Positions 1-64,000 of a stretch of 64,000 nucleotides of DNA are shown here, piece after piece. Each line of letters starts with the position of its first letter. Within the stretch, counting starts at the first letter, position 1. Source of the DNA: Candidatus Poribacteria bacterium (GTDB taxonomy: Bacteria; Poribacteria; WGA-4E; WGA-3G); assembly GCA_003635255.1 (NCBI GenBank), contig PYJC01000068.1, positions 8,258-72,257 of the forward strand, written 5' to 3'. Under the pieces are notes generated by a model. The model was not told where the DNA came from and did no database searches. It saw only the letters and a program-made list of their open reading frames with translations. The position numbers and the translations under genes were made by a program.

Positions 1-1
1 T

Positions 2-340
2 CTTGATAAAATAGACGAATCTGAAGATGAAATGCGTAAGCATGTTGACAAGAAATTTGATGAACTTAACAAGAAATTTGATGAAAAATTCGATGAACTT
101 GACGAGAAAGTCGCTGAAATTAAGACAGATGTTGCAGTGCTAAACGCCAGAGTAAATCTTTTACAATGGGTTATTGCCATAATTGGCACGCCTTTTCTTA
201 TTTCTATTATAGTGCTTTTCGTGCAGATCCGCCTTAACCAGCGGAACAATGTCGAGATAGCTGCCGAAAGCAAAGAAGAATCGGATGAAGGCATTATGCA
301 AAGAATTTTAAAAGATAATAGACCATCCGAACCGGTATAG
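2..340 (+). CDS. Coiled-coil membrane protein, 5'-partial (frame open to window start)
   Basis: Frame is open upstream of the ATG at 32 (LDKIDESEDEM...). Repeats DKKFDEL/NKKFDE/KFDEL are followed by one hydrophobic helix (WVIAIIGTPFLISIIVLFV). Confidence 0.6.
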   Translation, partial: LDKIDESEDEMRKHVDKKFDELNKKFDEKFDELDEKVAEIKTDVAVLNARVNLLQWVIAIIGTPFLISIIVLFVQIRLNQRNNVEIAAESKEESDEGIMQRILKDNRPSEPV

Positions 341-350
341 GAAAAGCCAG

Positions 351-1043
351 ATGAAAAAAGATAATTCCGCTAAGAAAGCCGCCAAATCTGTTCAGAACTA
401 CATTGAGAAAGGTAAAAAGTTATGCGATCAGGAAGATTATGGTACTGCTATTTCTGCTTTTGACGCTGCTATTCGTTTAGACCCTAATAACAGGGATGCT
501 CATAATAACAGAGGTAACGCAAAATACCTTTTAAAACAATACTTTGAAGCGATCGCGGATTATGACGAGGCGATCCGTTTAGACCCCAACTGCTCTTTCG
601 CCTATTATAACAGAGGCCTTGCGAAGTACAATTTAGGACACCCCAAAGATGCTATTCCTGACTTTGACGCTGCTATTAGACTTGATCCTGAATTTGTGAT
701 TGCCTACCGTAATCGTGCCGTTGCGAAAAGCACCATAGGACAATATTTTGAATCGATATCCGATTTAGACGTGGTTATTCGTTTAGACCCTGAAAATGAT
801 ATAGCATACAATGATAGAGGAAGTGCTAAGGCAAACCTTGGACACCATGATTCCGCAATTTCTGACTATGACGCGGCTATTTTCATAAATCCTGGTTATC
901 TATTTCCATATTTCAACCGAGGGATTTCTAAAAAAGAATTAGGGCGGGATGCAGAGGCAGAACAAGATTTTCAGAAAGCACTCAGTTTAGCACAAGAAGC
1001 AGGAGATGCAGAACTTATAACGACAATTAAGAAACATATATAA
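351..1043 (+). CDS. Tetratricopeptide repeat protein
   Basis: About six 34-aa repeats of the form AI.D.D.AIRLDP....AY.NRG.AK..LG. Confidence 0.9.
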   Translation: MKKDNSAKKAAKSVQNYIEKGKKLCDQEDYGTAISAFDAAIRLDPNNRDAHNNRGNAKYLLKQYFEAIADYDEAIRLDPNCSFAYYNRGLAKYNLGHPKDAIPDFDAAIRLDPEFVIAYRNRAVAKSTIGQYFESISDLDVVIRLDPENDIAYNDRGSAKANLGHHDSAISDYDAAIFINPGYLFPYFNRGISKKELGRDAEAEQDFQKALSLAQEAGDAELITTIKKHI

Positions 1044-1101
1044 TCTGCCCGGTAATTTCACCTATCTTGTAGGAGGGATTCAACCCCGATAACAAAACCC
1101 T

Positions 1102-1290
1102 ATGAACGTCCAAAACCGAACCATCTTCTCAAATGACAACTTACCTGTCTTGCGAGGCATAGACCCAGAATCCATCGATCTGATCTATCTTGACCCTCCC
1201 TTCAATTCCAATCGTAATTACGCAGCACCCATCGGCAGCGACGCAGCAGGCGCAGCCTTCAAAAATGCTTGGCCCCTCTCAGATTATTGC
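1102..1290 (+). pseudogene. Truncated N-terminus of a site-specific N6A/N4C DNA methyltransferase
   Basis: NRTIF..DNL.VLRGI..ESIDLIYLDPPFNSNRNY carries the DPPF catalytic motif. Resemblance ends after about 60 aa, no SAM-binding motif follows, and the ORF runs into the sulfatase gene. Confidence 0.7.
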
Positions 1291-1342
1291 GTAATTTCAT
1301 CAAAATGCACTTATCAAAGAAAAAATGAAGGAGATATTAATC

Positions 1343-3073
1343 GTGACACAGCAAAATACACCAAACCTCGTTTTTGTCATCACGGATGACCAAGGCTACG
1401 GCGATTTAGGATGCACCGGAAACCCCGTGATCAATACGCCGAATCTTGACGCGCTCGCTAATGAGAGTGTGCAACTACAGAACCTACACGTCGGTCCCAC
1501 CTGTTCACCGACGCGAGCAGGCATCATGACGGGACACTACTGCAACTCCACAGGCGTATGGCATACCATCGGCGGACGTTCGCTCCTCCGCAGCGACGAG
1601 GTCACGATGGCAGATATCTTCCGGCGCAACGGCTATAAGACCGCTATGTTCGGGAAATGGCACCTCGGCGACAACTACCCGTTCCGGCCACACGATAGAG
1701 GTTTCGACGAAGCACTCTATCACGGTGGCGGCGGTATCAGTCAAACTCCTGACTATTGGGGCAACGACTATTTTGACGATACATACTTTCGCAACGGTTC
1801 CGAACAACCTTTTGAGGGTTACTGCACCGATGTCTGGTTCCAAGAAGCGATGGCATTTATTGAGCGGCAGGCTGAAGGCGATCAGAACCGTCCGTTTTTC
1901 TGCTATCTCTCGACGAATGCACCGCACGGTCCGTTCCGCGTTCCTGAGGCTTATGGCGATGTCTACCGAAGGAAAGATGTACCGGGAGAACGCGCGAATT
2001 TCTACGGCATGATAACCAATATTGACGACAATATGGCACGGCTACGGCATCACCTCCGAGTCTTGGGACTTGAGGAAAACACCATCCTAATCTTCATGAC
2101 CGATAACGGTTCCGCAATGGGATGTAATCTGGATGCCCAGCAGTTCGTTAGGGACGGTTATAATGCAGGGATGCGCGGGAAAAAAGGTTCCGCTTATGAA
2201 GGTGGGCATCGTGTACCGCTGTTCATGCATTGGCCCGGCGGCGGGTTCACCGAAAAGCAAGAGGTTCATGAACTCACGGCAAACATTGACCTGCTCCCTA
2301 CATTGATAGACCTTTGTGATCTCGAAATCTCCGAAAATACGACCTTCCACGGCTCCAGTATTGCCTCGTTGTTGAGAAATGAACCGGAGACGTGGGAAGA
2401 ACGCGTAATCGTTACGGATTCACAGCGCGTCGAAAACCCGATTAAGTGGAAAGACAGCGCAACGATGTCACAACGGTGGCGACTCATCAACGGCAAGGAA
2501 CTCTACGATATTCAAACCGATCCGGGACAGCAGCACGACATTGCTGACACACACCCAGAGGTTGTTGCTGAACTCCGCGAGCATTATGAAGCGTGGTGGA
2601 AAATTGTCTCAGAACGGTTTGATGAAGACTGTCCGATTGTCATCGGAACACAGAACGAACCTGTAACATGTATCACAACGCACGATTGGCACGGGGAAGC
2701 ACACGCGTGGAATCAGGGGATGATTCGCCGCGGCATGGAGTGCAACGGTTATTGGGCAATTGAGGTACCAGAAGACGGTCAGTATAGTTTTGAACTACGC
2801 CGGTGGCCCCTCGCCGAAGACAGAGCGATAACCGATGGTATCCCGGGTGAGCATATTGATCTTTACAACGGCGGAAAGGCGTTGGCTTTAACAACAGCAC
2901 AAATTCGCGTTGGCGAGCAGATAGCGACGCAAGCGATCCCACCCAATGCGAAAAGCGTGACGTTTACGTTCAATCTTACCGCCGGTCAGACACGCATGCA
3001 CACCGAATTCACAGACGAATCCGGTGAACTCGCTATTGGGGCGTATTATGTGTATGTGAAACGGGTGATTTAA
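1343..3073 (+). CDS. Arylsulfatase (Cys-type, formylglycine-dependent)
   Basis: PNLVFVITDDQGYGD, CSPTRAGIMTG (CxPxR), GKWHLG and TDNG motifs. Likely GTG start at 1343 after an AAGGAG RBS. Confidence 0.92.
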   Translation: MTQQNTPNLVFVITDDQGYGDLGCTGNPVINTPNLDALANESVQLQNLHVGPTCSPTRAGIMTGHYCNSTGVWHTIGGRSLLRSDEVTMADIFRRNGYKTAMFGKWHLGDNYPFRPHDRGFDEALYHGGGGISQTPDYWGNDYFDDTYFRNGSEQPFEGYCTDVWFQEAMAFIERQAEGDQNRPFFCYLSTNAPHGPFRVPEAYGDVYRRKDVPGERANFYGMITNIDDNMARLRHHLRVLGLEENTILIFMTDNGSAMGCNLDAQQFVRDGYNAGMRGKKGSAYEGGHRVPLFMHWPGGGFTEKQEVHELTANIDLLPTLIDLCDLEISENTTFHGSSIASLLRNEPETWEERVIVTDSQRVENPIKWKDSATMSQRWRLINGKELYDIQTDPGQQHDIADTHPEVVAELREHYEAWWKIVSERFDEDCPIVIGTQNEPVTCITTHDWHGEAHAWNQGMIRRGMECNGYWAIEVPEDGQYSFELRRWPLAEDRAITDGIPGEHIDLYNGGKALALTTAQIRVGEQIATQAIPPNAKSVTFTFNLTAGQTRMHTEFTDESGELAIGAYYVYVKRVI

Positions 3074-3081
3074 GCGCGGAG

Positions 3082-3570
3082 TTACCGATAGACAGGGGAG
3101 GTTGTCACGCGAGAGAATAAACGTGCTAATTCATCCATTGACACGCCAAGCCGCTCTTCAAGGTCTGTTTGGGTTAACCCAAGTTGTTGAACACCGAGGC
3201 TCTCTTCAAAGTCGTCTTGTGTTAACCCAAAATCCTTGTATCCTTGGATGACAATTTGTAGATACCATTTTGACGGCGGCACCAAATCCTCAGACGCATC
3301 TCTCATCCGATAGAACATGACCTCGTCTTCGTAATATTTGCCGTAGTACGTAGGGTAACCTTCGTACATATCGAGAGCGATTTCGTGATCTTCTGTGATA
3401 TTCCAGAGTCCACCGTGAACGATACACGCCTCCGCGGGGACAATATCGGCGTGGTAGTTAAAAATAAGGCGAAACCCCTTAAGTTGATATGTCCCTATAC
3501 GAGTGATACCGGGGCACCGTTGTTGCGTCTGCGAAACGTTCATGTTGGACCCGTACGCAAAGTATTGCAT
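3082..3570 (-). CDS. Gamma-glutamylcyclotransferase family protein
   Basis: YFAYGSNM N-terminal motif and LDMYEGYP. Start M at 3570 follows a GGAGG RBS. Confidence 0.8.
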   Translation of the reverse strand: MQYFAYGSNMNVSQTQQRCPGITRIGTYQLKGFRLIFNYHADIVPAEACIVHGGLWNITEDHEIALDMYEGYPTYYGKYYEDEVMFYRMRDASEDLVPPSKWYLQIVIQGYKDFGLTQDDFEESLGVQQLGLTQTDLEERLGVSMDELARLFSRVTTSPVYR

Positions 3571-3629
3571 CGGCACCCTCCTGCTGTGAAAGCGGTCCCA
3601 AGCAAAGCAATGAGACCGCAAAATTATTG

Positions 3630-4376
3630 CTACTGTGACTTCAGTTTGCCCCAGAGCACAGGCAATTTTTCCGACGGATCCACAGCGAAAGCGGTGAAAA
3701 GGATACCATCATTCATAATACCCTGAACCTCATCTTCGGTGAGTCCATCGTTAAAGAGACCGACCTCGTCCATAATAGTGGCAGACAGAAAGCCTACCCC
3801 TTTATCCGTAGCAAGCCAGGCTGTTTGATCCTGATCTTGGAGTTGGAACTTCGGCACCTTTTGAGAAACTTTCTCTTCGCCATCAACATAGATTTTACAG
3901 GTCTCTCCGTCGTAGACATTGGCGACATGATACCATGTCCCCGCCTTAACAGTCACACCGCTGGTAACATTCCAAGTGTTCGTCCAACTACGAAGAACAT
4001 TTGCCCCCTCTTTGTAAGGGACATAGCGGTTGTTGCTCTGATCCCATATCGAGAAGTAGTTCTGTTGACCCCCGATGTCGGTAAAGTTTAGCCACAAGAT
4101 GAAGGTCACTTTATCTTCGATAATGCCTTTACCAAGCGGAATGGTGACAGTCCCTCCCTTTTTGATTTCAAGGGCACCATCGAACTTCCCTTTTGCCCAT
4201 TTCGCGTTCGTAATTGTGCCTTCACGTCCGTTTTCGGACGCGTCTTCAGCGGTATCACCTTTACCTTCGTCCAATAACCAGATACCGACGATCCTATCCG
4301 GATCAATCTCGGCCTGACTGTAACTCACTGCCAGACTTAGCGCGAGCATCGCGCATAGCAATATTTTTACGCTCAT
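3630..4376 (-). CDS. Secreted LamG/concanavalin A-like domain protein with conserved C-terminal tail
   Basis: Signal peptide; W.LDEG.G..A.D.S, WYHVA.VYDG....IYVDG and MDEV.LFN..L motifs; C-terminus AVDPSEKLPVLWGKLKSQ. Confidence 0.85.
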   Translation of the reverse strand: MSVKILLCAMLALSLAVSYSQAEIDPDRIVGIWLLDEGKGDTAEDASENGREGTITNAKWAKGKFDGALEIKKGGTVTIPLGKGIIEDKVTFILWLNFTDIGGQQNYFSIWDQSNNRYVPYKEGANVLRSWTNTWNVTSGVTVKAGTWYHVANVYDGETCKIYVDGEEKVSQKVPKFQLQDQDQTAWLATDKGVGFLSATIMDEVGLFNDGLTEDEVQGIMNDGILFTAFAVDPSEKLPVLWGKLKSQ

Positions 4377-4529
4377 AGATTGGTACTCCTTTTTTTATCA
4401 TGTGAAGAATCACGACCACAGTCCAACACTACAACCAAAAATGTGATTGACATATTAATGACATTAGACTTGCCAAGTGTGTTATAAGTTTAATCCGATT
4501 TCTTTTCGATGATTTCTCCAAATTTTAAT

Positions 4530-4558
4530 TTGACAATCCACCAGAATTGGCGTATACT
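4530..4558 (+). promoter_or_regulatory. Sigma70-type promoter of tRNA-Leu
   Basis: TTGACA-N17-TATACT, 10 nt upstream of the tRNA. Confidence 0.85.
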
Positions 4559-4568
4559 ATAATTGCTC

Positions 4569-4654
4569 GCCGGGATGCTGGAATTTGGTAGACAGGCTAG
4601 GTTCAGGGTCTAGTGTGCATTATGCGCGTAAGGGTTCGAGCCCCTTTCCCGGCA
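4569..4654 (+). tRNA. tRNA-Leu(CAG)
   Basis: GCCGGGA/TCCCGGC acceptor stem, TT-CAG-GG anticodon loop, long variable arm, GGTTCGAG T-loop. No encoded CCA. Confidence 0.95.
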
Positions 4655-4703
4655 TCTATGAATATTTTATTATAGGCGCGCCTTCCAAGCGTGCCTATGT
4701 GCC

Positions 4704-5882
4704 TTACTCTTTCTTTAAAGTCTCCGGTACCAACCACAAGAAAATTCCCACCGCCAGATAACCGATACCTCCCAACGCGAAACCGGAATAGCTTAACCCA
4801 AACAGATCCGCAAGATTCCCGACAACAACCGGGCCCGCCGAACCCCCAAAATCTCCTGTGAGCCGCCACAGACCTAAAAACTCACCCGTCCCCTCTCGTG
4901 GCGCTAAGTCAGCACCGAGGGTCATCATTGTCCCTGAAGCGATACCGTTACCAAGTCGCATCAAAACCGCTGCAAGCAACAACCACGTAAATGTCCCTGT
5001 AAACGGCATCAACACCATGCCAGTCGCAAAGATGCAGATACCAGGGACTGTCGCATATCTTCGACCAAACCGATCCATCATAGATCCAGCAATCGGAAAC
5101 ATTGACATGTCTACCGCTGAGGATATCATGACGACTGAGCGGACTTGCTGCGTGCTTAATCCAACAATCTCATCGGCATAGAGTGGAATAATGATATGAC
5201 ACCCGCGGCGCAGCGTTTGTACGCAGACCTGTCCTACGCCTGCTGTGGCGAGAAGTCGCGCGTGCTGACGTGAAACCTGGAGAAGGTGTTTCAGGTACGG
5301 AACTTTCTTATCGGTAGTTTGACTTGTACCGCGACGTGTCTCTGGAATGAAGAAGATACAGAGAAAGAAATTCAGTACCACAATACCAGCATAGATAAAA
5401 AACGGAAGACGTAGGTTCACACCGAGGAAGATAGAACAGAACTGCCCTGCGAAGGTCCCCATCCGATTTACGCCCCCGAACAACGCAATCGCTCGCCCGC
5501 GATTCGCCATCGGAATTACATCCGTCATATAGGCATGCCGAGCGAGCATCCACAACGCATTCCCGATGCCGCCAATCAGTTGCGCACCGATGAGTTGAAT
5601 AAAATCCCTTGCCATCCCCATACCAATGGTTGACAACCCTATCATCACCAGACCGAACAACATTGACGGCTTGCGACCAAGCCGCTCCACCAAAATACCC
5701 GCGGGGATATTCCCAAGTACACCGACAGCAAGAACGACTGTCGTCAATGTATAGGATAACTCAAACGATTTGACATAAATCGAGAGGGTTGGGGAAACAA
5801 TACCGCCGCCTGTTGCCAATAAAAACGCAGGAATGTAGATGGGAAGAATCAGCGAGACTCGGCTAAATTTGCGTGTGTTCAA
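4704..5882 (-). CDS. MFS transporter
   Basis: About 12 hydrophobic segments; motif A (G.LVERLGRK and G.MMDRFGRR) in both halves. Confidence 0.9.
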   Translation of the reverse strand: MNTRKFSRVSLILPIYIPAFLLATGGGIVSPTLSIYVKSFELSYTLTTVVLAVGVLGNIPAGILVERLGRKPSMLFGLVMIGLSTIGMGMARDFIQLIGAQLIGGIGNALWMLARHAYMTDVIPMANRGRAIALFGGVNRMGTFAGQFCSIFLGVNLRLPFFIYAGIVVLNFFLCIFFIPETRRGTSQTTDKKVPYLKHLLQVSRQHARLLATAGVGQVCVQTLRRGCHIIIPLYADEIVGLSTQQVRSVVMISSAVDMSMFPIAGSMMDRFGRRYATVPGICIFATGMVLMPFTGTFTWLLLAAVLMRLGNGIASGTMMTLGADLAPREGTGEFLGLWRLTGDFGGSAGPVVVGNLADLFGLSYSGFALGGIGYLAVGIFLWLVPETLKKE

Positions 5883-5923
5883 TTTTGGACAACTTTCAAG
5901 CGTAAATAACTTTTTAGCACGCT

Positions 5924-6475
5924 TTATTTCGGGAAGACAGTGGACAGAGCGTCCTCATAACACGTCCGAGTAGCCGCATCAAACAAGATAAACTGAATAG
6001 TTGTTGGCGCGGTGTTGTTCTGCTCCACAAATTCTTTCACCGCGGTTAACGCAACGACTGCCGCTTTTTCCATTGGATATCCATAGATACCGGTGCTAAT
6101 AGACGGAAAAGCAACACTCTGAACACCATTTTCTACAGCAAGTCGGAGACTCGACTGATAACAACTCGCAAGCAGTCCCGCTTCACCCGAATCGCCGCCT
6201 TCCCACACCGGTCCGGCTGTATGAATCACATATTTCGCGGGCAGGTTACCACCAGTAGTGATAACGGCTTTACCTGTAGGACAGCCACCTTCGCGTTTGC
6301 GGATTTCCGCGCAGGCTTGTTCTATTTCATCACCACCAGCACGCCGTATTGCGCCATCTACACCGCCACCGCCGATAAGTTGGCTGTTCGCCGCATTCAC
6401 GATAGCATCGACCCGAGCTTTCGTTATATCACCTTGAACCAGTTCCAAGTCTGTTTGTAGTATCTGTGTTTTCAT
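5924..6475 (-). CDS. Macro domain protein (O-acetyl-ADP-ribose deacetylase, YmdB-like)
   Basis: [29 protein letters not shown] and [12 protein letters not shown] motifs. Confidence 0.92.
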
Positions 6476-6492
6476 CAAATATCTCCTGATCT

Positions 6493-7395
6493 TTACCGAT
6501 TTCTCTGAATGAAACCCGCCTTGTGAAGTTCCTGTAGGATAAAAGACTCTATAGGTGTATCACTTTTTAGTTGGGCATAGTTGATCCCTTGGTCGGTACA
6601 GAAGCGTTGCAAAGTTTCGCAAAATGTCTGCTGTTGCGCTTGGTATTGTGCAAGGGTTTCCGCATTAACCGTGACGGCTCTCGTTTCTCCCGTCTCGGCA
6701 TCTTCCACCAGCCAATCCCCGCTGGCAAGTGTATCGTCTAAGTGCGCTTGCGGATCCATTTCTTCTCGACTTATCAAATGGATCGCTGTGAGGGAGAACC
6801 CGCGTCCTGAGAGTAATTTAAGCCCATCCGCGTAACCATTCGGTTCCAAAAAATCTGAAAGTATAACAACCATACACGGATATCGCTGGTACATCCGGAG
6901 CTGCTTGAAACATTCCATCAACCGTGTTTCTCCGGATGCTGCAATTCGGTCAAGTGCTTTTGTCAAACGTGGGAATTGTGATTTGCCTGATGTTGGTGAC
7001 AGCGTTGACGAGAGGCGTTCACTGCAAGTGTAGACCGCAATACTATCGGCATGTGCCAAGGCGATATACCCTAATGCAGCGGCAACCTGCTTCGCACACA
7101 TCAATTTAGTGGGCGAACCGAATTCCATGGAACGGCTATTATCAATGAGAAACACAAGGGGTAAACTTTCGTCAGTATGAAAGAGTTTAATAAAGAGTCG
7201 ATCTAAGCGTGCGTAGATATTCCAATCAACATGCCGCAGGTCATCGCCGGGTTCATAGACACGATAATCGGCAAATTCCATACCTGTGCCGCGATTCAGG
7301 CTTCGCCGTTCGCCTCTGAATTTACCACGGAACGAGTGCTTCGCGCGAATATGGAAAGGATCAAGTTGTTTCAGGAATTGGGGTGTCAGCAGCAT
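6493..7395 (-). CDS. DUF58 domain protein (vWA-like, MoxR-associated)
   Basis: [29 protein letters not shown] and LSDF motifs. Confidence 0.88.
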
Positions 7396-7515
7396 CGCTA
7401 TCAATATCTGGAATAGGAGAAAAATGGGTGCGCGAGGCACAAAAATTCCGTTCTACAATCATGCCAGCATTATAGCACGGTTCGTCGAAAAAACACAAGG
7501 TTTTTTCATATTAAT

Positions 7516-7544
7516 TTGACATACCCTAGAAAATAGTGTATAAT
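7516..7544 (+). promoter_or_regulatory. Consensus sigma70 promoter of tRNA operon
   Basis: TTGACA-N17-TATAAT. Confidence 0.88.
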
Positions 7545-7658
7545 TTAAAAACTAAAAAGTGGTGTTTAAAGAGTATCTTGGGAGCGTGTATTATACCCCC
7601 TGCTGGTGTTTCTAACAGCGTCCCAACGGCTTGTAAATCTATGCTCTGTATGCCTTTT

Positions 7659-7733
7659 CGGGGCGTAGCGCAGCCCGGCTAGCGCGTCTGCTTTGGGAGC
7701 AGAAGGTCGGAGGTTCAAATCCTCTCGCCCCGA
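7659..7733 (+). tRNA. tRNA-Pro(TGG)
   Basis: CGGGGCG/CGCCCCG acceptor; TCTGC-TTTGGGA-GCAGA anticodon arm. Confidence 0.95.
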
Positions 7734-7754
7734 TCCAAAAAATTTCTAACACAA

Positions 7755-7828
<74 letters not shown>

Positions 7829-7866
7829 CTTTTTATTTATCGCGCACGAAGACAAAGTCAAAATCT

Positions 7867-7939
7867 GGTGGATGTAGCTCAGGGGCAGAGCGCTTGACTG
7901 TGGATCAAGAGGGCGTGGGTTCAAATCCCATCATCCACC
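7867..7939 (+). tRNA. tRNA-His(GTG)
   Basis: G-1 plus GTGGATG/CATCCAC acceptor, C discriminator; CTTGA-CTGTGGA-TCAAG anticodon arm. Confidence 0.95.
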
Positions 7940-7946
7940 CTCATGA

Positions 7947-8019
7947 GCGTCCGTAGTTCAATGGATAGAGCAATAGTCTTCGGAACTATAAGTTGGGGGT
8001 TCGAATCCCTCCGGACGCG
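7947..8019 (+). tRNA. tRNA-Arg(TCG)
   Basis: GCGTCCG/CGGACGC acceptor; ATAGT-CTTCGGA-ACTAT anticodon arm. Confidence 0.93.
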
Positions 8020-8117
8020 AATATCTTTGGAGTATCAGGTGCGCGCCTTGCGCACACAAAAGCAATCAGCGAGTGGGTGCTTACAAAGCGCGTCTACGAT
8101 TCAGGGCAGCGAGCAAC

Positions 8118-8190
8118 GCGCCGTTAGCTCAATTGGCAGAGCATCTGACTCTTAATCAGGCGGTTGAAGGTTCGATTCCTTCACGGCGCA
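8118..8190 (+). tRNA. tRNA-Lys(CTT)
   Basis: GCGCCGT/ACGGCGC acceptor; CTGA-CTCTTAA-TCAG anticodon arm. Confidence 0.95.
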
Positions 8191-8214
8191 TCTGTAATAG
8201 GATACACGGAATTT

Positions 8215-8299
8215 GGGCGGGTGCTGGAATTGGTAGACAGGATAGACTTAGGATCTATTGGGGTTACACCTCGTGAGGGTTCAAGTCCCTCCTCGCCCA
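8215..8299 (+). tRNA. tRNA-Leu(TAG)
   Basis: ATAGA-CTTAGGA-TCTAT anticodon arm; long variable arm; sits upstream of tig as commonly seen. Confidence 0.95.
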
Positions 8300-8484
8300 T
8301 CGTCGTATTTAAGGGGCGTAGGGACCAGCAAAATTGATTGCCCTAACGAAAATCAACCGTACGCACCATAGCAGCAGATCGGTTTAATCAAAAATCGGGG
8401 TGTGCTATCAAAGCACAGTTTGTCTTTCTTGGCATTCCAGCAAAACGACACCTAAGGTGAACTGTGATGTAAGGTATCCTCACT

Positions 8485-9816
8485 TTGGATACCCAGCATG
8501 AGGACAAAAGTTTGAGAGTTCAAATTGAAAGATTAGACACTACGCGAGTCCGTCTGGACATAGAGGTGCCTCCTGAAGATGTTAATGCAGCTTTAGAGGA
8601 AACTTATGAAGCGTTGCGTACCCAAGTCTCCATTCCGGGGTTCCGGAAGGGACGTGTACCCGTAGCAATCCTCAAATCAAGATTTCCTGATTACGTCAAT
8701 AGTGAGGCTGCTCGTTATCTCATCGCTCCTGCTTATGAAGATGCTGTCCATAGAGAAAAACTGAATCCGCTCTCCCAGCCAACTTTCACACCGCCTCTCA
8801 ACGAATTACAGGTTAAGGAAAACGAACCCCTCCAATTTTCAGCCACAGTTGATATTCGACCCAATATAGACCTCCCACCTTATGATGAACTTGTAACCGA
8901 TAAAAATCCGGTTGACGTGCCGCGTGAAGATGTCGATGCTTATATTACACGGCTGCAGGCGCAATCAGCAACTTATGAACCACTTGACATTGAACGTCCA
9001 GTTGAGGAGAAAGATTGTGTCCGCGTGGATTGGGAATGCTTGCTCAATGGTCAACGAATTGATGATGAATCAAGGAAAGATGTTGATATAGAACTCGGTA
9101 TTAAGGCTATACATGAGAAACTTGAACAGGTATTGATCGGTATGCAAATTGGGGAGACAAAATCCGTGGATATTGATTTCCCACAAGAACACCATAACCC
9201 TGAACTCGCAGGAAAATCTGTTCAATATGAGATTACACTGCACGCCATCACACAAAAGCATCTTCCACTCTTAGATGATGAGTTCGCTAAAGATTTGGGG
9301 TACGAAAACTATTCTCAACTTTTCGGCGTGATATGGAACAATCTCGTTGAGGAAGAAACAAGCTTACAAGTTGATAAACAGAAGGCGGAATTGTTGGAGC
9401 AACTCATTGAAAAAATCGATATTGCCATCCCGGAACCCTTGGTCGATCAATACGTACAACAGACGCTTCAGAACGTCAAACAACAATTGGCAAACGAACG
9501 GAAAACACCGGAAGACGCTGGAATTAACATGGATACCCTGCCTGATGAACTCCGACGAGATGTTATTCAACAAACAAAGCAATCATGGATCTTCAATACG
9601 ATTGCTGAAGCGGAGAGTATCTACGTATCTGACGATGAATTGGAATACGAAATCCGACGTGCCGCTGAACAACAAAACCGGGACGCTCAAAAATATGCTG
9701 AATTACTGAAATCAAGCAACCGATTGGAAGATTTTCGCGGTCAACTCCAACAAGAAAAAATCTATCAGTTCCTCATTCATCGAGCGTCTGCTAAACAATC
9801 ACTCATAATTACCTGA
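8485..9816 (+). CDS. tig: Trigger factor
   Basis: Ribosome-binding signature IPGFRKGRVP; LDDEFAKDLG; upstream of clpP-clpX-lon. Confidence 0.95.
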   Translation: MDTQHEDKSLRVQIERLDTTRVRLDIEVPPEDVNAALEETYEALRTQVSIPGFRKGRVPVAILKSRFPDYVNSEAARYLIAPAYEDAVHREKLNPLSQPTFTPPLNELQVKENEPLQFSATVDIRPNIDLPPYDELVTDKNPVDVPREDVDAYITRLQAQSATYEPLDIERPVEEKDCVRVDWECLLNGQRIDDESRKDVDIELGIKAIHEKLEQVLIGMQIGETKSVDIDFPQEHHNPELAGKSVQYEITLHAITQKHLPLLDDEFAKDLGYENYSQLFGVIWNNLVEEETSLQVDKQKAELLEQLIEKIDIAIPEPLVDQYVQQTLQNVKQQLANERKTPEDAGINMDTLPDELRRDVIQQTKQSWIFNTIAEAESIYVSDDELEYEIRRAAEQQNRDAQKYAELLKSSNRLEDFRGQLQQEKIYQFLIHRASAKQSLIIT

Positions 9817-10029
9817 TTTTTTAAATATTGGGTTTCTGCTCCGATTTTTCCGAGTTGATCATCAACTCCCGCCTTACGCTATTATGTTCGGAGCCGAATT
9901 GATGGTCAAAAAATCGGGTTTTCTCTTAGCCCCTAGTGGTTAGCCTCGTAATGAACTGGAGAGGCGACTCCTTGACGAGAAATGTTCAAGTCACAAGTCG
10001 CTTGAGCACTCCGCAAGGTATTATAAAAA

Positions 10030-10626
10030 ATGAATCTTGTACCTATCGTTGTTGAACAAACCAGCCGAGGTGAACGGTCATACGATATTTATTCTCGTCT
10101 GCTTGAAGATCGGATTATCATGATCGGAACACCGATTGACGATGATGTTATCGCAAATATCGTAACAGCACAAATGCTCTTCCTTGAAGGGAAGGACCCG
10201 GACGCAGATATTATTCTCTATATTAACACACCCGGAGGATCTGTTTCCGCCGGTTTGGCAATCTACGATACAATGCAGTACATCAAAGCAGATGTGCAGA
10301 CTTGGTGTTTAGGGAGAGCATATAGTATGGGCGCAATCTTGCTCGCTGCTGGCGCGCAAGGCAAACGTTACGCGTTACCGCACGCAAAGACGCTTATTCA
10401 CCAACCGATGGCAAGTGGTATTGGTGGTCAAGCCTCCGACATTAGCATTCATGCCAGAGAAATCTTACAGGAGCGAGATCGGCTGTATGCTATTTTAGCC
10501 GAGCATACCGGTCAGGATATTGGGAAAATCGCTACCGATGCTGACCGTGATTTCTATATGACCGCCGAACAAGCATTGAAATATGGTCTTGTTGATCATG
10601 TTGTCGCGCAACGTGCCACAGAGTAG
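10030..10626 (+). CDS. clpP: ATP-dependent Clp protease proteolytic subunit
   Basis: [26 protein letters not shown] (catalytic Ser), IHQP (His), DRD motifs. Confidence 0.97.
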
Positions 10627-10630
10627 AAGA

Positions 10631-10725
10631 GTTGTCAGCGTCAGAGGTGTCAGTTTAGCGAACAGCTAACTGGACTACCACAAGCAGTTCTTAACTGAAA
10701 ACTGATAACCGAGAACTGATAACTC
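10631..10725. repeat. Heptamer-based palindromic intergenic repeat (GTTATCA/GTTGTCA left arm, ACTGATA/ACTGAAA right arm)
   Basis: gttgtcag...tcag...tcag left arm; ttaactgaaaactgataaccgagaactgataact right arm. Same family recurs elsewhere in the window. Confidence 0.7.
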
Positions 10726-10745
10726 CTAAAAAAGGAGAAACCGTT

Positions 10746-12287
10746 ATGTCACAATCTGCCCATCGTGAAGTGTCCTGTTCTTTCTGTCAGCAGGACAGTA
10801 CACAAGTCCGTCTACGACTTCTTCAGGGTAGGGAGGCAAATATCTGCGTTGAATGTATTGTCCGCCTATCAGCATCTACAGCGGATACTGCTTCATGCAC
10901 ATTTTGTCGGCGTGATAATACCCATGTTGAGAGACTTTTTAATGGACTTGAGGCAAATATCTGTGAGAGGTGTCTTTCTGAATGTATTGATCTGTGTAAT
11001 GACATTCTTAATCGCAAACCAGATGGTAGCCTTGATTTCTCTATGGAGGCCCTTAAAGAAACAGAGGGATCACACGAACAGTCTGAGCTTGAGAAGGACC
11101 GTGAGAAACCTCAGCAGGAGAGTGGACGTGGTGCTCGTGAACGAACGGATACCAATACAGCAAGCAGTACAGTAAACGCCGAAACAAATGACGAGGGGAA
11201 CACACTCGCGGAACCGCCTTCACCTGAAGATATTAAAGCAAAACTTGATGAATATGTAATAGGTCAAGAACACGCCAAAAAGACATTATCTGTCGCAGTT
11301 TACACGCACTACAAACGCTTGCATCATAGCAATACAACTGATGATGTTGAATTAGACAAGAGCAACATTTTACTTATCGGACCGACCGGCACGGGAAAAA
11401 CACTCCTCGCTCAAACGCTTGCTAAAGTTTTAGATGTACCTTTCGCGATTACCGATGCAACAACGTTGACCGAGGCTGGATACGTCGGTGAAGATGTCGA
11501 AAATATCATCCTGAAACTGGTTCAAGCAGCGGATGGCGATGTCGCACGCGCTGAAACGGGTATCATTTATATTGATGAAATTGATAAGATTACGCGAAAA
11601 TCCGAAAACCCATCTATTACGCGCGACGTATCCGGCGAAGGCGTTCAGCAGGCGTTGCTCAAAATTCTTGAAGGCACAACAGCGAATGTTCCACCGCGCG
11701 GCGGCAGAAAGCATCCGCATCAAGAGATGATTGAGGTAAATACCAAAAAGGTATTATTTATCTGCGGCGGAACCTTTATTGGGTTGGATAAAGCAATTAA
11801 AGATAGACTCGGAAAGCAGAGTATCGGGTTCGGTTCACCTATCCAGCCGAAAAGCGAGACAAAAATTCACGAAATCCTTGCGCAGGTAACGCCAAAAGAT
11901 CTCATTAAATACGGATTTATACCCGAATTGATTGGACGGCTTCCGGTCGTTACAACGCTACATGAATTGGACGCATCCGCACTCGTCCGTATCCTCACAG
12001 AACCGAAGAACGCTCTTGTCAAACAGTATCAGCATCTTTTGGCTTATGAAGGCGTACAATTCCACGCAACCGACGCAGCGTTAGTTGCTATTGCCGACGA
12101 AGTCATTGAACGTGAAACAGGCGCACGCGGGTTGAGAGCCGTCTTTGAAAAGATTATGCTCGATACGCTCTATCGGCTGCCATCGCTTGACGATGTTGAA
12201 ACGTGCCAGATTACCGAAGACTCCGTGCGCAACAGTGAACCTCCTGAACTCACTTATAGGAAATCTGAAGAATTGAAGACTGCTTAG
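10746..12287 (+). CDS. clpX: ATP-dependent Clp protease ATP-binding subunit ClpX with duplicated N-terminal zinc-binding domain
   Basis: GPTGTGKT Walker A, IYIDEIDK Walker [18 protein letters not shown] and IGF loops; two CxxC...CxxC modules at the N-terminus. Confidence 0.96.
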
Positions 12288-12480
12288 CCACAGATTTGTA
12301 AATGAGTCGTTTGCCACTTTGGCAAAATTAATAGTATTTCATTCCCATAGATAGTAAGGTGCTGTCCGCATTCTCTTTAGGGTGTAGTTCTAAGACCCTT
12401 ATGAACAGAAATGCAGACCTCCACAGCACATTGAAGTCTAAAAATGCTGGTGTTTGATGCCCAGCACTGGAACAAAAACT

Positions 12481-14928
12481 ATGAATTCGACAGCAACAAC
12501 AGAACACGGAACCGTAAGTTTGCCGGTTATTGATTTGCCTCCGGATTTCGATAGGTATTCGCCTTTCCCGAAGACAAAATCTTTTTTAATTGCCGTTCGT
12601 AAGATGGGAGTCCACGCAACTCATGCTGCGCTTCAGTCAAATAAGCGGGTACTCCTCCTCCACCAAAAAGTGGAGATAGAGGAAGGAAAAGATGTCACAC
12701 CTGAACATCTACAAACCATTGGTGCTGTCGCACATATAATTGAATCTTATGAACCTGGTGACGGCACTATCCGCATCGCCGTTGCCGCTGAACACCGCGC
12801 GATTGTCCTCCGCTATACAAAGGCCGCAGATTTTTTGCAAGCAGATGTGCAAATTGTCCATGAAGAGATCGGATTGGCAGACGCTGCTGGCTCTCTCGTC
12901 AAAGATACCAAGAAACTTTTCAGTGAATACGCAAAAACACGGCCAAAGGATCAAGGGCGCAGCTCACAACCCCATGTCTTGACATTAGAAGAAGTCAAAC
13001 GCGCCATCAAAGAGCAAGACGAACCCGGACACCTCGCCGATATTATCGCCGGGTTTCTCGACCTTACCGCACCAGAACGCCAAAGTGTTATTGACGAACT
13101 CAACCCTATTAAACGGCTGCAACTTGTCGTCCAATTCTTGAACGAGGCATTGGAGCGGAATGAACTCCGAGATGATATTCACAATCAAGTCCGTGAATCC
13201 GTCCAGAAGACACACCGAGAATTCTACCTTCAGGAACAGATGAAGGTCATACAAAAAGAACTTGGCAGAGATGACATCGCCGAAGTTGATGAACTCCGAG
13301 AACAGGTGAAAAATGCAGGGATGTCTGAAGAGGCGGAAGAAAAGGCACTCAAGGAACTCGATCGGCTCGCACAAATACCACCTCAATCCGCTGAATCCGG
13401 TGTCATCCGTACTTATGTCGATTGCATACTCGCACTCCCTTGGAAAGAGAGCACCGAACACCAACTCCAACTTCCCGAAGCCCAACGCATACTTGACGAA
13501 GATCACTACGGCTTGGAGAAACCGAAAGAGAATGTCCTTGAGTACCTCGCTGTTTTACAACTCGTCAAACATCTTAAGGGGCCCATTATCTGTCTCGTCG
13601 GGCCACCCGGAGTGGGGAAAACTTCACTCGGCAAATCGGTTGCCCGCGCAACGGGTAGGAAGTTCGTCAGAATGTCGCTCGGAGGGGTTCGAGATGAAGC
13701 AGAAATCCGGGGACACAGACGCACCTATATCGGCGCAATTCCCGGACGTATCATTCAAGGACTCCGTGATGTGAAATCGAAAAATCCGCTCTTCCTACTT
13801 GATGAGATCGATAAACTCAGCTCGGATTTCCGAGGCGATCCCGCCTCCGCACTCCTTGAAGTTCTTGATCCTGAACAGAATTCCACGTTCCGAGACCATT
13901 ACATGGATATTGCCTTCGATCTTTCCGACGTCATGTTCATTACAACTGCTAACACCCGTGTTACCATTCCACCAGCACTCCAAGACCGGATGGAAATCAT
14001 TGAATTGCCGGGGTATACCGACTTCGAGAAGCATAATATCGCCACCTTTACACCGAATGGCCTTATCCCCAAGCAGCTTGAACGGCATGGACTTTCAGGC
14101 GACAACATCACCTTCACAGATGAAGCCCTCTACGAGATGATACATAAGTATACGCGCGAGGCAGGCGTGCGAAACCTTGAACGCGCAATCACTACTGTCA
14201 TGCGGAAGGTCGCCAGAGAGATTGTTACCGAAGAAACACCAGATCTCAATATTGAAGTAACACCGGCGAATTTGAGCGACTATCTTGGACCCGCTAAGTG
14301 GACGCGCACAAAAGCCGAAGAGCGGGACGAAGTCGGCGTCGCTACTGGGATGGTATGGACACAGATCGGGGGCGATATCGTCTCCGTTGAAGCAACGACG
14401 ATGCAAGGTGAAGGTAAACTGAATATGACTGGACAACTTCAGGAAGTCATGCGTGAATCTGTCCAGACCGCTGTCGCCTATATCCGTTCCCGCGCAGAAT
14501 TCTTCGGGCTTCCTGATAAGCAGTTTGAGCAGCAGGATATTCATATCCACATTCCAGAAGGCGCAGTTCCGAAAGACGGTCCCTCCGCTGGAATTACCGT
14601 CGCTACTGCGATTCTCTCCACGCTGACAGGTAAGTCTGTTCGTAAAGATATCGCGATGACTGGCGAAATTACGCTCCGAGGTAGAGTACTGCCGATCGGC
14701 GGCTTAAAAGAGAAAGCACTCGCTGCCTACCGAAACGGTATCTTTGACATCATTATTCCTGTGGACAACGAGAAAGATGAAGTTGACATCCCTACAGAGA
14801 TTCGTGAAGGGATTCGTTTCCATAAAGTCAACGATATGATGGAGGTACTAGAATTGGCACTAACAGAATCTATCGTCGACCCCGAAGTTCCTGTAGAAAT
14901 GCCAGTCGCCTCCCAACCATCTGTGTAG
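12481..14928 (+). CDS. lon: Lon protease (LonA)
   Basis: [26 protein letters not shown] (catalytic Ser), IGGLKEK. Confidence 0.97.
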
Positions 14929-14930
14929 GA

Positions 14931-15085
14931 TAGTTGTCAGTTGTCAGATCGGTTTTTCTCCGAAAAACCTTTCAGTTATCAGTTAAGAGGATAACGCTGA
15001 TAATAAAGTCTTTCTCTTAACTGACAACTCTCACTGCGAGGCAAACCGAAAGATTTTTTGAAAAAAAATCGTACTGAAAACTACT
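14931..15085. repeat. Heptamer-based palindromic intergenic repeat with inserted modules
   Basis: agttgtcagttgtcag...cagttatcagttaagagg...ctcttaactgacaact, plus modules ctcactgcgaggca and gaaagattttt...aaaaaatcgtact shared with 25186-25324 and 58333-58460. Confidence 0.8.
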
Positions 15086-15090
15086 AAAAA

Positions 15091-15378
15091 ATGCGATTAG
15101 ACAAATTCCTGCAGGTGAGTCGCCTCGTAAAACGACGAACGGTTGCTAATACCCTCTGTAGCAAAGGCGCAGTGAGTGTCAATGGACACGTCGCAAAAGC
15201 TGGGAAGATGCTTGCTATAGGTGATGTGATTCGCATGCCGGGGGCATCGACTACCGCGGAAGGGCATTCAACAGGCATTGAAGAGCCTCCTGAAGCTGAG
15301 TATGAGGTTCTTGAACTACCCACCGGAAACGTCTCACGCGCCCGGGCGACAACGCTTTACCGCCAATTAAACCGGTAG
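15091..15378 (+). CDS. S4 domain RNA-binding protein (Hsp15/RqcP/YabO-like)
   Basis: MRLDKFLQVSRLVKRRTVA..LC..G.V.VNG..AK; ending ...LY. Confidence 0.9.
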   Translation: MRLDKFLQVSRLVKRRTVANTLCSKGAVSVNGHVAKAGKMLAIGDVIRMPGASTTAEGHSTGIEEPPEAEYEVLELPTGNVSRARATTLYRQLNR

Positions 15379-15429
15379 TCATCTCCCATTCGGGATCGCA
15401 CCCTACTCAATCAAGAAAGAGAAATTGCC

Positions 15430-16524
15430 ATGACTCGCAAAGAGTTCCAGGTCCAATGCAGAGATGCCACGCACCAATCAGGTAGTAGGATCGTTGAAAA
15501 TAGACCCAAAATTGGTATAACGATGGGAGATGCAGCCGGCATCGGCCCCGAAATCATTGTCAAGGCACTTGCACGCGAAAGCATATATTCAATGTGCCAG
15601 CCAATTGTGATTGGGAGTCCTGCTATTCTTCAGGAGGCTTGCCAATTTATACCCACCGGCGCACCGCAGCTAAAAATTAATACCATCAAGACCCTGACGC
15701 AAGCAAGCGCGATGCATGGAACAATTGATGTCCTTGAAACATCTTCAACCTCTCCTGAAGACATTTCCTTGGGTACCATAGATGTTCGTGCCGGTGCCGC
15801 TGCTGTCGAAGCGATAGAGGTAGCAACGCGCCTCGCGATGCAGGGTGAACTTGATGCGATCACTACTGCTCCAATATGCAAAGCCGCCATAAACCGAACG
15901 GGCGCACCCTATCCGGGACACACGGAGATGCTTGCAGCGTTTACGAATACACCCGATGCAGTGATGATGCTCTGTACACATGAGGCATTGGATAGCTGTC
16001 AGCCGACTGCCATTCCAGCAGTCTCTTTTGTGACAAATCATATACCATTGGCTGACGTGCCAAAACGCCTCTCTGTCCAAAGAATCGTGAAGGTTATCCG
16101 TATCACGCAACAAGCACTGATCCGCTGTGGCATTTCTGAACCTCAACTCGTCGTTGCGGGATTGAACCCTCACGCAGGTGAAGAGGGTATGTTCGGAGAA
16201 GAAGAGACGCGTTTTATCCGTCCAGCCATCGCACACGCACACGCACAAACGGAGATGCCAATAGAAGGGCCCCTTCCTGCTGATGTGCTGTTTGCCAAAG
16301 CGAATCAGGGGCAGTGGCACGCTGTTATCGCTATGTATCACGACCAGGGTAATATTCCGATAAAACTTCTCGGCTTTGGAGAACTTGTAAATGTTACCTT
16401 AGGTCTACCAATAATCCGTACCAGTGTGGACCACGGCACAGCATTTGACATAGCCGGTAAAGGTATCGCCAGCGAAACCAGTCTTGTGGCAGCATTAAAG
16501 TGCGCTTCACGACTCACGAATTAG
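15430..16524 (+). CDS. pdxA: 4-hydroxythreonine-4-phosphate dehydrogenase (PdxA family)
   Basis: ITMGDAAGIGPE, GHTE, GLNPHAGE, AMYHDQG, RTSVDHGTAFDIAGKG. Confidence 0.93.
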   Translation: MTRKEFQVQCRDATHQSGSRIVENRPKIGITMGDAAGIGPEIIVKALARESIYSMCQPIVIGSPAILQEACQFIPTGAPQLKINTIKTLTQASAMHGTIDVLETSSTSPEDISLGTIDVRAGAAAVEAIEVATRLAMQGELDAITTAPICKAAINRTGAPYPGHTEMLAAFTNTPDAVMMLCTHEALDSCQPTAIPAVSFVTNHIPLADVPKRLSVQRIVKVIRITQQALIRCGISEPQLVVAGLNPHAGEEGMFGEEETRFIRPAIAHAHAQTEMPIEGPLPADVLFAKANQGQWHAVIAMYHDQGNIPIKLLGFGELVNVTLGLPIIRTSVDHGTAFDIAGKGIASETSLVAALKCASRLTN

Positions 16525-16772
16525 CCATCGGTTTCCGTCATGTTTCACAGTGAGAACAGCAAATTGCTAATTATGGTAGATTTTAAAATTAAAGTGACAT
16601 TGTAAAGCAACAAACTTAAAAAAACTTGCGAGCGGAGGCGGACCGTTTTTGCTGCGGTCTACAAGTTATAAGTTAAGAGGTTATAAGTTAATCCCTTGTG
16701 GCAGTAACAGAATCGGTAACCGCCACAACATATCTCTTAACCAACCATTTAGAACCAACCACTTAGAACCCT

Positions 16773-19700
16773 ATGAAAAAGACCCTTATTTTTTTCGCTA
16801 TACTCCTTACGTTTTCTACTGTTCCGATGCTGGCTGCCGTAGGTCAAACACAGTCGGGGTCCCTACCTGTTACTGGGAACAAGGTGCCACCGCTTCAGAT
16901 GCTTACGACCACAGCAGATACTTTTACAGCACGGTTTACCCTGCCAGAGCTTAAGATAACGACGCGTGCCGCTGCCACCGTGGACGATGCCAGAGATATC
17001 GGAACTGAAATTCATTTTGCGGGTGCGAATTGGACACTTGACGTAGGCAAACCCCGCCTGCCAATTTACACGCAGCGCATTGGAATCCCTATAGCAGGAA
17101 CCCCAGTTGTTACCATCATTCAAGCGCGTTCAGAAACCAGGACAATTGGAAAGGTGCGTGTCACACCTGATGATCCGGTCTTTCCGACGCTGGTTTCCGA
17201 GAACCCGCCGGTTTCTCAAAAATTCTATCCCACACACCTTGTAGAGGTTATCCCCAGCGGCTTGGTCCGAGATCAGCGTATTGGCAGTTTACAAATCAAC
17301 CCGGTGCAATACAATCCAGGGACAAAGCAATTAAAAATCTTCGCGTCCGTGACGTTTCGAGTCCACTTTCCGGGTGCTGTAACTGCTGGCGGCACCGTCC
17401 CTACTGTCCCCCTTTCTACTCGAGAATCTCCGCGCGTTTTCGAGGACATGTTCCAAAGCACATTGCGAAATTACGAGCAAGCAAAACCGTGGCGGAAACA
17501 ACGCCAATCGCTTTATGGGGGTCTTACGGACAGGAACCATGCTCCCAGCGCACCAACACCAATAACAGCAAACACACGTCGTTTTAAAATTTCTGTCATC
17601 AAAACAGACTTATATCGCATCACCTATAACAACATCAAGGCTCACACCGGCATTGAACCAGAAACCATAAATCTTGACACACTTCAATTGGAAAGTAGCG
17701 GAGTGAAGCAGGGTCTCTATATTTTTGATGAGAATGAGAACAATACGCTTGACCCTGGCGAGCAGATCGTCTTTTACGGGCGCGCATTAGCAGACAACAA
17801 ATTTACCGATGAAAACGTCTACTGGCTGCGTTTCGGATTGATTGGAGAACCCGCTGCAGGTCTTGAGACATCCCGTGTGACGACACGAGACGTAACACCG
17901 AAACTGAAAAATTTAGTAGTACCCACCGCCTTTTTTGCACGGACCCGTTTTGAGGAGAATAGACATCATGATGTCCTGAACGGCAATGACGTTAAATCCG
18001 AACTCGCAGACCACTATTTCGGAACCGCTTTCCGTGGGGGAGACCGAAAAGATTTTCCTATAGAACTGCCTAATGCAGCACCGCGACTCGATCAGCGACT
18101 CGAGGAGAGCAAAGCAATCTTACGTATTAAATTCCAAGGTGCCTCCCGCAGGGGAAACGCGCTCCACCGAGCGCATATCATTTTCAACAACGTCCAACTT
18201 GGCAGATCTGAGCAATGGAAACGTCAAACTCAACAGGTGGCAACCCGGGACATTCTGCACAAACGCATCTTTAATAACGAGACGAATTATATGCGCATTG
18301 AAGCACGGGATAGAAACGACACACCCCCGGGATCCTACGACTTCTATATCGACTGGTATGAACTGGACTATTGGCGAAATTTTCAGGCGGAGAGGAATCG
18401 CCTTGAATTTAATACCAAGACTGAACCCCGCAATCGCGGGCAAGTTCAGTACCGAGTCGGAAATATCTTTAGTGAAAAAATAGACGTATATCAGTTGGAC
18501 GAAAATGGCATTAGCAGCAAACTCATTGGCGGCGAAGTTACCAGAGCCGGTGCCAGTCGCCAGATTCGCTTTGAAGATACCGTCAACCAGTATACGCGCT
18601 ATTTTGTAATAAGTCGCGGTGCCTATCAAAGCATTAACGCACTCGTGCCAACACCACCAACACCATTAAGAAACCCCGCTAACCAAGTTGACTATGTCGT
18701 TATTACACACTCGACCTTCACTGAGAGTATTGAACCACTCGTCGAATTCCGGCGTTCGCAAGGCTTGACAACCATGGTCGTTGATATTGATGACATCTAC
18801 AACGAATTTAGCGACGGTCTTTTCAATCCTTTCGCAATCCAAAAATTCCTACGTTACGCCTATAACAATTGGCAGCAGCCCGCACCGACTTATGTCCTCC
18901 TTGTTGGCGACGCACATTACGATTACAAGAGAGCCACCGTTGAGATTCACCGCCGAGAGTTTGGCGAAACCTATAATCTCTATCCGATCTTCGTACCCAC
19001 GTACCATGGGTGGGCACCTGAAAGTGGTGAAACTTCTATGGATCAGCGTTTTGTCAACGTGAGTGGAGACGACCCATTGCCCGACATGCTTATTGGAAGA
19101 CTCTCGGTGCAAACCCCCAAAACCCTTGACGATATGGTTGAAAAAATTATCAACTATGAAAAAAATCTTCGGACAGGATTGTGGCAAGGTACATTAATCC
19201 AAGTCGCAGACGACCACACAGATAAGCCGAACGATAGCGTTTTTGAGGAATCACGCGACGAACTGATACAAGAGATTATACCTTTCGGATATGACACCCG
19301 CCAAATCTATCTCCGAAAGGTTAAAAGTCCTGAACTCACACGTTCAATGATCAAATCCGCAATTAATAAAGGCGCACTCGCCATTGAATACACAGGGCAC
19401 GGGGGCATCCAGACATGGGCGGATGAGTCTATTTTCCGAATTGAAGATGTCGTCAATTTGCGGAACTCATACTTACCTTTTGTCATCACAACGACCTGTC
19501 TCAATGGACAGTTTGATAAACCGCAACAAGCTGGAAATTTTTGCCTCAGCGAACAATTTCTGTTCGGAAAATACGGTGCCATTGCAGCACTCTCCGCGAC
19601 TCGGCTAACCTACGGCTCAGCAAATGCTGAATTTGATAGAGACCTCTTTGAAGCCTTTTCCCGTGTGGCACCGGAGTCTCCAGAACTCGCAACTAAAAGT

Positions 19701-22700
19701 ATTCCCTTACCGCCGACGATAGGACATATTATTGCTGATGCCAAAATTAGTTTTCTCAATCGGATTCGCAATCCCAGTTGGATTCCTGGCACCGAACAAT
19801 ATACGCTTTTCGGTGACCCAGCATCCCGCCTTGCGCGTCCGCAGCTCAACGTAAAGGTCGAGTTGGAACGCGTAGCACTCAGCAGTCAACACCAGATCAT
19901 TATTAAGGCAAATGAGGTGGGCATCGTCCGAGAATCAGAGATTGGGGGCACTGGCAGCTTAAGTTTCACGCGTATCGCCGATTTTAGCACAGAAGCATTC
20001 TCTGCTTTCGCAATTTTCGCAAATAATTTTGATGATAACCTCCGCAATGATATCACACTACGCACTGGTGGTAGAATTTGGCAAGGCGAATACGGCACCA
20101 TTCGGATTGATGTGCCAAACAGGGCACTGCCCGGGGGGGGGATTGCACGTATCTTTGCTTTTGATGACACCCACGCCGCTATCGGAGGCACGCAATTCTG
20201 GGTAGATTCACCTGTCCTATACGACCTCCAAGAAACGCTTGATACTAAAATCACGGATACCCTTAATATCAGTGCACTTGTCCTTGACGACAAAGGAGCA
20301 GCAGGAATACGCAGCATCAGGGTTGTATGGGATAACACAGATGACTTTGAAGTTATGACAACCCCTATGGTTCCAGCACGCACACCGCTCGGTGATGTTC
20401 CACCCGGTGGACAATGGTACGAACTCGAAACCCCTATCTTTCTCCCGCGAGCCGGAATACAGATACGCTACCAGGTCTTCATCACCGATAGTAGCGGGCA
20501 CGAAATCATTATCCCATCAAAATTTGAACGGAACATCGTCAGGGCACCTCTAGGCCCCAATATTGCAATCGGCACAGACAAGACAGACAGAGCACCGATT
20601 CGATACGTTTTTGACGAAAAGAAAGACGGTTATCAACTCGTCGCAGAGCTAATCAATAACGGGGGACGTCCCGTCATCGCTGATATTGAGGTTGTATTTG
20701 CCGAAGGAAATCCGGATCCAGATGGAGATTTCATAGTTGACGAGGACGCAAACATCCTTGGGACTGTCATCGTCAAACCCACCGACTGGGTAGAGGGAAC
20801 ATACGTGTGGCAACGTGCAACGGCTATCCTGGATCTCAAGGCACCCCTTAAGACAGGACCCCACAAGATTTATGTCCTCGCGGACCCAGAGAACCCGGAT
20901 ATTGACGACGACATTGCTGATGGAAACGTCGAAGAAGCACGCGTCTTTGATAACAAGCAGCATGTCTCTTTTGTCGTCAACGACTTTAACTATCTACCCG
21001 AGGAAGAGCTACTCGCCTTTAGTTTAGATAGGGTGTTCGACATCCATTTCCCTCCAAACGTACTTGAAGTCGAAACACGGGGTACGGCAGGTATCCCCCT
21101 CTCCGTTACATCACAATTGCCAACCGACCCTTTCCAACCTGACCTTCACTTTGCCCCAATTCCGCGTGTCGCTGCACTCCGGCGTGGACTTATTCGGCAA
21201 GGGACAGCGGTTGCGCAATACTATGAACCCGCGTTTCGTACGAACGTATCAGTACTCGCAAAGCCTGCCGAACTCAAGTTCCGTTTTGATGTGAGTGCTT
21301 TGGAAGACATCGTACGGAAAGAAACCGAAATTCAACCTGAAAATCCCGCATTTGAATATGAATTTACGCAGGTCACAAACCAAGTCGCAATTTATGCGTG
21401 GCAGACAGATTTAGCATCAAGGGCGAAACAGGATGCCACGTCCACACCGGCAGAAGTAGATGTTAAGCTGTCTGCATGGCGCCGCTTGCCTTCACAGATT
21501 AACTACACCCCTGAAGGCGATTTTCTGCTCGAAAATTACGTCACACCAACACAGATAGAGAACGCAAGTGAACAGAAATTAGAAACCGATGCTATAACTA
21601 TCAACTCGAACCTCACCCCCGCAGGCACTTGGATTATCATGTTCCTTGATGCTAATGAATATGAAGTCTTTTTCAAGCGAAAAGGGGTACAACGGACCGA
21701 AATCGAAAAACTTGATCAAACCGGACAACTCGATAATCCGTTCAGAGTGGAGGTGTACGGTTTGGAACTGCGGATCCCGAGTCAAGAGAATCCGTCTTCT
21801 GATGTCAATTATGCATTTGAATTTGCCGATATACTCGCTTTTAAGACCAATAATAATCCGCAGGGCGATATTATCCTTGAGGGCACATGGAATGCTAATC
21901 TCGGCAACGGCACTGCAACCGTGAATAACAAACTTGGACCCAAAAAGGAATTTGAAACAGGGGACTGGTTCCTCTTTTTTATTGATCCTAATTATTATGA
22001 ACTTCGTGATGCATCTAATGAACCTGTCCATTACCCCAATGGTGTCAAAGTCCATGGAAAGGTAAACGAACCGCTTTTCCTAAGCCACCTCGGTTTTGAA
22101 ATCATCGTCAATGCAGGTCCCGAAGAATTTGGGTTCGGCGATAAAGTTAAGTTCAGCAGTGCTCGCGTCGCTACGATTACAACGGAGGTCAGTGAACTCA
22201 CGCGATTTGCCCTCATGCGTAGCACCGATAACCAGCCACCTGCTTTTAACCTCTGGGTGGATGGGGTCCAACCACAGACCGGCAGCGTCATTCCACCGCG
22301 GCCTGCTATCTCTATTGTTATAGAAGATGCAAACGGCGTTGATGTGGAATTTTTTACCTTTGATAAACAAAAAAATGATGGACCTTTTGAACCTGTCACC
22401 GATTATCAACTCCGGACACAGAGTAGCATTGACACGGTGCCGATTGATTACCGACCCATCCTCTTCCCGGGTGAGTACACTTTCAATATCGGCGCACAAG
22501 ATTTCAACGGTAACGCTATCGGCGGCGATGCAGGGATTGTCAGTTATCGGTTCGTTGTTATTGAAGAACCTGACATTACGCCTCCCACTATTGAGGTCCA
22601 GGTCACTGGATCGGGCACTGGGGCTGCAGATGGACTGCTTGATGAATCTTTAACAAACGGCGCAGTACTCACAGAGCAACCTCGCTTCAAGATTGTCCTC

Positions 22701-23237
22701 ACGGATGATAGTGCGCTTGATGAAACTACTTTTCAAGTCAACTTTGGGAGTGTGTATGAAACGCTAGAACTTTTGGATCCAAATAGTTACACCGAAACCT
22801 TCGATCCAGATGTACCCGCGGATGCCGCTATCACGTATGCACCGGACCTTGCCAACGGGGAATATCAACTCCAAGTTACCGCTGCAGATACCAGTGGGAA
22901 TATAGGAGAACTTGTTACCGCCTTCACCTTAAATGAGGAAGTCACACTCAGTGAGGTATTCAATGTTCCAAATCCTACGTATGATGGAAAGACCTTTTTC
23001 ACTTATCACCTCGCGCAGGCACCAGATACTGTCACAATCAAAATTTACACTATTAATGGCAGACTTCTCCGAACGCTTGATGATGCAAGGGCAAACCGAG
23101 GCACCAACGAAACCGGTTGGGATGGCAAAGATGAAGATGGGATACGGTGTGCTAATGGCGTGTATCTTTATCGCGTCACTGCCCACACGGAGAATAGAAA
23201 AATACAACAGGTCGGAAAACTCGCCATTTTACGATAA
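16773..23237 (+). CDS. Large secreted peptidase C25 (gingipain-like) with propeptide, Ig-like domains and C-terminal FlgD-Ig/sorting-like domain
   Basis: Signal peptide; propeptide (G.PRLP...INPVQYNP); C25 motifs DYVVITH, IYNEFS.G, YVLLVGDA, IGRL, YTGHG (catalytic His), TTTCLNG (Cys), LFGDP; C-terminus NVPNP...IKIYTINGRLLRTL...WDGKDE.G...ANGVYLY. Confidence 0.85.
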   Translation: MKKTLIFFAILLTFSTVPMLAAVGQTQSGSLPVTGNKVPPLQMLTTTADTFTARFTLPELKITTRAAATVDDARDIGTEIHFAGANWTLDVGKPRLPIYTQRIGIPIAGTPVVTIIQARSETRTIGKVRVTPDDPVFPTLVSENPPVSQKFYPTHLVEVIPSGLVRDQRIGSLQINPVQYNPGTKQLKIFASVTFRVHFPGAVTAGGTVPTVPLSTRESPRVFEDMFQSTLRNYEQAKPWRKQRQSLYGGLTDRNHAPSAPTPITANTRRFKISVIKTDLYRITYNNIKAHTGIEPETINLDTLQLESSGVKQGLYIFDENENNTLDPGEQIVFYGRALADNKFTDENVYWLRFGLIGEPAAGLETSRVTTRDVTPKLKNLVVPTAFFARTRFEENRHHDVLNGNDVKSELADHYFGTAFRGGDRKDFPIELPNAAPRLDQRLEESKAILRIKFQGASRRGNALHRAHIIFNNVQLGRSEQWKRQTQQVATRDILHKRIFNNETNYMRIEARDRNDTPPGSYDFYIDWYELDYWRNFQAERNRLEFNTKTEPRNRGQVQYRVGNIFSEKIDVYQLDENGISSKLIGGEVTRAGASRQIRFEDTVNQYTRYFVISRGAYQSINALVPTPPTPLRNPANQVDYVVITHSTFTESIEPLVEFRRSQGLTTMVVDIDDIYNEFSDGLFNPFAIQKFLRYAYNNWQQPAPTYVLLVGDAHYDYKRATVEIHRREFGETYNLYPIFVPTYHGWAPESGETSMDQRFVNVSGDDPLPDMLIGRLSVQTPKTLDDMVEKIINYEKNLRTGLWQGTLIQVADDHTDKPNDSVFEESRDELIQEIIPFGYDTRQIYLRKVKSPELTRSMIKSAINKGALAIEYTGHGGIQTWADESIFRIEDVVNLRNSYLPFVITTTCLNGQFDKPQQAGNFCLSEQFLFGKYGAIAALSATRLTYGSANAEFDRDLFEAFSRVAPESPELATKSIPLPPTIGHIIADAKISFLNRIRNPSWIPGTEQYTLFGDPASRLARPQLNVKVELERVALSSQHQIIIKANEVGIVRESEIGGTGSLSFTRIADFSTEAFSAFAIFANNFDDNLRNDITLRTGGRIWQGEYGTIRIDVPNRALPGGGIARIFAFDDTHAAIGGTQFWVDSPVLYDLQETLDTKITDTLNISALVLDDKGAAGIRSIRVVWDNTDDFEVMTTPMVPARTPLGDVPPGGQWYELETPIFLPRAGIQIRYQVFITDSSGHEIIIPSKFERNIVRAPLGPNIAIGTDKTDRAPIRYVFDEKKDGYQLVAELINNGGRPVIADIEVVFAEGNPDPDGDFIVDEDANILGTVIVKPTDWVEGTYVWQRATAILDLKAPLKTGPHKIYVLADPENPDIDDDIADGNVEEARVFDNKQHVSFVVNDFNYLPEEELLAFSLDRVFDIHFPPNVLEVETRGTAGIPLSVTSQLPTDPFQPDLHFAPIPRVAALRRGLIRQGTAVAQYYEPAFRTNVSVLAKPAELKFRFDVSALEDIVRKETEIQPENPAFEYEFTQVTNQVAIYAWQTDLASRAKQDATSTPAEVDVKLSAWRRLPSQINYTPEGDFLLENYVTPTQIENASEQKLETDAITINSNLTPAGTWIIMFLDANEYEVFFKRKGVQRTEIEKLDQTGQLDNPFRVEVYGLELRIPSQENPSSDVNYAFEFADILAFKTNNNPQGDIILEGTWNANLGNGTATVNNKLGPKKEFETGDWFLFFIDPNYYELRDASNEPVHYPNGVKVHGKVNEPLFLSHLGFEIIVNAGPEEFGFGDKVKFSSARVATITTEVSELTRFALMRSTDNQPPAFNLWVDGVQPQTGSVIPPRPAISIVIEDANGVDVEFFTFDKQKNDGPFEPVTDYQLRTQSSIDTVPIDYRPILFPGEYTFNIGAQDFNGNAIGGDAGIVSYRFVVIEEPDITPPTIEVQVTGSGTGAADGLLDESLTNGAVLTEQPRFKIVLTDDSALDETTFQVNFGSVYETLELLDPNSYTETFDPDVPADAAITYAPDLANGEYQLQVTAADTSGNIGELVTAFTLNEEVTLSEVFNVPNPTYDGKTFFTYHLAQAPDTVTIKIYTINGRLLRTLDDARANRGTNETGWDGKDEDGIRCANGVYLYRVTAHTENRKIQQVGKLAILR

Positions 23238-23286
23238 GAATAGCTACCAGTGTGCTTCGCAGCGAGAACGAAAGCCGGTGATACAT

Positions 23287-23616
23287 CTATTGTAAGGGCG
23301 AATAATCTGTCGGTTCTATAATCTTTGAACTCGCTACATTTACCAGCGGACCACCGATTTCCGTCAGACGTTTCGCCGCTTGCCATTCGGGATCGGCGAT
23401 AAACGCATCCCACGCATGTTGATAATGTCCTAAGTCTTCAAACGCCAACATGTAGATAAGTTCTGTGGTCGTTGCCTCACCGATAGCAGTTTCCCAAAAT
23501 CCGATGACTTTCATACCGTGCTTCTCAAACAGCGGAACGGTGATATTGGCAAATCGGTCATTCAAATTTTTCATCTTCCCCGGCACAACTTGATACGTTC
23601 GCAATTCATAAATCAT
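23287..23616 (-). CDS. NIPSNAP family protein
   Basis: MIYELRTY...PGK....F......LFEKHG...IGFW...F.ADPEW...L.PT.YSPLQ pattern. Confidence 0.9.
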   Translation of the reverse strand: MIYELRTYQVVPGKMKNLNDRFANITVPLFEKHGMKVIGFWETAIGEATTTELIYMLAFEDLGHYQHAWDAFIADPEWQAAKRLTEIGGPLVNVASSKIIEPTDYSPLQ

Positions 23617-23804
23617 TTTTTTAATTTTCCTTGCGGTTCGGTCAGGCAGGTTTCGCGAAAAACGTTCCTCTCCGTATATCCAGCCCGGCCCGTTGGTTGG
23701 GCTTACGCGCTTTTTCTATCTCAGATTTACCAGCCATCAGTGAAGAGAGACTCGAATAGTCAAACAACTTCTTTAACTGATAACTGATAACCGACAACTA
23801 TTCC

Positions 23805-24488
23805 TCACAGAATCCCGTATTTATCATAAACCTCGCGCAGTGTTGCACCGGCTCGGAGTTCGTCGCGAGTACGGTTCTCGCCGCTCACCTTTTCCAGCGC
23901 GGCTTCAATCACTGTTGTTTCCACTGCTTGTGGGATAATGACAACGCCATCTGCATCACCGAACACAATATCCCCAGGATTAACCGTGACACCGCCACAC
24001 TCAATCGGAACGTTATACGCGATCACATCGCCGCGTCCGTTAGAGTCAACAGGCGACAGCCCCGTCGTAAACACTGGAAACCCCATCGCCAGGATCTGGC
24101 GCGCATCTCGGATAAATCCGTCAATGACAGCACCTCGCGCACCTCGCGCGAGTGCCGCCGTTGAGAGAAGTTCGCCCCAAAAGCAGATTCGAGTACTCTC
24201 ATTAGTTGAGCAGACAAGCACATCGTCCTGTTTGAGGCTATCCACCGCCGCGATTTCCTGCTGATACGGCTCATCTGGCACCTCGTAGACCTCTACACAC
24301 AACACCGGCATCGCACGACCTACCACGACCGTTGTTGGAGTAAGGGGACGGATGGTGTGTCGCAGGACTTGTTCGCGGTAACCGGCTGCGTCCAATGCGT
24401 CCGAAACCACAGCAGCGTATAACTGCTCTTTCATCATATCAAACAATTCCGTATCGTTAGACCACTGTCTATTGTTTTCGTTTTCCAT
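23805..24488 (-). CDS. RraA family / HMG-CHA aldolase-like protein
   Basis: VSDALD, WGELLSTAA..RGARGAVIDG..RD, V.PGDIVFGDADGVV.IP. Confidence 0.88.
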   Translation of the reverse strand: MENENNRQWSNDTELFDMMKEQLYAAVVSDALDAAGYREQVLRHTIRPLTPTTVVVGRAMPVLCVEVYEVPDEPYQQEIAAVDSLKQDDVLVCSTNESTRICFWGELLSTAALARGARGAVIDGFIRDARQILAMGFPVFTTGLSPVDSNGRGDVIAYNVPIECGGVTVNPGDIVFGDADGVVIIPQAVETTVIEAALEKVSGENRTRDELRAGATLREVYDKYGIL

Positions 24489-24494
24489 AGTTTT

Positions 24495-24632
24495 CCTTAA
24501 AGTCCCCCTGATAAGGGGCGGGGAATGCCCATAAGGCATTCATACCATTGATTCTTTAGGGGGTTTAAAGGGCGGAAATTTCCACGTTTTGCATCGAAAT
24601 GTCCAATATTTCCTTAATTTGCGTAAGTTCTA
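24495..24632. repeat. Repeat element with CCCCTGATAAGGGG hairpin, TTTAGGGGGTTT and terminal TGCGTAAGTTC
   Basis: Near-identical modules at 63141-63240; terminal motif also at 26612-26692. Confidence 0.7.
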
Positions 24633-24635
24633 ACC

Positions 24636-25163
24636 TTAATAATTCTCGTAACCCACTTCTTGGAGACGCGCTGCTTTCTCGGCAACACCATCACTCAATT
24701 TTGCTTTATATGCCAACAACTTTGCCTCCAATTCGGGGAATTGGAGTGCCAAAATTTGGACAGCAAATAGTCCTGCATTTCTCGCACCACCAGAGCCAAT
24801 TGCCATTGTACCGACAGGAATGCCCGGAGGCATCTGGACTGTTGCATAGAGCGCGTCCACGCCGTTGAGGGGTCCACCGTCAATCGGCACACCGATAACC
24901 GGCAGGGTCGTATGCGCTGCGATGACACCGGCAAGATGTGCTGCACGTCCCGCACCAGCAATAATGACCTTTCCACCTTCCGCTTTAATCCTTTCTGTCC
25001 AGGCCATCGTCCGTTCCGGCGAACGGTGCGCCGAGGAGATTGTTATTTCAAATGGAACTTCAAATTCCTCTAAAACCTTCGCGGCTTCTGCCATCTTTTC
25101 CAAATCAGAATCACTCCCCATCACAATACCAACAAGGGGAGTTTTGTGTGCTTGTAACGACAT
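24636..25163 (-). CDS. purE: N5-carboxyaminoimidazole ribonucleotide mutase
   Basis: GIVMGSDSD, SAHRSP, AGAG.AAHLAG, VQMP.GIPVGT. Confidence 0.97.
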   Translation of the reverse strand: MSLQAHKTPLVGIVMGSDSDLEKMAEAAKVLEEFEVPFEITISSAHRSPERTMAWTERIKAEGGKVIIAGAGRAAHLAGVIAAHTTLPVIGVPIDGGPLNGVDALYATVQMPPGIPVGTMAIGSGGARNAGLFAVQILALQFPELEAKLLAYKAKLSDGVAEKAARLQEVGYENY

Positions 25164-25185
25164 ATCTGTATCTGTACCTCTTTTA

Positions 25186-25324
25186 GAGTCGTCAGTTATC
25201 GGTTGAATTAGTTAACAGTTATCAGTTACAAGAGGTTTTGGATAGTTTCAAAGTCTCTTTCTGAAAACTGAAAGATTTTTCGCAGAAAAAATCGTACTGT
25301 TCTCACTGCGAAGCATGATAACTA
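25186..25324. repeat. Heptamer-based palindromic intergenic repeat
   Basis: gtcagttatcggtt...cagttatcagtt...ctgaaaactgaaagattttt...aaaaatcgtactg.tctcactgcga. Confidence 0.75.
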
Positions 25325-26113
25325 TTGATAAATAATATGTGAATTTCTTTCAATAATCAACGGTTCGGGACCACCTGACGGAAACTGCGCTGCCCACTCA
25401 TTCGGATCATAATCACGGGTGACGAAACAGGCGCGATGCACCGGAACCGCATGCTTCAGTCCGATGCGCGTTGCCATTTTCACACACCCATCATAGAACG
25501 GAAACTCACCCTCAGTCGGATGGTTCGTCAAGAAACCGATGTCCGGTTTATGTGCTGCCACCGCTGAAATTAGTGCGTCATGTTCTGCAAAATTGTTGAT
25601 AGGATCGCCGCTGAAGTAAAGCACTACACCGTTGCTGACTACGACGTATCCCAAATGCGTAACATCGGGAGGTGCTATGTCAGCAGATGCATCGCCATCA
25701 GGCGGTTTGGCATAGACGGCATGTACGGTGAGACCATTGAGTGCCGTTGATTCTCCAGCACGAATCTCCGAGACGTTCGCTGAGGCGACATCTGTTTCGG
25801 CGGAGATTTGGCGCACACTCTCTTCAGGCCCTACAAATCGTGTTTCATTGGAGGTTTCCCAGATACGGCGAATGGACTCTGGACAAGTGTGATCTCCGTG
25901 CGCGTGTGTTAAAAGCACAAAATCCGTCGGGAGTGCCGATTCATCAAGCGGTGGTTCGGTATGAATAAAACGATCAGCCGGACGTTCCCGTGGAAAATAG
26001 GAATCAATTTGGACAATAGTGCCAGCGGAATCTTTTAACGCAAAGCTGCTCTGTTCAAACCAATGAACAGCGACAGAACCCTCCGGCACCTTCAATTCAA
26101 CAAGTGGATGCAT
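25322..26113 (-). CDS. Metallo-beta-lactamase-fold hydrolase (UlaG/lactonase-like)
   Basis: THAHGDH, YFSGD and VPVH motifs. Confidence 0.85.
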   Translation of the reverse strand: MHPLVELKVPEGSVAVHWFEQSSFALKDSAGTIVQIDSYFPRERPADRFIHTEPPLDESALPTDFVLLTHAHGDHTCPESIRRIWETSNETRFVGPEESVRQISAETDVASANVSEIRAGESTALNGLTVHAVYAKPPDGDASADIAPPDVTHLGYVVVSNGVVLYFSGDPINNFAEHDALISAVAAHKPDIGFLTNHPTEGEFPFYDGCVKMATRIGLKHAVPVHRACFVTRDYDPNEWAAQFPSGGPEPLIIERNSHIIYQ

Positions 26114-26136
26114 ATTAGTTCCTTTTTTATTCGCTA

Positions 26137-26520
26137 TCAGCTATCGGCTGACGGCTGATTGCTTCTATAATAGAGATAGACCGCCAGCACTCCGGCGATT
26201 GATCCAAGCACATCTGCTACCCAGTCTGCAAGCGTAGCGAATCTACCCGGGACGAAGGTCTGATGCCATTCATCGCTTGCACCATAGAGAATTGAGAGCA
26301 CCGCTGCGACAAGCCATATAAGTTTTGATGGAATTACCGCGGGTTTCGCCTTTACAAAGGCTATGGCGAGCAGTCCACCCAGTATGGCATATTCAATAAA
26401 ATGGTAGAGTTTGTCAATCGTCAGCCACTCAAATTCTGGCATCGGCAGCGGCGGTTGCTCCAAAGACGAGACCCAAAAAATAAGTGCCATATACAGCAGA
26501 GACAGTATCCAATATCTCAT
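26137..26520 (-). CDS. VanZ family membrane protein
   Basis: DKLYHFIEYAILG, YGASDEWHQTFVPGR...DWVAD..G. Confidence 0.92.
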   Translation of the reverse strand: MRYWILSLLYMALIFWVSSLEQPPLPMPEFEWLTIDKLYHFIEYAILGGLLAIAFVKAKPAVIPSKLIWLVAAVLSILYGASDEWHQTFVPGRFATLADWVADVLGSIAGVLAVYLYYRSNQPSADS

Positions 26521-26720
26521 TAGTAGTTATCAGTTGTTAGTTGTCGGTTGTTGGTTAAGAGCGGTTTGTAACAATATCCCCAAACTCGGAGTACTCCAGA
26601 AAGCCTTAATCGGACTTACGCATTTTTTCATGAGTCTCTACATAATAAGCGGGGTTACAAAACCCCTATGCAAAGCGGATTGCGTAAGTTCTCCCTAACA
26701 ACTCGACTCTGCCATACATA

Positions 26721-26964
26721 TTATAGTGAAGCCCATAAATAAGTGGACATCTTTGTAGCATAAACTTTATGAAGATTAATTTATTAATTCGGTAATTCCC
26801 TATTCTGCACGAGGCGGGTGTCCCCCCCTGCAGGCGAGGATTGTATCCTCGCCTAATTACCGATATATTTTTTTAAACTTCATTTAGTTTATGCCAGTCT
26901 GAATGCCTGTTATAGGCATTCAGACTGTTTGAGAGTGCCCTATTAATTATAGGTTTTACTATAA
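26721..26964. mobile_element. Nested MITE-like composite (outer imperfect TIR; inner ATGAAG...CTTCAT TIR element 26769-26883)
   Basis: Outer ttatagtgaagcccataa / ttataggttttactataa. Inner atgaagattaa...tcggtaatt / aattaccgat...aaacttcat lies inside the palindrome gcataaact...agtttatgc. Confidence 0.6.
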
Positions 26965-26985
26965 AACTCGAGTTGATGGTTAAAA

Positions 26986-28950
26986 CTATTTCAGTGCATT
27001 GAGGATCGCGTCTACATCGTAGACACAGCCGCCCCATGTCCCACCACCGACCGATTGCAGTGCTGCCCAGAGTCGCGTGTCATCCGGCAACGCTTCATCC
27101 GACGAAAGATCAGGGCGAGGTTGTCGTTCCGCTAATACATGTTCACCCGCTTCGGCACCAAATTGATCGCTATCATGCCCAACCAGATCAATGCTTCCTA
27201 CCAGTTGCTGGGTATCAACCTCAATCTGGATTATGTCGCCATCAAGCACCTTCCCGATGGGACCACCAGCGAGTGCCTCCGGTCCAACGTGTCCAATACA
27301 TGCGCCCGTTGAGACTCCAGAGAACCGGGCATCCGTGATCAAGGCGATATTTTTACCGAATGAAAGGTGTTTCAGTGCTGCGGTTATCTGATAAACTTCC
27401 TCCATGCCTGTGCCTTGCGGACCGCGGCAGCACAAGACCATGATGTCTCCCGGTTGGATCTTAACTTTTCCCTGACCTTTGAGTGTCTGTATTGCCTCAG
27501 ATTCCCGAACAAAGACACGCGCCGGTCCCGTCATCCGATACACACCGTCTGCATCAACAACGCTCGGATCAATGGCAGTGCTTTTAATAACGGATCCTTC
27601 GGGGGCGAGGTTGCCACGGGGGAATGTGACGGTGCTTGTCAATCCCGCTACCTGCGCAGCATCTGGACTCAGGATGACATCATCCGGAGCAATGTTATCG
27701 CGTTCTTCCAAAGTTTCACGGACGCGCGCACGCCGTTCAGAGGCTGCCCACCAATCAAGGTTGCTACCCAGGGTTTCGCCTGTTGCCGTGAGTACGTCTT
27801 CATTGAGACATCCCAGTTCACGTAGATGGAGCATAACCTCAGGCACACCACCAGCAAGAAAAACACGGACTGTCGGATGTCCAACCGGTCCATTCGGTAG
27901 AACATCAACGAGACGCGGGACGCTTTGGTTCACTTTAGTCCAATCATCCACTGTCGGACGCTCAAGCCCAGCAGCGTGTGCAATCGCGGGAATATGTAGT
28001 AAGAGGTTGGTTGAACCGCCAAACGCTGCATGCACCACCATAGCATTCCGAATCGCATCCGGTGTAACGATGTCATTCATCGTCAACCCCTTCGCGGCTA
28101 AATTCACAACAGCACGCGCCGAACGGAGTCCCATATCCGACCAGATGTTCTGACCAGACGGTGCCAATGCCGTATGTGTCAAACTCATTCCCAACGCTTC
28201 ACCAACAACCTGTGAAGTTGCCGCAGTTCCCAAGAATTGACAGCCACCGCCGGGAGTTGCGCAGGCACGGCATCCCATGTCCGCTGCGTCTTGCAGGCTA
28301 ATCTCACCGTGTGCGAAACGCGCACCAATCGTCTGGATTTTCCCAGCGTCTTCGCCTGTGGTAGGGGGCAACGTCACGCCACCCGGCACGAGGACAGCTG
28401 GTAAACCTCGCATGGAGGCGAGTGCCATCATCATCGCAGGCAAGCCTTTATCACAAGTCGCAACACCGACAACGCCTTTTCGTGTCGGTAAAGAGCGGAT
28501 GAGTCGGCGGAAGATCTGCGCCGCATCGTTGCGGTAAGCGAGACTGTCCATCATCCCGACGGTACCTTGTGTCCTTCCATCGCACGGATCCGAACAATAA
28601 CCAGCAAACGGAATCGCTGCGAGTTTCTTCAATTCGTACGCGACCGCCTGCATGAGAAGTCCGACCTCCCAATGTCCTGTGTGATATCCGAGGGCAATCG
28701 GGCTGCCATCAGGGGCGCGGATACCCCCTTGTGTGCTGAGAATCAGAAATTCCTCTCGCCGCAGCTCCGCCGGAGCCCAACCCATAGCAGCATTGTGCGT
28801 CAAGCCAAATACATCGCCACTCGGTCGATTGAGAAGCATCTCCGCCGTGAGCGGCAGACTGCCTTCGGGACCGGTGGCGTGCGTCTGAATATCATAAATC
28901 TCGCTATCACCGGTTTCTAAGATGTCTGTGTAGTTAATCTGTTTTGCCAT
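26986..28950 (-). CDS. YjhG/YagF-family D-xylonate dehydratase (IlvD/Edd family)
   Basis: [54 protein letters not shown]. Confidence 0.9.
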
Positions 28951-28968
28951 TATTAGTTTTCACTCCTC

Positions 28969-29535
28969 CTATTCAAACAACTGAGCAACTGGGCATGTAA
29001 ACCCTTCAACGACATCTTCACCCGTCAATGTGTCTTCATAAGCCAGCAGCGTGAAATCTGTTTCGGAACGATAGACCATCACTGTCTTTGCGACCGGTTC
29101 GATAACCCAGACGAGTTGTGTTCCCGCTTTCAGATAGGCGAACGCTTTTTCAGTGATATCGTAGTGTTTGTCTGACGGTGAAACTATTTCAACGGCGAGG
29201 TCCGGGGGTACAGGCGACCCCTGACGCCTGTCCTCGGGCAGCCGGTTTGTTGAAACAAACGCAACATCTGGTTTCACGACGCGGTCCCCCAATTGAAACG
29301 TTGTTTCAGCAGTATACAGATGTCCCAACTGATGTGTATGAACATGTAAATCCAAATACCGAATCACCTTGATACTTATTTCACCATGTTCCATGGATGG
29401 AGGTGCCATAGGAACTAATTCTCCTTTTATATATTCATAACCCTCAAAGTCATTTTCAAGGAATTCCTCCAATGTCATTGTACGAGGTACTGGTATCTCC
29501 TGAATAGATTCAGGGTTGGTCTGCGAGTTATGCAT
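28969..29535 (-). CDS. Uma2 family (DUF820) PD-(D/E)xK endonuclease-like protein
   Basis: YEYIKGELV.M.PP...HG, KPDVAFVS, PPDLAVEIVSPS, Y..AG..LVWVI.P. Confidence 0.9.
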   Translation of the reverse strand: MHNSQTNPESIQEIPVPRTMTLEEFLENDFEGYEYIKGELVPMAPPSMEHGEISIKVIRYLDLHVHTHQLGHLYTAETTFQLGDRVVKPDVAFVSTNRLPEDRRQGSPVPPDLAVEIVSPSDKHYDITEKAFAYLKAGTQLVWVIEPVAKTVMVYRSETDFTLLAYEDTLTGEDVVEGFTCPVAQLFE

Positions 29536-29558
29536 CCGTTTCACCTCCCGTGTTGGGT

Positions 29559-31793
29559 CTATCTTCCATTGTGTTGGGTAATGAGTTTTATAACTTCGGT
29601 TCTGCCCGATTTGACCTTTGCTTTGTCGACCTCAATTTGTAGCATACCGATTATGACCTCGGTAAACGCCCAGTCCAACTTTGCCCCATCTATCGCTGCG
29701 CTACCGGTATTATTTCGGAGTGTCGTATCTGCGCCTTTCTCAAGGAGCAGTTCTACTGTTTCAGCACGTCCCAGGAATGCCGCCGAGTGCAGAGCCGTTC
29801 CACCGTCCCGGCTTTTCGCATTGACATCTGCGCCGTGTTCAAGGAGGAGTGCTACAATTTCCGTATGCCCCATCAGTGCAGCAATGGATAGCATTGTGCT
29901 TCCAGATTGCGGGTCCTGCGCATTAGGGTCTGCTCCATCTGTGAGTCCTTGTTTAACCGCCGCGAGATCTCCGATAAAAACTGCGCCCGGTAGATCATTG
30001 GCGGAGGCTATGTCCTTGCTATCAAATTCTTTGACCCCAAAGAGTTTCGCAATTTCGTTCCTACCGCTTTGCATGACAGGAATATTTTCCCTCTCGACCT
30101 CTACGCCCATCAAACCGCCAATAAAGCCGGTAGTTCTCCAATCGAGATGCAAGGCATCCGCTGGTGTTCCGCCATCGTCGTTGCGTACCTGTAGGTTTGC
30201 CCCGTTCTCGACAAGAAGTTTCGCGACCTCTGCTCTACCGAAAACTACGGCACCGTGCAAGGGTGTGCTGCCGTTATCGTCTTTTATATTAACATTAGCA
30301 CCGTTTTCGATAAGGAGGCGAGTCGCTTCGGTTTGTCCGTGAGACGCGCTCCATGCCAAAGGGGATATGTTCATACTCTCGTCTGGTGCGTTGACATCAG
30401 CACCTTCAGCGATGTAGCGTTTCATCGCTCGGAGATCACCGGTGCGTGCGGCATGCCACAGCCCCTCCTCGGGCAATTGAATGAATTTTTTCATGTCAAA
30501 GCCTTCAGGTCCCATAACGAACGGCGGATTCGGTTTCCTACGCCAGACAGGCATCCCATCGCCGATTTCTTGTAGTATGTCGTTTTTACGGGTACGGATG
30601 AAATCACGAACGTTCGCGAGTTGGTCCTCAAAGGTCTGTTTTTTGCCTCTTCCCCCCCATTCTTCCTTTCGAAATTCACGTTGTTCGGGTAAGAGGTAAG
30701 GCTGAATCATTACAGCGACCCTGTCCAGCTCAGCAAGCAGTTCTTCCTCATTCCAGTGGCTTTTAAGGAGCTCCATCATTGTTTTTGCGTACCGCTCGCG
30801 TCCTGCCTCCAGTTGATACAATCTGTATGCAATCAACCCTTGCGTCTTGACGGAGATCGGTCCTTGTGTATTTCTCCGGAAGTCCATCTTGAAATTTGTA
30901 AATAGCGAATCCGCGCCCCACGGTAAAAAGTGAAACTTGTCTGTATCAGGATTAAGGTAAATGAAATAATTGTTACCATTTCCAGAATAGCCATCCCAGA
31001 AACCGAGTAGACTTTCTATTGCCCAGAATCGGTAAAAGCGATCTAAATCAACGAACTCACCGATGGCTGCTTCCGTTACTTGGTTATCCGCAAGCACATC
31101 AATTAACGCGATGATTTTTTCTCTGCCAAGGGCATCGTCGCCTCTTTTATGTTCAAAACTGTTTTCCCATTCCTCGTTAAAATCGACGACAGTGCCTTCA
31201 TAGAGTGGGCCGTCGTCATTTCCGAACGCACGTTTCAAAAGTGGTTTGCGAAAGGTTTCCACATGAGAATATATCCCTAAACTTTTGCCGTTCACCGTTA
31301 CCTTCGCATACGCGCATCGCGGCGCGGGAGAACCGATCGCGTTAAACAACGCATACCCCACAAATTGACTCACTTGGCTTGTATCCTGTTTGTTATTATT
31401 AAGCGTCAGGTTTGTCAACCCTTCAATTCCACTCTTTTTGTCAACGTGATTTAATCTAATTTTAAGAGAGGGGCGTGTATGACTTTGCGAACCGATGAAC
31501 CCTTTTTTACGGAGCCCAACTTTCGGGAAAACCACACCGTCAATACTCACACTTGCATCGACATAGGTATACGGATGATCCAGCGGCCCGAACTGCCGCT
31601 TCTCGTTGAGTGCACTCACAAAATCCCGTGACTGATACCGGATTGTGTCCCAATCCTTCTCCGAAACAGTAATCTGCACATCTATCACCCGATCCGTTGG
31701 GAAAATATCGTCTAATGTCAGTTCTTTTGCGCTGCTTTGAGCAGCAATCCCGAAACAGAGGATTGTCGCTAAGCATAGTATCCATTTTATCAT
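29559..31793 (-). CDS. Secreted CotH-like kinase fused to ankyrin repeats
   Basis: Signal peptide; CotH motifs VGLRKKG, RPSLKI, LNN..QD, APRC.YA.V.VNG..LG.Y..VE, WDGY.GN.NNY, LPWGAD; C-terminal ankyrin repeats (TPLH.A...G..EV..LL.E.GA.VN). Confidence 0.85.
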   Translation of the reverse strand: MIKWILCLATILCFGIAAQSSAKELTLDDIFPTDRVIDVQITVSEKDWDTIRYQSRDFVSALNEKRQFGPLDHPYTYVDASVSIDGVVFPKVGLRKKGFIGSQSHTRPSLKIRLNHVDKKSGIEGLTNLTLNNNKQDTSQVSQFVGYALFNAIGSPAPRCAYAKVTVNGKSLGIYSHVETFRKPLLKRAFGNDDGPLYEGTVVDFNEEWENSFEHKRGDDALGREKIIALIDVLADNQVTEAAIGEFVDLDRFYRFWAIESLLGFWDGYSGNGNNYFIYLNPDTDKFHFLPWGADSLFTNFKMDFRRNTQGPISVKTQGLIAYRLYQLEAGRERYAKTMMELLKSHWNEEELLAELDRVAVMIQPYLLPEQREFRKEEWGGRGKKQTFEDQLANVRDFIRTRKNDILQEIGDGMPVWRRKPNPPFVMGPEGFDMKKFIQLPEEGLWHAARTGDLRAMKRYIAEGADVNAPDESMNISPLAWSASHGQTEATRLLIENGANVNIKDDNGSTPLHGAVVFGRAEVAKLLVENGANLQVRNDDGGTPADALHLDWRTTGFIGGLMGVEVERENIPVMQSGRNEIAKLFGVKEFDSKDIASANDLPGAVFIGDLAAVKQGLTDGADPNAQDPQSGSTMLSIAALMGHTEIVALLLEHGADVNAKSRDGGTALHSAAFLGRAETVELLLEKGADTTLRNNTGSAAIDGAKLDWAFTEVIIGMLQIEVDKAKVKSGRTEVIKLITQHNGR

Positions 31794-31988
31794 TTTTTTC
31801 TCCTACTACTCCGATTATAATCTACAATTAGTATAGCATATTTTCGATTTTCATGCTTGCAAATACGGCAGGAAACGAGATTGAATTAGTCAAGTGGATT
31901 GTTTGGCGAAATTGCTGGACCTCGTTCTATTCGCAATTGAGATAGGTGCGGTTTCAAAACCGCACCAGTTTAGCCGGAAAACCATTTA

Positions 31989-32822
31989 TTACCTTGTCTT
32001 AAGAGCACCCCATGTCGTCGTCAGTTTACCAGCGATATCCACAGTCAGAATGTCTCTCGCGTTCATGACTGTCTCAACTTCTTCCGCCGTTAACGCCCGG
32101 TCATATACCGCCAATTCATCAAGCATGCCTTTGTAGAGATTAGCACCGCCATTCGTATCGGGTCGCCCCCCGATTTCGATGTTATTATCGTTCCAGACCA
32201 TCACAGGACCGTTCTTTGGCGTCGCTTTCTCACCGACAAGTTCACCATCAACGTAGACTTTAAGGCTTTCATCATCAAAAGTCCCGACGACGTGATACCA
32301 GTTTTTCGGTTTTAATCCTAAATTTGGTAGTGAAACCGTCGTATCGACATCAGCACCATTAAACGGTCCCATCTTCTTTTGACCGGAATTGATATACCAA
32401 TACAACCCCTCACCGCTACCGAGTCCAAATTCGACGTTATCGTCGCTTTTACCTGATTTGTCGTAAAAGATGTTCCCATAGACGTGTCCGTTGCCGAGAG
32501 CGACATCCGATATTTCAAAAGGATGTATCCAAACCGCAACAGTCAGATGCTCCACATACAATTCACTCTGACCCCCCGGATCCATGATCAGTGCAGGTCC
32601 GCCTGAGAATTCTATTGCACCACCGACCTTGCCTTTCGCAACAAATTTCGCGCTGTCGTGGAGTTCCGCTTCAAATCCTTTCGGACCGACATCCTTCGCA
32701 ACATCACCTTTCCCTTCGTTGAACGGCAGGTAGAAGTGTAAACCTTTCGTAACTTGTGCTGTAGCATTGAGAGTTGCAACACAAAAAGCAAAAACTGCGA
32801 AAATCAAGAACAGTCTTTTCAT
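31989..32822 (-). CDS. Secreted LamG/concanavalin A-like domain protein with conserved C-terminal tail
   Basis: Signal peptide; Y.PFNEG.G, WYHVVGTFD....KVYVDG, G.LDELAVYDRALT; C-terminus TVDIAGKLTTTWGALKTR. Confidence 0.87.
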   Translation of the reverse strand: MKRLFLIFAVFAFCVATLNATAQVTKGLHFYLPFNEGKGDVAKDVGPKGFEAELHDSAKFVAKGKVGGAIEFSGGPALIMDPGGQSELYVEHLTVAVWIHPFEISDVALGNGHVYGNIFYDKSGKSDDNVEFGLGSGEGLYWYINSGQKKMGPFNGADVDTTVSLPNLGLKPKNWYHVVGTFDDESLKVYVDGELVGEKATPKNGPVMVWNDNNIEIGGRPDTNGGANLYKGMLDELAVYDRALTAEEVETVMNARDILTVDIAGKLTTTWGALKTR

Positions 32823-33058
32823 CTTTTTCACTCCTTTCATTTTTTGGCATCCGTTCAAAATGAGCAAAATTGTCGTGATAAGTGTTCCATTTTAATACCC
32901 GTGCCAATCTTAATCAAGAAAAACTCGACATCTAAAGGAATTGCGTGTGCTACCTTGAGGCCCACGGAGCGACGTGTGTAGAGTTGTCCCACCCTTTCAC
33001 CGAAAACCGAAAATTAAATTTCCCAAATCTGAAACCGATCCGTAAACCTAACGTTTTA

Positions 33059-33098
33059 TGCTTGCACACATGTATACATGTTTGCATGTGCACATGTG
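33059..33098. promoter_or_regulatory. Array of five contiguous 8-bp units (nnCATGTn-like), putative RHH operator/centromere
   Basis: tgcttgca-cacatgta-tacatgtt-tgcatgtg-cacatgtg immediately before the GGAGG RBS of the RHH gene. Confidence 0.55.
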
Positions 33099-33114
33099 TG
33101 GAGGCATAAACATT

Positions 33115-33354
33115 ATGAAAACAGTAGCGATTCTGTCAGGTGAAGGCGAGATTGCTGTCGGGACAACACCGGAACCCGTCGCAACGATACCGCCATCCCG
33201 CCAAGGCAAAAAGATGATTTCAGGGCATTTCGATAAAGACGTACATCGGCAGTTGAAGATGCTCGCCATTGAGAGGGACACGAGTATCCAAAATCTGCTA
33301 AGTGAAGCGTTGAATGCGCTGTTTGAGCGGAATAACAAGCCGCCAATAGCGTAA
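33115..33354 (+). CDS. Ribbon-helix-helix DNA-binding protein (ParG/CopG-like)
   Basis: SRQGKKMISGHFDKDVHRQLKMLAIERDTSIQNLLSEALNALF has a beta-alpha-alpha pattern; GGAGG RBS upstream. Confidence 0.75.
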   Translation: MKTVAILSGEGEIAVGTTPEPVATIPPSRQGKKMISGHFDKDVHRQLKMLAIERDTSIQNLLSEALNALFERNNKPPIA

Positions 33355-33372
33355 AAATTTCGGAGGGATACC

Positions 33373-33570
33373 ATGATTTCAAATACGGATTGGAGAATCT
33401 TAGAAAAAACCAACCAGATGCTGGCATTGAGTTGGGAAGCACTCAGACGCGCACGTGAAAACGAAGATACGCACACAATCAAAATGGCTGAGATGAGTTA
33501 TTTTCAGGCATTACAAAGTGTGATTGTAGCAACCCAAAACGCGGCCGCCCAACGGGGAGTCTCAAAGTAG
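33373..33570 (+). CDS. Small hypothetical helical protein
   Basis: GGAGG RBS; 65-aa ORF directly after the RHH gene. Confidence 0.55.
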   Translation: MISNTDWRILEKTNQMLALSWEALRRARENEDTHTIKMAEMSYFQALQSVIVATQNAAAQRGVSK

Positions 33571-33710
33571 GTAGCCATCTTCAGTGCCGTTTGTGTCTGC
33601 TTTAAAGTTGCGATAGGGGGAACAATCTTGTTGTTCCCTTTACACCGCGGCTGGAAAACCCACGGCATTTGTCCATTATCTTTAAGGGAACAGCGTAACT
33701 GTTGTTCTGC

Positions 33711-34916
33711 TTACTTTGCGTGTATTATCGCCGATGCATGTGTGCTATTAATTTCAAATTTCGGTTCTGGATGCCCCGCTTCTGCCAGCAACCTTCTCGC
33801 TATTCGTATGCCCACACCAAAACGTTGCACAAGTTCAAAAGTCCGCATCGCTTCCGCCAAATTAGGGTTTCGATAGTCAACAAACCCGGGCTTCCCAAAA
33901 TTTTCAGCCGTTATACTACCAAATACACCGCCCGGACTTAAAACCTCAATCCGGTCGTTGTACCAATACACATGAACCGGGGCATTCGTGCCTTCGTAGG
34001 TCCGGTGCATAATAGCATTTCGGGTGATCTGTTGCACCGCCTCTATTGGATAAAGTGCTGTCCGTTTTTCAATGGGACCGGATATAATATCAACTGCGAT
34101 GCGGTTATGTGCTATCAGTTTATCGTCTAAACGGCGGATCTGGTCAGAAATCGCCCCGCGTACTGCAAGACTGTCAACAATATCATCCGTGAGTTCGTTC
34201 CCATCAACTCTGAGGAATTGCACATAAGCCCCGGGTAGGAAATCCTGTGGGTTCTTTCCAAGCGTGAGGATTCCGAGTACCGTTGCTGTCGGATCATCTG
34301 CAGCGGCGATCATCTTTGTGGCTGCGAGCTGTTCATTCAAACTCCGATCATTGGCATCCAATATTTCCGCAGAAAACGCTTTGGGTAGGTATTCATAGCT
34401 AAACAAAGCCAAGTTAAGGTCGGAAATCTGACTTGACAAGACAGGATAGAGGTCAAACGGGTGCTCTAAATATCGCCGTTTTTCATTGAGTATCCGCTCA
34501 TCCTGTGCTGCGGCGGTATCTCGACGCGGCCCTGTTCGGATATGAATCGCCCCTCTGCATCTAACCGGAGGTGAATTGGACGGTTCTACTTTGACCACTG
34601 CCACTTCTTTGCCTTGCAGTAAACGCCTTTCCACCGTCAGAGATGGCGGAGGCACAATATTCCCGTCGGTTTTCATATCCGCCAATTGCCGGAGCAATTC
34701 GTCTGTAACCGATAGACCGACAATAGTTTTGTCCCATCTCACTCCGACGAAAACAAATCCAGGTTTTTCATAATTGGGCAAATCGTTGGTAAAGGCGCAA
34801 ATCGCCTCTCTAATTCGTTCCGGAGCATTACCAGACAAAGACTCCTTGAACTCAACCCTGTCAGATTCATCGTCCTCAATAATTTGTAGTAATTCTGCAT
34901 CTGTGAAATACCGCAT
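33711..34916 (-). CDS. Schlafen/AlbA_2 domain plus HATPase_c_4 (RecG-C-like) protein
   Basis: ESDRVEFKES, ICAFTN....G.VFVGV (AlbA_2); NAIMHRTY, DRIEV.SPG, YRNPNLAEA, VQRFGVGI. Confidence 0.85.
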   Translation of the reverse strand: MRYFTDAELLQIIEDDESDRVEFKESLSGNAPERIREAICAFTNDLPNYEKPGFVFVGVRWDKTIVGLSVTDELLRQLADMKTDGNIVPPPSLTVERRLLQGKEVAVVKVEPSNSPPVRCRGAIHIRTGPRRDTAAAQDERILNEKRRYLEHPFDLYPVLSSQISDLNLALFSYEYLPKAFSAEILDANDRSLNEQLAATKMIAAADDPTATVLGILTLGKNPQDFLPGAYVQFLRVDGNELTDDIVDSLAVRGAISDQIRRLDDKLIAHNRIAVDIISGPIEKRTALYPIEAVQQITRNAIMHRTYEGTNAPVHVYWYNDRIEVLSPGGVFGSITAENFGKPGFVDYRNPNLAEAMRTFELVQRFGVGIRIARRLLAEAGHPEPKFEINSTHASAIIHAK

Positions 34917-35030
34917 TGTGATTTACACTCATTTATGTACGTATTTTCTACAATCACGGATCATTGTCCATACAATGAGTATAAAATAGAATAATGACAT
35001 TTGTCAAGATTGATTTTTATGCTACGAAAA

Positions 35031-36731
35031 TCAATACAACACATGCACGCGGTTTTTCCCACGCACCGTCTCATCTGGCATCGTCATTGGCACCTCAACG
35101 ACAACAATTAACGCGCCATCCTCACTGATCGCAAGCGTATCATAAGGCAGCTGCCCTTCCGTTCGATAGGTGTACAGGTATTTTGATAAACCGCTGCCTT
35201 CCGCCATCAGGTCGAATACTGACACGCCATGGAGGCTCTCATTTGGGTCCTGTGTACGCTTAGAAACAGACAACACGGCGTAACGATCCATTGCATCAAT
35301 ACGTAAACCCTGCGGCATATTCTCAAGTTTCCACTGCCAGATTTTTTCTCCACCCCATGAATAAGCAAATAGCGTCATCGCATTCGGATGTGATGCCGAC
35401 GGTCTTTGCGCCCCCTTCCGGAGATGATACGGGATATAGGTGACCCCGGTAACGAAGAGTGCCGCCGCATCTGTTGCACCAATCGTACCAGCAGTCGCGA
35501 CGACAGGAACACCACTCACCTCCAATGGTGTCGTCAAGTTCTCCTGCCATATCGATTCCGACTTGTTCGTATCGAAAATGAACGCACGACCATCGTCCGC
35601 TGTTACGTTTATGAATTTACCGTCGGCTGACATGCTGACCCCCCGCCAAAACGTGACCTGTGGGAAATACTCGCGCAGCGGTTCAATATCCGCTTGCCAC
35701 TTTTCCGCGCCGTCTTCCGCGTTAAGAACAACGAGTTTTCCGTTACCAGCATCATTTCCATCGGTTGCGCTCCCTTGTAGATTATGTCCCGCATCTGCTA
35801 CGAGGGCGAGTGTTTTCCCGTCAGCACCTACATCAAACCAGCGTATTATCTTCCGAGTCGCACCGTCGCGCGGCCATTTCCAGATAACATCTCCGGTTTC
35901 ACTGTTAAACCTATAAAGTTGCGATTTCTTAACCGGCACCTCGTTTTGTTTCCACGAATGCACACCCGCAACCAATAGGTCCCCGTTCGCCAATGTTCGC
36001 ATACATGATGGACCAGGGTAACTGACCCACGCAAAGTTGCTGTCGGGATTGCTCGGCGTAGAGGTCTCAATGTCATCGGCGGTGCGATATTTCCAGCGGA
36101 GTGTCGGATTCTCAGATGTGAAATCGTAACAATAGATGAACCCGTCTGCCGCCTGCTCACCGATATAGAGCAAGTTACTATCTGGACTGAACACCATTCT
36201 TCTGACATAGCCTTCCGAAATCCGAGTTTTCCAGAGTGTTTCGCCTGTAAGTGCTTGGAGAACTGCGATGTGTCCGCTATCCGTAGCGATTGCCAATTTA
36301 TGGGTAGATGGTGCCTTTCGATGTCCTAAAGCAATTGCGGTCGGTTTCGCGGGTTGACGGAGGCTTTCCATGAGCGACAAAAGTCCATCTAATTCAACCG
36401 TCCGAATAAGGTATGATGTCGGCTTCAGCGGCGAGGTCGTTGTTACTTCGCTATCGTCTAAGCGAAATTGATAATCCTTGTTCGGTTGCCACGTGAATTG
36501 CAGTAGAATGCGATTGGTATCAAGTCGTTGGACTGCGGGTACTTCGGTTAATTCCTGTGCCGTGCCGTTAAATACCATCGCGACATTGATTTTGTCTGAT
36601 ATACCCTCTTTATGTTCAGTTTCAACGACTACGCCTGTCCGAACCCAAGTGACACGCATATCGGCTGTCGAAATACCAATCGGTAAAATAACAAACAGAC
36701 AGAGAAAAGTAAAAAATTGAATTCGCTTCAT
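35031..36731 (-). CDS. Secreted PQQ-like/WD40 beta-propeller protein
   Basis: Signal peptide; repeated TGE.LWK, FSPD, ETG.VIWKW, DG.EKWQ, GEKIWQW blades. Confidence 0.75.
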   Translation of the reverse strand: MKRIQFFTFLCLFVILPIGISTADMRVTWVRTGVVVETEHKEGISDKINVAMVFNGTAQELTEVPAVQRLDTNRILLQFTWQPNKDYQFRLDDSEVTTTSPLKPTSYLIRTVELDGLLSLMESLRQPAKPTAIALGHRKAPSTHKLAIATDSGHIAVLQALTGETLWKTRISEGYVRRMVFSPDSNLLYIGEQAADGFIYCYDFTSENPTLRWKYRTADDIETSTPSNPDSNFAWVSYPGPSCMRTLANGDLLVAGVHSWKQNEVPVKKSQLYRFNSETGDVIWKWPRDGATRKIIRWFDVGADGKTLALVADAGHNLQGSATDGNDAGNGKLVVLNAEDGAEKWQADIEPLREYFPQVTFWRGVSMSADGKFINVTADDGRAFIFDTNKSESIWQENLTTPLEVSGVPVVATAGTIGATDAAALFVTGVTYIPYHLRKGAQRPSASHPNAMTLFAYSWGGEKIWQWKLENMPQGLRIDAMDRYAVLSVSKRTQDPNESLHGVSVFDLMAEGSGLSKYLYTYRTEGQLPYDTLAISEDGALIVVVEVPMTMPDETVRGKNRVHVLY

Positions 36732-36765
36732 TATCGTGTTCCTTATGTTGTTTTCATCATTGATC

Positions 36766-37086
36766 GGTGTAGTTAGGAAATAACACCATAAGTGTCAATT
36801 TAAGAGAAAATAACAGCCTCGGCCCCAGGCCCGGTAGGTTCGGTTTCCCAACCGAACCGGATACTACGCGAAAACCTTGAAGGCTTCAAAAACCTCTTCA
36901 GTCCCGTAGGGTTTATTTGCTTGGGTGTTTCTTCAGTATTTGTGTAGAAATGTGTATCGACCAAAGACCCAAGCCCCAGAGGGGGTTTTTGATAGGGTGT
37001 TTCTGCGGCATTTGTAGAGATGCTACTACGAAATAACGAGAAATATCCCTAAATTGACACCTATGGTGTAGTTAGGAAATAACACC
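36766..37086. mobile_element. MITE-like element with about 21-bp TIRs bracketed by a 22-bp direct repeat
   Basis: GGTGTAGTTAGGAAATAACACC at 36766-36787 and 37065-37086; TIR acaccataagtgtcaatttaa / ctaaattgacacctatggtgt. Confidence 0.7.
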
Positions 37087-37098
37087 TATCGGTCTGAA

Positions 37099-39030
37099 CT
37101 AATCCGCCACACGCCATAAACCCCGTCCTAATCTCGCACCGAGAAGTACACCGATAAATGTATAGACAAACCCTTCTATCAGAACTCGAAGCACAATATA
37201 CCAATCGGCATAGAAAAGTCGATAGAACAGCATAGAAAGTTGGAAATCGACATAGACAGCGAGCGCGTCGCAGATCCCCAGCACAACAGCCCACGCCAAT
37301 ATACTCCGTCCCCGCACAAACAGGAATCCTGTTTCCAACAGCAAAACACTCGTGCCGGTATAGACAATCGCCATCGGTGTGAAAAGTCCGAACGTAACGC
37401 CGCTAAGCAGTAGACGCACCGCAGAGACAAGCAGGATTACGCCGCTCCCTTTATTGTGCCGTTTCGCGTCGGTGCGATCGGAACTCGTCGGATCCCCGTT
37501 AATATAAATTAGCAAGGCAGTCAGCAAGGCGTAATAGAGCGTCTCATTAATCAAACCACTCACCAGCACAGAGATCGGACCGAGGAGCGCACTGATTAAG
37601 TTGAGGAACAGCGTTGACGGGACCATCACCGCTACAAAAACCGTCGTACCGAACAGCGAGATCACAATAATCTGTTTTGTTGTAAAGCCCGAAAAAATTC
37701 GCTCGTGAAATCGTCCAACGATCGCAAAGCCGATACTACTGCTAATAATCGCCAATAGACTAATGAGCAGCGCTTGTTGGTTTGGAACGACCAAGTGTAG
37801 TGGACGTTGTTCGCGCAGAATCGTCGCGTCACTGCCCCAAACTTTCACCGCAATATCACGCATATACGCCCCAGGGATCGCCTGTTCTGGCTCACCTTGC
37901 CTCATATATACTGGATGAAAATAGATAGGCAGTGGGATCTCCGTAACCACTCCCGCCGGTAGGCTCGCAAACGCTATGCTCCGATTTGTACCGCCGTTCG
38001 TTGTTTCTGGAGGCGCGAGAAACGCAACAGTTGCACCACTCTTCATATCTGTGTTGACCGATGAGACGACCACATGGATCGTCTCTTCACCCGTATTCCG
38101 TAGCCGTATGGCCTGATAGGTCATCGGTTCAAACGCATTCGTCGGTGGTGTTCCGAGCCAACTGAATAATGGACGCGCATGGTAGATAGTATCTTCTCGC
38201 TGTCTCGGGTCCACTATCCCTGTTGCATCTGTAGGCATCTCAATCGATGCTATGGAGAGGTGCTCGGCGATCTCTGGAACAGTTGCTATCCGCAGCTGCA
38301 CCCTTGCCTGCTGCTCCCACATCTGCCCTGTATCTGTTCTGAAACGAGCAATACCCGAAATTTCTTGATTATCCGTTTGGCTCACCTCGGATGTCTTCAA
38401 AACTAACTCCCGATACCAAACTTCCGAGGCAACCTTAAATCTGTCCGTCGTCGAGAGACAGGTCTCCCCGCCGACTATTTCACTTTTCCAGTCTGCAGGT
38501 GATCTAACAATAGTTAACGTCCGGGGCAAGCAGAGTTTGAGATCAAAAGTTGTTGGGACATTCCCGTTTGTAACGAGAACTGTGGCTGTCATTTCGCTTT
38601 CGTGCAAAACAAGTGCCTTTTGATTGCTACCCGACACATTTTCCGGATCCGACTGCATCGCAGCACCGTACGGAATAGCAATGTCCAAGTTTCCTTGTGT
38701 GTATACGCGCGGCGCGGTTACCCTTTGCTTATCAACGCTTCCTGTCGACAAGATCGCTTCAAATCTATAGGTCTCTCCCGCATCCCATTCAAAATAGAGT
38801 GGCTCTGTCTGCCGAGGTGATGTAGGGAAGTTAAGTTGTGCGACCATTACATCGTCCGCATTAAAAGCGTTCAGACGCTGGACCGGTGCTTCTGCACTGA
38901 ACTGCACCTTGGCACCCAACGAAAAGAACGTCACTTTCCATGAAAGTGGTTCCTCTTTGGAGGTTGAAGCACAACTGATTAGGAAAATGAGCAGTGACAG
39001 GCACCAGACTGCTTTTTTTATCGCTGTCAT
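37099..39030 (-). CDS. Lipoprotein-signal protein with large extracytoplasmic region and C-terminal multi-TM domain (ECF S-component-like)
   Basis: Lipobox LLIFLISC; about 400 aa soluble region; then about 6-7 hydrophobic helices from F.TKQIIVISLFG to GVLLGARLGRGL. Confidence 0.65.
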   Translation of the reverse strand: MTAIKKAVWCLSLLIFLISCASTSKEEPLSWKVTFFSLGAKVQFSAEAPVQRLNAFNADDVMVAQLNFPTSPRQTEPLYFEWDAGETYRFEAILSTGSVDKQRVTAPRVYTQGNLDIAIPYGAAMQSDPENVSGSNQKALVLHESEMTATVLVTNGNVPTTFDLKLCLPRTLTIVRSPADWKSEIVGGETCLSTTDRFKVASEVWYRELVLKTSEVSQTDNQEISGIARFRTDTGQMWEQQARVQLRIATVPEIAEHLSIASIEMPTDATGIVDPRQREDTIYHARPLFSWLGTPPTNAFEPMTYQAIRLRNTGEETIHVVVSSVNTDMKSGATVAFLAPPETTNGGTNRSIAFASLPAGVVTEIPLPIYFHPVYMRQGEPEQAIPGAYMRDIAVKVWGSDATILREQRPLHLVVPNQQALLISLLAIISSSIGFAIVGRFHERIFSGFTTKQIIVISLFGTTVFVAVMVPSTLFLNLISALLGPISVLVSGLINETLYYALLTALLIYINGDPTSSDRTDAKRHNKGSGVILLVSAVRLLLSGVTFGLFTPMAIVYTGTSVLLLETGFLFVRGRSILAWAVVLGICDALAVYVDFQLSMLFYRLFYADWYIVLRVLIEGFVYTFIGVLLGARLGRGLWRVAD

Positions 39031-39043
39031 TATTTTCCCCAGG

Positions 39044-39395
39044 CCGGTAGGTGCGGTTTGATGAAGTTTAATTATTTAAATCGGTAATTCTGATCGCTTT
39101 TCTGTCTGAATCGCGGAAGGCACAGAGGACACCGAGGACGCGGAACTAAGAGATTGTTTTCTTTCCGCCCACATCTCTTAGGAAGTGCCATGCAGAATTT
39201 AGCGTCGCCTTTTCCGCGTTCTCCGCGTTCTCCGCGCACTCCGCGATTCAGACGACAAGATAACGCACCTCACACAAGAAAACATAAACAAGATATCTAT
39301 GATTCGCAAATTACCGATTTATTTAATCTTCATCAACCGCACCGGACTGCCCCAAAGAATTACCGAATTAATTTTTTAATCTTCATCAAACCGCG
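39044..39395. mobile_element. Nested repeat composite: REP-like palindrome interrupted by ATGAAG...CTTCAT element containing a 9-mer-repeat hairpin
   Basis: gtaggtgcggtttg|atgaag...cttcat|caaccgcacc; inner gtctgaatcgcgga...tccgcgattcagac with tccgcgttc repeats; second right end at 39358-39386. Confidence 0.65.
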
Positions 39396-39409
39396 CTGCA
39401 GATGCTAAG

Positions 39410-40735
39410 TTAAAGTCCTTGTCCTATCAGCACCAGATCAAGGATATTCACCACTTCGTCACCATTAACATCGGCGATGATACCAGGTCCCTCATCACCC
39501 AAGAACCGAGCTGCAATTACCAAATCTGACGCATTGACAAACCCGTCGTTGTTTAGGTCTTCGCGGCGCGGTATAATCGTTGCGAACTCCAAATTATTGG
39601 CACCGTGACCAACGTGATAGGATCGTAAAAGTGACGCATCTGCCACGTCCATGACGCGAACGTAATTCTGTCCGCTGCCCCCCCAGTCAGGTTGTGTGAT
39701 ATAGAGACTTCCATCTGGCGCAAAGGTCAAGCCGCCACTGACAGATGTATCTGCATCGTTGCTGAAGTTGGCAATCGTGTTATCTTCGTCACGGATCCAG
39801 TCTCGCGCGACGATATCGTAGATAAGCAAGCCGGGGTTTCGCCAACTGCCTTGCATAAACAACTGTTTTTCTGAATTGAGAGCGATGGAACCGGGTGTGA
39901 AATCGAGTTTAACCGTTTCCACTACCTCATCAGTATTCGCATCAATCAGAACGAGATGCCCGAGGACATCGTTGTAATTGCCTGTCGTCTTAACAATAAC
40001 AGTCGATTCACCATCGTTGAGGATTTGACCCGCGTTCGTCGGTACCGGAATAGATTTCAATATGATATCTGTCTCTGTATCAATCACTGTGACACTACTA
40101 TCATAATAACTTACTCTCCCGGCAACGGGATCCCACTCCCATGCGGGGTTCGAGACATAGGCTTTGCCGTTGAGAAGCGTGATACCCGTCGGTTTGTTGA
40201 AAGAACCCGTGAGGACCTTCGTCACATTGCGATTCGGAATGTCAACGACATGCACCTCATGCGCCGCGGCACACGTAACGTATAACTTCTGATCACTGAC
40301 CAAAGCGACCTGCTGTGGGGTTGTACCCGCTTCCATCGGGATTTCGCCAACAAACTCTCGATCTTCCAAGTTAATAATCAAAATATTGTCACCGGAACTC
40401 ATTCCACCCGTGATAGGTAAGTTGAAACTCGTGACATAGGCGAGATGCCCGTGAACAGAGAGACCAATTGCCCGCCGCCGCAATCTCGGAGCAAAGCCGA
40501 TGGAGAGTATCTCGTTGTCAACAGCCTGTCTCTCATTTGGCTCTTCCAGATCAATGAGTGAAACTGAGGCGATGATGCCCAAATCCGGATGCGTCAGCGC
40601 ATTTATGACAACAGCCGTGTTCGCCTCTTCTGTTTGTCCTAAAGCAGGATTAAGGGTGAGAGTGAAAAGGATCGCGCCTATAAACAGGAGCGAATAGCGC
40701 GAGAAATGTCGCCAAGTGAAAAAAAATCTGTTCAT
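39410..40735 (-). CDS. Secreted YncE-like beta-propeller protein with C-terminal dockerin-like domain
   Basis: Signal peptide; blades KLYVT, KAYVSN, VTVIDTETD, TFAPDGSLYIT; tail DLNNDGFVNASDL...DVNGDEVVNILDLV; GGAGG RBS before ATG 40735. Confidence 0.8.
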   Translation of the reverse strand: MNRFFFTWRHFSRYSLLFIGAILFTLTLNPALGQTEEANTAVVINALTHPDLGIIASVSLIDLEEPNERQAVDNEILSIGFAPRLRRRAIGLSVHGHLAYVTSFNLPITGGMSSGDNILIINLEDREFVGEIPMEAGTTPQQVALVSDQKLYVTCAAAHEVHVVDIPNRNVTKVLTGSFNKPTGITLLNGKAYVSNPAWEWDPVAGRVSYYDSSVTVIDTETDIILKSIPVPTNAGQILNDGESTVIVKTTGNYNDVLGHLVLIDANTDEVVETVKLDFTPGSIALNSEKQLFMQGSWRNPGLLIYDIVARDWIRDEDNTIANFSNDADTSVSGGLTFAPDGSLYITQPDWGGSGQNYVRVMDVADASLLRSYHVGHGANNLEFATIIPRREDLNNDGFVNASDLVIAARFLGDEGPGIIADVNGDEVVNILDLVLIGQGL

Positions 40736-40751
40736 TAAAACCTCCGTAATG

Positions 40752-40790
40752 AAACAAAAAACCCCTGCTTTCATTGAAAAGACAGGGGAT
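40752..40790 (-). terminator. Intrinsic terminator (expression platform of cobalamin riboswitch)
   Basis: Minus strand CCCCTG-tc-TTT..AAA-GCAGGGG followed by TTTTTTGTTT, just upstream of the RBS. Confidence 0.75.
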
Positions 40791-40927
40791 GCGGCGACAC
40801 TCTATGTATGCTAAATCCTGCAATTGTGTCCGAAGATATTGTACCTTACACGGGTTCTTCTATACTAACAGGATACTGCTGCGCGCTGTTCCACCGCTTT
40901 CCCGCGAAAGCAGATGCGTGAAACACG

Positions 40928-41095
40928 ATCCAGGCAGGTCTCCTGACTTCCGATCTTGCGTCCCCTGAACCTTCCCATCAGTTGGTTGACAGTGGTTTTT
41001 TCAGCGGATATTTGTGATCGTTCACAGTGGCGGGGCCGTGGCGGATTCTCACCGCACTTCCCTATTCTCCGGCTTTCTCCGGCACCTGAACCGTT
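40928..41095 (-). ncRNA. Cobalamin (AdoCbl) riboswitch
   Basis: Minus strand: CAGGTGCC...AATAGGGAAGTGCGGTGAGAATCCGCCACGGCCCCGCCACTGTGA...CCACTG...TGGGAAG...AAGTCAGGAGACCTGCC, containing the canonical core and B12-box elements. Confidence 0.93.
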
Positions 41096-41119
41096 AATTT
41101 ATTCTATTGTAATGCATAT

Positions 41120-41148
41120 ATTATATCACATTACGACATTTTTTGCAA
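41120..41148 (-). promoter_or_regulatory. Sigma70 promoter for riboswitch-led operon
   Basis: Minus strand TTGCAA-N17-TATAAT about 25 nt upstream of the riboswitch. Confidence 0.75.
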
Positions 41149-41187
41149 ATTTTTTGCGAAGTGTGGAAAAATAAAAATATAAAAAAT

Positions 41188-41216
41188 TTGACAACACAAA
41201 TTAGATGTGGTATTAT
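41188..41216 (+). promoter_or_regulatory. Sigma70 promoter for leader-hisI-trpE-trpG
   Basis: TTGACA-N17-TATTAT with a TG extended -10 element. Confidence 0.8.
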
Positions 41217-41261
41217 TAATAGCAGTGTTCAAAATCAAATATTTTGTTGAAAGTGAGAAAA

Positions 41262-41363
41262 ATGATACTTGTACGCTCACACTCCAACCCGCATAGCGTA
41301 TCTAACCATTGGCATTGGTGGCGGTCCAGTTGCTTGTGGGGGAGTGTGCGCTCAAACGGATAA
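41262..41363 (+). CDS. Putative His/Trp attenuator leader peptide (33 aa)
   Basis: MILVRSHSNPHSVSNHWHWWRSSCLWGSVRSNG*; control codons CAT TGG CAT TGG TGG at 41307-41321. Below the ORF-track length cutoff. Confidence 0.8.
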   Translation: MILVRSHSNPHSVSNHWHWWRSSCLWGSVRSNG

Positions 41364-41415
41364 CTGAAATAGAGATTGAAAATCGTCGTTTTTCATTTTT
41401 AAGTCCTGTTGAAGC

Positions 41416-41454
41416 CTTATGCACACCGATCCCGGTAGCATAAGTTTTTTTTTT
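41416..41454 (+). terminator. Attenuator terminator
   Basis: CTTATGC-ac-ACCG-atcc-CGGT-a-GCATAAG followed by T10. Confidence 0.85.
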
Positions 41455-41507
41455 GCATAGCTCACAGGTTACCAAAACTTGCTATTGAAAATAAGAGGAG
41501 AATCCGA

Positions 41508-41888
41508 ATGAAAATTTTGTCGGAACTCAAATATGACAGTGATGGCTTGGTCGCCGCAGTCATTCAAGATCGCACAAACAATGAAGTCCTAATGGTCGGC
41601 TATATGAACGCCGAAGCAATAACGGAAACGCTGACAACCGGGCGCGTCTGCTTCTGGAGCCGTTCCCGCCAAAAACTATGGATCAAGGGGGAGACTTCAG
41701 GGCATACACAGACAGTGGAATCTGTCGCAGTCGATTGCGACGGCGATGCCCTGCTCATAAAGGTTGAGCAAAAAGTCGCAGCGTGCCATGTCGGCTATCG
41801 CTCCTGCTTCTTTCGGGAAGTCTCCCCCGACGGAGAGTCAACGCGTGTGGTAGGTGATAAAATTTTCGAGGCTGATACGGTCTATTAG
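41508..41888 (+). CDS. hisI: Phosphoribosyl-AMP cyclohydrolase
   Basis: FWSRSRQKLW.KGETSG, DCDGDALL, ACH.GYRSCF. Confidence 0.96.
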   Translation: MKILSELKYDSDGLVAAVIQDRTNNEVLMVGYMNAEAITETLTTGRVCFWSRSRQKLWIKGETSGHTQTVESVAVDCDGDALLIKVEQKVAACHVGYRSCFFREVSPDGESTRVVGDKIFEADTVY

Positions 41889-42062
41889 ACTCCAAGTTGT
41901 GGGAGGGCTTTGTAAGCCCGATTTCGTATCTTGGCATCCCTTCGGAAGTTATTTGATTTAGTTCACCTATCGTTACTATTTTATACAGATAAGAGCAGTA
42001 TCGCTGCGTGTGGTACTATAGAACGAAAAACTGTGATGCTAAAGGTATGAAAAGGGGTTATA

Positions 42063-43571
42063 ATGTATTATCCGACGTTAGAGGACTTTCGCGAGGCAGC
42101 GAAATTAGGAAACACCATACCGGTATACCGATCAATTCTGGCAGATATGGAGACACCAGTGTCTGCCTTTTACAAGTTGATGCCAGACAATTATGCGTTT
42201 TTGCTCGAAAGCGTTGAAGGCGGCGAAAACGTTGCGCGCTACTCTTTTTTGGGGAGTCAACCCTCAGTGCTTTTCCACAGTAAAGGGCATCAGGTTACCA
42301 TTGAATACCTGGAAAAAGGCGAAACCGTAGTTCAGGAATACGAAGACCCGTTAAGTGCCCTTGAAGAAGTGATGCAGGATTACCGACCTGTTAACAATCC
42401 TGAGTTACCGAAATTCCACGGCGGCGCAGTCGGTTATATGAGTTATGACATGGTCCGATTTGTCGAGGAGCTGCCAGATAATACTGAGGATGAGCTACAA
42501 TTGCCAGATTGCTTCTTCATGATTGCCGAGACCATCCTGATATTTGATCACGTCAACCACCAGATCAAGGTTGTGGCGAACGCGCATATTGATGGAGATG
42601 TAGATACCGCTTATGCCGACGCTATTACGAAAATTGAAGCGTTGGTCGAAAAACTCATGGCTGCTTCCGAACCGCATTTACGCGCCGATAGGGGTGAACA
42701 TCAGGGACGGTATGATAAAATCATAGCCGATCCCCAATCGAATTTCACAAAATCCGATTACGAAGCCGCCGTCAGACACGCGAAGGAATACATAGCCGCA
42801 GGCGACATTATCCAGGTCGTACTTTCGCAGCGGTTCAGTTGTCCGGTATCTGTAGATTCATTTGATGTGTATCGGGCGTTGCGAGTGGTCAACCCATCGC
42901 CCTACATGTATTATCTGAAATTTGATGATTTTGATATTGTGGGGGCATCACCGGAGATGATGGTAAGAGTGGAAGATGGGCTCGTCCAAACGGTTCCAAT
43001 TGCGGGCACACGCCCGCGCGGCACGACTCCAGAAGAAGACAAAGAGCTGGAACGGATACTCCTTGCTGATCCAAAGGAACGCGCCGAGCACGTTATGCTT
43101 GTGGATTTAGGACGCAACGACCTTGGTCGGGTCTGTGAATATCACACTGTTGAAGTCACCGAACTCATGATAGTTGAACGCTTCTCACATGTGATGCACA
43201 TCGTTTCGCACGTTATTGGACAGCTGCGCGAAAATTTTACGGCTTTTGATGTCCTCCGGTCATGTCTTCCCGCTGGCACCCTCTCCGGCGCGCCGAAGGT
43301 ACGGGCAATGGAAATTATTGACGAACTTGAATCTACACGGCGCGGCACTTACGGCGGGGCTGTCGGTTATTTCAGTTTTTCCGGTAGTGCAGACACAGCG
43401 ATTACCATCCGAACCGCGGTTATCAAAGACGGCACCGCTTATGTGCAAGCCGGTGGCGGGATCGTCGCAGATTCAGTACCTGAAACTGAGTACTACGAAA
43501 CTCTCAGTAAAGCGAAAGCAATGCTCAGTGCCATCGCATTGGCTGAAGAACAGTTAGCGGTTTTCAGTTAA
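42063..43571 (+). CDS. trpE: Anthranilate synthase component I
   Basis: LLESVEGG..ARYS (Trp feedback motif), NPSPYM, PIAGTRPRG, KERAEHVMLVDLGRND, GAPKVRAM. Confidence 0.95.
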   Translation: MYYPTLEDFREAAKLGNTIPVYRSILADMETPVSAFYKLMPDNYAFLLESVEGGENVARYSFLGSQPSVLFHSKGHQVTIEYLEKGETVVQEYEDPLSALEEVMQDYRPVNNPELPKFHGGAVGYMSYDMVRFVEELPDNTEDELQLPDCFFMIAETILIFDHVNHQIKVVANAHIDGDVDTAYADAITKIEALVEKLMAASEPHLRADRGEHQGRYDKIIADPQSNFTKSDYEAAVRHAKEYIAAGDIIQVVLSQRFSCPVSVDSFDVYRALRVVNPSPYMYYLKFDDFDIVGASPEMMVRVEDGLVQTVPIAGTRPRGTTPEEDKELERILLADPKERAEHVMLVDLGRNDLGRVCEYHTVEVTELMIVERFSHVMHIVSHVIGQLRENFTAFDVLRSCLPAGTLSGAPKVRAMEIIDELESTRRGTYGGAVGYFSFSGSADTAITIRTAVIKDGTAYVQAGGGIVADSVPETEYYETLSKAKAMLSAIALAEEQLAVFS

Positions 43572-43607
43572 TAGCAACTCTACCTAACCGCAAGGAAAAT
43601 TTAAAAT

Positions 43608-44171
43608 ATGGTTTTAATGATTGATAACTACGACTCTTTTACCTATAACTTGGTGCAGTATTTGGGTGAACTCGGTGCTGAACTCGAGGTCCATCGGAGT
43701 CGAAAGATAGGATTGGATACATTAGACGCACTGGCACCCGAACGGATTGTCATTTCACCCGGACCTTGCACACCGAAAGAGGCGGGTATATCCAACGATA
43801 CTATACAACACTTCGCCGGGAAAATCCCGATCTTAGGCGTCTGCCTTGGGCATCAGTGCATCGGAGACGTATTCGGTGGTGATGTCGTTCGTGCGGATCG
43901 GTTGATGCACGGCAAAACCTCAATGATCCACCATAACGGCACCGAACTCTTTGAGGGATTGGATAACCCGTTTGAAGCGACACGCTACCACTCACTCATC
44001 GTGAAAAAAGATACGTTACCCGATTGCCTTGAGATTACCGCGTGGACAGATCAGGACGAAATCATGGGACTCCGGCATAAGAGTTTGCCTATTTGGGGCG
44101 TACAATTCCACCCGGAATCCATTCTGACAGCCGCCGGGAAAAGTCTACTCAGCAATTTCTTAACGCTATAG
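43608..44171 (+). CDS. trpG: Anthranilate synthase component II / glutamine amidotransferase
   Basis: [35 protein letters not shown]. Confidence 0.93.
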
Positions 44172-44191
44172 ACCAACAGAAAGGTTTAATA

Positions 44192-44950
44192 ATGACAAAA
44201 CAGACAAGTGCTACGCCGGTCTTAGTTTCCTGGTCGTCAGGCAAAGATTCGGCGTGGGCACTTCATACCTTACGCCAACAACCTGAACGCTACGACGTAC
44301 GTGGCATCTTTACGACCGTCACGAAGACGTTTGACCGGGTCTCTATTCATTCTACACCTGCATGGGTACTGAAACAGCAGGCAGAAAAACTCAGCGTGCC
44401 GTTATACGAGATACCGATCCCTTATCCGTGTTCCAACACAATCTATGAGGAGGCAATGCGAAAGTTCCTTGCTGAAGTCAAAGCGTTGCCTGAACATTTG
44501 ACAGCGTCACATTTCGCATTCGGGGACCTCTTCCTGGAAGACATCCGTGCATACCGCGAGGATAAACTCAAAGGCACCGGTTTCACACCAATTTTCCCAG
44601 TGTGGGGAGAGGACACACCGCTACTTGCGCAAAAGATGATTGCTTCTGGCTTGCGCGCTATCATCACTGCGCTTAATCCTACCAAAGTCCCCGCCGACTT
44701 TGCAGGACGATGGTTTGACGCGGACCTCCTCGCAGATTTGCCAGACGGCGTGGATCCACTCGGTGAAAACGGGGAGTTCCATACCTGCGTCGTGGATGGA
44801 CCGATGTTCAGTTCACCTGTCGCCGCGAAACCGGGCGAAGTCGTCCAGAGAGACATCGTCTCTAAAAAGGATAAAGATGACAAAATTCACACAAGCAGCA
44901 ACACGTCACCGACTTATATCTATGCTGATGTGGTACCTATAGATGAATAA
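44192..44950 (+). CDS. Diphthamide synthase-like (MJ0570/Dph6) PP-loop ATPase
   Basis: SWSSGKDS PP-loop, FGDLFLED...YR, DP.GENGEFHT.V.DGP.F. Confidence 0.87.
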   Translation: MTKQTSATPVLVSWSSGKDSAWALHTLRQQPERYDVRGIFTTVTKTFDRVSIHSTPAWVLKQQAEKLSVPLYEIPIPYPCSNTIYEEAMRKFLAEVKALPEHLTASHFAFGDLFLEDIRAYREDKLKGTGFTPIFPVWGEDTPLLAQKMIASGLRAIITALNPTKVPADFAGRWFDADLLADLPDGVDPLGENGEFHTCVVDGPMFSSPVAAKPGEVVQRDIVSKKDKDDKIHTSSNTSPTYIYADVVPIDE

Positions 44951-45593
44951 TTGGAAGAAAGCAGCTGTGCTGTGGACAGGCGGAAAAGATTCCGCACTCG
45001 CATTTCAAGTCTCCTTGAATCTTTACGATATAGGGAGGCTTGTCTGTTTTGTGCCAGCGGACAACCGACAATTCTACGCGCATCCAACGCAACTCATGGA
45101 ACTACAAGCACAAAAGATCGGGATGCCAATTGAATTCGTGCCGATTTCCGAACCCTATAAACAGAGTTACTGCCAACAAATTGAGGCGATTAGAGACAGT
45201 GGTACTGAAGTGTTAATTACCGGAGATATTTCTACTGTCGGTGGGATGCCGAATTGGATAGAGGAAGTCGCAGCAGGTTTGGTGGAAGTCTACAAACCGT
45301 TGTGGGAATCGGATCGGCATACAATATTGGATACCCTCATCGCCAACAAATTTAAGGTCGTCTGTTCCCTCGCTTACAAAAAGCACTTCCAACCGACTAT
45401 TGCCGGTAGGTATTTCGATGCTAAACTCATTTCAGAACTGAAGCAACTCCCAATTGACGCATGCGGTGAACAGGGTGAATACCACACATGGGTATTAGAC
45501 GCACCGTTCTTCAAGGAGTCAGTGCAGTTAGAAGGCACACGTGTAGTTGATGTTGACGAGTATTGCTACCTCACCTACGAACAAGCAATTTAG
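44943..45593 (+). CDS. Second diphthamide synthase-like (Dph6) PP-loop ATPase
   Basis: LWTGGKDS, TGDI, KPLW, DACGEQGEYHTWVLDAPFF; overlaps the upstream paralog by 8 nt. Confidence 0.85.
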   Translation: MNNWKKAAVLWTGGKDSALAFQVSLNLYDIGRLVCFVPADNRQFYAHPTQLMELQAQKIGMPIEFVPISEPYKQSYCQQIEAIRDSGTEVLITGDISTVGGMPNWIEEVAAGLVEVYKPLWESDRHTILDTLIANKFKVVCSLAYKKHFQPTIAGRYFDAKLISELKQLPIDACGEQGEYHTWVLDAPFFKESVQLEGTRVVDVDEYCYLTYEQAI

Positions 45594-45675
45594 CGATGTG
45601 AATTTTGTTGGTGGTAGGTTCTTCTGTATAGGGTCATTTGGTGGAGCTCACGTTATATAGACCTACTCCTATTAG

Positions 45676-46014
45676 TATAATCCAAGTTGTTACTTAAGAG
45701 ATGTTGGTGTTTTTGCTTGGGTGTTTCTTCTAAGCAAAAACGGTATTTCTGCGGATTTCAAAAGCGTTTTCAAGTCCTTTCCTCACCCCGTAGGGGTGCT
45801 ATGTCTATAGAAACGGCATATTTAAGCGACTGCACTCCGTATGAAGTTTAATAAATAAATTGGGTAATTCAGGCCTTGCGACGTGCGATGAATCGCACTA
45901 CTACGAACCGATCTGTTTGTTATCACACGTCCTAAAAATTACCCGATTAAATTCTTCTTAATCTTCATTAGGAGTGCTATGTCTCATAAATAGGTGGCAA
46001 CTTGGATTATTATA
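45676..46014. mobile_element. Nested MITE-like composite (outer TIR ATAATCCAAGTTG; inner ATGAAG...CTTCAT element 45841-45968)
   Basis: ataatccaagttgttactta / taggtggcaacttggattat. Inner element lies within the palindrome gcactcc...ggagtgc and carries the REP-like cgtgcgatgaatcgcactactac. Confidence 0.65.
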
Positions 46015-46075
46015 GAATTATGCACCCGTTTCGCCGTTTCGTGGTGTCACTATAGGGTGAAATCGGAGGTGAGCC

Positions 46076-48982
46076 ATGAAAAACAGTGATGCCCAGTTAA
46101 TCCATCGTGTTCTCAACGGCGATGAAACCGCTTTTTCAGAACTTGTGGAAAAATATCAAAAACAGGTGCACGCACTCGCGTGGCGAAAAATCGGTGATTT
46201 TCACATCGCCGAAGAAATTACACAGGATACATTTTTGAAAGCCTATCAGAAACTCCGAACGCTGAAGAAGCCGCAGCGTTTTGCAAGTTGGCTTTATGTG
46301 ATTGCCACAAACCGCTGCAACACATGGTTGCATAAAAAGCATTTTCGGACGCAGTTATTGAAAAACAAGGGCGGTGCACAACCTAAAAAAGCGTCGTATT
46401 CTGAATATGTCGTTGAAGAAAACGAGCGCATCTCTGTAGAGGCACAACGCGAGGTCGTCAAAAAACTGCTTGCGAAACTTGAGGAGAGCGAACGCACTGT
46501 AATGACGTTACATTACTTCGCAGAGATGTCGTGTACGGAGATCGGCGCGTTCTTAGGCGTATCCGCAAATACGATTAAGAGTCGACTGCGCCGTGCCCAA
46601 CAGCGTTTAAAAAGGGAAGAACCCGTCATAAGAGAGGCTTTAGAGAATTTCCAAATCTCACCGAATCTTACTGAAACCATCATGCGTGAAGTTTCACGTA
46701 TCAAACCGATGCCCCCGTCTTCTGGTAGTAAACCGTTCGTACCGTGGGCAGTTGCAGCTTCCACATTGGCCGTTATGTTGCTCGTACTCGGTTTTGGAAA
46801 CCAACAATACTTCGTGCGCTTTCAGAAACCTTATAGTTTAGATGCGACTTCGGAAATGACAGTTGACATCATTGACGCACCTATCATCGCGAACCTTGAA
46901 TCAAAAATAGATGTGCGGACACAAATAGGAAGGACCAACGCAGTGGGTAAGCGTCATACCCCTAAACAGCAACCTAACGATGCGCCCGCAACAATTGCAG
47001 AGTCACAAACGGAGGAAACCGTGAAAGATTGGACACAATGGGAATTGCCTGAAAAGGCAAAAGCGCGTCTCGGAAAAGGCGGAATCAACGTACTTCAATT
47101 CTCACCGGACGGCACCCAACTTGCCGTAGGCAGTAATATTGCGGTGTGGCTTTACGATGTGGAAACAGGAAAAGAAGGGTCCATGTTCCCCGGTAGGTGC
47201 CAATCCCTCGCATTTTCGCCAGATGGACGATTCCTTGCCCATGGAGGCGATGAGTACAGTGGAAAGGCACTTCAGCTGTGGGAAGTCGCTACCAGACAGA
47301 AAGTGGATCTTCCAGTATTGCAGTTCTCTGCCGCAGTATTGCAGTTCTCTGAGGACGGCAAAACGCTTATCAGTTTGGCAAATCATGGGCACTCAATTAG
47401 ACATTTAGATATTGATACCAAAAAGGGAAATGTGAAGAAGATCAAAGACCAATCTTCACATTTTTCCCCTGCCCCCGATGCACTCACTTACAATAAATTT
47501 GCTGTCGGCAGGAAGGACGGAAGAATTGAGTTGTGGGATACAATAACCGGTGAAAAATTATTCACGCTCAGCGGACATGCGGAACTATCTGCTCATTCTG
47601 AAGAACGCGCCTTCTCCGAGGGATGTGTCTTAGCCTTGGCATTTTCGCCCGATGGAACCCAACTCGCCAGCGGCGGTGGAGACACAACCGTACGATTATG
47701 GAATGCCACCAGCAACGATGAACCGACCATTCTCCACCAGCACCACGAAGGTTGGGTAAATGTGTTAGCATTTTCGCCGGACGGAAAAATGCTTGCAAGC
47801 GGAAGCACCGATAAGACCGTGCTTTTGTCGGATACCACCACAGGTAAACGACTCGCCGCACTCACTGGACATATTAACGGCATTACTGCCCTAACGTTTT
47901 CATCCGACGGTAGTAGGCTTGCAAGTGCAAGTGCAGACGGCACCGTACGATTTTGGGATACCAAGACCGGCAAATCGCTTGCTATGCCTATCAACGGACA
48001 TACACAATGGATAAAGGCGGCTACTTTCTTGAGAGAGAATTCGACGCTTGTTAGCGCGGCATCTAACGGCATAATTACCTTTTGGGATTTAAAAACACCA
48101 CAAAATCCAACGCTTCAGATGGGAGAACATCGGGATTGGTTCAGGAGTTTAGTGTTTTCACCAGATGGCACGAGGCTCGCCAGTATCGGTGTAGAACGTG
48201 CAAACATGATCTTCAAAATAGGGAGTGCCGTTCTTACCTTAACAACACCTGATAACTTGATCCGTTTAACTGACACCCGCACGGGGCATGAGGTAACTTT
48301 GAAAGAGACATCTTCTCCCTCAAATCCAACATTTTCAACTGATGGAAAAATGTTAGCCTTCAGCGGTTCGGATAAGATCCATTTGTGGCATACAGAAACA
48401 GGGCACACACTCGACATTTCCTTCTTTGATCCGAACGATCATCCCGGATCATCTTATCGCCCTGAAATCAGCGCACTGGCATTTTCCCCGGTTAGAAAAG
48501 AACTTGTCAGTTCTACTGAGACAGGAAAAGTTCAAGTATGGGATACGGAAACCGGTGTTGCATTAGCGACCCTTCTTGACGGACAGAATTTGGATGAGTT
48601 CGCAAATACTATTGAGGAACCAATTACAGCATTGACATTCTCGCCAGATGGAACGTTGCTTGCCGTGGGAAGTAATCAACGAATTCGCCTGTTCAGAAGT
48701 GAGAAATATATTGGCATGAAGGAAGAAATACCTCATGGTTCCGAAGTATTGGTATTTTCGCCGGATAATGGCGTGCTTGTGAATGGACGTATAAGTGGCG
48801 ATATCCAGTTATGGGATGTTATAACTGGGAACAAGCTCACCACACTCACCGGACATACAGCTCGCGTGGAGACGTTGAAATTCTCTCCCGATGGGAAAAC
48901 AATTGTCAGTACAGGAGCAGATGGCACAATTCTTTTGTGGGATTGGGAGGAAGTCCTTGAAGGTATAAAGGTAGGAGAATAA
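46076..48982 (+). CDS. ECF sigma-70 factor fused to transmembrane helix and WD40 beta-propellers
   Basis: Sigma region 2 (AF.ELV..YQ...AEEITQDTF..F.SWLY.IA.N), region 4 (EIG.FLGVS.NTIKSRLRRA), hydrophobic segment, many FSPDG..LAS...D.TVRLWD repeats. Confidence 0.9.
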   Translation: MKNSDAQLIHRVLNGDETAFSELVEKYQKQVHALAWRKIGDFHIAEEITQDTFLKAYQKLRTLKKPQRFASWLYVIATNRCNTWLHKKHFRTQLLKNKGGAQPKKASYSEYVVEENERISVEAQREVVKKLLAKLEESERTVMTLHYFAEMSCTEIGAFLGVSANTIKSRLRRAQQRLKREEPVIREALENFQISPNLTETIMREVSRIKPMPPSSGSKPFVPWAVAASTLAVMLLVLGFGNQQYFVRFQKPYSLDATSEMTVDIIDAPIIANLESKIDVRTQIGRTNAVGKRHTPKQQPNDAPATIAESQTEETVKDWTQWELPEKAKARLGKGGINVLQFSPDGTQLAVGSNIAVWLYDVETGKEGSMFPGRCQSLAFSPDGRFLAHGGDEYSGKALQLWEVATRQKVDLPVLQFSAAVLQFSEDGKTLISLANHGHSIRHLDIDTKKGNVKKIKDQSSHFSPAPDALTYNKFAVGRKDGRIELWDTITGEKLFTLSGHAELSAHSEERAFSEGCVLALAFSPDGTQLASGGGDTTVRLWNATSNDEPTILHQHHEGWVNVLAFSPDGKMLASGSTDKTVLLSDTTTGKRLAALTGHINGITALTFSSDGSRLASASADGTVRFWDTKTGKSLAMPINGHTQWIKAATFLRENSTLVSAASNGIITFWDLKTPQNPTLQMGEHRDWFRSLVFSPDGTRLASIGVERANMIFKIGSAVLTLTTPDNLIRLTDTRTGHEVTLKETSSPSNPTFSTDGKMLAFSGSDKIHLWHTETGHTLDISFFDPNDHPGSSYRPEISALAFSPVRKELVSSTETGKVQVWDTETGVALATLLDGQNLDEFANTIEEPITALTFSPDGTLLAVGSNQRIRLFRSEKYIGMKEEIPHGSEVLVFSPDNGVLVNGRISGDIQLWDVITGNKLTTLTGHTARVETLKFSPDGKTIVSTGADGTILLWDWEEVLEGIKVGE

Positions 48983-48993
48983 GCAGAGACATG

Positions 48994-49824
48994 TTAACGC
49001 TCTGATTTTAGCCACTTCTGCACTCGCGCCAACTTGTCAGCAGCGATATGAACGACATTATCATCTGTTGGAAAATCCCCATTTTCTACCTCATTTGTGT
49101 ATTGCAATATTGCCTCAAAGGTGCAATAGTCGTAATCCTGATAGCGTTTGGCGTGTTTGAAAAGGGGACCGATGCCTAATATATCGTTGATAACAAGCAC
49201 CTGTCCATCACAAAATCGTCCGGCCCCGATGCCGATCGTCGGAATATCGACAGTCTCAGTTATGATTTGACTGATCTCTTCAGTGATTTTCTCAAGGACG
49301 ATGAGTTTCGCGCCAGCATCGGCAAGTGCTGCAGCTGCTTCAATGAGTCGTTTCGCTCTGGTAAAGGTTTTTCCGTGCGTCGCCGCTTTGGAGCCATGGA
49401 TTTGCGGGTTATGTCCTATGTGCGCGCAAGTCTCTATGCCTTGTTCAACCAATGCCGTAACAATCGGAACTTTCTCTATACCGCCTTCCAATTTAACACC
49501 GTCTGCCCCATCTGCTAAGAAAAGTTTCGCATTGGCAACAGCATGCTTGACATCGCGATCGGCAGCATAAGGCATATCAACGAGGAGGTAGGCATCCGTC
49601 ACACCGCGACGCACTGCTTTAAGGTGATGACGCATATCTGCCATCGTCACCTCCGTCTCGCTTTTATAACCGAGGATATTCGTGCCGACGCTATCCCCAA
49701 CAAAAACGATGTCAATCCCCGCTTCGTCCTGCCAGCAAGCGGTAGGATAATCGTAACAGGTCAGCACAGTGATTGGTTGCCGTTCCTGTTTTTTAGCGTG
49801 TAGGTAAGCGATGTCTTTCTTCAC
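48994..49824 (-). CDS. panB: 3-methyl-2-oxobutanoate hydroxymethyltransferase
   Basis: LTCYDY, VGDSVG, DMPY, VKLEGG, PTIGIGAG..CDGQVLV..D.LG. Confidence 0.93.
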   Translation of the reverse strand: MKKDIAYLHAKKQERQPITVLTCYDYPTACWQDEAGIDIVFVGDSVGTNILGYKSETEVTMADMRHHLKAVRRGVTDAYLLVDMPYAADRDVKHAVANAKLFLADGADGVKLEGGIEKVPIVTALVEQGIETCAHIGHNPQIHGSKAATHGKTFTRAKRLIEAAAALADAGAKLIVLEKITEEISQIITETVDIPTIGIGAGRFCDGQVLVINDILGIGPLFKHAKRYQDYDYCTFEAILQYTNEVENGDFPTDDNVVHIAADKLARVQKWLKSER

Positions 49825-49844
49825 TTTCCTATTTTGCCTCCGTC

Positions 49845-50717
49845 TTAAGCCAAGACCTCTGCCACGGTTTCCCCGATCGTGGCGAGGCTATCGGCAACGG
49901 CAATTCCAGCACCTTTGAGTGCCTGAATTTTGTCCGCAGCGGTGCCTTGTCCACCAGAGATAATTGCCCCCGCATGTCCCATCCGTTTACCCGGCGGCGC
50001 GGTCTGTCCAGCAATAAACCCAACAACAGGCTTCGTCATTTTGTCCTTCACGAACTCCGCAGCCGTTTCCTCAGCCGTTCCACCGATTTCACCAATTAAA
50101 ACAACGGCGTGTGTGTCGTCGTCCACTTCAAAGAGTTTCAGGACATCAACAAAGCTCGTCCCAATCACCGGATCCCCACCGATACCGACACAGGTGGACT
50201 GTCCAATGCCGAGCCGTTTCAGTTGATAGGCTGCTTCGTATGTTAGTGTTCCACTCCGAGAAACGATCCCAACGTTACCAGGCGTATATGCAAACTCAGG
50301 CATCACCCCGATTTTGCATTCGCCTGGAGTAATCACACCGGGACAGTTCGGACCAATTAGCCTTGTCGGTTTCCCTTTCAGGAATGCCTTCGCTTTCACC
50401 ATGTCAAGCACAGGAATATGTTCGGAGATACAGACAATCAACGTAACACCCGCCGCCGCGGCTTCCATCACCGAATCCGCCGCATTGAAACGCGCGGGAA
50501 CGAAAATCAACGAGGTATCCGCGCCTGTCGCTGTGACACCTTCCGCTACAGTGTCAAACACCGGAATACCATTTACATCAGTTCCGCCTCTACCGGGGAC
50601 CGCACCAGCAACAATTTGGGTCCCATAAGCCGCACACTGCTCCGTATGAAAACGTCCAGAACGTCCTGTGATGCCTTGAACAATCACTTTTGTATTTTTG
50701 TTAACAAGTATACTCAT
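49845..50717 (-). CDS. sucD: Succinyl-CoA synthetase alpha subunit
   Basis: [33 protein letters not shown] (phospho-His). Confidence 0.97.
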
Positions 50718-50749
50718 ATTTTTTTATCGTTGTCGGTTAGATAACTAAT

Positions 50750-52186
50750 TTAGTATGCCCGAGCAAAAACTGCGATGTCTTCCGCAGATTTACCGCAGAC
50801 GATACACTCACCATCTCCACCCGGTTGTTCCATCGGGAGGCATCGGATCGTCGCTTGTGTCTCCTCGCTAACCTGATCCTCACATGCGGCATCACCACAC
50901 CAACGTGCGCGCGCAAATCCGTTCTCAATGACCTCCTTGAACGCGTCGTAAGTGTCGAGTTCAAATGTATTCGCATCGCGGAAATCCGTCGCCCGTTTGA
51001 GCATATCCGCTTGAATAGTCTCAAGCATCTGTGTTACCGTTTCCGCGACGTTATCAATCGGAACAAACGTTTTGCCCTCTTTACCCGGTATATCACGACG
51101 TGCAAGCACAATCTGCTGGTTGCTCAGATCACGGGGACCGATCTCAATACGAAGCGGCACGCCTTTAAGTTCCCATTCGTTGAATCGCCATCCGGGTGAA
51201 TACTCGAACCTATCGTCAATGTGATAACGGACACCGTTTAGGGTCTCACAAATACCGTCAACGGCTTGCATGACTGCTTGCTTATCATCGTCTCTATTCT
51301 TAGGAACGATTGGCACAATGACGAGCTGCGTAGGTGCGAGTCGCGGGGGTAGGACTAACCCTTGGTCATCCCCATGCGTCATAATAATCGCGCCGATTAT
51401 TCGAGTGCTTACCCCCCAACTCGTTGTCCAGCAATGTTGCTGTTTCTGATTGGCATCGAGATATTGAATATCAAAGGCTTTTGCGAAGTTCTGCCCGAGG
51501 TCGTGTGATGTCCCAGCTTGTAAGGCGCGTTTATCACCCATCATCGCTTCAATCGTATAAGAGGTCAGGGCACCAGGAAACTTTTCGCTTTCGCTCTTGC
51601 GACCAGGGATAACAGGTATCGCGGCTTCATTGACTGCAAAATCGGTATAGATATCCAGAATGCGGAGCGTTTCCTCTTCCGCTTCGGCGTGTGTAGCGTG
51701 TGCGGTATGCCCTTCCTGCCAGAAAAATTCTATCGTTCTGAGGAAAAGACGTGGACGCTGCTCCCAGCGGACGACGTTTGCCCACTGATTGATAAGTACA
51801 GGCAAGTCGCGGTAAGACTGGATCCACTGGCTATACATATAGCCGATAATGGTTTCAGATGTCGGACGCACCGCAAGCGGCTCCTCCAACTTTTTACCAC
51901 CACCGTGTGTGACAATAGCGAGTTCCGGTTTGAAGCCCTCAACGTGTTCTGCCTCTTTCTCAATAAAACTCATCGGAATGAAGAGCGGGAAAGCGGCATT
52001 TTGATGCCCTGTCTCCTTGAAACGGATATCTAACTGTTCTTTGACATTTTCCCAGAGCGCGTAACCGTAAGGACGCACAACCATGCAACCGCGCACAGGC
52101 GTGTAATCTGCCATCTCTGCCTGACGGATGACTTGAGTATACCATTTTGCGTAGTCTTCACTACGGGGAACTATTTTATCAAACAT
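50750..52186 (-). CDS. proS: Prolyl-tRNA synthetase (archaeal/eukaryote-type)
   Basis: RPTSET, QWANVVRWE, EFFWQEGHT, QAGTSH.LGQNF, C-terminal Cys cluster and ARAY end. Start M at 52186. Confidence 0.95.
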   Translation of the reverse strand: MFDKIVPRSEDYAKWYTQVIRQAEMADYTPVRGCMVVRPYGYALWENVKEQLDIRFKETGHQNAAFPLFIPMSFIEKEAEHVEGFKPELAIVTHGGGKKLEEPLAVRPTSETIIGYMYSQWIQSYRDLPVLINQWANVVRWEQRPRLFLRTIEFFWQEGHTAHATHAEAEEETLRILDIYTDFAVNEAAIPVIPGRKSESEKFPGALTSYTIEAMMGDKRALQAGTSHDLGQNFAKAFDIQYLDANQKQQHCWTTSWGVSTRIIGAIIMTHGDDQGLVLPPRLAPTQLVIVPIVPKNRDDDKQAVMQAVDGICETLNGVRYHIDDRFEYSPGWRFNEWELKGVPLRIEIGPRDLSNQQIVLARRDIPGKEGKTFVPIDNVAETVTQMLETIQADMLKRATDFRDANTFELDTYDAFKEVIENGFARARWCGDAACEDQVSEETQATIRCLPMEQPGGDGECIVCGKSAEDIAVFARAY

Positions 52187-52209
52187 CTCTTTTCCTTTAC
52201 GGATCCACG

Positions 52210-53400
52210 TTAATTGTCCGTTAAAGCGACGATGCCGGGTAACGGCTTTCCCTCTAAAAACTCTAATGAAGCACCGCCGCCCGTTGAGATATGCGTCATC
52301 CGATCTGCGACACCGGCTTGTTGGATCGCTGCGACACAATCGCCGCCACCGATGATGCTCACCGATTCCGAATCTGCAATCTGTTTCGCCACCGCGATCG
52401 TGCCTTGGGCAAACTTCTCGAATTCATAGACCCCCAAGGGACCATTCCATACCACTGTTTTTGCCACTGCAATCTGTTCACCAAACACTGATACCGTTTC
52501 GGGACCAATGTCTAACCCTTGCCATCCGTCAGGGATATCTCTTTCTCCAATAATCTGAGATTCAGTCTCAGGATCAAAGTCTTGTCCCACAACATGGTCC
52601 ACCGGTAGTAATACAGTGTCTGCAAAGTCTGACCTATCAACCAATGATCCCGCAACGTCAAGTTTCTCAGTTTCAACAAGCGAATTGCCGATACTGAGTC
52701 CTACTGCTGACAGAAATGTATATGCCATACCGCCGCCGATCAGGAGTTTATCTGCCTTTTCGAGGAGCGTTTCAATCAGCGTAATTTTGTCAGATATCTT
52801 CGCGCCTCCAAGAATAGCGACATAAGGACGTGCGGGGTTTTCAAGACTCGTGCTGAGATAGTAGGTTTCGCGTGCCAACAAGAGTCCCGCAACACATGGA
52901 TTAAGATAGTGCGTTACACCCTCGGTTGAAGCGTGTGCGCGGTGCGCGGTGCCGAAAGCATCATTCACATAGACATCTGCAAGCGAAGCGAGTTGTTGAG
53001 CAAACACTGCGTCATTTTCTATCTCTTCAGCGTAAAAACGGACGTTCTCAAGGAGCAGCACCTCGCCATTGCGCAAAGATTCTACAGCACTTTGCACCGA
53101 TTCACCGATGCAATCGTTGACGTGTGCTACGCGTGTGCCGAGCTTTCTGCTGAGGGCTACGGCGATCGGTTCTGTAGAGAGGGTCTTTCGATCAGCAATC
53201 GAACCCACTTCGGGTCTGCCTAAGTGTGTCACCAAAATGATTTTGGCATCCGTATTAATGAGTGATAAGAGTGTCGGCAGCGCAGCCGTAATGCGGGTCT
53301 CATCTGTAATCTTTCCTTCCTTCATTGGAACGTTGAAGTCTACCCGCACGAGAACGCGTTTTCCGGCAACGTCTATGTCCTTTAATTCAAGTTTTTCCAT
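52210..53400 (-). CDS. pgk: Phosphoglycerate kinase
   Basis: RVDFNVP, HLGRP, LLENVRF, DAFGTAHRAHAS, STGGGASLE. Confidence 0.97.
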   Translation of the reverse strand: MEKLELKDIDVAGKRVLVRVDFNVPMKEGKITDETRITAALPTLLSLINTDAKIILVTHLGRPEVGSIADRKTLSTEPIAVALSRKLGTRVAHVNDCIGESVQSAVESLRNGEVLLLENVRFYAEEIENDAVFAQQLASLADVYVNDAFGTAHRAHASTEGVTHYLNPCVAGLLLARETYYLSTSLENPARPYVAILGGAKISDKITLIETLLEKADKLLIGGGMAYTFLSAVGLSIGNSLVETEKLDVAGSLVDRSDFADTVLLPVDHVVGQDFDPETESQIIGERDIPDGWQGLDIGPETVSVFGEQIAVAKTVVWNGPLGVYEFEKFAQGTIAVAKQIADSESVSIIGGGDCVAAIQQAGVADRMTHISTGGGASLEFLEGKPLPGIVALTDN

Positions 53401-53531
53401 ATTTTTTAGAAGTTGTCAGTAACCATCAACAACGGATAATGATCTGGCAAGGACGTAAACTGTCAATACCACCTACTGAAAACTCAAGACCCTTTACCTG
53501 TCCAAGACCGGTTCCCCATCAATTCGGAAGG

Positions 53532-54716
53532 TTATGCAGCGTTCGCTGCCGTTACTGCGAGTTGTGCCGCTTCAGAGAGTCCCTCTGCTTGTTGAACATT
53601 CAAGTCCGACTCAGCGATAATTTGTTTGCCGAGTTCCACGTTCGTTCCTTCCAATCGAACCACGAGCGGGACGTTGAGTTCAACCTGTTTTGCCGCTTCA
53701 ACAATACCATTCGCGATGGTGTCGCATTTCATGATACCACCAAAGATGTTGACAAGGACAGCCTTCACATTTTCATCCGCGAGGATAAGACGGAAAGCAT
53801 GCGCGACCGCTTCTACGGATGCACCACCACCGACATCAAGGAAATTCGCCGGTTCGCCACCGTTCTGTTTGATAATATCCATTGTTGCCATCGCCAACCC
53901 AGCACCGTTCACCATACAACCGATATCGCCATCAAGACGGATGTAACTCAAACCCGATTCGCTCGCTTCCAATTCACTCGGATCTTCTTCGTGGGGGTCC
54001 CGCATCTCAGCAATATTAGGATGCCGCCAGAGTGAGTTATCATCAAAGTTAACCTTGGAGTCGAGAGCGACGATATCCAACGCGTTATCTATTCTTACAA
54101 TTGCCAACGGGTTAATCTCTACGAGTGAACAGTCGCATCCGGTAAACGTATTGTAAAGTGACAAGATTAACTTAGTCGCATTGGCGATAACTGGACGGTA
54201 CGCCGCGTCTGTAATCAATTTATAGACAAACGCCCGCGCTTGAAATTCGGTTAAATCGAAAGCCGGATCAATGTGTGTTCTAATGATCTTTTCGGGGGTT
54301 TTTGCTGCAACCTCTTCAATATTGACACCCCCCTCTTCACTACCAATTAAAGTCAGTTGAGAAGTCTCGCGGTCCAGCAAGATAGCGAGATAGTACTCTT
54401 TCTCTATTTCTACAGCTGTGGCGATCATCACTTTACGGACGCGTTTTCCTTCGGGACCGGTCTGCGGTGTTACGAGCTGCATGCCGAGGAGTGTTTCAGC
54501 GTGCTGTCTGACTTCCGCGGGTGAATTTGCGACTTTGATACCACCGCCTTTCCCGCGCCCGCCCGCATGAATTTGTGCTTTGACAACATATCTGTTACAA
54601 TTAAGCTCCCGTGCAACGGTTTCGGCTTCTTCTGGTGTTTCTGCAACTTCACCGGGTAGCATATTGACACCATGGGATTCTAAAATTTGTTTGGCTTGGT
54701 ATTCGTGGATATTCAT
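53532..54716 (-). CDS. sucC: Succinyl-CoA synthetase beta subunit
   Basis: [42 protein letters not shown]. Confidence 0.97.
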
Positions 54717-54805
54717 ATCTTTGGTGTGGTTCTTCGGTAAGACTCCTTTAGCACTGGTAAGAACTGATGTATTTTGCCAATATATCTTGAATTAATATAT
54801 CAAGA

Positions 54806-54834
54806 ATTATACTATATTTGGGAGAAAATTGCAA
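54806..54834 (-). promoter_or_regulatory. Sigma70 promoter of sucC operon
   Basis: Minus strand TTGCAA-N17-TATAAT. Confidence 0.7.
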
Positions 54835-54896
54835 GTTTTTCAGGTTCGCTAACTATGCTGCTAAAGCCTGTTTAGACCGCAACAGATAAAACAGGT

Positions 54897-56501
54897 TTAG
54901 ACAAGTCCTGTTTCATTTGTAGGCCGTTCTTGTATCACTGGAATCACGTAACTCCGAATTATCAATCCGTCTATGGTTTCTGTCTCCACACGTGGTTCCG
55001 GCGTGTTGCGATGGTCAAACACAACGTAGTATCCCTCTTCGGTACCCTCTGATCTGACGTACGCTGCGAGCTGTGTTTTACCTGTCTGATACCGACTTTC
55101 TCCACCCCAGATTTTTGTTTCAACGATGTACTTTTGGTTTCTGTGGAGAATCAGGAGATCCATTCTACCGCGCCCTGTTGGCACCTCAAGATACATAGAC
55201 CCACCTACAATTTGGACAAACTGCTCAAGATAAGCAAAAAGGAGATGTTGTCCGACATATTCCTGGGGGGTATCCGGGACTTGTAGAATTTTGAAACCCA
55301 CACGGGCAATAAAGTCATTGAAGTTATCAAGGAGTGCCGCCATCTGAATCTGCCCGTCCCGTGTGAGATAACCCTGAAAGCCTTCGCGATTGTCTTCTGG
55401 TAGATAGTCCTGTTCCAATCCATTCACTATCGGCTTAAATACTCGAATGATACGATACTGGTAAATCGGATTGACAATTTCACACATACCATCAGCACCT
55501 TCAGCAATAACGCCATAAGTAGCAAGTTCGCTGATAATGTCACTGTCCAAGTTGAAGTCCACGCCTTCATCATAAGAAGCGATTTTCATGAGGAGTGCCT
55601 CAAATCGTCGGTCCCTGCGGATATTCGTTACCAGATGTTCAATGTTTGTACTTCGTCCGCGCAGGAGCTGCACATGCGCTTGTAAAAAATGTTCCATTGT
55701 AATTGGTTCGCTTTTTGGAATGTCTAATTCCTCGGTAAGAATTTGCGCGAAACGATTGACAAGCACAGGCTGTCCAGCAGTCTGTTTGTGAATAGCTTCA
55801 ATCGTTTCAGGCGTGAAGGGTTGCCCGACTTCATCGGTATATTGTGAAAGCAGCTCATGCACCTGTTCCAGCGTGAAATTGGGTAATTTGAATTCGTCTT
55901 GTATATTAAACGGAGAGATGGAGCGATCATAGTTGAGTTGTGTAATGTTCTTGACACCGACGATGCCGATACTGTGTGGGCATCGCTCCCTTCCAGAAAG
56001 GTAAATCTGGCGAAGCGAGTGTAGAAACCCTCTGAGAGCATCTCGTGGAATGCTATCAAACTCATCAATAATCATGACAAACCGTTGGTCTTCAAGCAAA
56101 TTCCCCAGATTTTCAAAAAACTCACGCATCGAAATAGGTTCGGTTATCTGTGCATTTGCCAAACAACTGGTAAGTCCATCGGAAGGATTCTCTCGACGTT
56201 TTTGATAGACTTTCTCAATCTCCTTACAAATTTCTTTGCCAAGAGACCGGTAAAAAGTGTTAGCATCACTGTCTACATATCCTTCAAAATTAAGGTGTAT
56301 TGGAAAATAGGTGTCTCTTTCAGCTTCAAGTGTGGTGAGTGCGTTTCGGAAGAAGGAAGTTTTGCCAGTCTGTCGCGGTGCAAAGAGAACAATGTACCTG
56401 CCTCTTTCTATCCGCTTGACCAAATCTGCGAGTTCATCTCTGCGGGCGACGACGTAGTTATCCTCAGGATAGACCGGACCACGAGTCTCAAACCATCTCA
56501 C
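54897..56501 (-). CDS. AAA-like ATPase (AAA_35-type) with C-terminal PD-(D/E)xK-like domain
   Basis: APRQTGKTS Walker A, IIDEFD Walker B, SPFNI; C-terminal E...GRGRMDL......IVETK. Confidence 0.8.
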   Translation of the reverse strand: MRWFETRGPVYPEDNYVVARRDELADLVKRIERGRYIVLFAPRQTGKTSFFRNALTTLEAERDTYFPIHLNFEGYVDSDANTFYRSLGKEICKEIEKVYQKRRENPSDGLTSCLANAQITEPISMREFFENLGNLLEDQRFVMIIDEFDSIPRDALRGFLHSLRQIYLSGRERCPHSIGIVGVKNITQLNYDRSISPFNIQDEFKLPNFTLEQVHELLSQYTDEVGQPFTPETIEAIHKQTAGQPVLVNRFAQILTEELDIPKSEPITMEHFLQAHVQLLRGRSTNIEHLVTNIRRDRRFEALLMKIASYDEGVDFNLDSDIISELATYGVIAEGADGMCEIVNPIYQYRIIRVFKPIVNGLEQDYLPEDNREGFQGYLTRDGQIQMAALLDNFNDFIARVGFKILQVPDTPQEYVGQHLLFAYLEQFVQIVGGSMYLEVPTGRGRMDLLILHRNQKYIVETKIWGGESRYQTGKTQLAAYVRSEGTEEGYYVVFDHRNTPEPRVETETIDGLIIRSYVIPVIQERPTNETGLV

Positions 56502-56537
56502 TTTTCTGTCCTCCTCTAAGGGTTTGTAGAGATTATA

Positions 56538-57056
56538 TCAGATTGAGGCATGGAAGTCTATAAAACACAACCTTCTTTTTTTTACAACAGACTTATCATC
56601 TTCAAGAGAATCAAGCAGGGTTTGAACGGTTTCTTGAAAAACTGGGTGCACAAGATCAGGTGCGATTTCCGCTAACGGAGCCAGCACAAAACGGCGACGA
56701 TGCATCTCTGGGTGAGGGATGACGAGTTTCTCCGTCTGAAGACACATATCTCCATAGATTAATATGTCCAAGTCAATCTCTCTTGGTCCCCAGCGAATGC
56801 GGTGTTGTCTACCAATAGCGGTCTCAATGTCTTTTAAGGCATGTAATAAAGATAAGGGAAGGAGGTCGGTTTGAATCGCAGCGACACCGTTCAAAAAGTG
56901 CGCTTGCGCCTCGTATCCGACAGGATCGGTTTTGTAAACGGAGGAAATCTTTTGTAAAGTGATCCCCTCCGTTTTTGATAAGGCATGGATAGCGTTCTGG
57001 ATATGCGCCAGTCGGTCGCCAATATTGCTTCCGAAACCAATGTAGACCGCATGCAT
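56538..57056 (-). CDS. folK: 2-amino-4-hydroxy-6-hydroxymethyldihydropteridine diphosphokinase
   Basis: [39 protein letters not shown]. Confidence 0.96.
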
Positions 57057-57071
57057 AGAGTCTCCGAAGCA

Positions 57072-58310
57072 CTAACCTGTGAATTTGCGAAGGGCAATAG
57101 AGGTATTATGCCCACCGAAGCCAAATGCATTAGAGAGCGCAACCGAAATTTTCGCATCACGACTCTCATTCGGGACGTAATCCAGGTCGCAGGCTTCGTC
57201 CGGCATATCGTAATTAATAGTCGGCGGCAGATACCCCTTTTCCATCGCGCCTAAACAGGCGATAAGTTCTACAGCTCCCGCTGCACCCAGCAGATGCCCC
57301 ACCATCGACTTCGTAGAACTCACGGGGATTTTATACGCCTGTTCACCGAACAGCGATTTAATAGCATTCGTTTCAGCGATATCGCCAATCGGTGTAGAGG
57401 TACCGTGTGCATTGATATAATCGACGGCATCTAACGGCAATTCAGCATCTTGAAGTGCGAATTCCATTGCTTTCGCCGCACCCTCACCATTTTCGGGTGG
57501 GCTTACCATATCGTAAGCGTCCGAAGTCATTCCAAAGCCAACTATCTCCGCGTAGATATGGGCACCTCGCTTTTTGGCATGTGATAGCGATTCAAGGATT
57601 AATACACCCGCACCGTCACCCATGACAAAGCCATCTCTATCCTTCGTAAACGGCCGCGAGGCGCGTTCAGGTTCATGATTCCGCTCCGACATCGCTCGCA
57701 TTGAACAGAATCCAGCGAAAGCTAATGGCGTAATCGCCGATTCCGTCCCACCGGTAAACATCACATCCGCCTTACCCAGCTGAATGATATGAAACGAATC
57801 CCCCATAGAATGGTTCGCACTCGCACACGCCGTGACGGACGTCGAATTGGGACCTTTGAGGTTAAAATGGATTGAAATCTGACCCGCCGCCATGTTAATA
57901 ATCATATATGGCACAAGGAATGGACTAACGCGTTTAGCACCCTTTTCGGCGAGGATTTTTGCGTTGTCTTCAAGCACACCGATGCCACCAATCCCAGAAC
58001 CGATTTGCACACCCGCACGATACGGATCCACTTTGTCAAGATCCAAACCCGCATCTTCGTGTGCCATGACTGCAGCACCCAGCGCGTACTGAATAAACAG
58101 CGGTAGCCTTGACGCTGCGCGGCGGTCCATATACTGTTCCGCTTGGAAATTCTTGACCTCTCCAGCGATTTGGGTGCGATGCTCAGAGGCATCAAAATAG
58201 GTTAAAGGTCCGATTCCGTTTTTACCGATGGCAAGCGCATCCCAATATTCTTCTTTCGTGTTGCCAATCGCATTGACGACACCGATTCCTGTAATAACTA
58301 CACGCTCCAC
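57072..58310 (-). CDS. fabF: Beta-ketoacyl-ACP synthase II
   Basis: [42 protein letters not shown]. Confidence 0.96.
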
Positions 58311-58332
58311 GAGACCGATCCTTCTTTATTAA

Positions 58333-58460
58333 ATAGTTATGGGTTCGCCTGCTACGCAGGCTGTCAGGCATCAGTTATCAGTTAAAAGAGGGCATTATTA
58401 AACGAGAACCTCTTAACTCTCACTGCGAGGCAAACTGACAACTGATAACTGATAACTAAA
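58333..58460. repeat. Heptamer-based palindromic intergenic repeat
   Basis: tcagttatcagttaaaagag...ctcttaactctcactgcgaggcaaactgacaactgataactgataact. Confidence 0.8.
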
Positions 58461-58462
58461 AT

Positions 58463-58696
58463 CTATACATGTTCGTCAAGGTAACTCAGGGCATCTTGAA
58501 CAGTCTGAATCTTCTCCGCATCACTGTCGGGAATTTCGATCTCAAATTCCTCTTCAAGTGCCATGACCAATTCAACGGTGTCGAGTGAGTCAGCACCCAA
58601 GTCTTCCATAAAGGAGGCATCCGGAGTGACGTTATCTTCGTCAACACCGAGTTGTTTAGCGATAATTTCGATGAGGCGTTCTTGGTTTGTTGCCAT
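58463..58696 (-). CDS. acpP: Acyl carrier protein (copy 2)
   Basis: [20 protein letters not shown] with phosphopantetheine Ser. Confidence 0.96.
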
Positions 58697-58797
58697 AAGC
58701 GTTTCTCTGATCTCCTATAAAGTGTTTTGTCCGCAAGATTGGTGTTGCGGTAAAAATTTGTTCTGATGTTACACGGCAATTCAATCAATAACTCAAT

Positions 58798-58860
58798 TGA
58801 CATCACTATACCACCATCAACCTGAAATGTTTGACGAGTGGTATTACGTCCAGCATCTTG
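58798..58860 (-). pseudogene. Degenerate duplicated 3' end of fabG
   Basis: Encodes DAGRNTTRQTFQVDGGIVM versus fabG C-terminus DASRYITGQILQVDGGMVM; DNA aligns with 59280-59340. Confidence 0.7.
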
Positions 58861-58952
58861 TTTTTTCCAATTATAAGCACGCATGGTAACGCGACCAAAC
58901 GCACACGAAAGAGGACTTAACAACGTATTCCTACACGCCCCAACGGTATACC

Positions 58953-59186
58953 TTAGCCTATATGTTCATCAAGGTAACTCAGGGCATCTTGAACAGTCTG
59001 AATCTTCTCCGCATCACCATCCGGGATTTCGAGATCGAATTCCTCTTCAAGGGTCATGACCAATTCAACCTTATCAAGTGAGTCGGCACCCAAATCATCA
59101 AAGGAGGCATCTGGAATGACATTATCTTCGTCAACCTTGAGCTGTTCAGCGATAATTTCGATGAGGCGTTCTTGGTTTGTTGCCAT
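58953..59186 (-). CDS. acpP: Acyl carrier protein (copy 1)
   Basis: [20 protein letters not shown]; leader and N-terminus nearly identical to copy 2. Confidence 0.94.
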
Positions 59187-59279
59187 AAGCGTTTCTCTGA
59201 TTCTCCTATAAATTATGGCTGTCGAGGGCAGACATCGGCTGTCAGCAAGAAAACCGTTGGGTTTCCGAAAGCCGATGAA

Positions 59280-60056
59280 TTACATCACCATCCCACCGTC
59301 AACCTGAAGTATTTGACCGGTGATATAGCGTGAAGCATCCGATGCCAAAAAACACACAGCATCTGCTACATCTTCCGGATGCCCAAATTCCCGTAGTGGA
59401 ATCAATTCAAGCAGTTGTTCCTGACTCGCTTCCGGTATTTGTGCCGTCATCTCTGTTGTGATAAAACCCGGAGCGATAGCATTCACAGTGATACCACGCG
59501 CGCCAACCTCTTTTGCTGTAGCCTTTGTGAAACCGATGATGCCTGCTTTCGCTGCGGCGTAATTCGCTTGTCCCGCGTTTCCTATTAATCCAACGACTGA
59601 CGAGATGTTGATAATACGTCCACTTTTCTGACGTATCATGGGACGTAGAACAGCACGGGTGCAGTACATCGTGCCTGTCAGATTTGTCTGTAATACAGCG
59701 TCCCAGTCTTCATCTTTGAGACGCATCAGCAGCATGTCCCGCGTAATCCCTGCGTTGTTCACGAGAATGTCGATTTGCGAAAACTGCTCAATCGTTTTTT
59801 TAATAAGTGCCTCAACATCCGTCTTTTCCGAGATGTCAGCCGCCATTGAAAATGTAGTGTAGCCTTTATCTGCTAATGTGTCGGCGATCTGTGCGACCGA
59901 CTCAGCCGAACGCGAACAAAGCACCACGTTCGCACCGGCTTCACAGAGTCTGCGTGCAATCGCTGCACCGATACCACGCGAAGCACCCGTAACAATTGCC
60001 GTTTTGCCACCCAGTAAGTCTGCTCTAAAGATACTCTGTTCCGTTGTCACGTCCAT
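59280..60056 (-). CDS. fabG: 3-oxoacyl-ACP reductase
   Basis: TGASRGIG, NNAGITRD, YAAAK, fab cluster context. Confidence 0.96.
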   Translation of the reverse strand: MDVTTEQSIFRADLLGGKTAIVTGASRGIGAAIARRLCEAGANVVLCSRSAESVAQIADTLADKGYTTFSMAADISEKTDVEALIKKTIEQFSQIDILVNNAGITRDMLLMRLKDEDWDAVLQTNLTGTMYCTRAVLRPMIRQKSGRIINISSVVGLIGNAGQANYAAAKAGIIGFTKATAKEVGARGITVNAIAPGFITTEMTAQIPEASQEQLLELIPLREFGHPEDVADAVCFLASDASRYITGQILQVDGGMVM

Positions 60057-60989
60057 TTATCCACCCATTTCATCTGCTACGAGGGACAGCGTCTCAACGT
60101 CTTCAACATTCATAACACGACTTTCCGGCAGGGTCCGCTTTACTAAGCCGGACAATACCTTCCCCGGTCCCGCTTCTACAAAATGTGTGATACCAGTTTG
60201 CGCAACGGTATGCAGTATCTTTTCCCACTGAACAGGTTGTGTTATCTGTTGAAATAGAAGGTGTCTAATGTTTTCCACATCCGTCACAAACTCACCGGTT
60301 ACGTTCATCGCGACATCAACTTTCGGCGGTTGCATCGTCACCGAATTGAGTGCGGATCCAAATTTTTGTTGCGCGGGTGCCATCAAAGGTGAATGAAATG
60401 CCCCACTTACGGGTAAGAGGCGACACCGTCGCGCCCCAATTTCGGCTTTCGCCAGTTCAACAACCTGATTGACAGCATCCACTTCTCCAGAAATTACTAA
60501 TTGCCCAGGGCAGTTGTAGTTAGCGATGTTCACAATCCCCTCGGTCCCGTCACAGAGTTGTTGAAGTTGTTCTATCTCCATTCCGAGGATTGCCGCCATG
60601 GTGCCTTGCTGTGTTTCACCCGCTTCTGCCATTAAACTGGCACGTGCGTTCACCAACCGCAAAGCATCCAAAAAATCAAGAACCCCTGCCGCCACGAGTG
60701 CGGAGTACTCTCCCAAACTATGTCCCGCGACTGCGCCTGGTATGATACTAAATTCTTTTAGCACTCGCAATGTTGCGACACTGCATGTCAAAATCGCCAG
60801 TTGTGTATTTTCCGTCTCCTTTAAGTCTGACACCGGTCCTTCAAAACAGAGCTGACTCAAGGCACGCCCAAGGAATGCGTCGGCTTCCTGAAAAACATCA
60901 CTGGCAGTTGGATAAGTCCGCGCTAATTCCGCACCCATGCCAACTTGTTGTGAACCTTGTCCTGGGAAAATAAAGGCGAATCGTGTCAT
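60057..60989 (-). CDS. fabD: Malonyl-CoA:ACP transacylase
   Basis: FPGQGSQ, GHSLGEY, VSGAFHS. Confidence 0.97.
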   Translation of the reverse strand: MTRFAFIFPGQGSQQVGMGAELARTYPTASDVFQEADAFLGRALSQLCFEGPVSDLKETENTQLAILTCSVATLRVLKEFSIIPGAVAGHSLGEYSALVAAGVLDFLDALRLVNARASLMAEAGETQQGTMAAILGMEIEQLQQLCDGTEGIVNIANYNCPGQLVISGEVDAVNQVVELAKAEIGARRCRLLPVSGAFHSPLMAPAQQKFGSALNSVTMQPPKVDVAMNVTGEFVTDVENIRHLLFQQITQPVQWEKILHTVAQTGITHFVEAGPGKVLSGLVKRTLPESRVMNVEDVETLSLVADEMGG

Positions 60990-61002
60990 TTTCTTCTGAT
61001 GA

Positions 61003-61155
61003 ACGGCTATCGGCTATCAGCTTTCAGTAAATTGGCTTTCAGCAGTTGGAAACCATCGGTTATCAGCAAGAGGAGGGATTATGAAACAAAAATCTCTTAA
61101 AACTGATCGCTGATGGGTATTCTTGCTGATTGCCCACCACTGATGACTGACGGCT
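61003..61155. repeat. Heptamer-based palindromic intergenic repeat (GCTATCG/GCTATCA variant)
   Basis: cggctatcggctatcagctttcag...ttatcagcaagagg...ctcttaaaactgatcgctgatg...actgatgactgacggct. Confidence 0.7.
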
Positions 61156-62149
61156 ATAACCGTAGAAGTGTGCTTCCCCATGTTAAGCCTGCGCCAAAAG
61201 TCACAAACAGAAGTAGGTCACCTGGCTTCGCGCGTCCCTCGCGAATCGCCTCGTCTAACGCGATAATCACTGTTGCTGCAGAGGTATTCCCATATTTATC
61301 AACGTTAATATAGACTTTTTCTCGTGGCACACCGAGTCTGTCACCGACCGCCTCAATGATGCGCAGATTCGCTTGATGCGGGATCAACAGATCAATCTCT
61401 TCAATGCTGACATCTGCTTCACGTAAAACACGCTGCGCAGCTTCAGGCATAAGCCGCACACCCAGTTTAAACACTTCACGACCATTCATCTGAAGTTTGT
61501 CGAGTTTTTGGTCAATTACTTCCGGAGTAATCGGCATTCTGGAGCCACCCCCAGGGATACCAAGGAGGTCAATGTCAGCATAATCTCCATCGGACCCGAT
61601 ATAAGATCCGAGAATGCCCTTAGGTTCATCTGTGGCTTGGACTACAGCAGCACCCGCACCATCCCCAAAGAGGACGCATGTACCTCTATCATTCCAGTCG
61701 ACGATGTTGTTGAAAACTTCGCCACCGACAACAAGAATGGTGTCGTACCGTCCAGATTTAATCATTCCGTCAGCCAAATCCAGCCCATAAAGAAAGCCGG
61801 CACACGCGGCAGATACATCCATCGCAGCAGCGTTCTTTGCGCCAATACCTTTCTGGACGTAGCACGCCGTTGACGGGAAAAACGTGTCAGGTGTAACGGT
61901 AGCGACAAGAATCATCTCAATGTCAAGCGGATCTATGTGAGCACTTTTAATAGCCCAGCGTGCAGCACGCACACAGAGATCAGAGGTAGCCACATCGTCT
62001 TCAGCAATACGACGCTCCGTAATGCCTGTGCGTTGACGAATCCACTCGTCACTTGTATCCACCATTTTCTCAAGGTCAAAGTTGGTAACAACCTGTTCAG
62101 GGAGGTAAGAACCTGTTCCCGTGATGGTTGCATATCGAAGTTGCGTCAT
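61154..62149 (-). CDS. fabH: Beta-ketoacyl-ACP synthase III
   Basis: AACAGF, FGDGAGA, PHQANLRI, GNTSAA, GAGLTWG. Confidence 0.96.
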   Translation of the reverse strand: MTQLRYATITGTGSYLPEQVVTNFDLEKMVDTSDEWIRQRTGITERRIAEDDVATSDLCVRAARWAIKSAHIDPLDIEMILVATVTPDTFFPSTACYVQKGIGAKNAAAMDVSAACAGFLYGLDLADGMIKSGRYDTILVVGGEVFNNIVDWNDRGTCVLFGDGAGAAVVQATDEPKGILGSYIGSDGDYADIDLLGIPGGGSRMPITPEVIDQKLDKLQMNGREVFKLGVRLMPEAAQRVLREADVSIEEIDLLIPHQANLRIIEAVGDRLGVPREKVYINVDKYGNTSAATVIIALDEAIREGRAKPGDLLLFVTFGAGLTWGSTLLRL

Positions 62150-62242
62150 TATATCTCTCTTGGCGTTTTTGGCGTTGTAAGGTCTTACTGGCAAGCTGAA
62201 ACTCGCTGTGAAATCCGATCGGTTTTTCCGACCAACCCTTAT

Positions 62243-62428
62243 TTACGCCTCGTCAGTGGATTTTAGCACGGGCCGTCCGTTATAATGCCCACATTCGGAG
62301 CAGACACGATGAGAAATGATCGTTTCCCCGCAATATGAACAGACGCTTGTGGCTTTGTCATGGAGCGCGTTATGGCTCCGTCGCATTCTTTTTTTCGATT
62401 TTGACGTTTTCCGTTTTGGATGCGCCAT
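62243..62428 (-). CDS. rpmF: 50S ribosomal protein L32 (Zn-ribbon type)
   Basis: MAHPKRKTSKSKKRMRRSH...CSYC...HRVC.ECG.Y. Confidence 0.96.
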   Translation of the reverse strand: MAHPKRKTSKSKKRMRRSHNALHDKATSVCSYCGETIISHRVCSECGHYNGRPVLKSTDEA

Positions 62429-62500
62429 CGGTTATCTCCTTACAATTTTCTGTAGTCTTAAAAGTCGCAGTTCTGAAGTTCGCCACACAATTGGATCGTC

Positions 62501-63052
62501 TTAGTTATCTTCCAGCATTTTCGACAGAACCGAAAACGGGTTAGAAGCAGGTGCCGGTGACGCATCAGCTGTCTCGCAAGAACATGCATCGCTATTGAGT
62601 TCTGCACCACATTCTGGGCATAGACCTTCACAGGTCTCAGAACACAGTGACCATGCCGGTATCTCAAGCACGAGCATCTGTCGGACATCTTCTGAAATAT
62701 CTAAGGTCTCGCCATCGTAATATCGCTCATCCGCTTCACTTTCTTCCGACGATTCACTACCGATAGAAAATAACAGTTCAAGTTCTGTTGTTATATCTAC
62801 CGCAAACGGCGTAATACAACGTCGGCACTCTACCGAAATTTCTGTCTCAATATCAGCTGTCACATAAACATTGTCGTCGCCTTGGCGAAACAGTCGGATT
62901 GCACATGACAGCGGTTTAATAAATTCTGCCTCTTCGTAATTCAAACTCAGGGACGCGGGCGGCACAAGTGCTTCGTATTCCTTGAAGTCCTCGTGTCGAA
63001 GGTCTTTCATATCAAATACTAACGTGTCTTTTATACCCTCCTGCATATCCAA
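62501..63052 (-). CDS. DUF177/YceD family protein
   Basis: ECRRC and LCSETC.GLCPECG..LN...C.C...PF..L motifs; upstream of rpmF. Confidence 0.9.
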   Translation of the reverse strand: MDMQEGIKDTLVFDMKDLRHEDFKEYEALVPPASLSLNYEEAEFIKPLSCAIRLFRQGDDNVYVTADIETEISVECRRCITPFAVDITTELELLFSIGSESSEESEADERYYDGETLDISEDVRQMLVLEIPAWSLCSETCEGLCPECGAELNSDACSCETADASPAPASNPFSVLSKMLEDN

Positions 63053-63140
63053 TTTCCCCTCAAGTGTCTATCAGGCAGTCTTCAGGTTTTCCTTGTTATA
63101 CAACGGTAGCGAACACGCGGGTTGTTCTCGGTTTTTTAAA

Positions 63141-63240
63141 TAGGACTCACGCATCTCCTCTTAAAGTCCCCCTGATAAGGGGGATTTAGGGGGTTTAAAA
63201 CTAAAAAATCTCTCATCGCGTCTAAATTTGCGTAAGTTCT
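63141..63240. repeat. Element with TIR GGACT(C/T)ACGCA...TGCGTAAGTTC and internal CCCCCTGATAAGGGGG hairpin
   Basis: taggactcacgca...aagtccccctgataagggggatttagggggttt...tgcgtaagttct. Confidence 0.7.
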
Positions 63241-63247
63241 GCTAAAA

Positions 63248-64000
63248 TTAAAAATCGACCTCTTCTTCAATCCTAATAAGCTGTGTGTCACCTTTCACAT
63301 CTTCAAGCGTATGGATCTCGGCAAGTGCCGCTTTCATATTCTTTTCTCGCGCATTGTGCGTCAGCATAACGAGCGACACAGTCTCCATACCATGCGGGTC
63401 CTTTTGAATCACAGAAGCGATGCTAATCTGCCAGTTCCCTAAGATGGTGCCGATTTTCGCAAGGACTCCCGGTCGGTCAGCAACCACAAAACGGAGGTAG
63501 TAACGCGTCTCTATATCGTCAATCGGGGAAACATCAACTTCTGCTTGTGAACCAGCAAGCCATGCTCTCGAAATCGGCGTACGCACCCCTTGTTGCACAG
63601 ATTTTCCAGCATCAATAATGTCCGCTACAACCGCACTCGCCGTCGGCATCTCACCCGCACCTTGCCCATAAAAGAGCGTCGGACCAACCGCATCACCGAT
63701 AACGCAAACCGCATTGAACGCGCCGCCGACATTCGCTAACAGACTCCGCTCCGGCACCAGCGTCGGATGCACACGCGCCTCTACACAGTTTCCGTCGCCT
63801 AACTTCGCGATAGCAAGCAATTTAATAACATAGCCGAGTTCACGGGCGTATTGGATCTCTTTTTGCGTGATACTTGTGATGCCTTCAACATGGAATTGCG
63901 ATAGTGAGATATTGCTCCGATAGGCAAGAGCGATCAGGAGAATCAGTTTCTGTGCGGCATCAATACCATCAACATCGAACGTCGGATCGGCTTCGGCATA
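63248..64000 (-). CDS. hom: Homoserine dehydrogenase with C-terminal ACT domain, 5'-partial
   Basis: Frame is open to the window end (YAEADPTFDVDGIDAAQKL...ELGYVIKLLA); GQGAG..PTASAVVAD; ACT domain DRPGVLA.I. Confidence 0.93.
   Translation of the reverse strand, partial: YAEADPTFDVDGIDAAQKLILLIALAYRSNISLSQFHVEGITSITQKEIQYARELGYVIKLLAIAKLGDGNCVEARVHPTLVPERSLLANVGGAFNAVCVIGDAVGPTLFYGQGAGEMPTASAVVADIIDAGKSVQQGVRTPISRAWLAGSQAEVDVSPIDDIETRYYLRFVVADRPGVLAKIGTILGNWQISIASVIQKDPHGMETVSLVMLTHNAREKNMKAALAEIHTLEDVKGDTQLIRIEEEVDF

Follow-up and report, generated by a model that had tools for sequence, protein, structure and literature searches.

A cobalamin-riboswitch-led operon of Candidatus Poribacteria as a candidate corrinoid importer of the ECF type with extracytoplasmic capture proteins

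What could a cobalamin riboswitch be controlling when the genes behind it encode none of the usual proteins of B12 transport or synthesis? The question is raised by an operon in the window, the 64,000-nucleotide stretch of DNA from a sponge symbiont, Candidatus Poribacteria, analysed here, in which a riboswitch stands upstream of three minus-strand open reading frames (39410-40774, 37099-39030 and 35031-36731; genes 1, 2 and 3, respectively). An earlier note made from the sequence alone had stated that none of the three is BtuB, BtuF, BtuCD or a cob enzyme and that EcfA/EcfT are not adjacent, and we found no such gene among the scanned neighbours of the operon.

The riboswitch aptamer (40916-41104, minus strand) matches RF00174 over the full model (1-189) with 113.8 bits (E 9.3e-28; gathering score 31.5), which bears out its earlier description as a canonical cobalamin riboswitch, and no second RF00174 match was found in the genome to which the window belongs. 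The intrinsic terminator of the expression platform (40756-40788, minus strand) was likewise confirmed. Its hairpin spans 40762-40788 and leads into a U run. The folding energy is −17.1 kcal/mol (z −2.44), a value reached by 5 of 200 shuffles, and a simple terminator scan overlooked the hairpin because of its long outer loop. The proposed sigma-70 promoter fared less well. The sequence TTGCAA-17-TATAAT with an upstream TG (41120-41148, minus strand), located about 15 nt 5′ of the riboswitch, agrees with the consensus at 10 of 12 positions, but it is a consensus match only, and such sites are no commoner in the region than expected by chance (12 found versus 9.5 expected in shuffles).

The order riboswitch-gene 1-gene 2-gene 3 is kept in 77 of the 80 Poribacteria loci collected with nhmmer and tblastn, down to 52-55% protein identity, and the three exceptions (L015, L035 and L066) are loci that end at a contig or locus edge. 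Both intergenic gaps in the window are filled with MITE-like dispersed repeats, as had been noticed before. The element between genes 1 and 2 (39053-39394) is bounded by 39-nt inverted arms (87% complementary) and has 91 matches in a search of its own genome; the one between genes 2 and 3 (36762-37090) has 41-nt inverted arms (76% complementary) and 86 matches. Some Poribacteria relatives, e.g. L032, have short gaps free of repeats, and this compact arrangement suggests that the three genes are probably co-transcribed across the repeats.

Gene 2 (37099-39030, minus strand) encodes a protein with the lipobox LISC, three beta-sandwich ectodomains (residues ~31-414), an extra helix TM0 (418-447) and a six-helix core (448-643); the AF2 model showing these domains and the seven C-terminal helices has a pLDDT of 90.9 (91.4 for the membrane domain modelled alone). 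By sequence it has no match in Pfam, NCBIfam or the PDB, and its family comprises 346 representatives at 50% identity. In a structure search of the membrane domain against 48,161 chains, the best 15 rows were ECF S-components without exception. The first match was 5EDL (rmsd 3.1, 170 aligned residues) with Z 12.2, a value within the range where, according to the tool's own caution, general helical bundles can also score; Foldseek gave the same best match (E 0.017, probability 1.0). RibU, ThiT, BioY, PanT, FolT and NikM/CbiM followed, as did BtuM (Z 8.0), with CbrT in row 17 (Z 5.8). The structure search supports the ECF S-component fold of the C-terminal domain, and an S-component that carries its own outward-facing domains, as the earlier note had it, is unusual for the class. 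In structure, the ectodomain resembles pilins, cohesins and macroglobulin-type beta-sandwiches.

The same assignment is suggested by the neighbourhoods of gene 2 homologs outside Poribacteria, of which 49 loci were collected with phmmer. EcfA-A′ and/or EcfT adjoins the homolog in 48 of them, a gene 3 homolog is present in 36 and all three occur together in 27. Pfam analysis of the linked ECF genes showed two ABC_tran domains (a fused EcfA-A′) and CbiQ. A same-strand RF00174 match within 8 kb upstream was found in 10 of the 49. Among 21 riboswitch-less loci that were scanned, seven have CbiZ and/or CobN/ChlI/ChlD neighbours and 14, mostly from Planctomycetota and Hydrogenedentota, have no B12-related gene near the gene 2 homolog; given these numbers and the ten riboswitches, the substrate of the family may vary.

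Gene 3 (35031-36731, minus strand) encodes a secreted protein in which an N-terminal beta-sandwich precedes a PQQ/WD40-like propeller, in agreement with its earlier description (PQQ_2, 36.6 bits; cut-off 27.6). The beta-sandwich is homologous to that of gene 2 (probability 94.8%, E 4.9e-8). A model of gene 3 in complex with the ectodomain of gene 2 scored 0.87, compared with 0.00 for the best of three controls. Of 80 solved complexes, 58 reach this mark, as do 2 of 110 mismatched pairs; these figures are approximate here because we used alignments of our own. The runs had at least 69% of contacts in common, with a partner pLDDT of at least 83. The gene 3 product is thus a predicted partner of the gene 2 ectodomain and, judging from its retention across phyla, is a conserved core partner and not an incidental neighbour.

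The B12 economy of the host was assessed in five complete Poribacteria genomes. Each has one RF00174 match, always at this operon, and CbiC, CobS, CbiB/CobD and CbiM were found in none of the five, a gene content typical of B12 scavengers. Each has 5-7 matches to B12-binding domains, one of them within an open frame of 1227-1250 amino acids that we read, from its size, as the probable methionine synthase MetH, and each encodes a PduO-type adenosyltransferase. The window's own genome (81.9% complete) gave three B12-binding matches and no CobS.

Gene 1 (39410-40735, minus strand) encodes a secreted propeller of the YncE/YVTN type that ends in a type I dockerin. Its start is more likely at 40735, where the ATG is preceded by GGAGG, than at the first ATG of the frame (40774), because the latter lies inside the terminator hairpin. 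The protein has a Sec signal and no lipobox. The dockerin-like tail described in the earlier note was recovered above threshold (Dockerin_1, 31.7 bits; cut-off 22.9), whereas the propeller matches (YncE, DUF5074, NHL) were all weak. The resemblance to BtuG, first noticed only as a shared fold, proved to be detectable as sequence similarity. BtuG, a B12-binding propeller lipoprotein that caps BtuB on the Bacteroides surface, provides the nearest solved relatives (8PTD, 8BLW, 8BMX and others); the family profile of gene 1 reached BtuG1 (8PTD) at E 3.3e-14, values for BtuG1, BtuG2 and BtuG3 spanned E 3.3e-14 to 5e-7, and BtuG-family entries, whose identity was verified, made up 12 of the 13 best rows in this PDB search. 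Both proteins are controlled by cobalamin riboswitches and are likely exposed on the cell surface. In contrast to the lipoprotein BtuG, gene 1 carries a dockerin, or in the Poribacteria locus L108 a Por_Secre_tail (a C-terminal sorting signal of type IX secretion), and has no BtuB adjacent. Three observations tell against a BtuG-like role: the DUF5074 score is below the cut-off (23.4 vs 27.2 bits), the archaeal S-layer YVTN propeller 1L0Q is almost as near (E 5.4e-13), and the four mappable ligand-contact positions of BtuG1 (R, E, R, E) are Q, T, T and N in gene 1, i.e. none of the four is conserved at the inferred numbering offset. B12 binding by gene 1 is a prediction, and the protein is a candidate BtuG-like corrinoid scavenger. 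Homologs were present in 79 of the 80 Poribacteria loci and in none of the 49 loci of other phyla; among the loci compared, gene 1 is by sequence specific to Poribacteria.

We consider it reasonably probable that the operon encodes a corrinoid importer, a new ECF variant whose capture parts lie outside the cytoplasm. The riboswitch with its terminator, conservation in Poribacteria, the S-component fold, the ECF linkage, B12 physiology, gene 1 and the complex model are counted in its support; the riboswitch, the fold and the linkage also uphold the central idea of the earlier note, a riboswitch-led non-canonical module for B12 capture and uptake. Under repression by B12, the three genes would supply the substrate-specific part of an ABC importer of the ECF type that takes up corrinoids. 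At high intracellular cobalamin the riboswitch would permit the terminator to form and transcription would halt; at low cobalamin all three genes would be transcribed. The gene 1 propeller would scavenge corrinoids at the cell surface, where its dockerin would tether it. The outer-membrane step would be encoded outside the operon, whereas in other phyla a TonB-dependent receptor is part of the same operon (L129, L133, L149, L090). In the periplasm, the gene 3 propeller may clasp gene 2 by its three beta-sandwich domains, which stand on its membrane domain; the seven-helix S-component would then carry the corrinoid across the inner membrane. A fused EcfA-A′ ATPase would power it together with an EcfT scaffold, and the Poribacteria genomes encode these two at separate sites. 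The riboswitch, the terminator hairpin, the domain architecture, the S-component fold, the ECF linkage in other phyla and the gene content of the related genomes are direct results of the analysis; we infer the substrate, the order of hand-over, the location of the gene 1 and gene 3 proteins, co-transcription and the use of an unlinked ECF module.

A functional precedent would be ECF-CbrT of Lactobacillus delbrueckii (6FNP), for which cobalamin import has been demonstrated, whereas it is proposed for the gene 2 system. Both have a six-helix S-component operating with EcfT and two EcfA domains, although no sequence similarity of gene 2 to CbrT or to BtuM was detected. CbrT is a bare S-component of ~20 kDa from a monoderm host; gene 2, whose family occurs mostly in diderm phyla, adds the extra helix and a lipobox-bearing ectodomain of ~400 residues, and has a dedicated propeller partner and a fused EcfA-A′. 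Against the corrinoid reading can be listed the own genome, in which neither EcfT nor EcfA-A′ was found, the few upstream riboswitches outside Poribacteria, the chelatase-type neighbours there, the NikM/CbiM-like topology, the range in which the best Z lies and the differences between gene 1 and BtuG. In addition, four of the five complete genomes have a strong match to a permease of the FecCD type close to TonB-dependent receptors, and B12 could enter by this route instead.

The same importer with its capture tower might instead serve another substrate. This could be a metal, cobalt or a different one, or else a tetrapyrrole other than a corrinoid, for instance heme or a precursor free of metal; the riboswitch would then tie the system only loosely to the B12 economy. 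We regard this as unlikely. CobN/ChlI/ChlD chelatase-type genes flank the homologs at seven loci (L086, L087, L109, L120, L138, L141 and L142; L109 is from the cultivable Dethiosulfatarculus sandiegensis), PF09819 (ABC_cobalt) gave a faint match in 1 of 46 family members, and the membrane domain has an additional N-terminal helix and an N-terminus outside, as in the metal S-components NikM (4M5C, Z 10.1) and CbiM (5X3X_M, Z 8.5). The group I metal systems CbiMNQO and NikMNQO further share riboswitch control, a seven-helix S-component and a CbiQ-type T component with the system described here. Cobalamin riboswitches are known to control cobalt transporters too, e.g. CbiMNQO (PMC13119186), and ECF systems for heme are on record (PMC7299338; bioRxiv 864751). 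However, gene 2 has no CbiM Pfam match, CbiN is missing from the system, and in place of a free N-terminus there is the 400-residue ectodomain. The free N-terminus of CbiM and NikM binds metal. Moreover, the five complete Poribacteria genomes, in which CbiC, CbiB/CobD, CobS and CbiM were not found, could not convert cobalt or corrin precursors to B12, so that cobalt uptake under B12 repression would be pointless there. The CbiZ neighbours (L090, L109, L127, L138 and L141) and TonB-dependent receptors suggest corrinoids, and the nearest solved relatives of gene 1 bind B12. The CobN/ChlI/ChlD neighbours are also compatible with metal or other tetrapyrrole traffic.

It is quite unlikely that gene 2 acts in this genome as a solitary S-component, fed by genes 1 and 3. 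BtuM, a characterised B12 transporter, is a solitary protein of the S-component-like kind; its structure (8OVV) shares the fold with gene 2 (153 aligned residues), both hosts are Gram-negative, and ECF genes are adjacent to neither gene. EcfT (PF02361) and an EcfA-A′ ortholog were not found in the window's own genome, and neither adjoins the operon at the 80 Poribacteria loci, which were screened with genes 1-4. This genome is only 81.9% complete, however, and G001, a close relative (gene 2 88% identical), and the four other complete genomes each keep exactly one EcfT, unlinked to the operon, and one outstanding EcfA-A′ match (E ~1e-106 to 1e-111; next ~1e-29), orthologous to the gene-2-linked proteins of other phyla (32-39% and 35-46% identical, respectively). 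No other S-component family that would need them was found, PF12822, BioY and CbiM giving no match in any of the five. The earlier note had left open whether the S-like domain acts alone or with a shared module; the complete relatives favour an unlinked dedicated module, while the own genome yielded neither gene. BtuM differs also in having no ectodomain or propeller partner, and relatives of gene 2 are encoded with EcfA-A′ and EcfT (48 of the 49 loci of other phyla have one or both). The cobalt-ligating cysteine of BtuM has no invariant counterpart in the membrane domain of gene 2, where the invariant residues are G, P, G, G, E, R, A, W, Y and L. In all five complete genomes EcfA-A′ lies ~1.6 kb beyond a B12-binding-domain match, and in G001 an open reading frame with Radical_SAM and DUF4070 is directly upstream of it, 8 bases apart.

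A B12-regulated envelope, adhesion or host-interaction module that is no transporter, e.g. a B12-independent substitute function, is very improbable: the ectodomain folds, the 13-21 cohesin matches per Poribacteria genome and the use of propellers as generic binding scaffolds would suit it, but the S-component fold and the near-universal EcfA-A′/EcfT linkage outside Poribacteria are hard to fit.

The three minus-strand envelope genes, which encode a secreted propeller with a dockerin (gene 1), a lipobox ectodomain joined to an S-component-like membrane domain (gene 2) and another secreted propeller (gene 3), are located downstream of a cobalamin riboswitch (40916-41104, minus strand). The RF00174 covariance model scored this element far over the gathering threshold across the whole aptamer (113.8 bits against 31.5, model positions 1-189), which confirms the canonical cobalamin riboswitch named in the earlier note. 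A promoter-like TTGCAA-17-TATAAT on the same strand lies about 15 nt 5' of the riboswitch; it is a consensus match only, in a region where 12 promoter-like sites were observed and 9.5 were expected from shuffles. Between the aptamer and the gene 1 start codon, a terminator hairpin followed by a U run (40762-40788, minus strand; −17.1 kcal/mol, z −2.44) forms what sequence and folding predict to be an expression platform capable of switching. The ORF-finder start of gene 1 (40774) falls within this hairpin, and the ATG at 40735, which is preceded by GGAGG, is the more likely start.

With the revised start, gene 1 occupies 39410-40735, followed on the minus strand by gene 2 (37099-39030) and gene 3 (35031-36731). 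Each of the two intergenic gaps contains one element flanked by inverted repeats (arms of 39 and 41 nt), with 91 and 86 matches, respectively, elsewhere in the same genome (assembly of 5.4 Mb, 81.9% complete). Short, non-coding, bounded by terminal inverted repeats and present in many genomic copies, these elements are MITE-like dispersed repeats, so that the gaps had rightly been described as MITE-filled. The motif ACCTACCGG(G)CCTGGGG is common to both gaps (39040-39060 and 36815-36835, minus strand), where it stands just 5' of the gene 2 and gene 3 start codons, in each case at the repeat element's inner edge.

Those homologs that have a named source are designated Candidatus Poribacteria. 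A scan using one genome per species yielded 80 Poribacteria loci, and the order riboswitch-gene 1-gene 2-gene 3 was found in 77 of them by tblastn and nhmmer, at protein identities down to 52-55%; the other three (L015, L035 and L066) end at a contig or locus edge. The layout is unchanged even in a distant Poribacteria clade (L105 and L108), in which the riboswitch was confirmed by Rfam. Since the genes are nearly contiguous in some relatives (e.g. L032), the repeats were inserted late into a pre-existing operon. A TnpB/Cas12f-like gene (OrfB_IS605 and a Cas12f1-like TNB domain) located between genes 2 and 3 in the distant clade (L105:9409-10569) is a further sign that the intergenic regions of this operon attract mobile elements. 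The three genes are presumably co-transcribed. Gene 4 (33711-34916, minus strand), to which Pfam assigned Schlafen AlbA_2 and HATPase_c_4 domains, follows gene 3 in 47 of the 80 loci, partially in some; it was rejected as a member of the module, having neither envelope nor B12 features and lacking any counterpart outside Poribacteria.

The product of gene 2 gave no sequence match in Pfam, NCBIfam or the PDB. The profile of its membrane domain retrieved nothing from the PDB but a chance match to Vpu (E 0.21), a feature search of the ESM Atlas with residues 412-643 gave no usable match, and the only S-component-type Pfam matches were faint ones to PF09819 and PF09605, each in one of 46 family members. 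By sequence, gene 2 thus appears to lie outside every S-component family described in Pfam and NCBIfam. At 50% identity, a library of 1.8 billion proteins contains 346 representatives of the family, and 335 matched stretches were found among about 185,000 species genomes, belonging to Planctomycetota, Nitrospirota, Desulfobacterota, Myxococcota, Fibrobacterota, Verrucomicrobiota/Lentisphaeria, Hydrogenedentota, Firmicutes, Actinomycetes and others. Judged from these matches, it is a family without annotation which spans at least ten phylum-level groups, mostly of diderm bacteria.

An AF2 model of gene 2 based on 60 diverse homologs (pLDDT 90.9) consists of a signal peptide running to the lipobox LISC, three beta-sandwich domains (about residues 31-118, 136-249 and 258-414) and seven helices. 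Foldseek with the whole model returned only Ig-like multidomain proteins (integrins, macroglobulins), and the membrane domain was therefore folded separately (residues 412-643, alignment of 46 loci, pLDDT 91.4). In a structure search of this domain against 48,161 chains, the first 15 rows were all ECF S-components, with YkoE (5EDL) the best (Z 12.2, rmsd 3.1, 170 aligned), a Z of about 12 being a value that can occur for helical bundles generally. RibU, ThiT, BioY, PanT, FolT, NikM, CbiM and BtuM (Z 8.0) were also matched, CbrT was in row 17 (Z 5.8), and the top match of Foldseek was 5EDL too. The model-based assignment of the C-terminal domain to the six-helix ECF S-component fold is firm because the uniform match list agrees with the genetics outside Poribacteria. 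The S-core comprises residues 448-643 and the helix 418-447 is an additional membrane span; as this helix enters from outside, the ectodomain would be placed outside the membrane with the S-core in its usual orientation. CbiM and NikM have a free metal-binding N-terminus, whereas the N-terminus of the gene 2 membrane domain is fused to the ectodomain in the AF2 model; PF01891, the Pfam domain of CbiM, was not found in gene 2.

The genetic evidence comes from another scan, which took a distant gene 2 family member as its centre and provided 49 loci from other phyla, including Planctomycetota, Hydrogenedentota, Myxococcota, Fibrobacter, Lentisphaeria, Verrucomicrobiota, Desulfobacterota, Nitrospirota, Deferribacteres, Firmicutes, Actinomycetes and Pseudomonadota; Dethiosulfatarculus sandiegensis (L109) is a carrier that can be cultivated. 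A search of all ORFs by phmmer found a fused two-domain ATPase EcfA-A' and/or a CbiQ-type EcfT adjoining the gene 2 homolog in 48 of these loci; the linkage to ecfA and ecfT, which the earlier note suggested checking among homologs, is the rule outside Poribacteria. Homologs of gene 3 occur in 36 of the loci and all three partners (EcfA-A', EcfT and gene 3) in 27, several of the misses being due to short contigs; a gene 1 homolog was found by the same search in none of the 49. Pfam confirmed the ECF assignments, and the order in the compact operon of L088 (Lentisphaeria), for example, is riboswitch, S-component, ABC-ABC, CbiQ, propeller. These counts thus define a conserved core of four genes: the S-component with its ectodomain, the propeller, EcfA-A' and EcfT. 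In group I systems, the S-component is encoded together with EcfT and EcfA; by virtue of such linkage in relatives, the gene 2 product would be expected to work with both.

Neither EcfT nor an ortholog of EcfA-A' was found in the genome that contains the operon, which we take as uninformative since this genome is only 81.9% complete. The five complete Poribacteria chromosomes each encode exactly one EcfT and one EcfA-A' match that stands far above the rest (E 1e-106 to 1e-111, with the next best at about 1e-29). In all five, the two genes are distant from the operon and from each other, and their products are 32-39% (EcfT) and 35-46% (EcfA-A') identical to the counterparts linked to gene 2 in other phyla. 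S-components of the PF12822, BioY and CbiM types were not found in these five genomes. Gene 2 is probably what this unlinked module serves. In 5/5 complete genomes (L169:99-3009 in G001 and the corresponding places in G002-G005), EcfA-A' is found some 1.6 kb past a match to the B12-binding domain and, in G001, the ORF 8 bases upstream of EcfA-A' carries Radical_SAM and DUF4070 domains. The motor of the transporter may be co-expressed with a B12 user.

Gene 3 encodes a PQQ/WD40-like propeller. Its identification as BamB was rejected because it scores far under the BamB cut-offs (TIGR03300, 32.5 bits against 285.2; NF008351, 26.1 against 423); in the other phyla, its homologs co-occur with ECF genes instead. 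By hhalign, the N-terminal beta-sandwich of gene 3 and the first gene 2 domain are homologous (probability 94.8%, E 4.9e-8, 101 columns), and the N-terminal ~100 residues of both proteins share a signal and a beta-sandwich with the motif F/W-x-W-x-x-G-x-x-Y ... AP. This homology is visible by profile comparison only, BLASTP of the two N-termini being weak (E 0.067). Modelled as a complex in three runs, gene 2 residues 21-417 and gene 3 residues 25-566 obtained a score of 0.87, as compared with 0.00 for the best of three controls; 58 of 80 solved complexes and 2 of 110 mismatched pairs attain this mark, figures which are approximate as our own alignments were used. At least 69% of contacts were common to the runs (partner pLDDT at least 83), and all three ectodomains of gene 2 were placed against one propeller face of gene 3, with gene 2 residues 57-81 and gene 3 residues 515-526 in the predicted interface. 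The modelling supports binding of gene 3 by the gene 2 ectodomain.

The product of gene 1 carries a Sec signal, a propeller and a type I dockerin. The dockerin (39410-39560; PF00404, residues 405-450) scored 31.7 bits against a gathering score of 22.9, and PDB dockerins match the tail at E 3.2e-5. A profile built from 19 Poribacteria homologs matched BtuG1 (8PTD, 8PTF and 8BLW) at about 3e-14 (best 3.3e-14, 256 positions) and, at about 3-5e-7, BtuG2, BtuG3 and 3DSM as well. Among the PDB matches listed, BtuG-family entries made up 12 of the top 13 rows; the archaeal S-layer YVTN propeller 1L0Q, which is not a BtuG, is almost as close (E 5.4e-13). On this evidence, gene 1 would be a YncE-type propeller related in sequence to BtuG, of the seven-bladed class. 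BtuG presumably belongs to Pfam DUF5074, for which gene 1 scored below the cut-off (23.4 bits against 27.2). The corrinoid contacts of BtuG1 include R141, E180, R244 and E249 (bioRxiv 2024.02.16.580637). Opposite these four residues, which represent a partial contact list, gene 1 has Q, T, T and N (0/4 identical) in an alignment of low identity with an inferred offset of 38. We therefore call gene 1 BtuG-like rather than a BtuG. BtuG is a lipoprotein encoded beside BtuB, which it caps, whereas the gene 1 signal peptide has no lipobox cysteine and no TonB-dependent receptor was found among the scanned neighbours.

The gene 1 homolog in L108 ends in a Por_Secre_tail, a sorting signal of the type IX secretion system, which argues for export to the cell surface, where the gene 1 product is presumably located. 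Poribacteria genomes have 13-21 cohesin matches available to the dockerin of gene 1, all outside gene 2. Although Pfam finds no cohesin in gene 2, its second ectodomain (about residues 111-251) in the model resembles cohesin modules (2VO8, Z 11.7; 4DH2_C, 10.8; 6KGC_A, 10.6), and pilin and macroglobulin domains match it about as well. Judged from the model, the dockerin might plug straight into this cohesin-like domain.

The substrate was considered in the light of the B12 economy of these bacteria. There is one cobalamin riboswitch in each of the five complete Poribacteria genomes, located at this operon in every case, and a single RF00174 match in the genome studied here too. CbiC, CbiB/CobD and CobS are absent from all five complete genomes, and CobS was not found in the genome studied here. 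A PduO-type adenosyltransferase is encoded in all five, as are 5-7 B12-binding-domain matches per genome (3 in the genome studied here), one of which is within an open frame of 1227-1250 aa that we read, from its size, as the methionine synthase MetH. This gene content points to an organism obliged to import finished cobamides. Cobalt uptake was rejected as the main reading because B12-repressed uptake of cobalt would be pointless where, as in the related genomes, the corrin pathway is missing; a corrinoid is the likely substrate. The system need not be the sole B12 route, since a strong FecCD-type permease is encoded near TonB-dependent receptors in four of the five complete genomes; Poribacteria have 12-20 matches to such receptors.

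Outside Poribacteria, 10 of the 49 loci carry RF00174 no more than 8 kb upstream and on the same strand, and in L141 the riboswitch is downstream. TonB-dependent receptors, TonB-ExbBD, CbiZ, CbiK and CobN/ChlI/ChlD recur in the operons of these phyla. For 21 loci without a riboswitch, 89 of the 127 ORFs listed were scanned: CbiZ and/or CobN-type genes are neighbours in seven, and no B12-related gene is among the scanned neighbours in 14, which argues against a uniform substrate. In operons of the proteobacterial type, the TonB-dependent receptor is followed by a conserved protein of ~370 aa (L129:4960-6069; L133:4782-5918) with relatives in L089, L137, L144, L149, L151 and L157. This protein has no Pfam or PDB match and could, by analogy with BtuG, be a receptor lid. 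A riboswitch-controlled operon of Desulfobulbaceae contains, directly 3' of ecfT, a gene for a 752-aa fusion of NifH-like and nitrogenase-component-1-like proteins (L132:10048-12303).

We propose, as the most likely scheme, that low B12 would allow read-through of the terminator and that gene 1 would capture the corrinoid at the surface. An outer-membrane receptor, which is not among genes 1-3, would then admit it to the periplasm, where the assembly of gene 2 and gene 3 would take it up, and the S-core, powered by EcfA-A' and EcfT, would move it into the cytoplasm for use by the adenosyltransferase and the B12 enzymes. The order of hand-over and the locations of the proteins in this scheme are inferred from the observed riboswitch and hairpin, the domain architecture and fold, the gene linkage, and the genes present in related genomes. 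ECF transporters are ABC importers defined partly by the absence of an extracytoplasmic binding protein. The fused ectodomain and the obligate propeller partner clearly make this system a variant ECF transporter. It is a real possibility, if somewhat short of an even one, that the S-component with its lipid-anchored three-domain tower, clasped by a dedicated propeller, breaks the ECF rule as a periplasmic receiving station for corrinoids delivered by a TonB-dependent receptor or, in Poribacteria, by a dockerin-tethered BtuG-like scavenger. The system would work much as a BtuG-type scavenger joined to ECF-CbrT or BtuM, although by sequence it belongs to none of these. In open-access papers and bioRxiv, we found neither an S-component described as having an ectodomain or a propeller partner of this kind nor any report on the uptake of B12 by Poribacteria.

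Microbial communities are shaped by the exchange of corrinoids; Poribacteria, like other sponge symbionts, appear here to be B12 scavengers, whose only B12-regulated genes encode a system named in no database. If the proposal is true, diderms would have, besides BtuFCD and BtuM, a third type of importer that brings corrinoids across the inner membrane, ECF transporters would be able to recruit extracytoplasmic capture proteins, and the unannotated gene 2 family would be assigned a function. Genome-based prediction of B12 dependence would gain a new marker which is at present missed.

Elsewhere in the window, a cluster of six tRNA genes is located at 7659-8299 (plus strand). Eukaryote-like repeat proteins, which are typical of sponge symbionts, are represented by a CotH kinase fused to ankyrin repeats (29559-31793, minus strand) and a 968-aa WD40 protein (46076-48982, plus strand).

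Follow-up and report, generated by a model that had tools for sequence, protein, structure and literature searches.

A predicted His/Trp leader-peptide attenuator ahead of hisI-trpE-trpG in Candidatus Poribacteria

The hisI-trpE-trpG locus and its leader

The window analysed here, a stretch of 64,000 nt in all, comes from a MAG of Candidatus Poribacteria, sponge-associated bacteria of an uncultivated phylum. The features of the locus, all on the + strand, are as follows.

41188..41216, +, sigma-70-type promoter, TTGACA-17 nt-TATTAT, TG-extended (11 of 12 consensus positions match)
41262..41363, +, leader peptide ORF of 33 codons (ATG at 41262, TAA at 41361-41363) with 4 His and 4 Trp
41278..41285, +, segment 1, CACACTCC, predicted to pair with segment 2 if the leader is untranslated (MFE fold of 41225-41460)
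41307..41321, +, control codons CAT TGG CAT TGG TGG, His-Trp-His-Trp-Trp (read from the sequence)
41341..41349, +, segment 2, 5' strand of the antiterminator, with GGAGTGTG at 41341-41348 (MFE fold, stalled-state fold, covariation)
41416..41454, +, intrinsic terminator, hairpin 41416-41444 followed by T10 at 41445-41454 (sequence, folds, covariation)
41421..41426, +, segment 3, GCACAC in the terminator 5' arm, pairing with segment 2 in the stalled-state fold
41508..41888, +, hisI, phosphoribosyl-AMP cyclohydrolase (PF01502, 124 bits; NF000768, 173 bits against a cut-off of 126)
41889..42062, +, hisI-trpE spacer of 174 nt with a weak hairpin at 41905-41919 (sequence)
42063..43571, +, trpE, anthranilate synthase component I (TIGR00564, 600 bits against a cut-off of 518)
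43608..44171, +, trpG, glutamine amidotransferase component II (TIGR00566)
44093..45593, +, two PP-loop ATPase-like genes, Diphthami_syn_2 family (PF01902 at 77 and 103 bits)
45708..45742, +, terminator-like hairpin of 14 pairs (hairpin search)

A sequence-only reading of this DNA had proposed the promoter, the 33-codon HWHWW ORF, two alternative RNA pairings, a terminator with a run of ten T and a hisI-trpE-trpG operon, and all of these sequence features are present where it had placed them. The promoter, in which TG precedes the -10 hexamer, ranks best of the 10 promoter-like sites in 40700-46200 (shuffled sequences have a mean of 7.8 sites), and a TTGACA box is also seen at similar spacing in the upstream sequences of other families' leaders. 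The short ORF between promoter and first structural gene appears translatable: its ATG is invariant in 29/29 aligned leaders, indels there are multiples of three, and its stop codon is always near segment 2 in the leaders compared. Its Shine-Dalgarno sequence is only moderate (GAGA), in a purine-rich stretch 6-10 nt upstream of the start. The control codons HWHWW, a conserved cluster (see below), thus stand ahead of a gene of the His pathway (hisI) and two of the Trp pathway (trpEG).

The profile matches bear out the three gene identities, but the operon as first read had left out the two PP-loop ATPase-like genes, which are probably co-transcribed with hisI-trpE-trpG; the hairpin at 45708-45742 is likely the end of the operon. 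The start of the first PP-loop gene is uncertain (the Pfam match begins at residue 43 of the listed ORF), and the second (44943-45593), the one of the two that was scanned further, has weak Dph6-like matches below the cut-off. A promoter scan of 40700-46200 listed no + strand promoter-like site in the hisI-trpE spacer, which in other families is about 11-85 nt long. The gene order hisI-trpE-trpG is kept at 9/9 loci in one set and 12/19 in another. Both hisI and trpE are the sole copies found in this genome, and trpE is also the sole chorismate-binding enzyme found in it; the other his genes lie elsewhere (hisD adjoins aroA), and trpD-trpC is on another contig. Scanning the genome for Trp/His-rich short ORFs followed by a terminator gave 5 candidates, among which only the hisI leader is convincing; such a scan is blind to an orphan copy of the leader that has no Trp/His cluster and was detected by a covariance model.

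Assembled contigs of relatives from RNA libraries (four runs, three studies) cover the leader, and one of 1260 nt spans the leader, hisI and the start of trpE; these contigs do not by themselves prove a single transcript, and DNA can occur in RNA libraries. Because the matches are assembled contigs of relatives, their depth, RNA ends and gaps in cover are not usable, and no weight is given to the lower depth over hisI or to the spacer being uncovered.

Alternative RNA folds and predicted switching

The MFE fold of 41225-41460 pairs 41278-41285 (segment 1) with 41341-41348 (segment 2), as had been proposed. One leader (L012) carries two substitutions in segment 1, both of which, read by eye, still pair through G-U, and G.AGTGTGC of segment 2 is invariant in 29/29 leaders. 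The terminator was found by the search rule in 44/47 leaders. Over 44 leaders, 93.9% of 479 cells in its stem are paired, and in 7/11 pairs both partners have changed; its covariation score is 0.400, whereas shuffles give 0.191, with 0/500 as high, and slid controls do not exceed 0.22. The 7-bp antiterminator core (columns 132-138 with 219-225) is paired in about 94% of cells (sum of per-pair rows), and its pair 138:219 is G-U in 23, C-G in 19 and U-G in 2 of the 44 leaders. The covarying stems to which the sequence-only reading had looked are thus present in both the terminator and the antiterminator core.

The proposed mechanism is that of a classical attenuator. Transcription would start a few bases past the -10 box and a ribosome would translate the 33-codon leader ORF. 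When charged tRNA-Trp and tRNA-His are both plentiful, the ribosome at the stop codon would cover segment 2 (41341-41349), the terminator at 41416-41454 would form and transcription would end ahead of hisI. A ribosome stalled at the HWHWW codons (41307-41321) would instead leave segment 2 free to pair with the terminator 5' arm (41421-41426 and neighbouring bases), and RNA polymerase would read through; if the leader were not translated at all, segment 1 would pair with segment 2 and the terminator would again form. Since interleaved His and Trp codons make up one stall site, read-through should follow when either amino acid is short, so that the leader would act as an OR gate, which fits the mixed His/Trp content of the operon.

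Folding of the window leader under ribosome constraints gives a terminator probability of 0.99 with no ribosome and 0.99 with a ribosome at the stop codon, and of 0.00 and 0.01 with a ribosome stalled at the last and the first control codon, respectively. In the stalled-state MFE structure (-32.8 kcal/mol) segment 2 is base-paired to the terminator arm, including the proposed pairing with GCACAC, and the at-stop fold has the terminator. Stalled-state terminator probability is below 0.2 in 20/23 same-genus leaders, but outside the genus it is below 0.5 in just 2/21, equilibrium folding keeping the terminator in the other 19/21. An antiterminator that excludes the terminator is therefore predicted, as the sequence-only reading had it, for the window leader and most of its genus, while in other families equilibrium folding predicts such a switch only rarely. 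There the stalled-state terminator stays favoured at equilibrium, so the switch would need to be kinetic and a thermodynamic one is not claimed; in these outside-genus leaders 6 to 14 bases of the 5' arm (at least 8 in 20/21) are taken up by pairing while the 3' arm has yet to be transcribed.

Distribution of the leader and its control codons

The ORF, control codons and terminator recur upstream of hisI in 29/29 relatives' loci that have upstream sequence, and a covariance model of the leader (R1) has matches in 144/151 Poribacteria genomes searched, in 18/22 genera; the element is thus more than a chance arrangement. A motif search over the genomes of 185,579 species returned 23 stretches, 17 of them from Poribacteria. 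The remaining six fall within long open frames, lack hisI, trpE and trpG in their vicinity and are chance matches. The leader was not found in genera g9 (0/2) and g8 (0/1), though hisI and trpE are adjacent there, and R1 with filters off found none in the fetched stretches L100 and L101 (g9), L068 (g8), L080 (g20) and L084 (family f7); the last has just 182 nt of upstream sequence, and such loci count as 'not found' rather than as absent. In g20, R1 matched 1/2 genomes; since the one matched in the phylum-wide search (G045) is the source of L080, its leader copy lies outside that stretch. Three loci of genus g7 in family f4 (L065, L067 and L093) have weak R1 matches (21-27 bits) and short or odd ORFs and were excluded from the counts; L073 and L095 were also excluded from the 18-lineage codon comparison.

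Within the genus (24 loci) the control codons read HWHWW in 21, YWHWW in 2 and HWHRW in 1, so a His between Trp codons is present in 24/24, and WHWW or WHW is found in 17/18 further lineages, where conservation of W17, W19 and W20 is 90% or higher. Conservation of the leader ORF and its His/Trp cluster therefore extends well beyond the genus. Conservation of the His codons, which the sequence-only reading had singled out as decisive, holds for the central His but not for the first, which gives way to Y, N or D in most of genus g13 and is also replaced in 2/24 same-genus loci. His codons number only one to four per leader, and other families arrange them differently (HHWHWWW, HxWHWWH, HWHWWHH, HHHWCWWH and WRHWHWR). 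Two hisI-linked leaders are exceptions, L111, which reads WYWW, and L062, which lacks both His and Trp codons.

Homologous leaders also occur in families f10 and f11, where trpE-trpG, trpS-trpE-trpG, trpS, or ADH-synthase-trpC (aroA'-trpC) follows them. Their cluster is WRWW or WCWW. In those linked to trpE or trpS no His codon lies close to it, and the three that stand before trpE without hisI contain none anywhere; in the aro/trpC-linked leaders, Phe and Tyr codons accompany the Trp codons. The His codons thus appear to track operon content, in that leaders with hisI first have WHWW in almost all lineages. This association rests on about two evolutionary events, the second being genus g4, which has trpE first and is mixed (L072 has no His, L073 and L074 have one each) with leaders that look decayed. 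The window's own genus also has orphan paralogues that precede unrelated genes; in these, segments 1 and 2 and the terminator persist (113-134 bits) but most of the control codons are gone, so the RNA fold does not depend on the HWHWW nucleotides.

Three other explanations bear on these observations. The strongest of them, which we consider unlikely on balance though a serious competitor, is a Trp-only attenuator, in which the three (near-)tandem Trp codons sense tRNA-Trp, the His codons are passengers and hisI is merely co-expressed with trpEG. The Trp codons are indeed the invariant part of the cluster, and because the sister-lineage leaders read WRWW or WCWW without His the ancestral element is best taken as a Trp attenuator. 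One transition, CGU to CAU, is enough to turn WRWW into WHWW, and the central His could therefore have arisen as a neutral R-to-H change fixed in the ancestor of the class, or it could be kept for a peptide-level or context reason. The first His is frequently replaced, and sensitivity is low with few regulatory codons, according to PMC1183508. Against passenger status, the central His is kept across the whole hisI-containing class, whereas the orphan copies in one genus quickly lost it or its neighbours, and His is missing altogether from the three trpE-linked leaders without hisI. Extra His codons beside the cluster are moreover arranged differently from family to family, which points to selection on composition rather than to one inherited base.

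The other two explanations are each very improbable. An RNA switch that works without translation, or a leader of T-box, TRAP or riboswitch type that binds a protein or tRNA, the ORF in either case being coincidental, would explain the strong nucleotide-level conservation of the RNA segments and the orphans that retain RNA and not codons, but it leaves without a role the invariant ATG, the frame-preserving indels, the constant closeness of stop codon and segment 2, the fit of codon composition to operon content and the dependence of the predicted fold on ribosome position, and none of 4227 Rfam models matches the leader at E up to 1. Nascent-peptide arrest of the TnaC kind, with the WHWW peptide and not tRNA shortage stalling the ribosome in the exit tunnel, is compatible with the conserved WHWW motif, of which His could be a part, but arrest induced by free Trp has the wrong sign (abundant Trp would turn Trp synthesis on), residues on either side of the cluster are free to vary, and the architecture is unchanged in sister leaders where R or C stands at the His position.

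The hisI-trpE-trpG leader is thus very probably a real ribosome-mediated transcription attenuator. A response to both His and Trp is a somewhat less secure prediction, derived from sequence comparison, that we nevertheless regard as likely, and a classical leader-peptide attenuator with this dual response is, with similar reservation, the best explanation of the locus; in it the leader ORF would be translated and ribosomes would stall for want of His as well as of Trp. A wider reading, to which we give about even chances, is that Poribacteria have one attenuator family whose regulatory codons have been re-programmed to suit the genes behind them: Trp alone where trpE or trpS follows, Trp combined with Phe and Tyr ahead of an aromatic-pathway/trpC operon, and Trp with His after insertion of hisI ahead of trpE. 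If this is true, the His/Trp version would be the first cross-pathway multivalent attenuator, an OR gate for two unrelated amino acids.

Relation to known attenuators

An Rfam cmscan of 39000-46500 at E up to 1 gave only a minus-strand cobalamin riboswitch and a chance miRNA match, and no known leader, T-box or riboswitch model matched the leader; by this search it belongs to neither Trp_leader, His_leader nor another curated leader family, nor to the T-boxes. A literature search confined to openly accessible papers, which do not include the main comparative ones on attenuators, found neither a His+Trp leader nor attenuation in Poribacteria, in agreement with the sequence-only reading, which had been aware of no described His+Trp leader.

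The E. coli trp attenuator (trpL; Rfam Trp_leader) has a leader ORF with adjacent Trp codons and 1:2, 2:3 and 3:4 pairings. Like it, the Poribacteria leader has a short ORF with Trp codons, alternative pairings whose outcome would be set by ribosome position, and an intrinsic terminator, which in E. coli stands before trpE. Unlike trpL, it interleaves His with Trp codons, has hisI as first structural gene, has its control codons downstream of segment 1 instead of inside it, matches no Rfam model at E up to 1 and belongs to the phylum Poribacteria. The enterobacterial thr (Thr and Ile codons) and ilv (Ile, Leu and Val codons) attenuators are multivalent, with amino acids from one biosynthetic family and operon enzymes that serve all of them, and to our knowledge the multivalent leaders known so far all combine amino acids of one pathway family. 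The Poribacteria leader resembles these in carrying codons for several amino acids, shortage of any of which would relieve termination, but its amino acids come from unrelated pathways and its operon is chimeric, combining a single gene of one pathway with two of the other. The his operon attenuator, hisL, has seven consecutive His codons, and as there the leader-ORF His codons are proposed to sense charged tRNA-His; the Poribacteria leader differs in having one to four His codons among Trp codons and in that it would control a single his gene. PMC1183508 compares the his and trp attenuators.

Sinorhizobium meliloti, according to PMC6614838, has trp genes at several loci, of which only the trpE(G) unit has an attenuator (trpL/rnTrpL); Trp codons alone are regulatory in it, and its RNA, once released, works in trans. 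The trp genes are similarly split in the Poribacteria genome, where no homologous leader was found at trpD-trpC, but its leader, unlike that described in PMC6614838, adds His codons and hisI. By analogy with the rhizobial trp attenuator RNA, the orphan copies of the Poribacteria leader may have turned into trans-acting RNAs.

Leader-peptide attenuation is a textbook mechanism. In a 2010 survey (PMC2965389) it is described as previously documented only in Proteobacteria and Actinobacteria, to which that survey added Firmicutes; the Poribacteria leader would carry it to an uncultivated candidate phylum. A His+Trp leader before a chimeric operon would, if real, show that regulatory codons can be rewired after gene shuffling, and the homologous leaders with differing codon sets, together with the codon-less orphans, form a natural experiment on sensor evolution. 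The leader would also be a compact design for a two-input RNA OR gate, and its recognition is a gain in annotation for about 140 Poribacteria genomes.

The leader and its operon

All the parts of the putative attenuator that the sequence-only reading described (promoter, 33-codon leader ORF, HWHWW control codons, segment pairings and terminator) are found in the window at the coordinates it gave, and the downstream hisI, trpE and trpG that it named are borne out by profile matches.

Features of the locus in the window
41188-41216, plus strand: promoter TTGACA-17-TATTAT, 11/12 consensus positions, TG extension
41262 (ATG) to 41361-41363 (TAA), plus strand: leader ORF of 33 codons with 4 His and 4 Trp (sequence reading)
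41307-41321, plus strand: control codons CAT TGG CAT TGG TGG (sequence reading)
41416-41444, plus strand: terminator hairpin, with ten T at 41445-41454 (sequence reading)
41508-41888, plus strand: hisI, phosphoribosyl-AMP cyclohydrolase (NF000768, 173 bits, cut-off 126)
42063-43571, plus strand: trpE (TIGR00564, 600 bits, cut-off 518)
43608-44171, plus strand: trpG (profile match)
44093-45593, plus strand: two adjoining PP-loop ATPase-like genes, Diphthami_syn_2 family, 3' of trpG (profile matches)
45708-45742, plus strand: terminator-like hairpin past the PP-loop genes (hairpin search)

The promoter is the top-scoring of ten promoter-like sites within 40700-46200. In the window sequence CACACTCC (segment 1, 41278-41285) is complementary to GGAGTGTG (segment 2, 41341-41348), and within segment 2 the GTGTGC complements GCACAC (41421-41426), which is part of the 5' arm of the terminator hairpin. 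The operon is probably five genes long, because the two PP-loop genes follow trpG up to 45593 and the terminator-like hairpin lies at 45708-45742; the second PP-loop gene, the one scanned, has weak Dph6-like matches that fall under the NCBIfam cut-offs. The window's genome, 82% complete, has a single hisI and a single chorismate-binding enzyme, each of them encoded here; its trpD-trpC and hisD are on other contigs. With the rhizobial trpE(G) attenuator (PMC6614838) it is, as here, only the first trp unit that is under such control.

The leader is covered by relatives' contigs (85-99% likeness) from four RNA-library runs in three studies; one of 1260 nt extends from the leader over hisI to the first part of trpE, and another of 289 nt runs from the leader through the terminator into hisI. 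These contigs are assembled, may include DNA and are uninformative on RNA ends or a single transcript, and they count as a weak hint only.

The leader belongs to none of the curated Rfam leader families (no match in an Rfam scan at E up to 1), and the one strong hit in its vicinity, on the opposite strand, is a cobalamin riboswitch (40916-41104, minus strand, 113.8 bits, E 1e-28), divergent from the hisI leader promoter. The gene downstream of this riboswitch (39410-40774, minus strand) has a 454-aa product that contains a dockerin domain and weakly matches DUF5074; this product may be a B12-regulated surface protein. We also note a 968-aa eukaryote-like repeat protein with many WD40 repeats at 46076-48982; such proteins have been reported for sponge symbionts.

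Distribution and orphan copies

A short ATG-started ORF with a Trp/His cluster lies 5' of hisI in all 29 of the relatives' loci that have upstream sequence. When one genome per species was scanned for the exact pattern, 23 stretches matched, of which 17 come from Candidatus Poribacteria MAGs; the other six fall within long open frames that have no hisI, trpE or trpG close by, and are chance matches. The covariance model R1, derived from 44 leaders, was run on 151 genomes of the phylum and matches 144 of them, and 18 of 22 genera. That search gave no match in genera g9 (0/2), g7, g8 and g27 (0/1 each), and a separate search gave weak leader matches in g7 and g27. Two head-to-tail R1 matches in genome G080 (contig 1, 4527076-4527437) suggest that the attenuator has been duplicated in tandem ahead of hisI there.

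Many genomes of the window's genus have a second, orphan leader copy. In the window's own genome it lies on contig 87 at 35382-35603 (483-704 of fetched locus L120; R1 113 bits) and also carries an insertion, and further copies are present in G002, G001 and G007 (L121-L123). The genes behind the orphans are unrelated (a sigma-54 activator, an LD-carboxypeptidase and a DUF5916 protein). The orphan peptide is nearly identical in three species, so the copy is old or constrained, and it might act as a small RNA. Orphans retain segments 1 and 2 and the terminator with drifted control codons, so the fold does not depend on the HWHWW bases; at hisI-trpE loci HWHWW is kept across far greater divergence, a sign that the codons themselves are under selection.

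Covariation and alternative folds

Among 29 aligned leaders the ATG, the control codons, the segment 2 core G.AGTGTGC and the terminator 5' arm are invariant or nearly so, and all indels are multiples of three. One leader (L027, genome G016) differs in the terminator 5' arm at bases expected to pair with segment 2, and its hisI has one in-frame TGA; either the unit has decayed in this genome or the assembly is in error. In an alignment of 44 leaders (A2) the terminator helix is paired in 93.9% of cells and both sides change in 7 of 11 pairs; its covariation score is 0.400 versus 0.191 in shuffles (0/500 reach 0.400) and at most 0.22 with the partner slid. For the antiterminator core (columns 132-138 with 219-225), summing the per-pair table gives about 94% of cells paired, and both sides change at four pairs; pair 138:219, for example, is G-U in 23, C-G in 19 and U-G in 2 leaders. 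The full proposed 12-pair antiterminator helix reaches only 65%, its outer pairs being lineage-specific and mostly unpaired elsewhere.

Partition-function folding with the ribosome footprint masked gives the window's terminator a probability of 0.99 with no ribosome, 0.01 with one stalled at the first control codon, 0.00 at the last and 0.99 at the stop. Direct folds agree: in the full leader, segment 1 is paired with segment 2 and the terminator is present; in the stalled-state RNA (-32.8 kcal/mol), segment 2 is bound to the terminator arm; and with a ribosome at the stop the terminator forms. The predicted folds of the window's leader switch as the sequence-only reading had proposed, and its attenuator interpretation is supported as far as computation allows. 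Masked folding puts the stalled-state terminator probability under 0.2 for 20 of the 23 same-genus leaders. Against the model, 19 of 21 stalled folds from other families still favour the terminator at equilibrium; there the antiterminator could win only kinetically, and in those folds 6 to 14 bases of the terminator 5' arm (at least 8 in 20/21 leaders) pair before the 3' arm is made.

The element is very probably a classical attenuator, with the same mode of working as that of E. coli trp. A ribosome stalled on either His or Trp codons, which share one site, would leave segment 2 free for antitermination.

His codons and the position of hisI

The order hisI-trpE-trpG occurs in 9/9 loci of one set and 12/19 of another (families f1-f6, f8 and f9), and in hisI-first operons a His codon lies between Trp codons almost everywhere. 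The 24 loci of the same genus read HWHWW (21), YWHWW (2) and HWHRW (1), and 18 further loci in nine genera, 4 with hisI placed between leader and trpE by coordinates and the rest with compatible spacing, read WHWW (16), WHWRW (1) and WYWW (1). Other families retain the His/Trp composition in variable arrangement (HHWHWWW, HxWHWWH, HWHWWHH, HHHWCWWH, WRHWHWR, WWWHWRGH and GHWHWGW). Short or odd leaders of g7 were excluded from these counts. The hisI-linked exceptions are L062, where His and Trp codons are both lost, L111 (WYWW), L081, whose sole His is two codons ahead of the Trp run, and the g25 leaders, with three to four His and one Trp.

Two families of another class (f10 and f11) have homologous leaders ahead of four operon kinds, none with hisI: trpE-trpG (FWRWWW, NWCWWW), trpS-trpE-trpG (TWCWW), trpS alone (IWRWW) and ADH-synthase-trpC (FWRWYWRFY, YWRWYWRF, FWRWWWRFYY). 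His is wholly absent from the three trpE-linked peptides, and in the aro/trpC leaders Phe and Tyr codons stand beside those for Trp. Genus g4 of the main class, where trpE is first, is a second, partly independent test with a mixed outcome: one leader has no His and two have one, and all look decayed.

On this codon pattern we lean towards dual His/Trp sensing by the leader. The main rival, a Trp-only attenuator with His codons as passengers, is possible though clearly less likely; WRWW becomes WHWW by a single transition, there are few His codons and the first of them is frequently replaced, and the association of His codons with hisI amounts to roughly two evolutionary events among related genomes, while the retention of HWHWW beside the drifted orphans would favour sensing of both amino acids. 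A translation-independent RNA switch is very improbable, and so, to the same degree, is a nascent-peptide arrest element.

The thr and ilv leaders are known to be multivalent, each within one pathway family. A full-text literature search, with most subscription journals and supplements outside it, found no His+Trp leader, so an earlier description is possible, and nothing on attenuation in Poribacteria. A 2010 survey gives Proteobacteria and Actinobacteria as the only groups in which leader-peptide systems had been shown until then, and adds Firmicutes to them (PMC2965389); a survey of Actinobacteria describes trp, cys and branched-chain leaders and none for his (PMC1262725).

Two further observations concern the relatives. 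In the sister class (L126-L130; G041, G042 and G043) each genome has three paralogous Trp leaders, before trpE-trpG, trpS and ADH-synthase-trpC, the ADH-synthase being of the archaeal-type aromatic pathway. Family f4 genomes (L069-L071; G033, G030 and G027) have a second, distant hisI-like gene (40-42% identity) elsewhere, with no leader upstream; in genus g4, which has no hisI in front of trpE, this distant gene is the only hisI match found.
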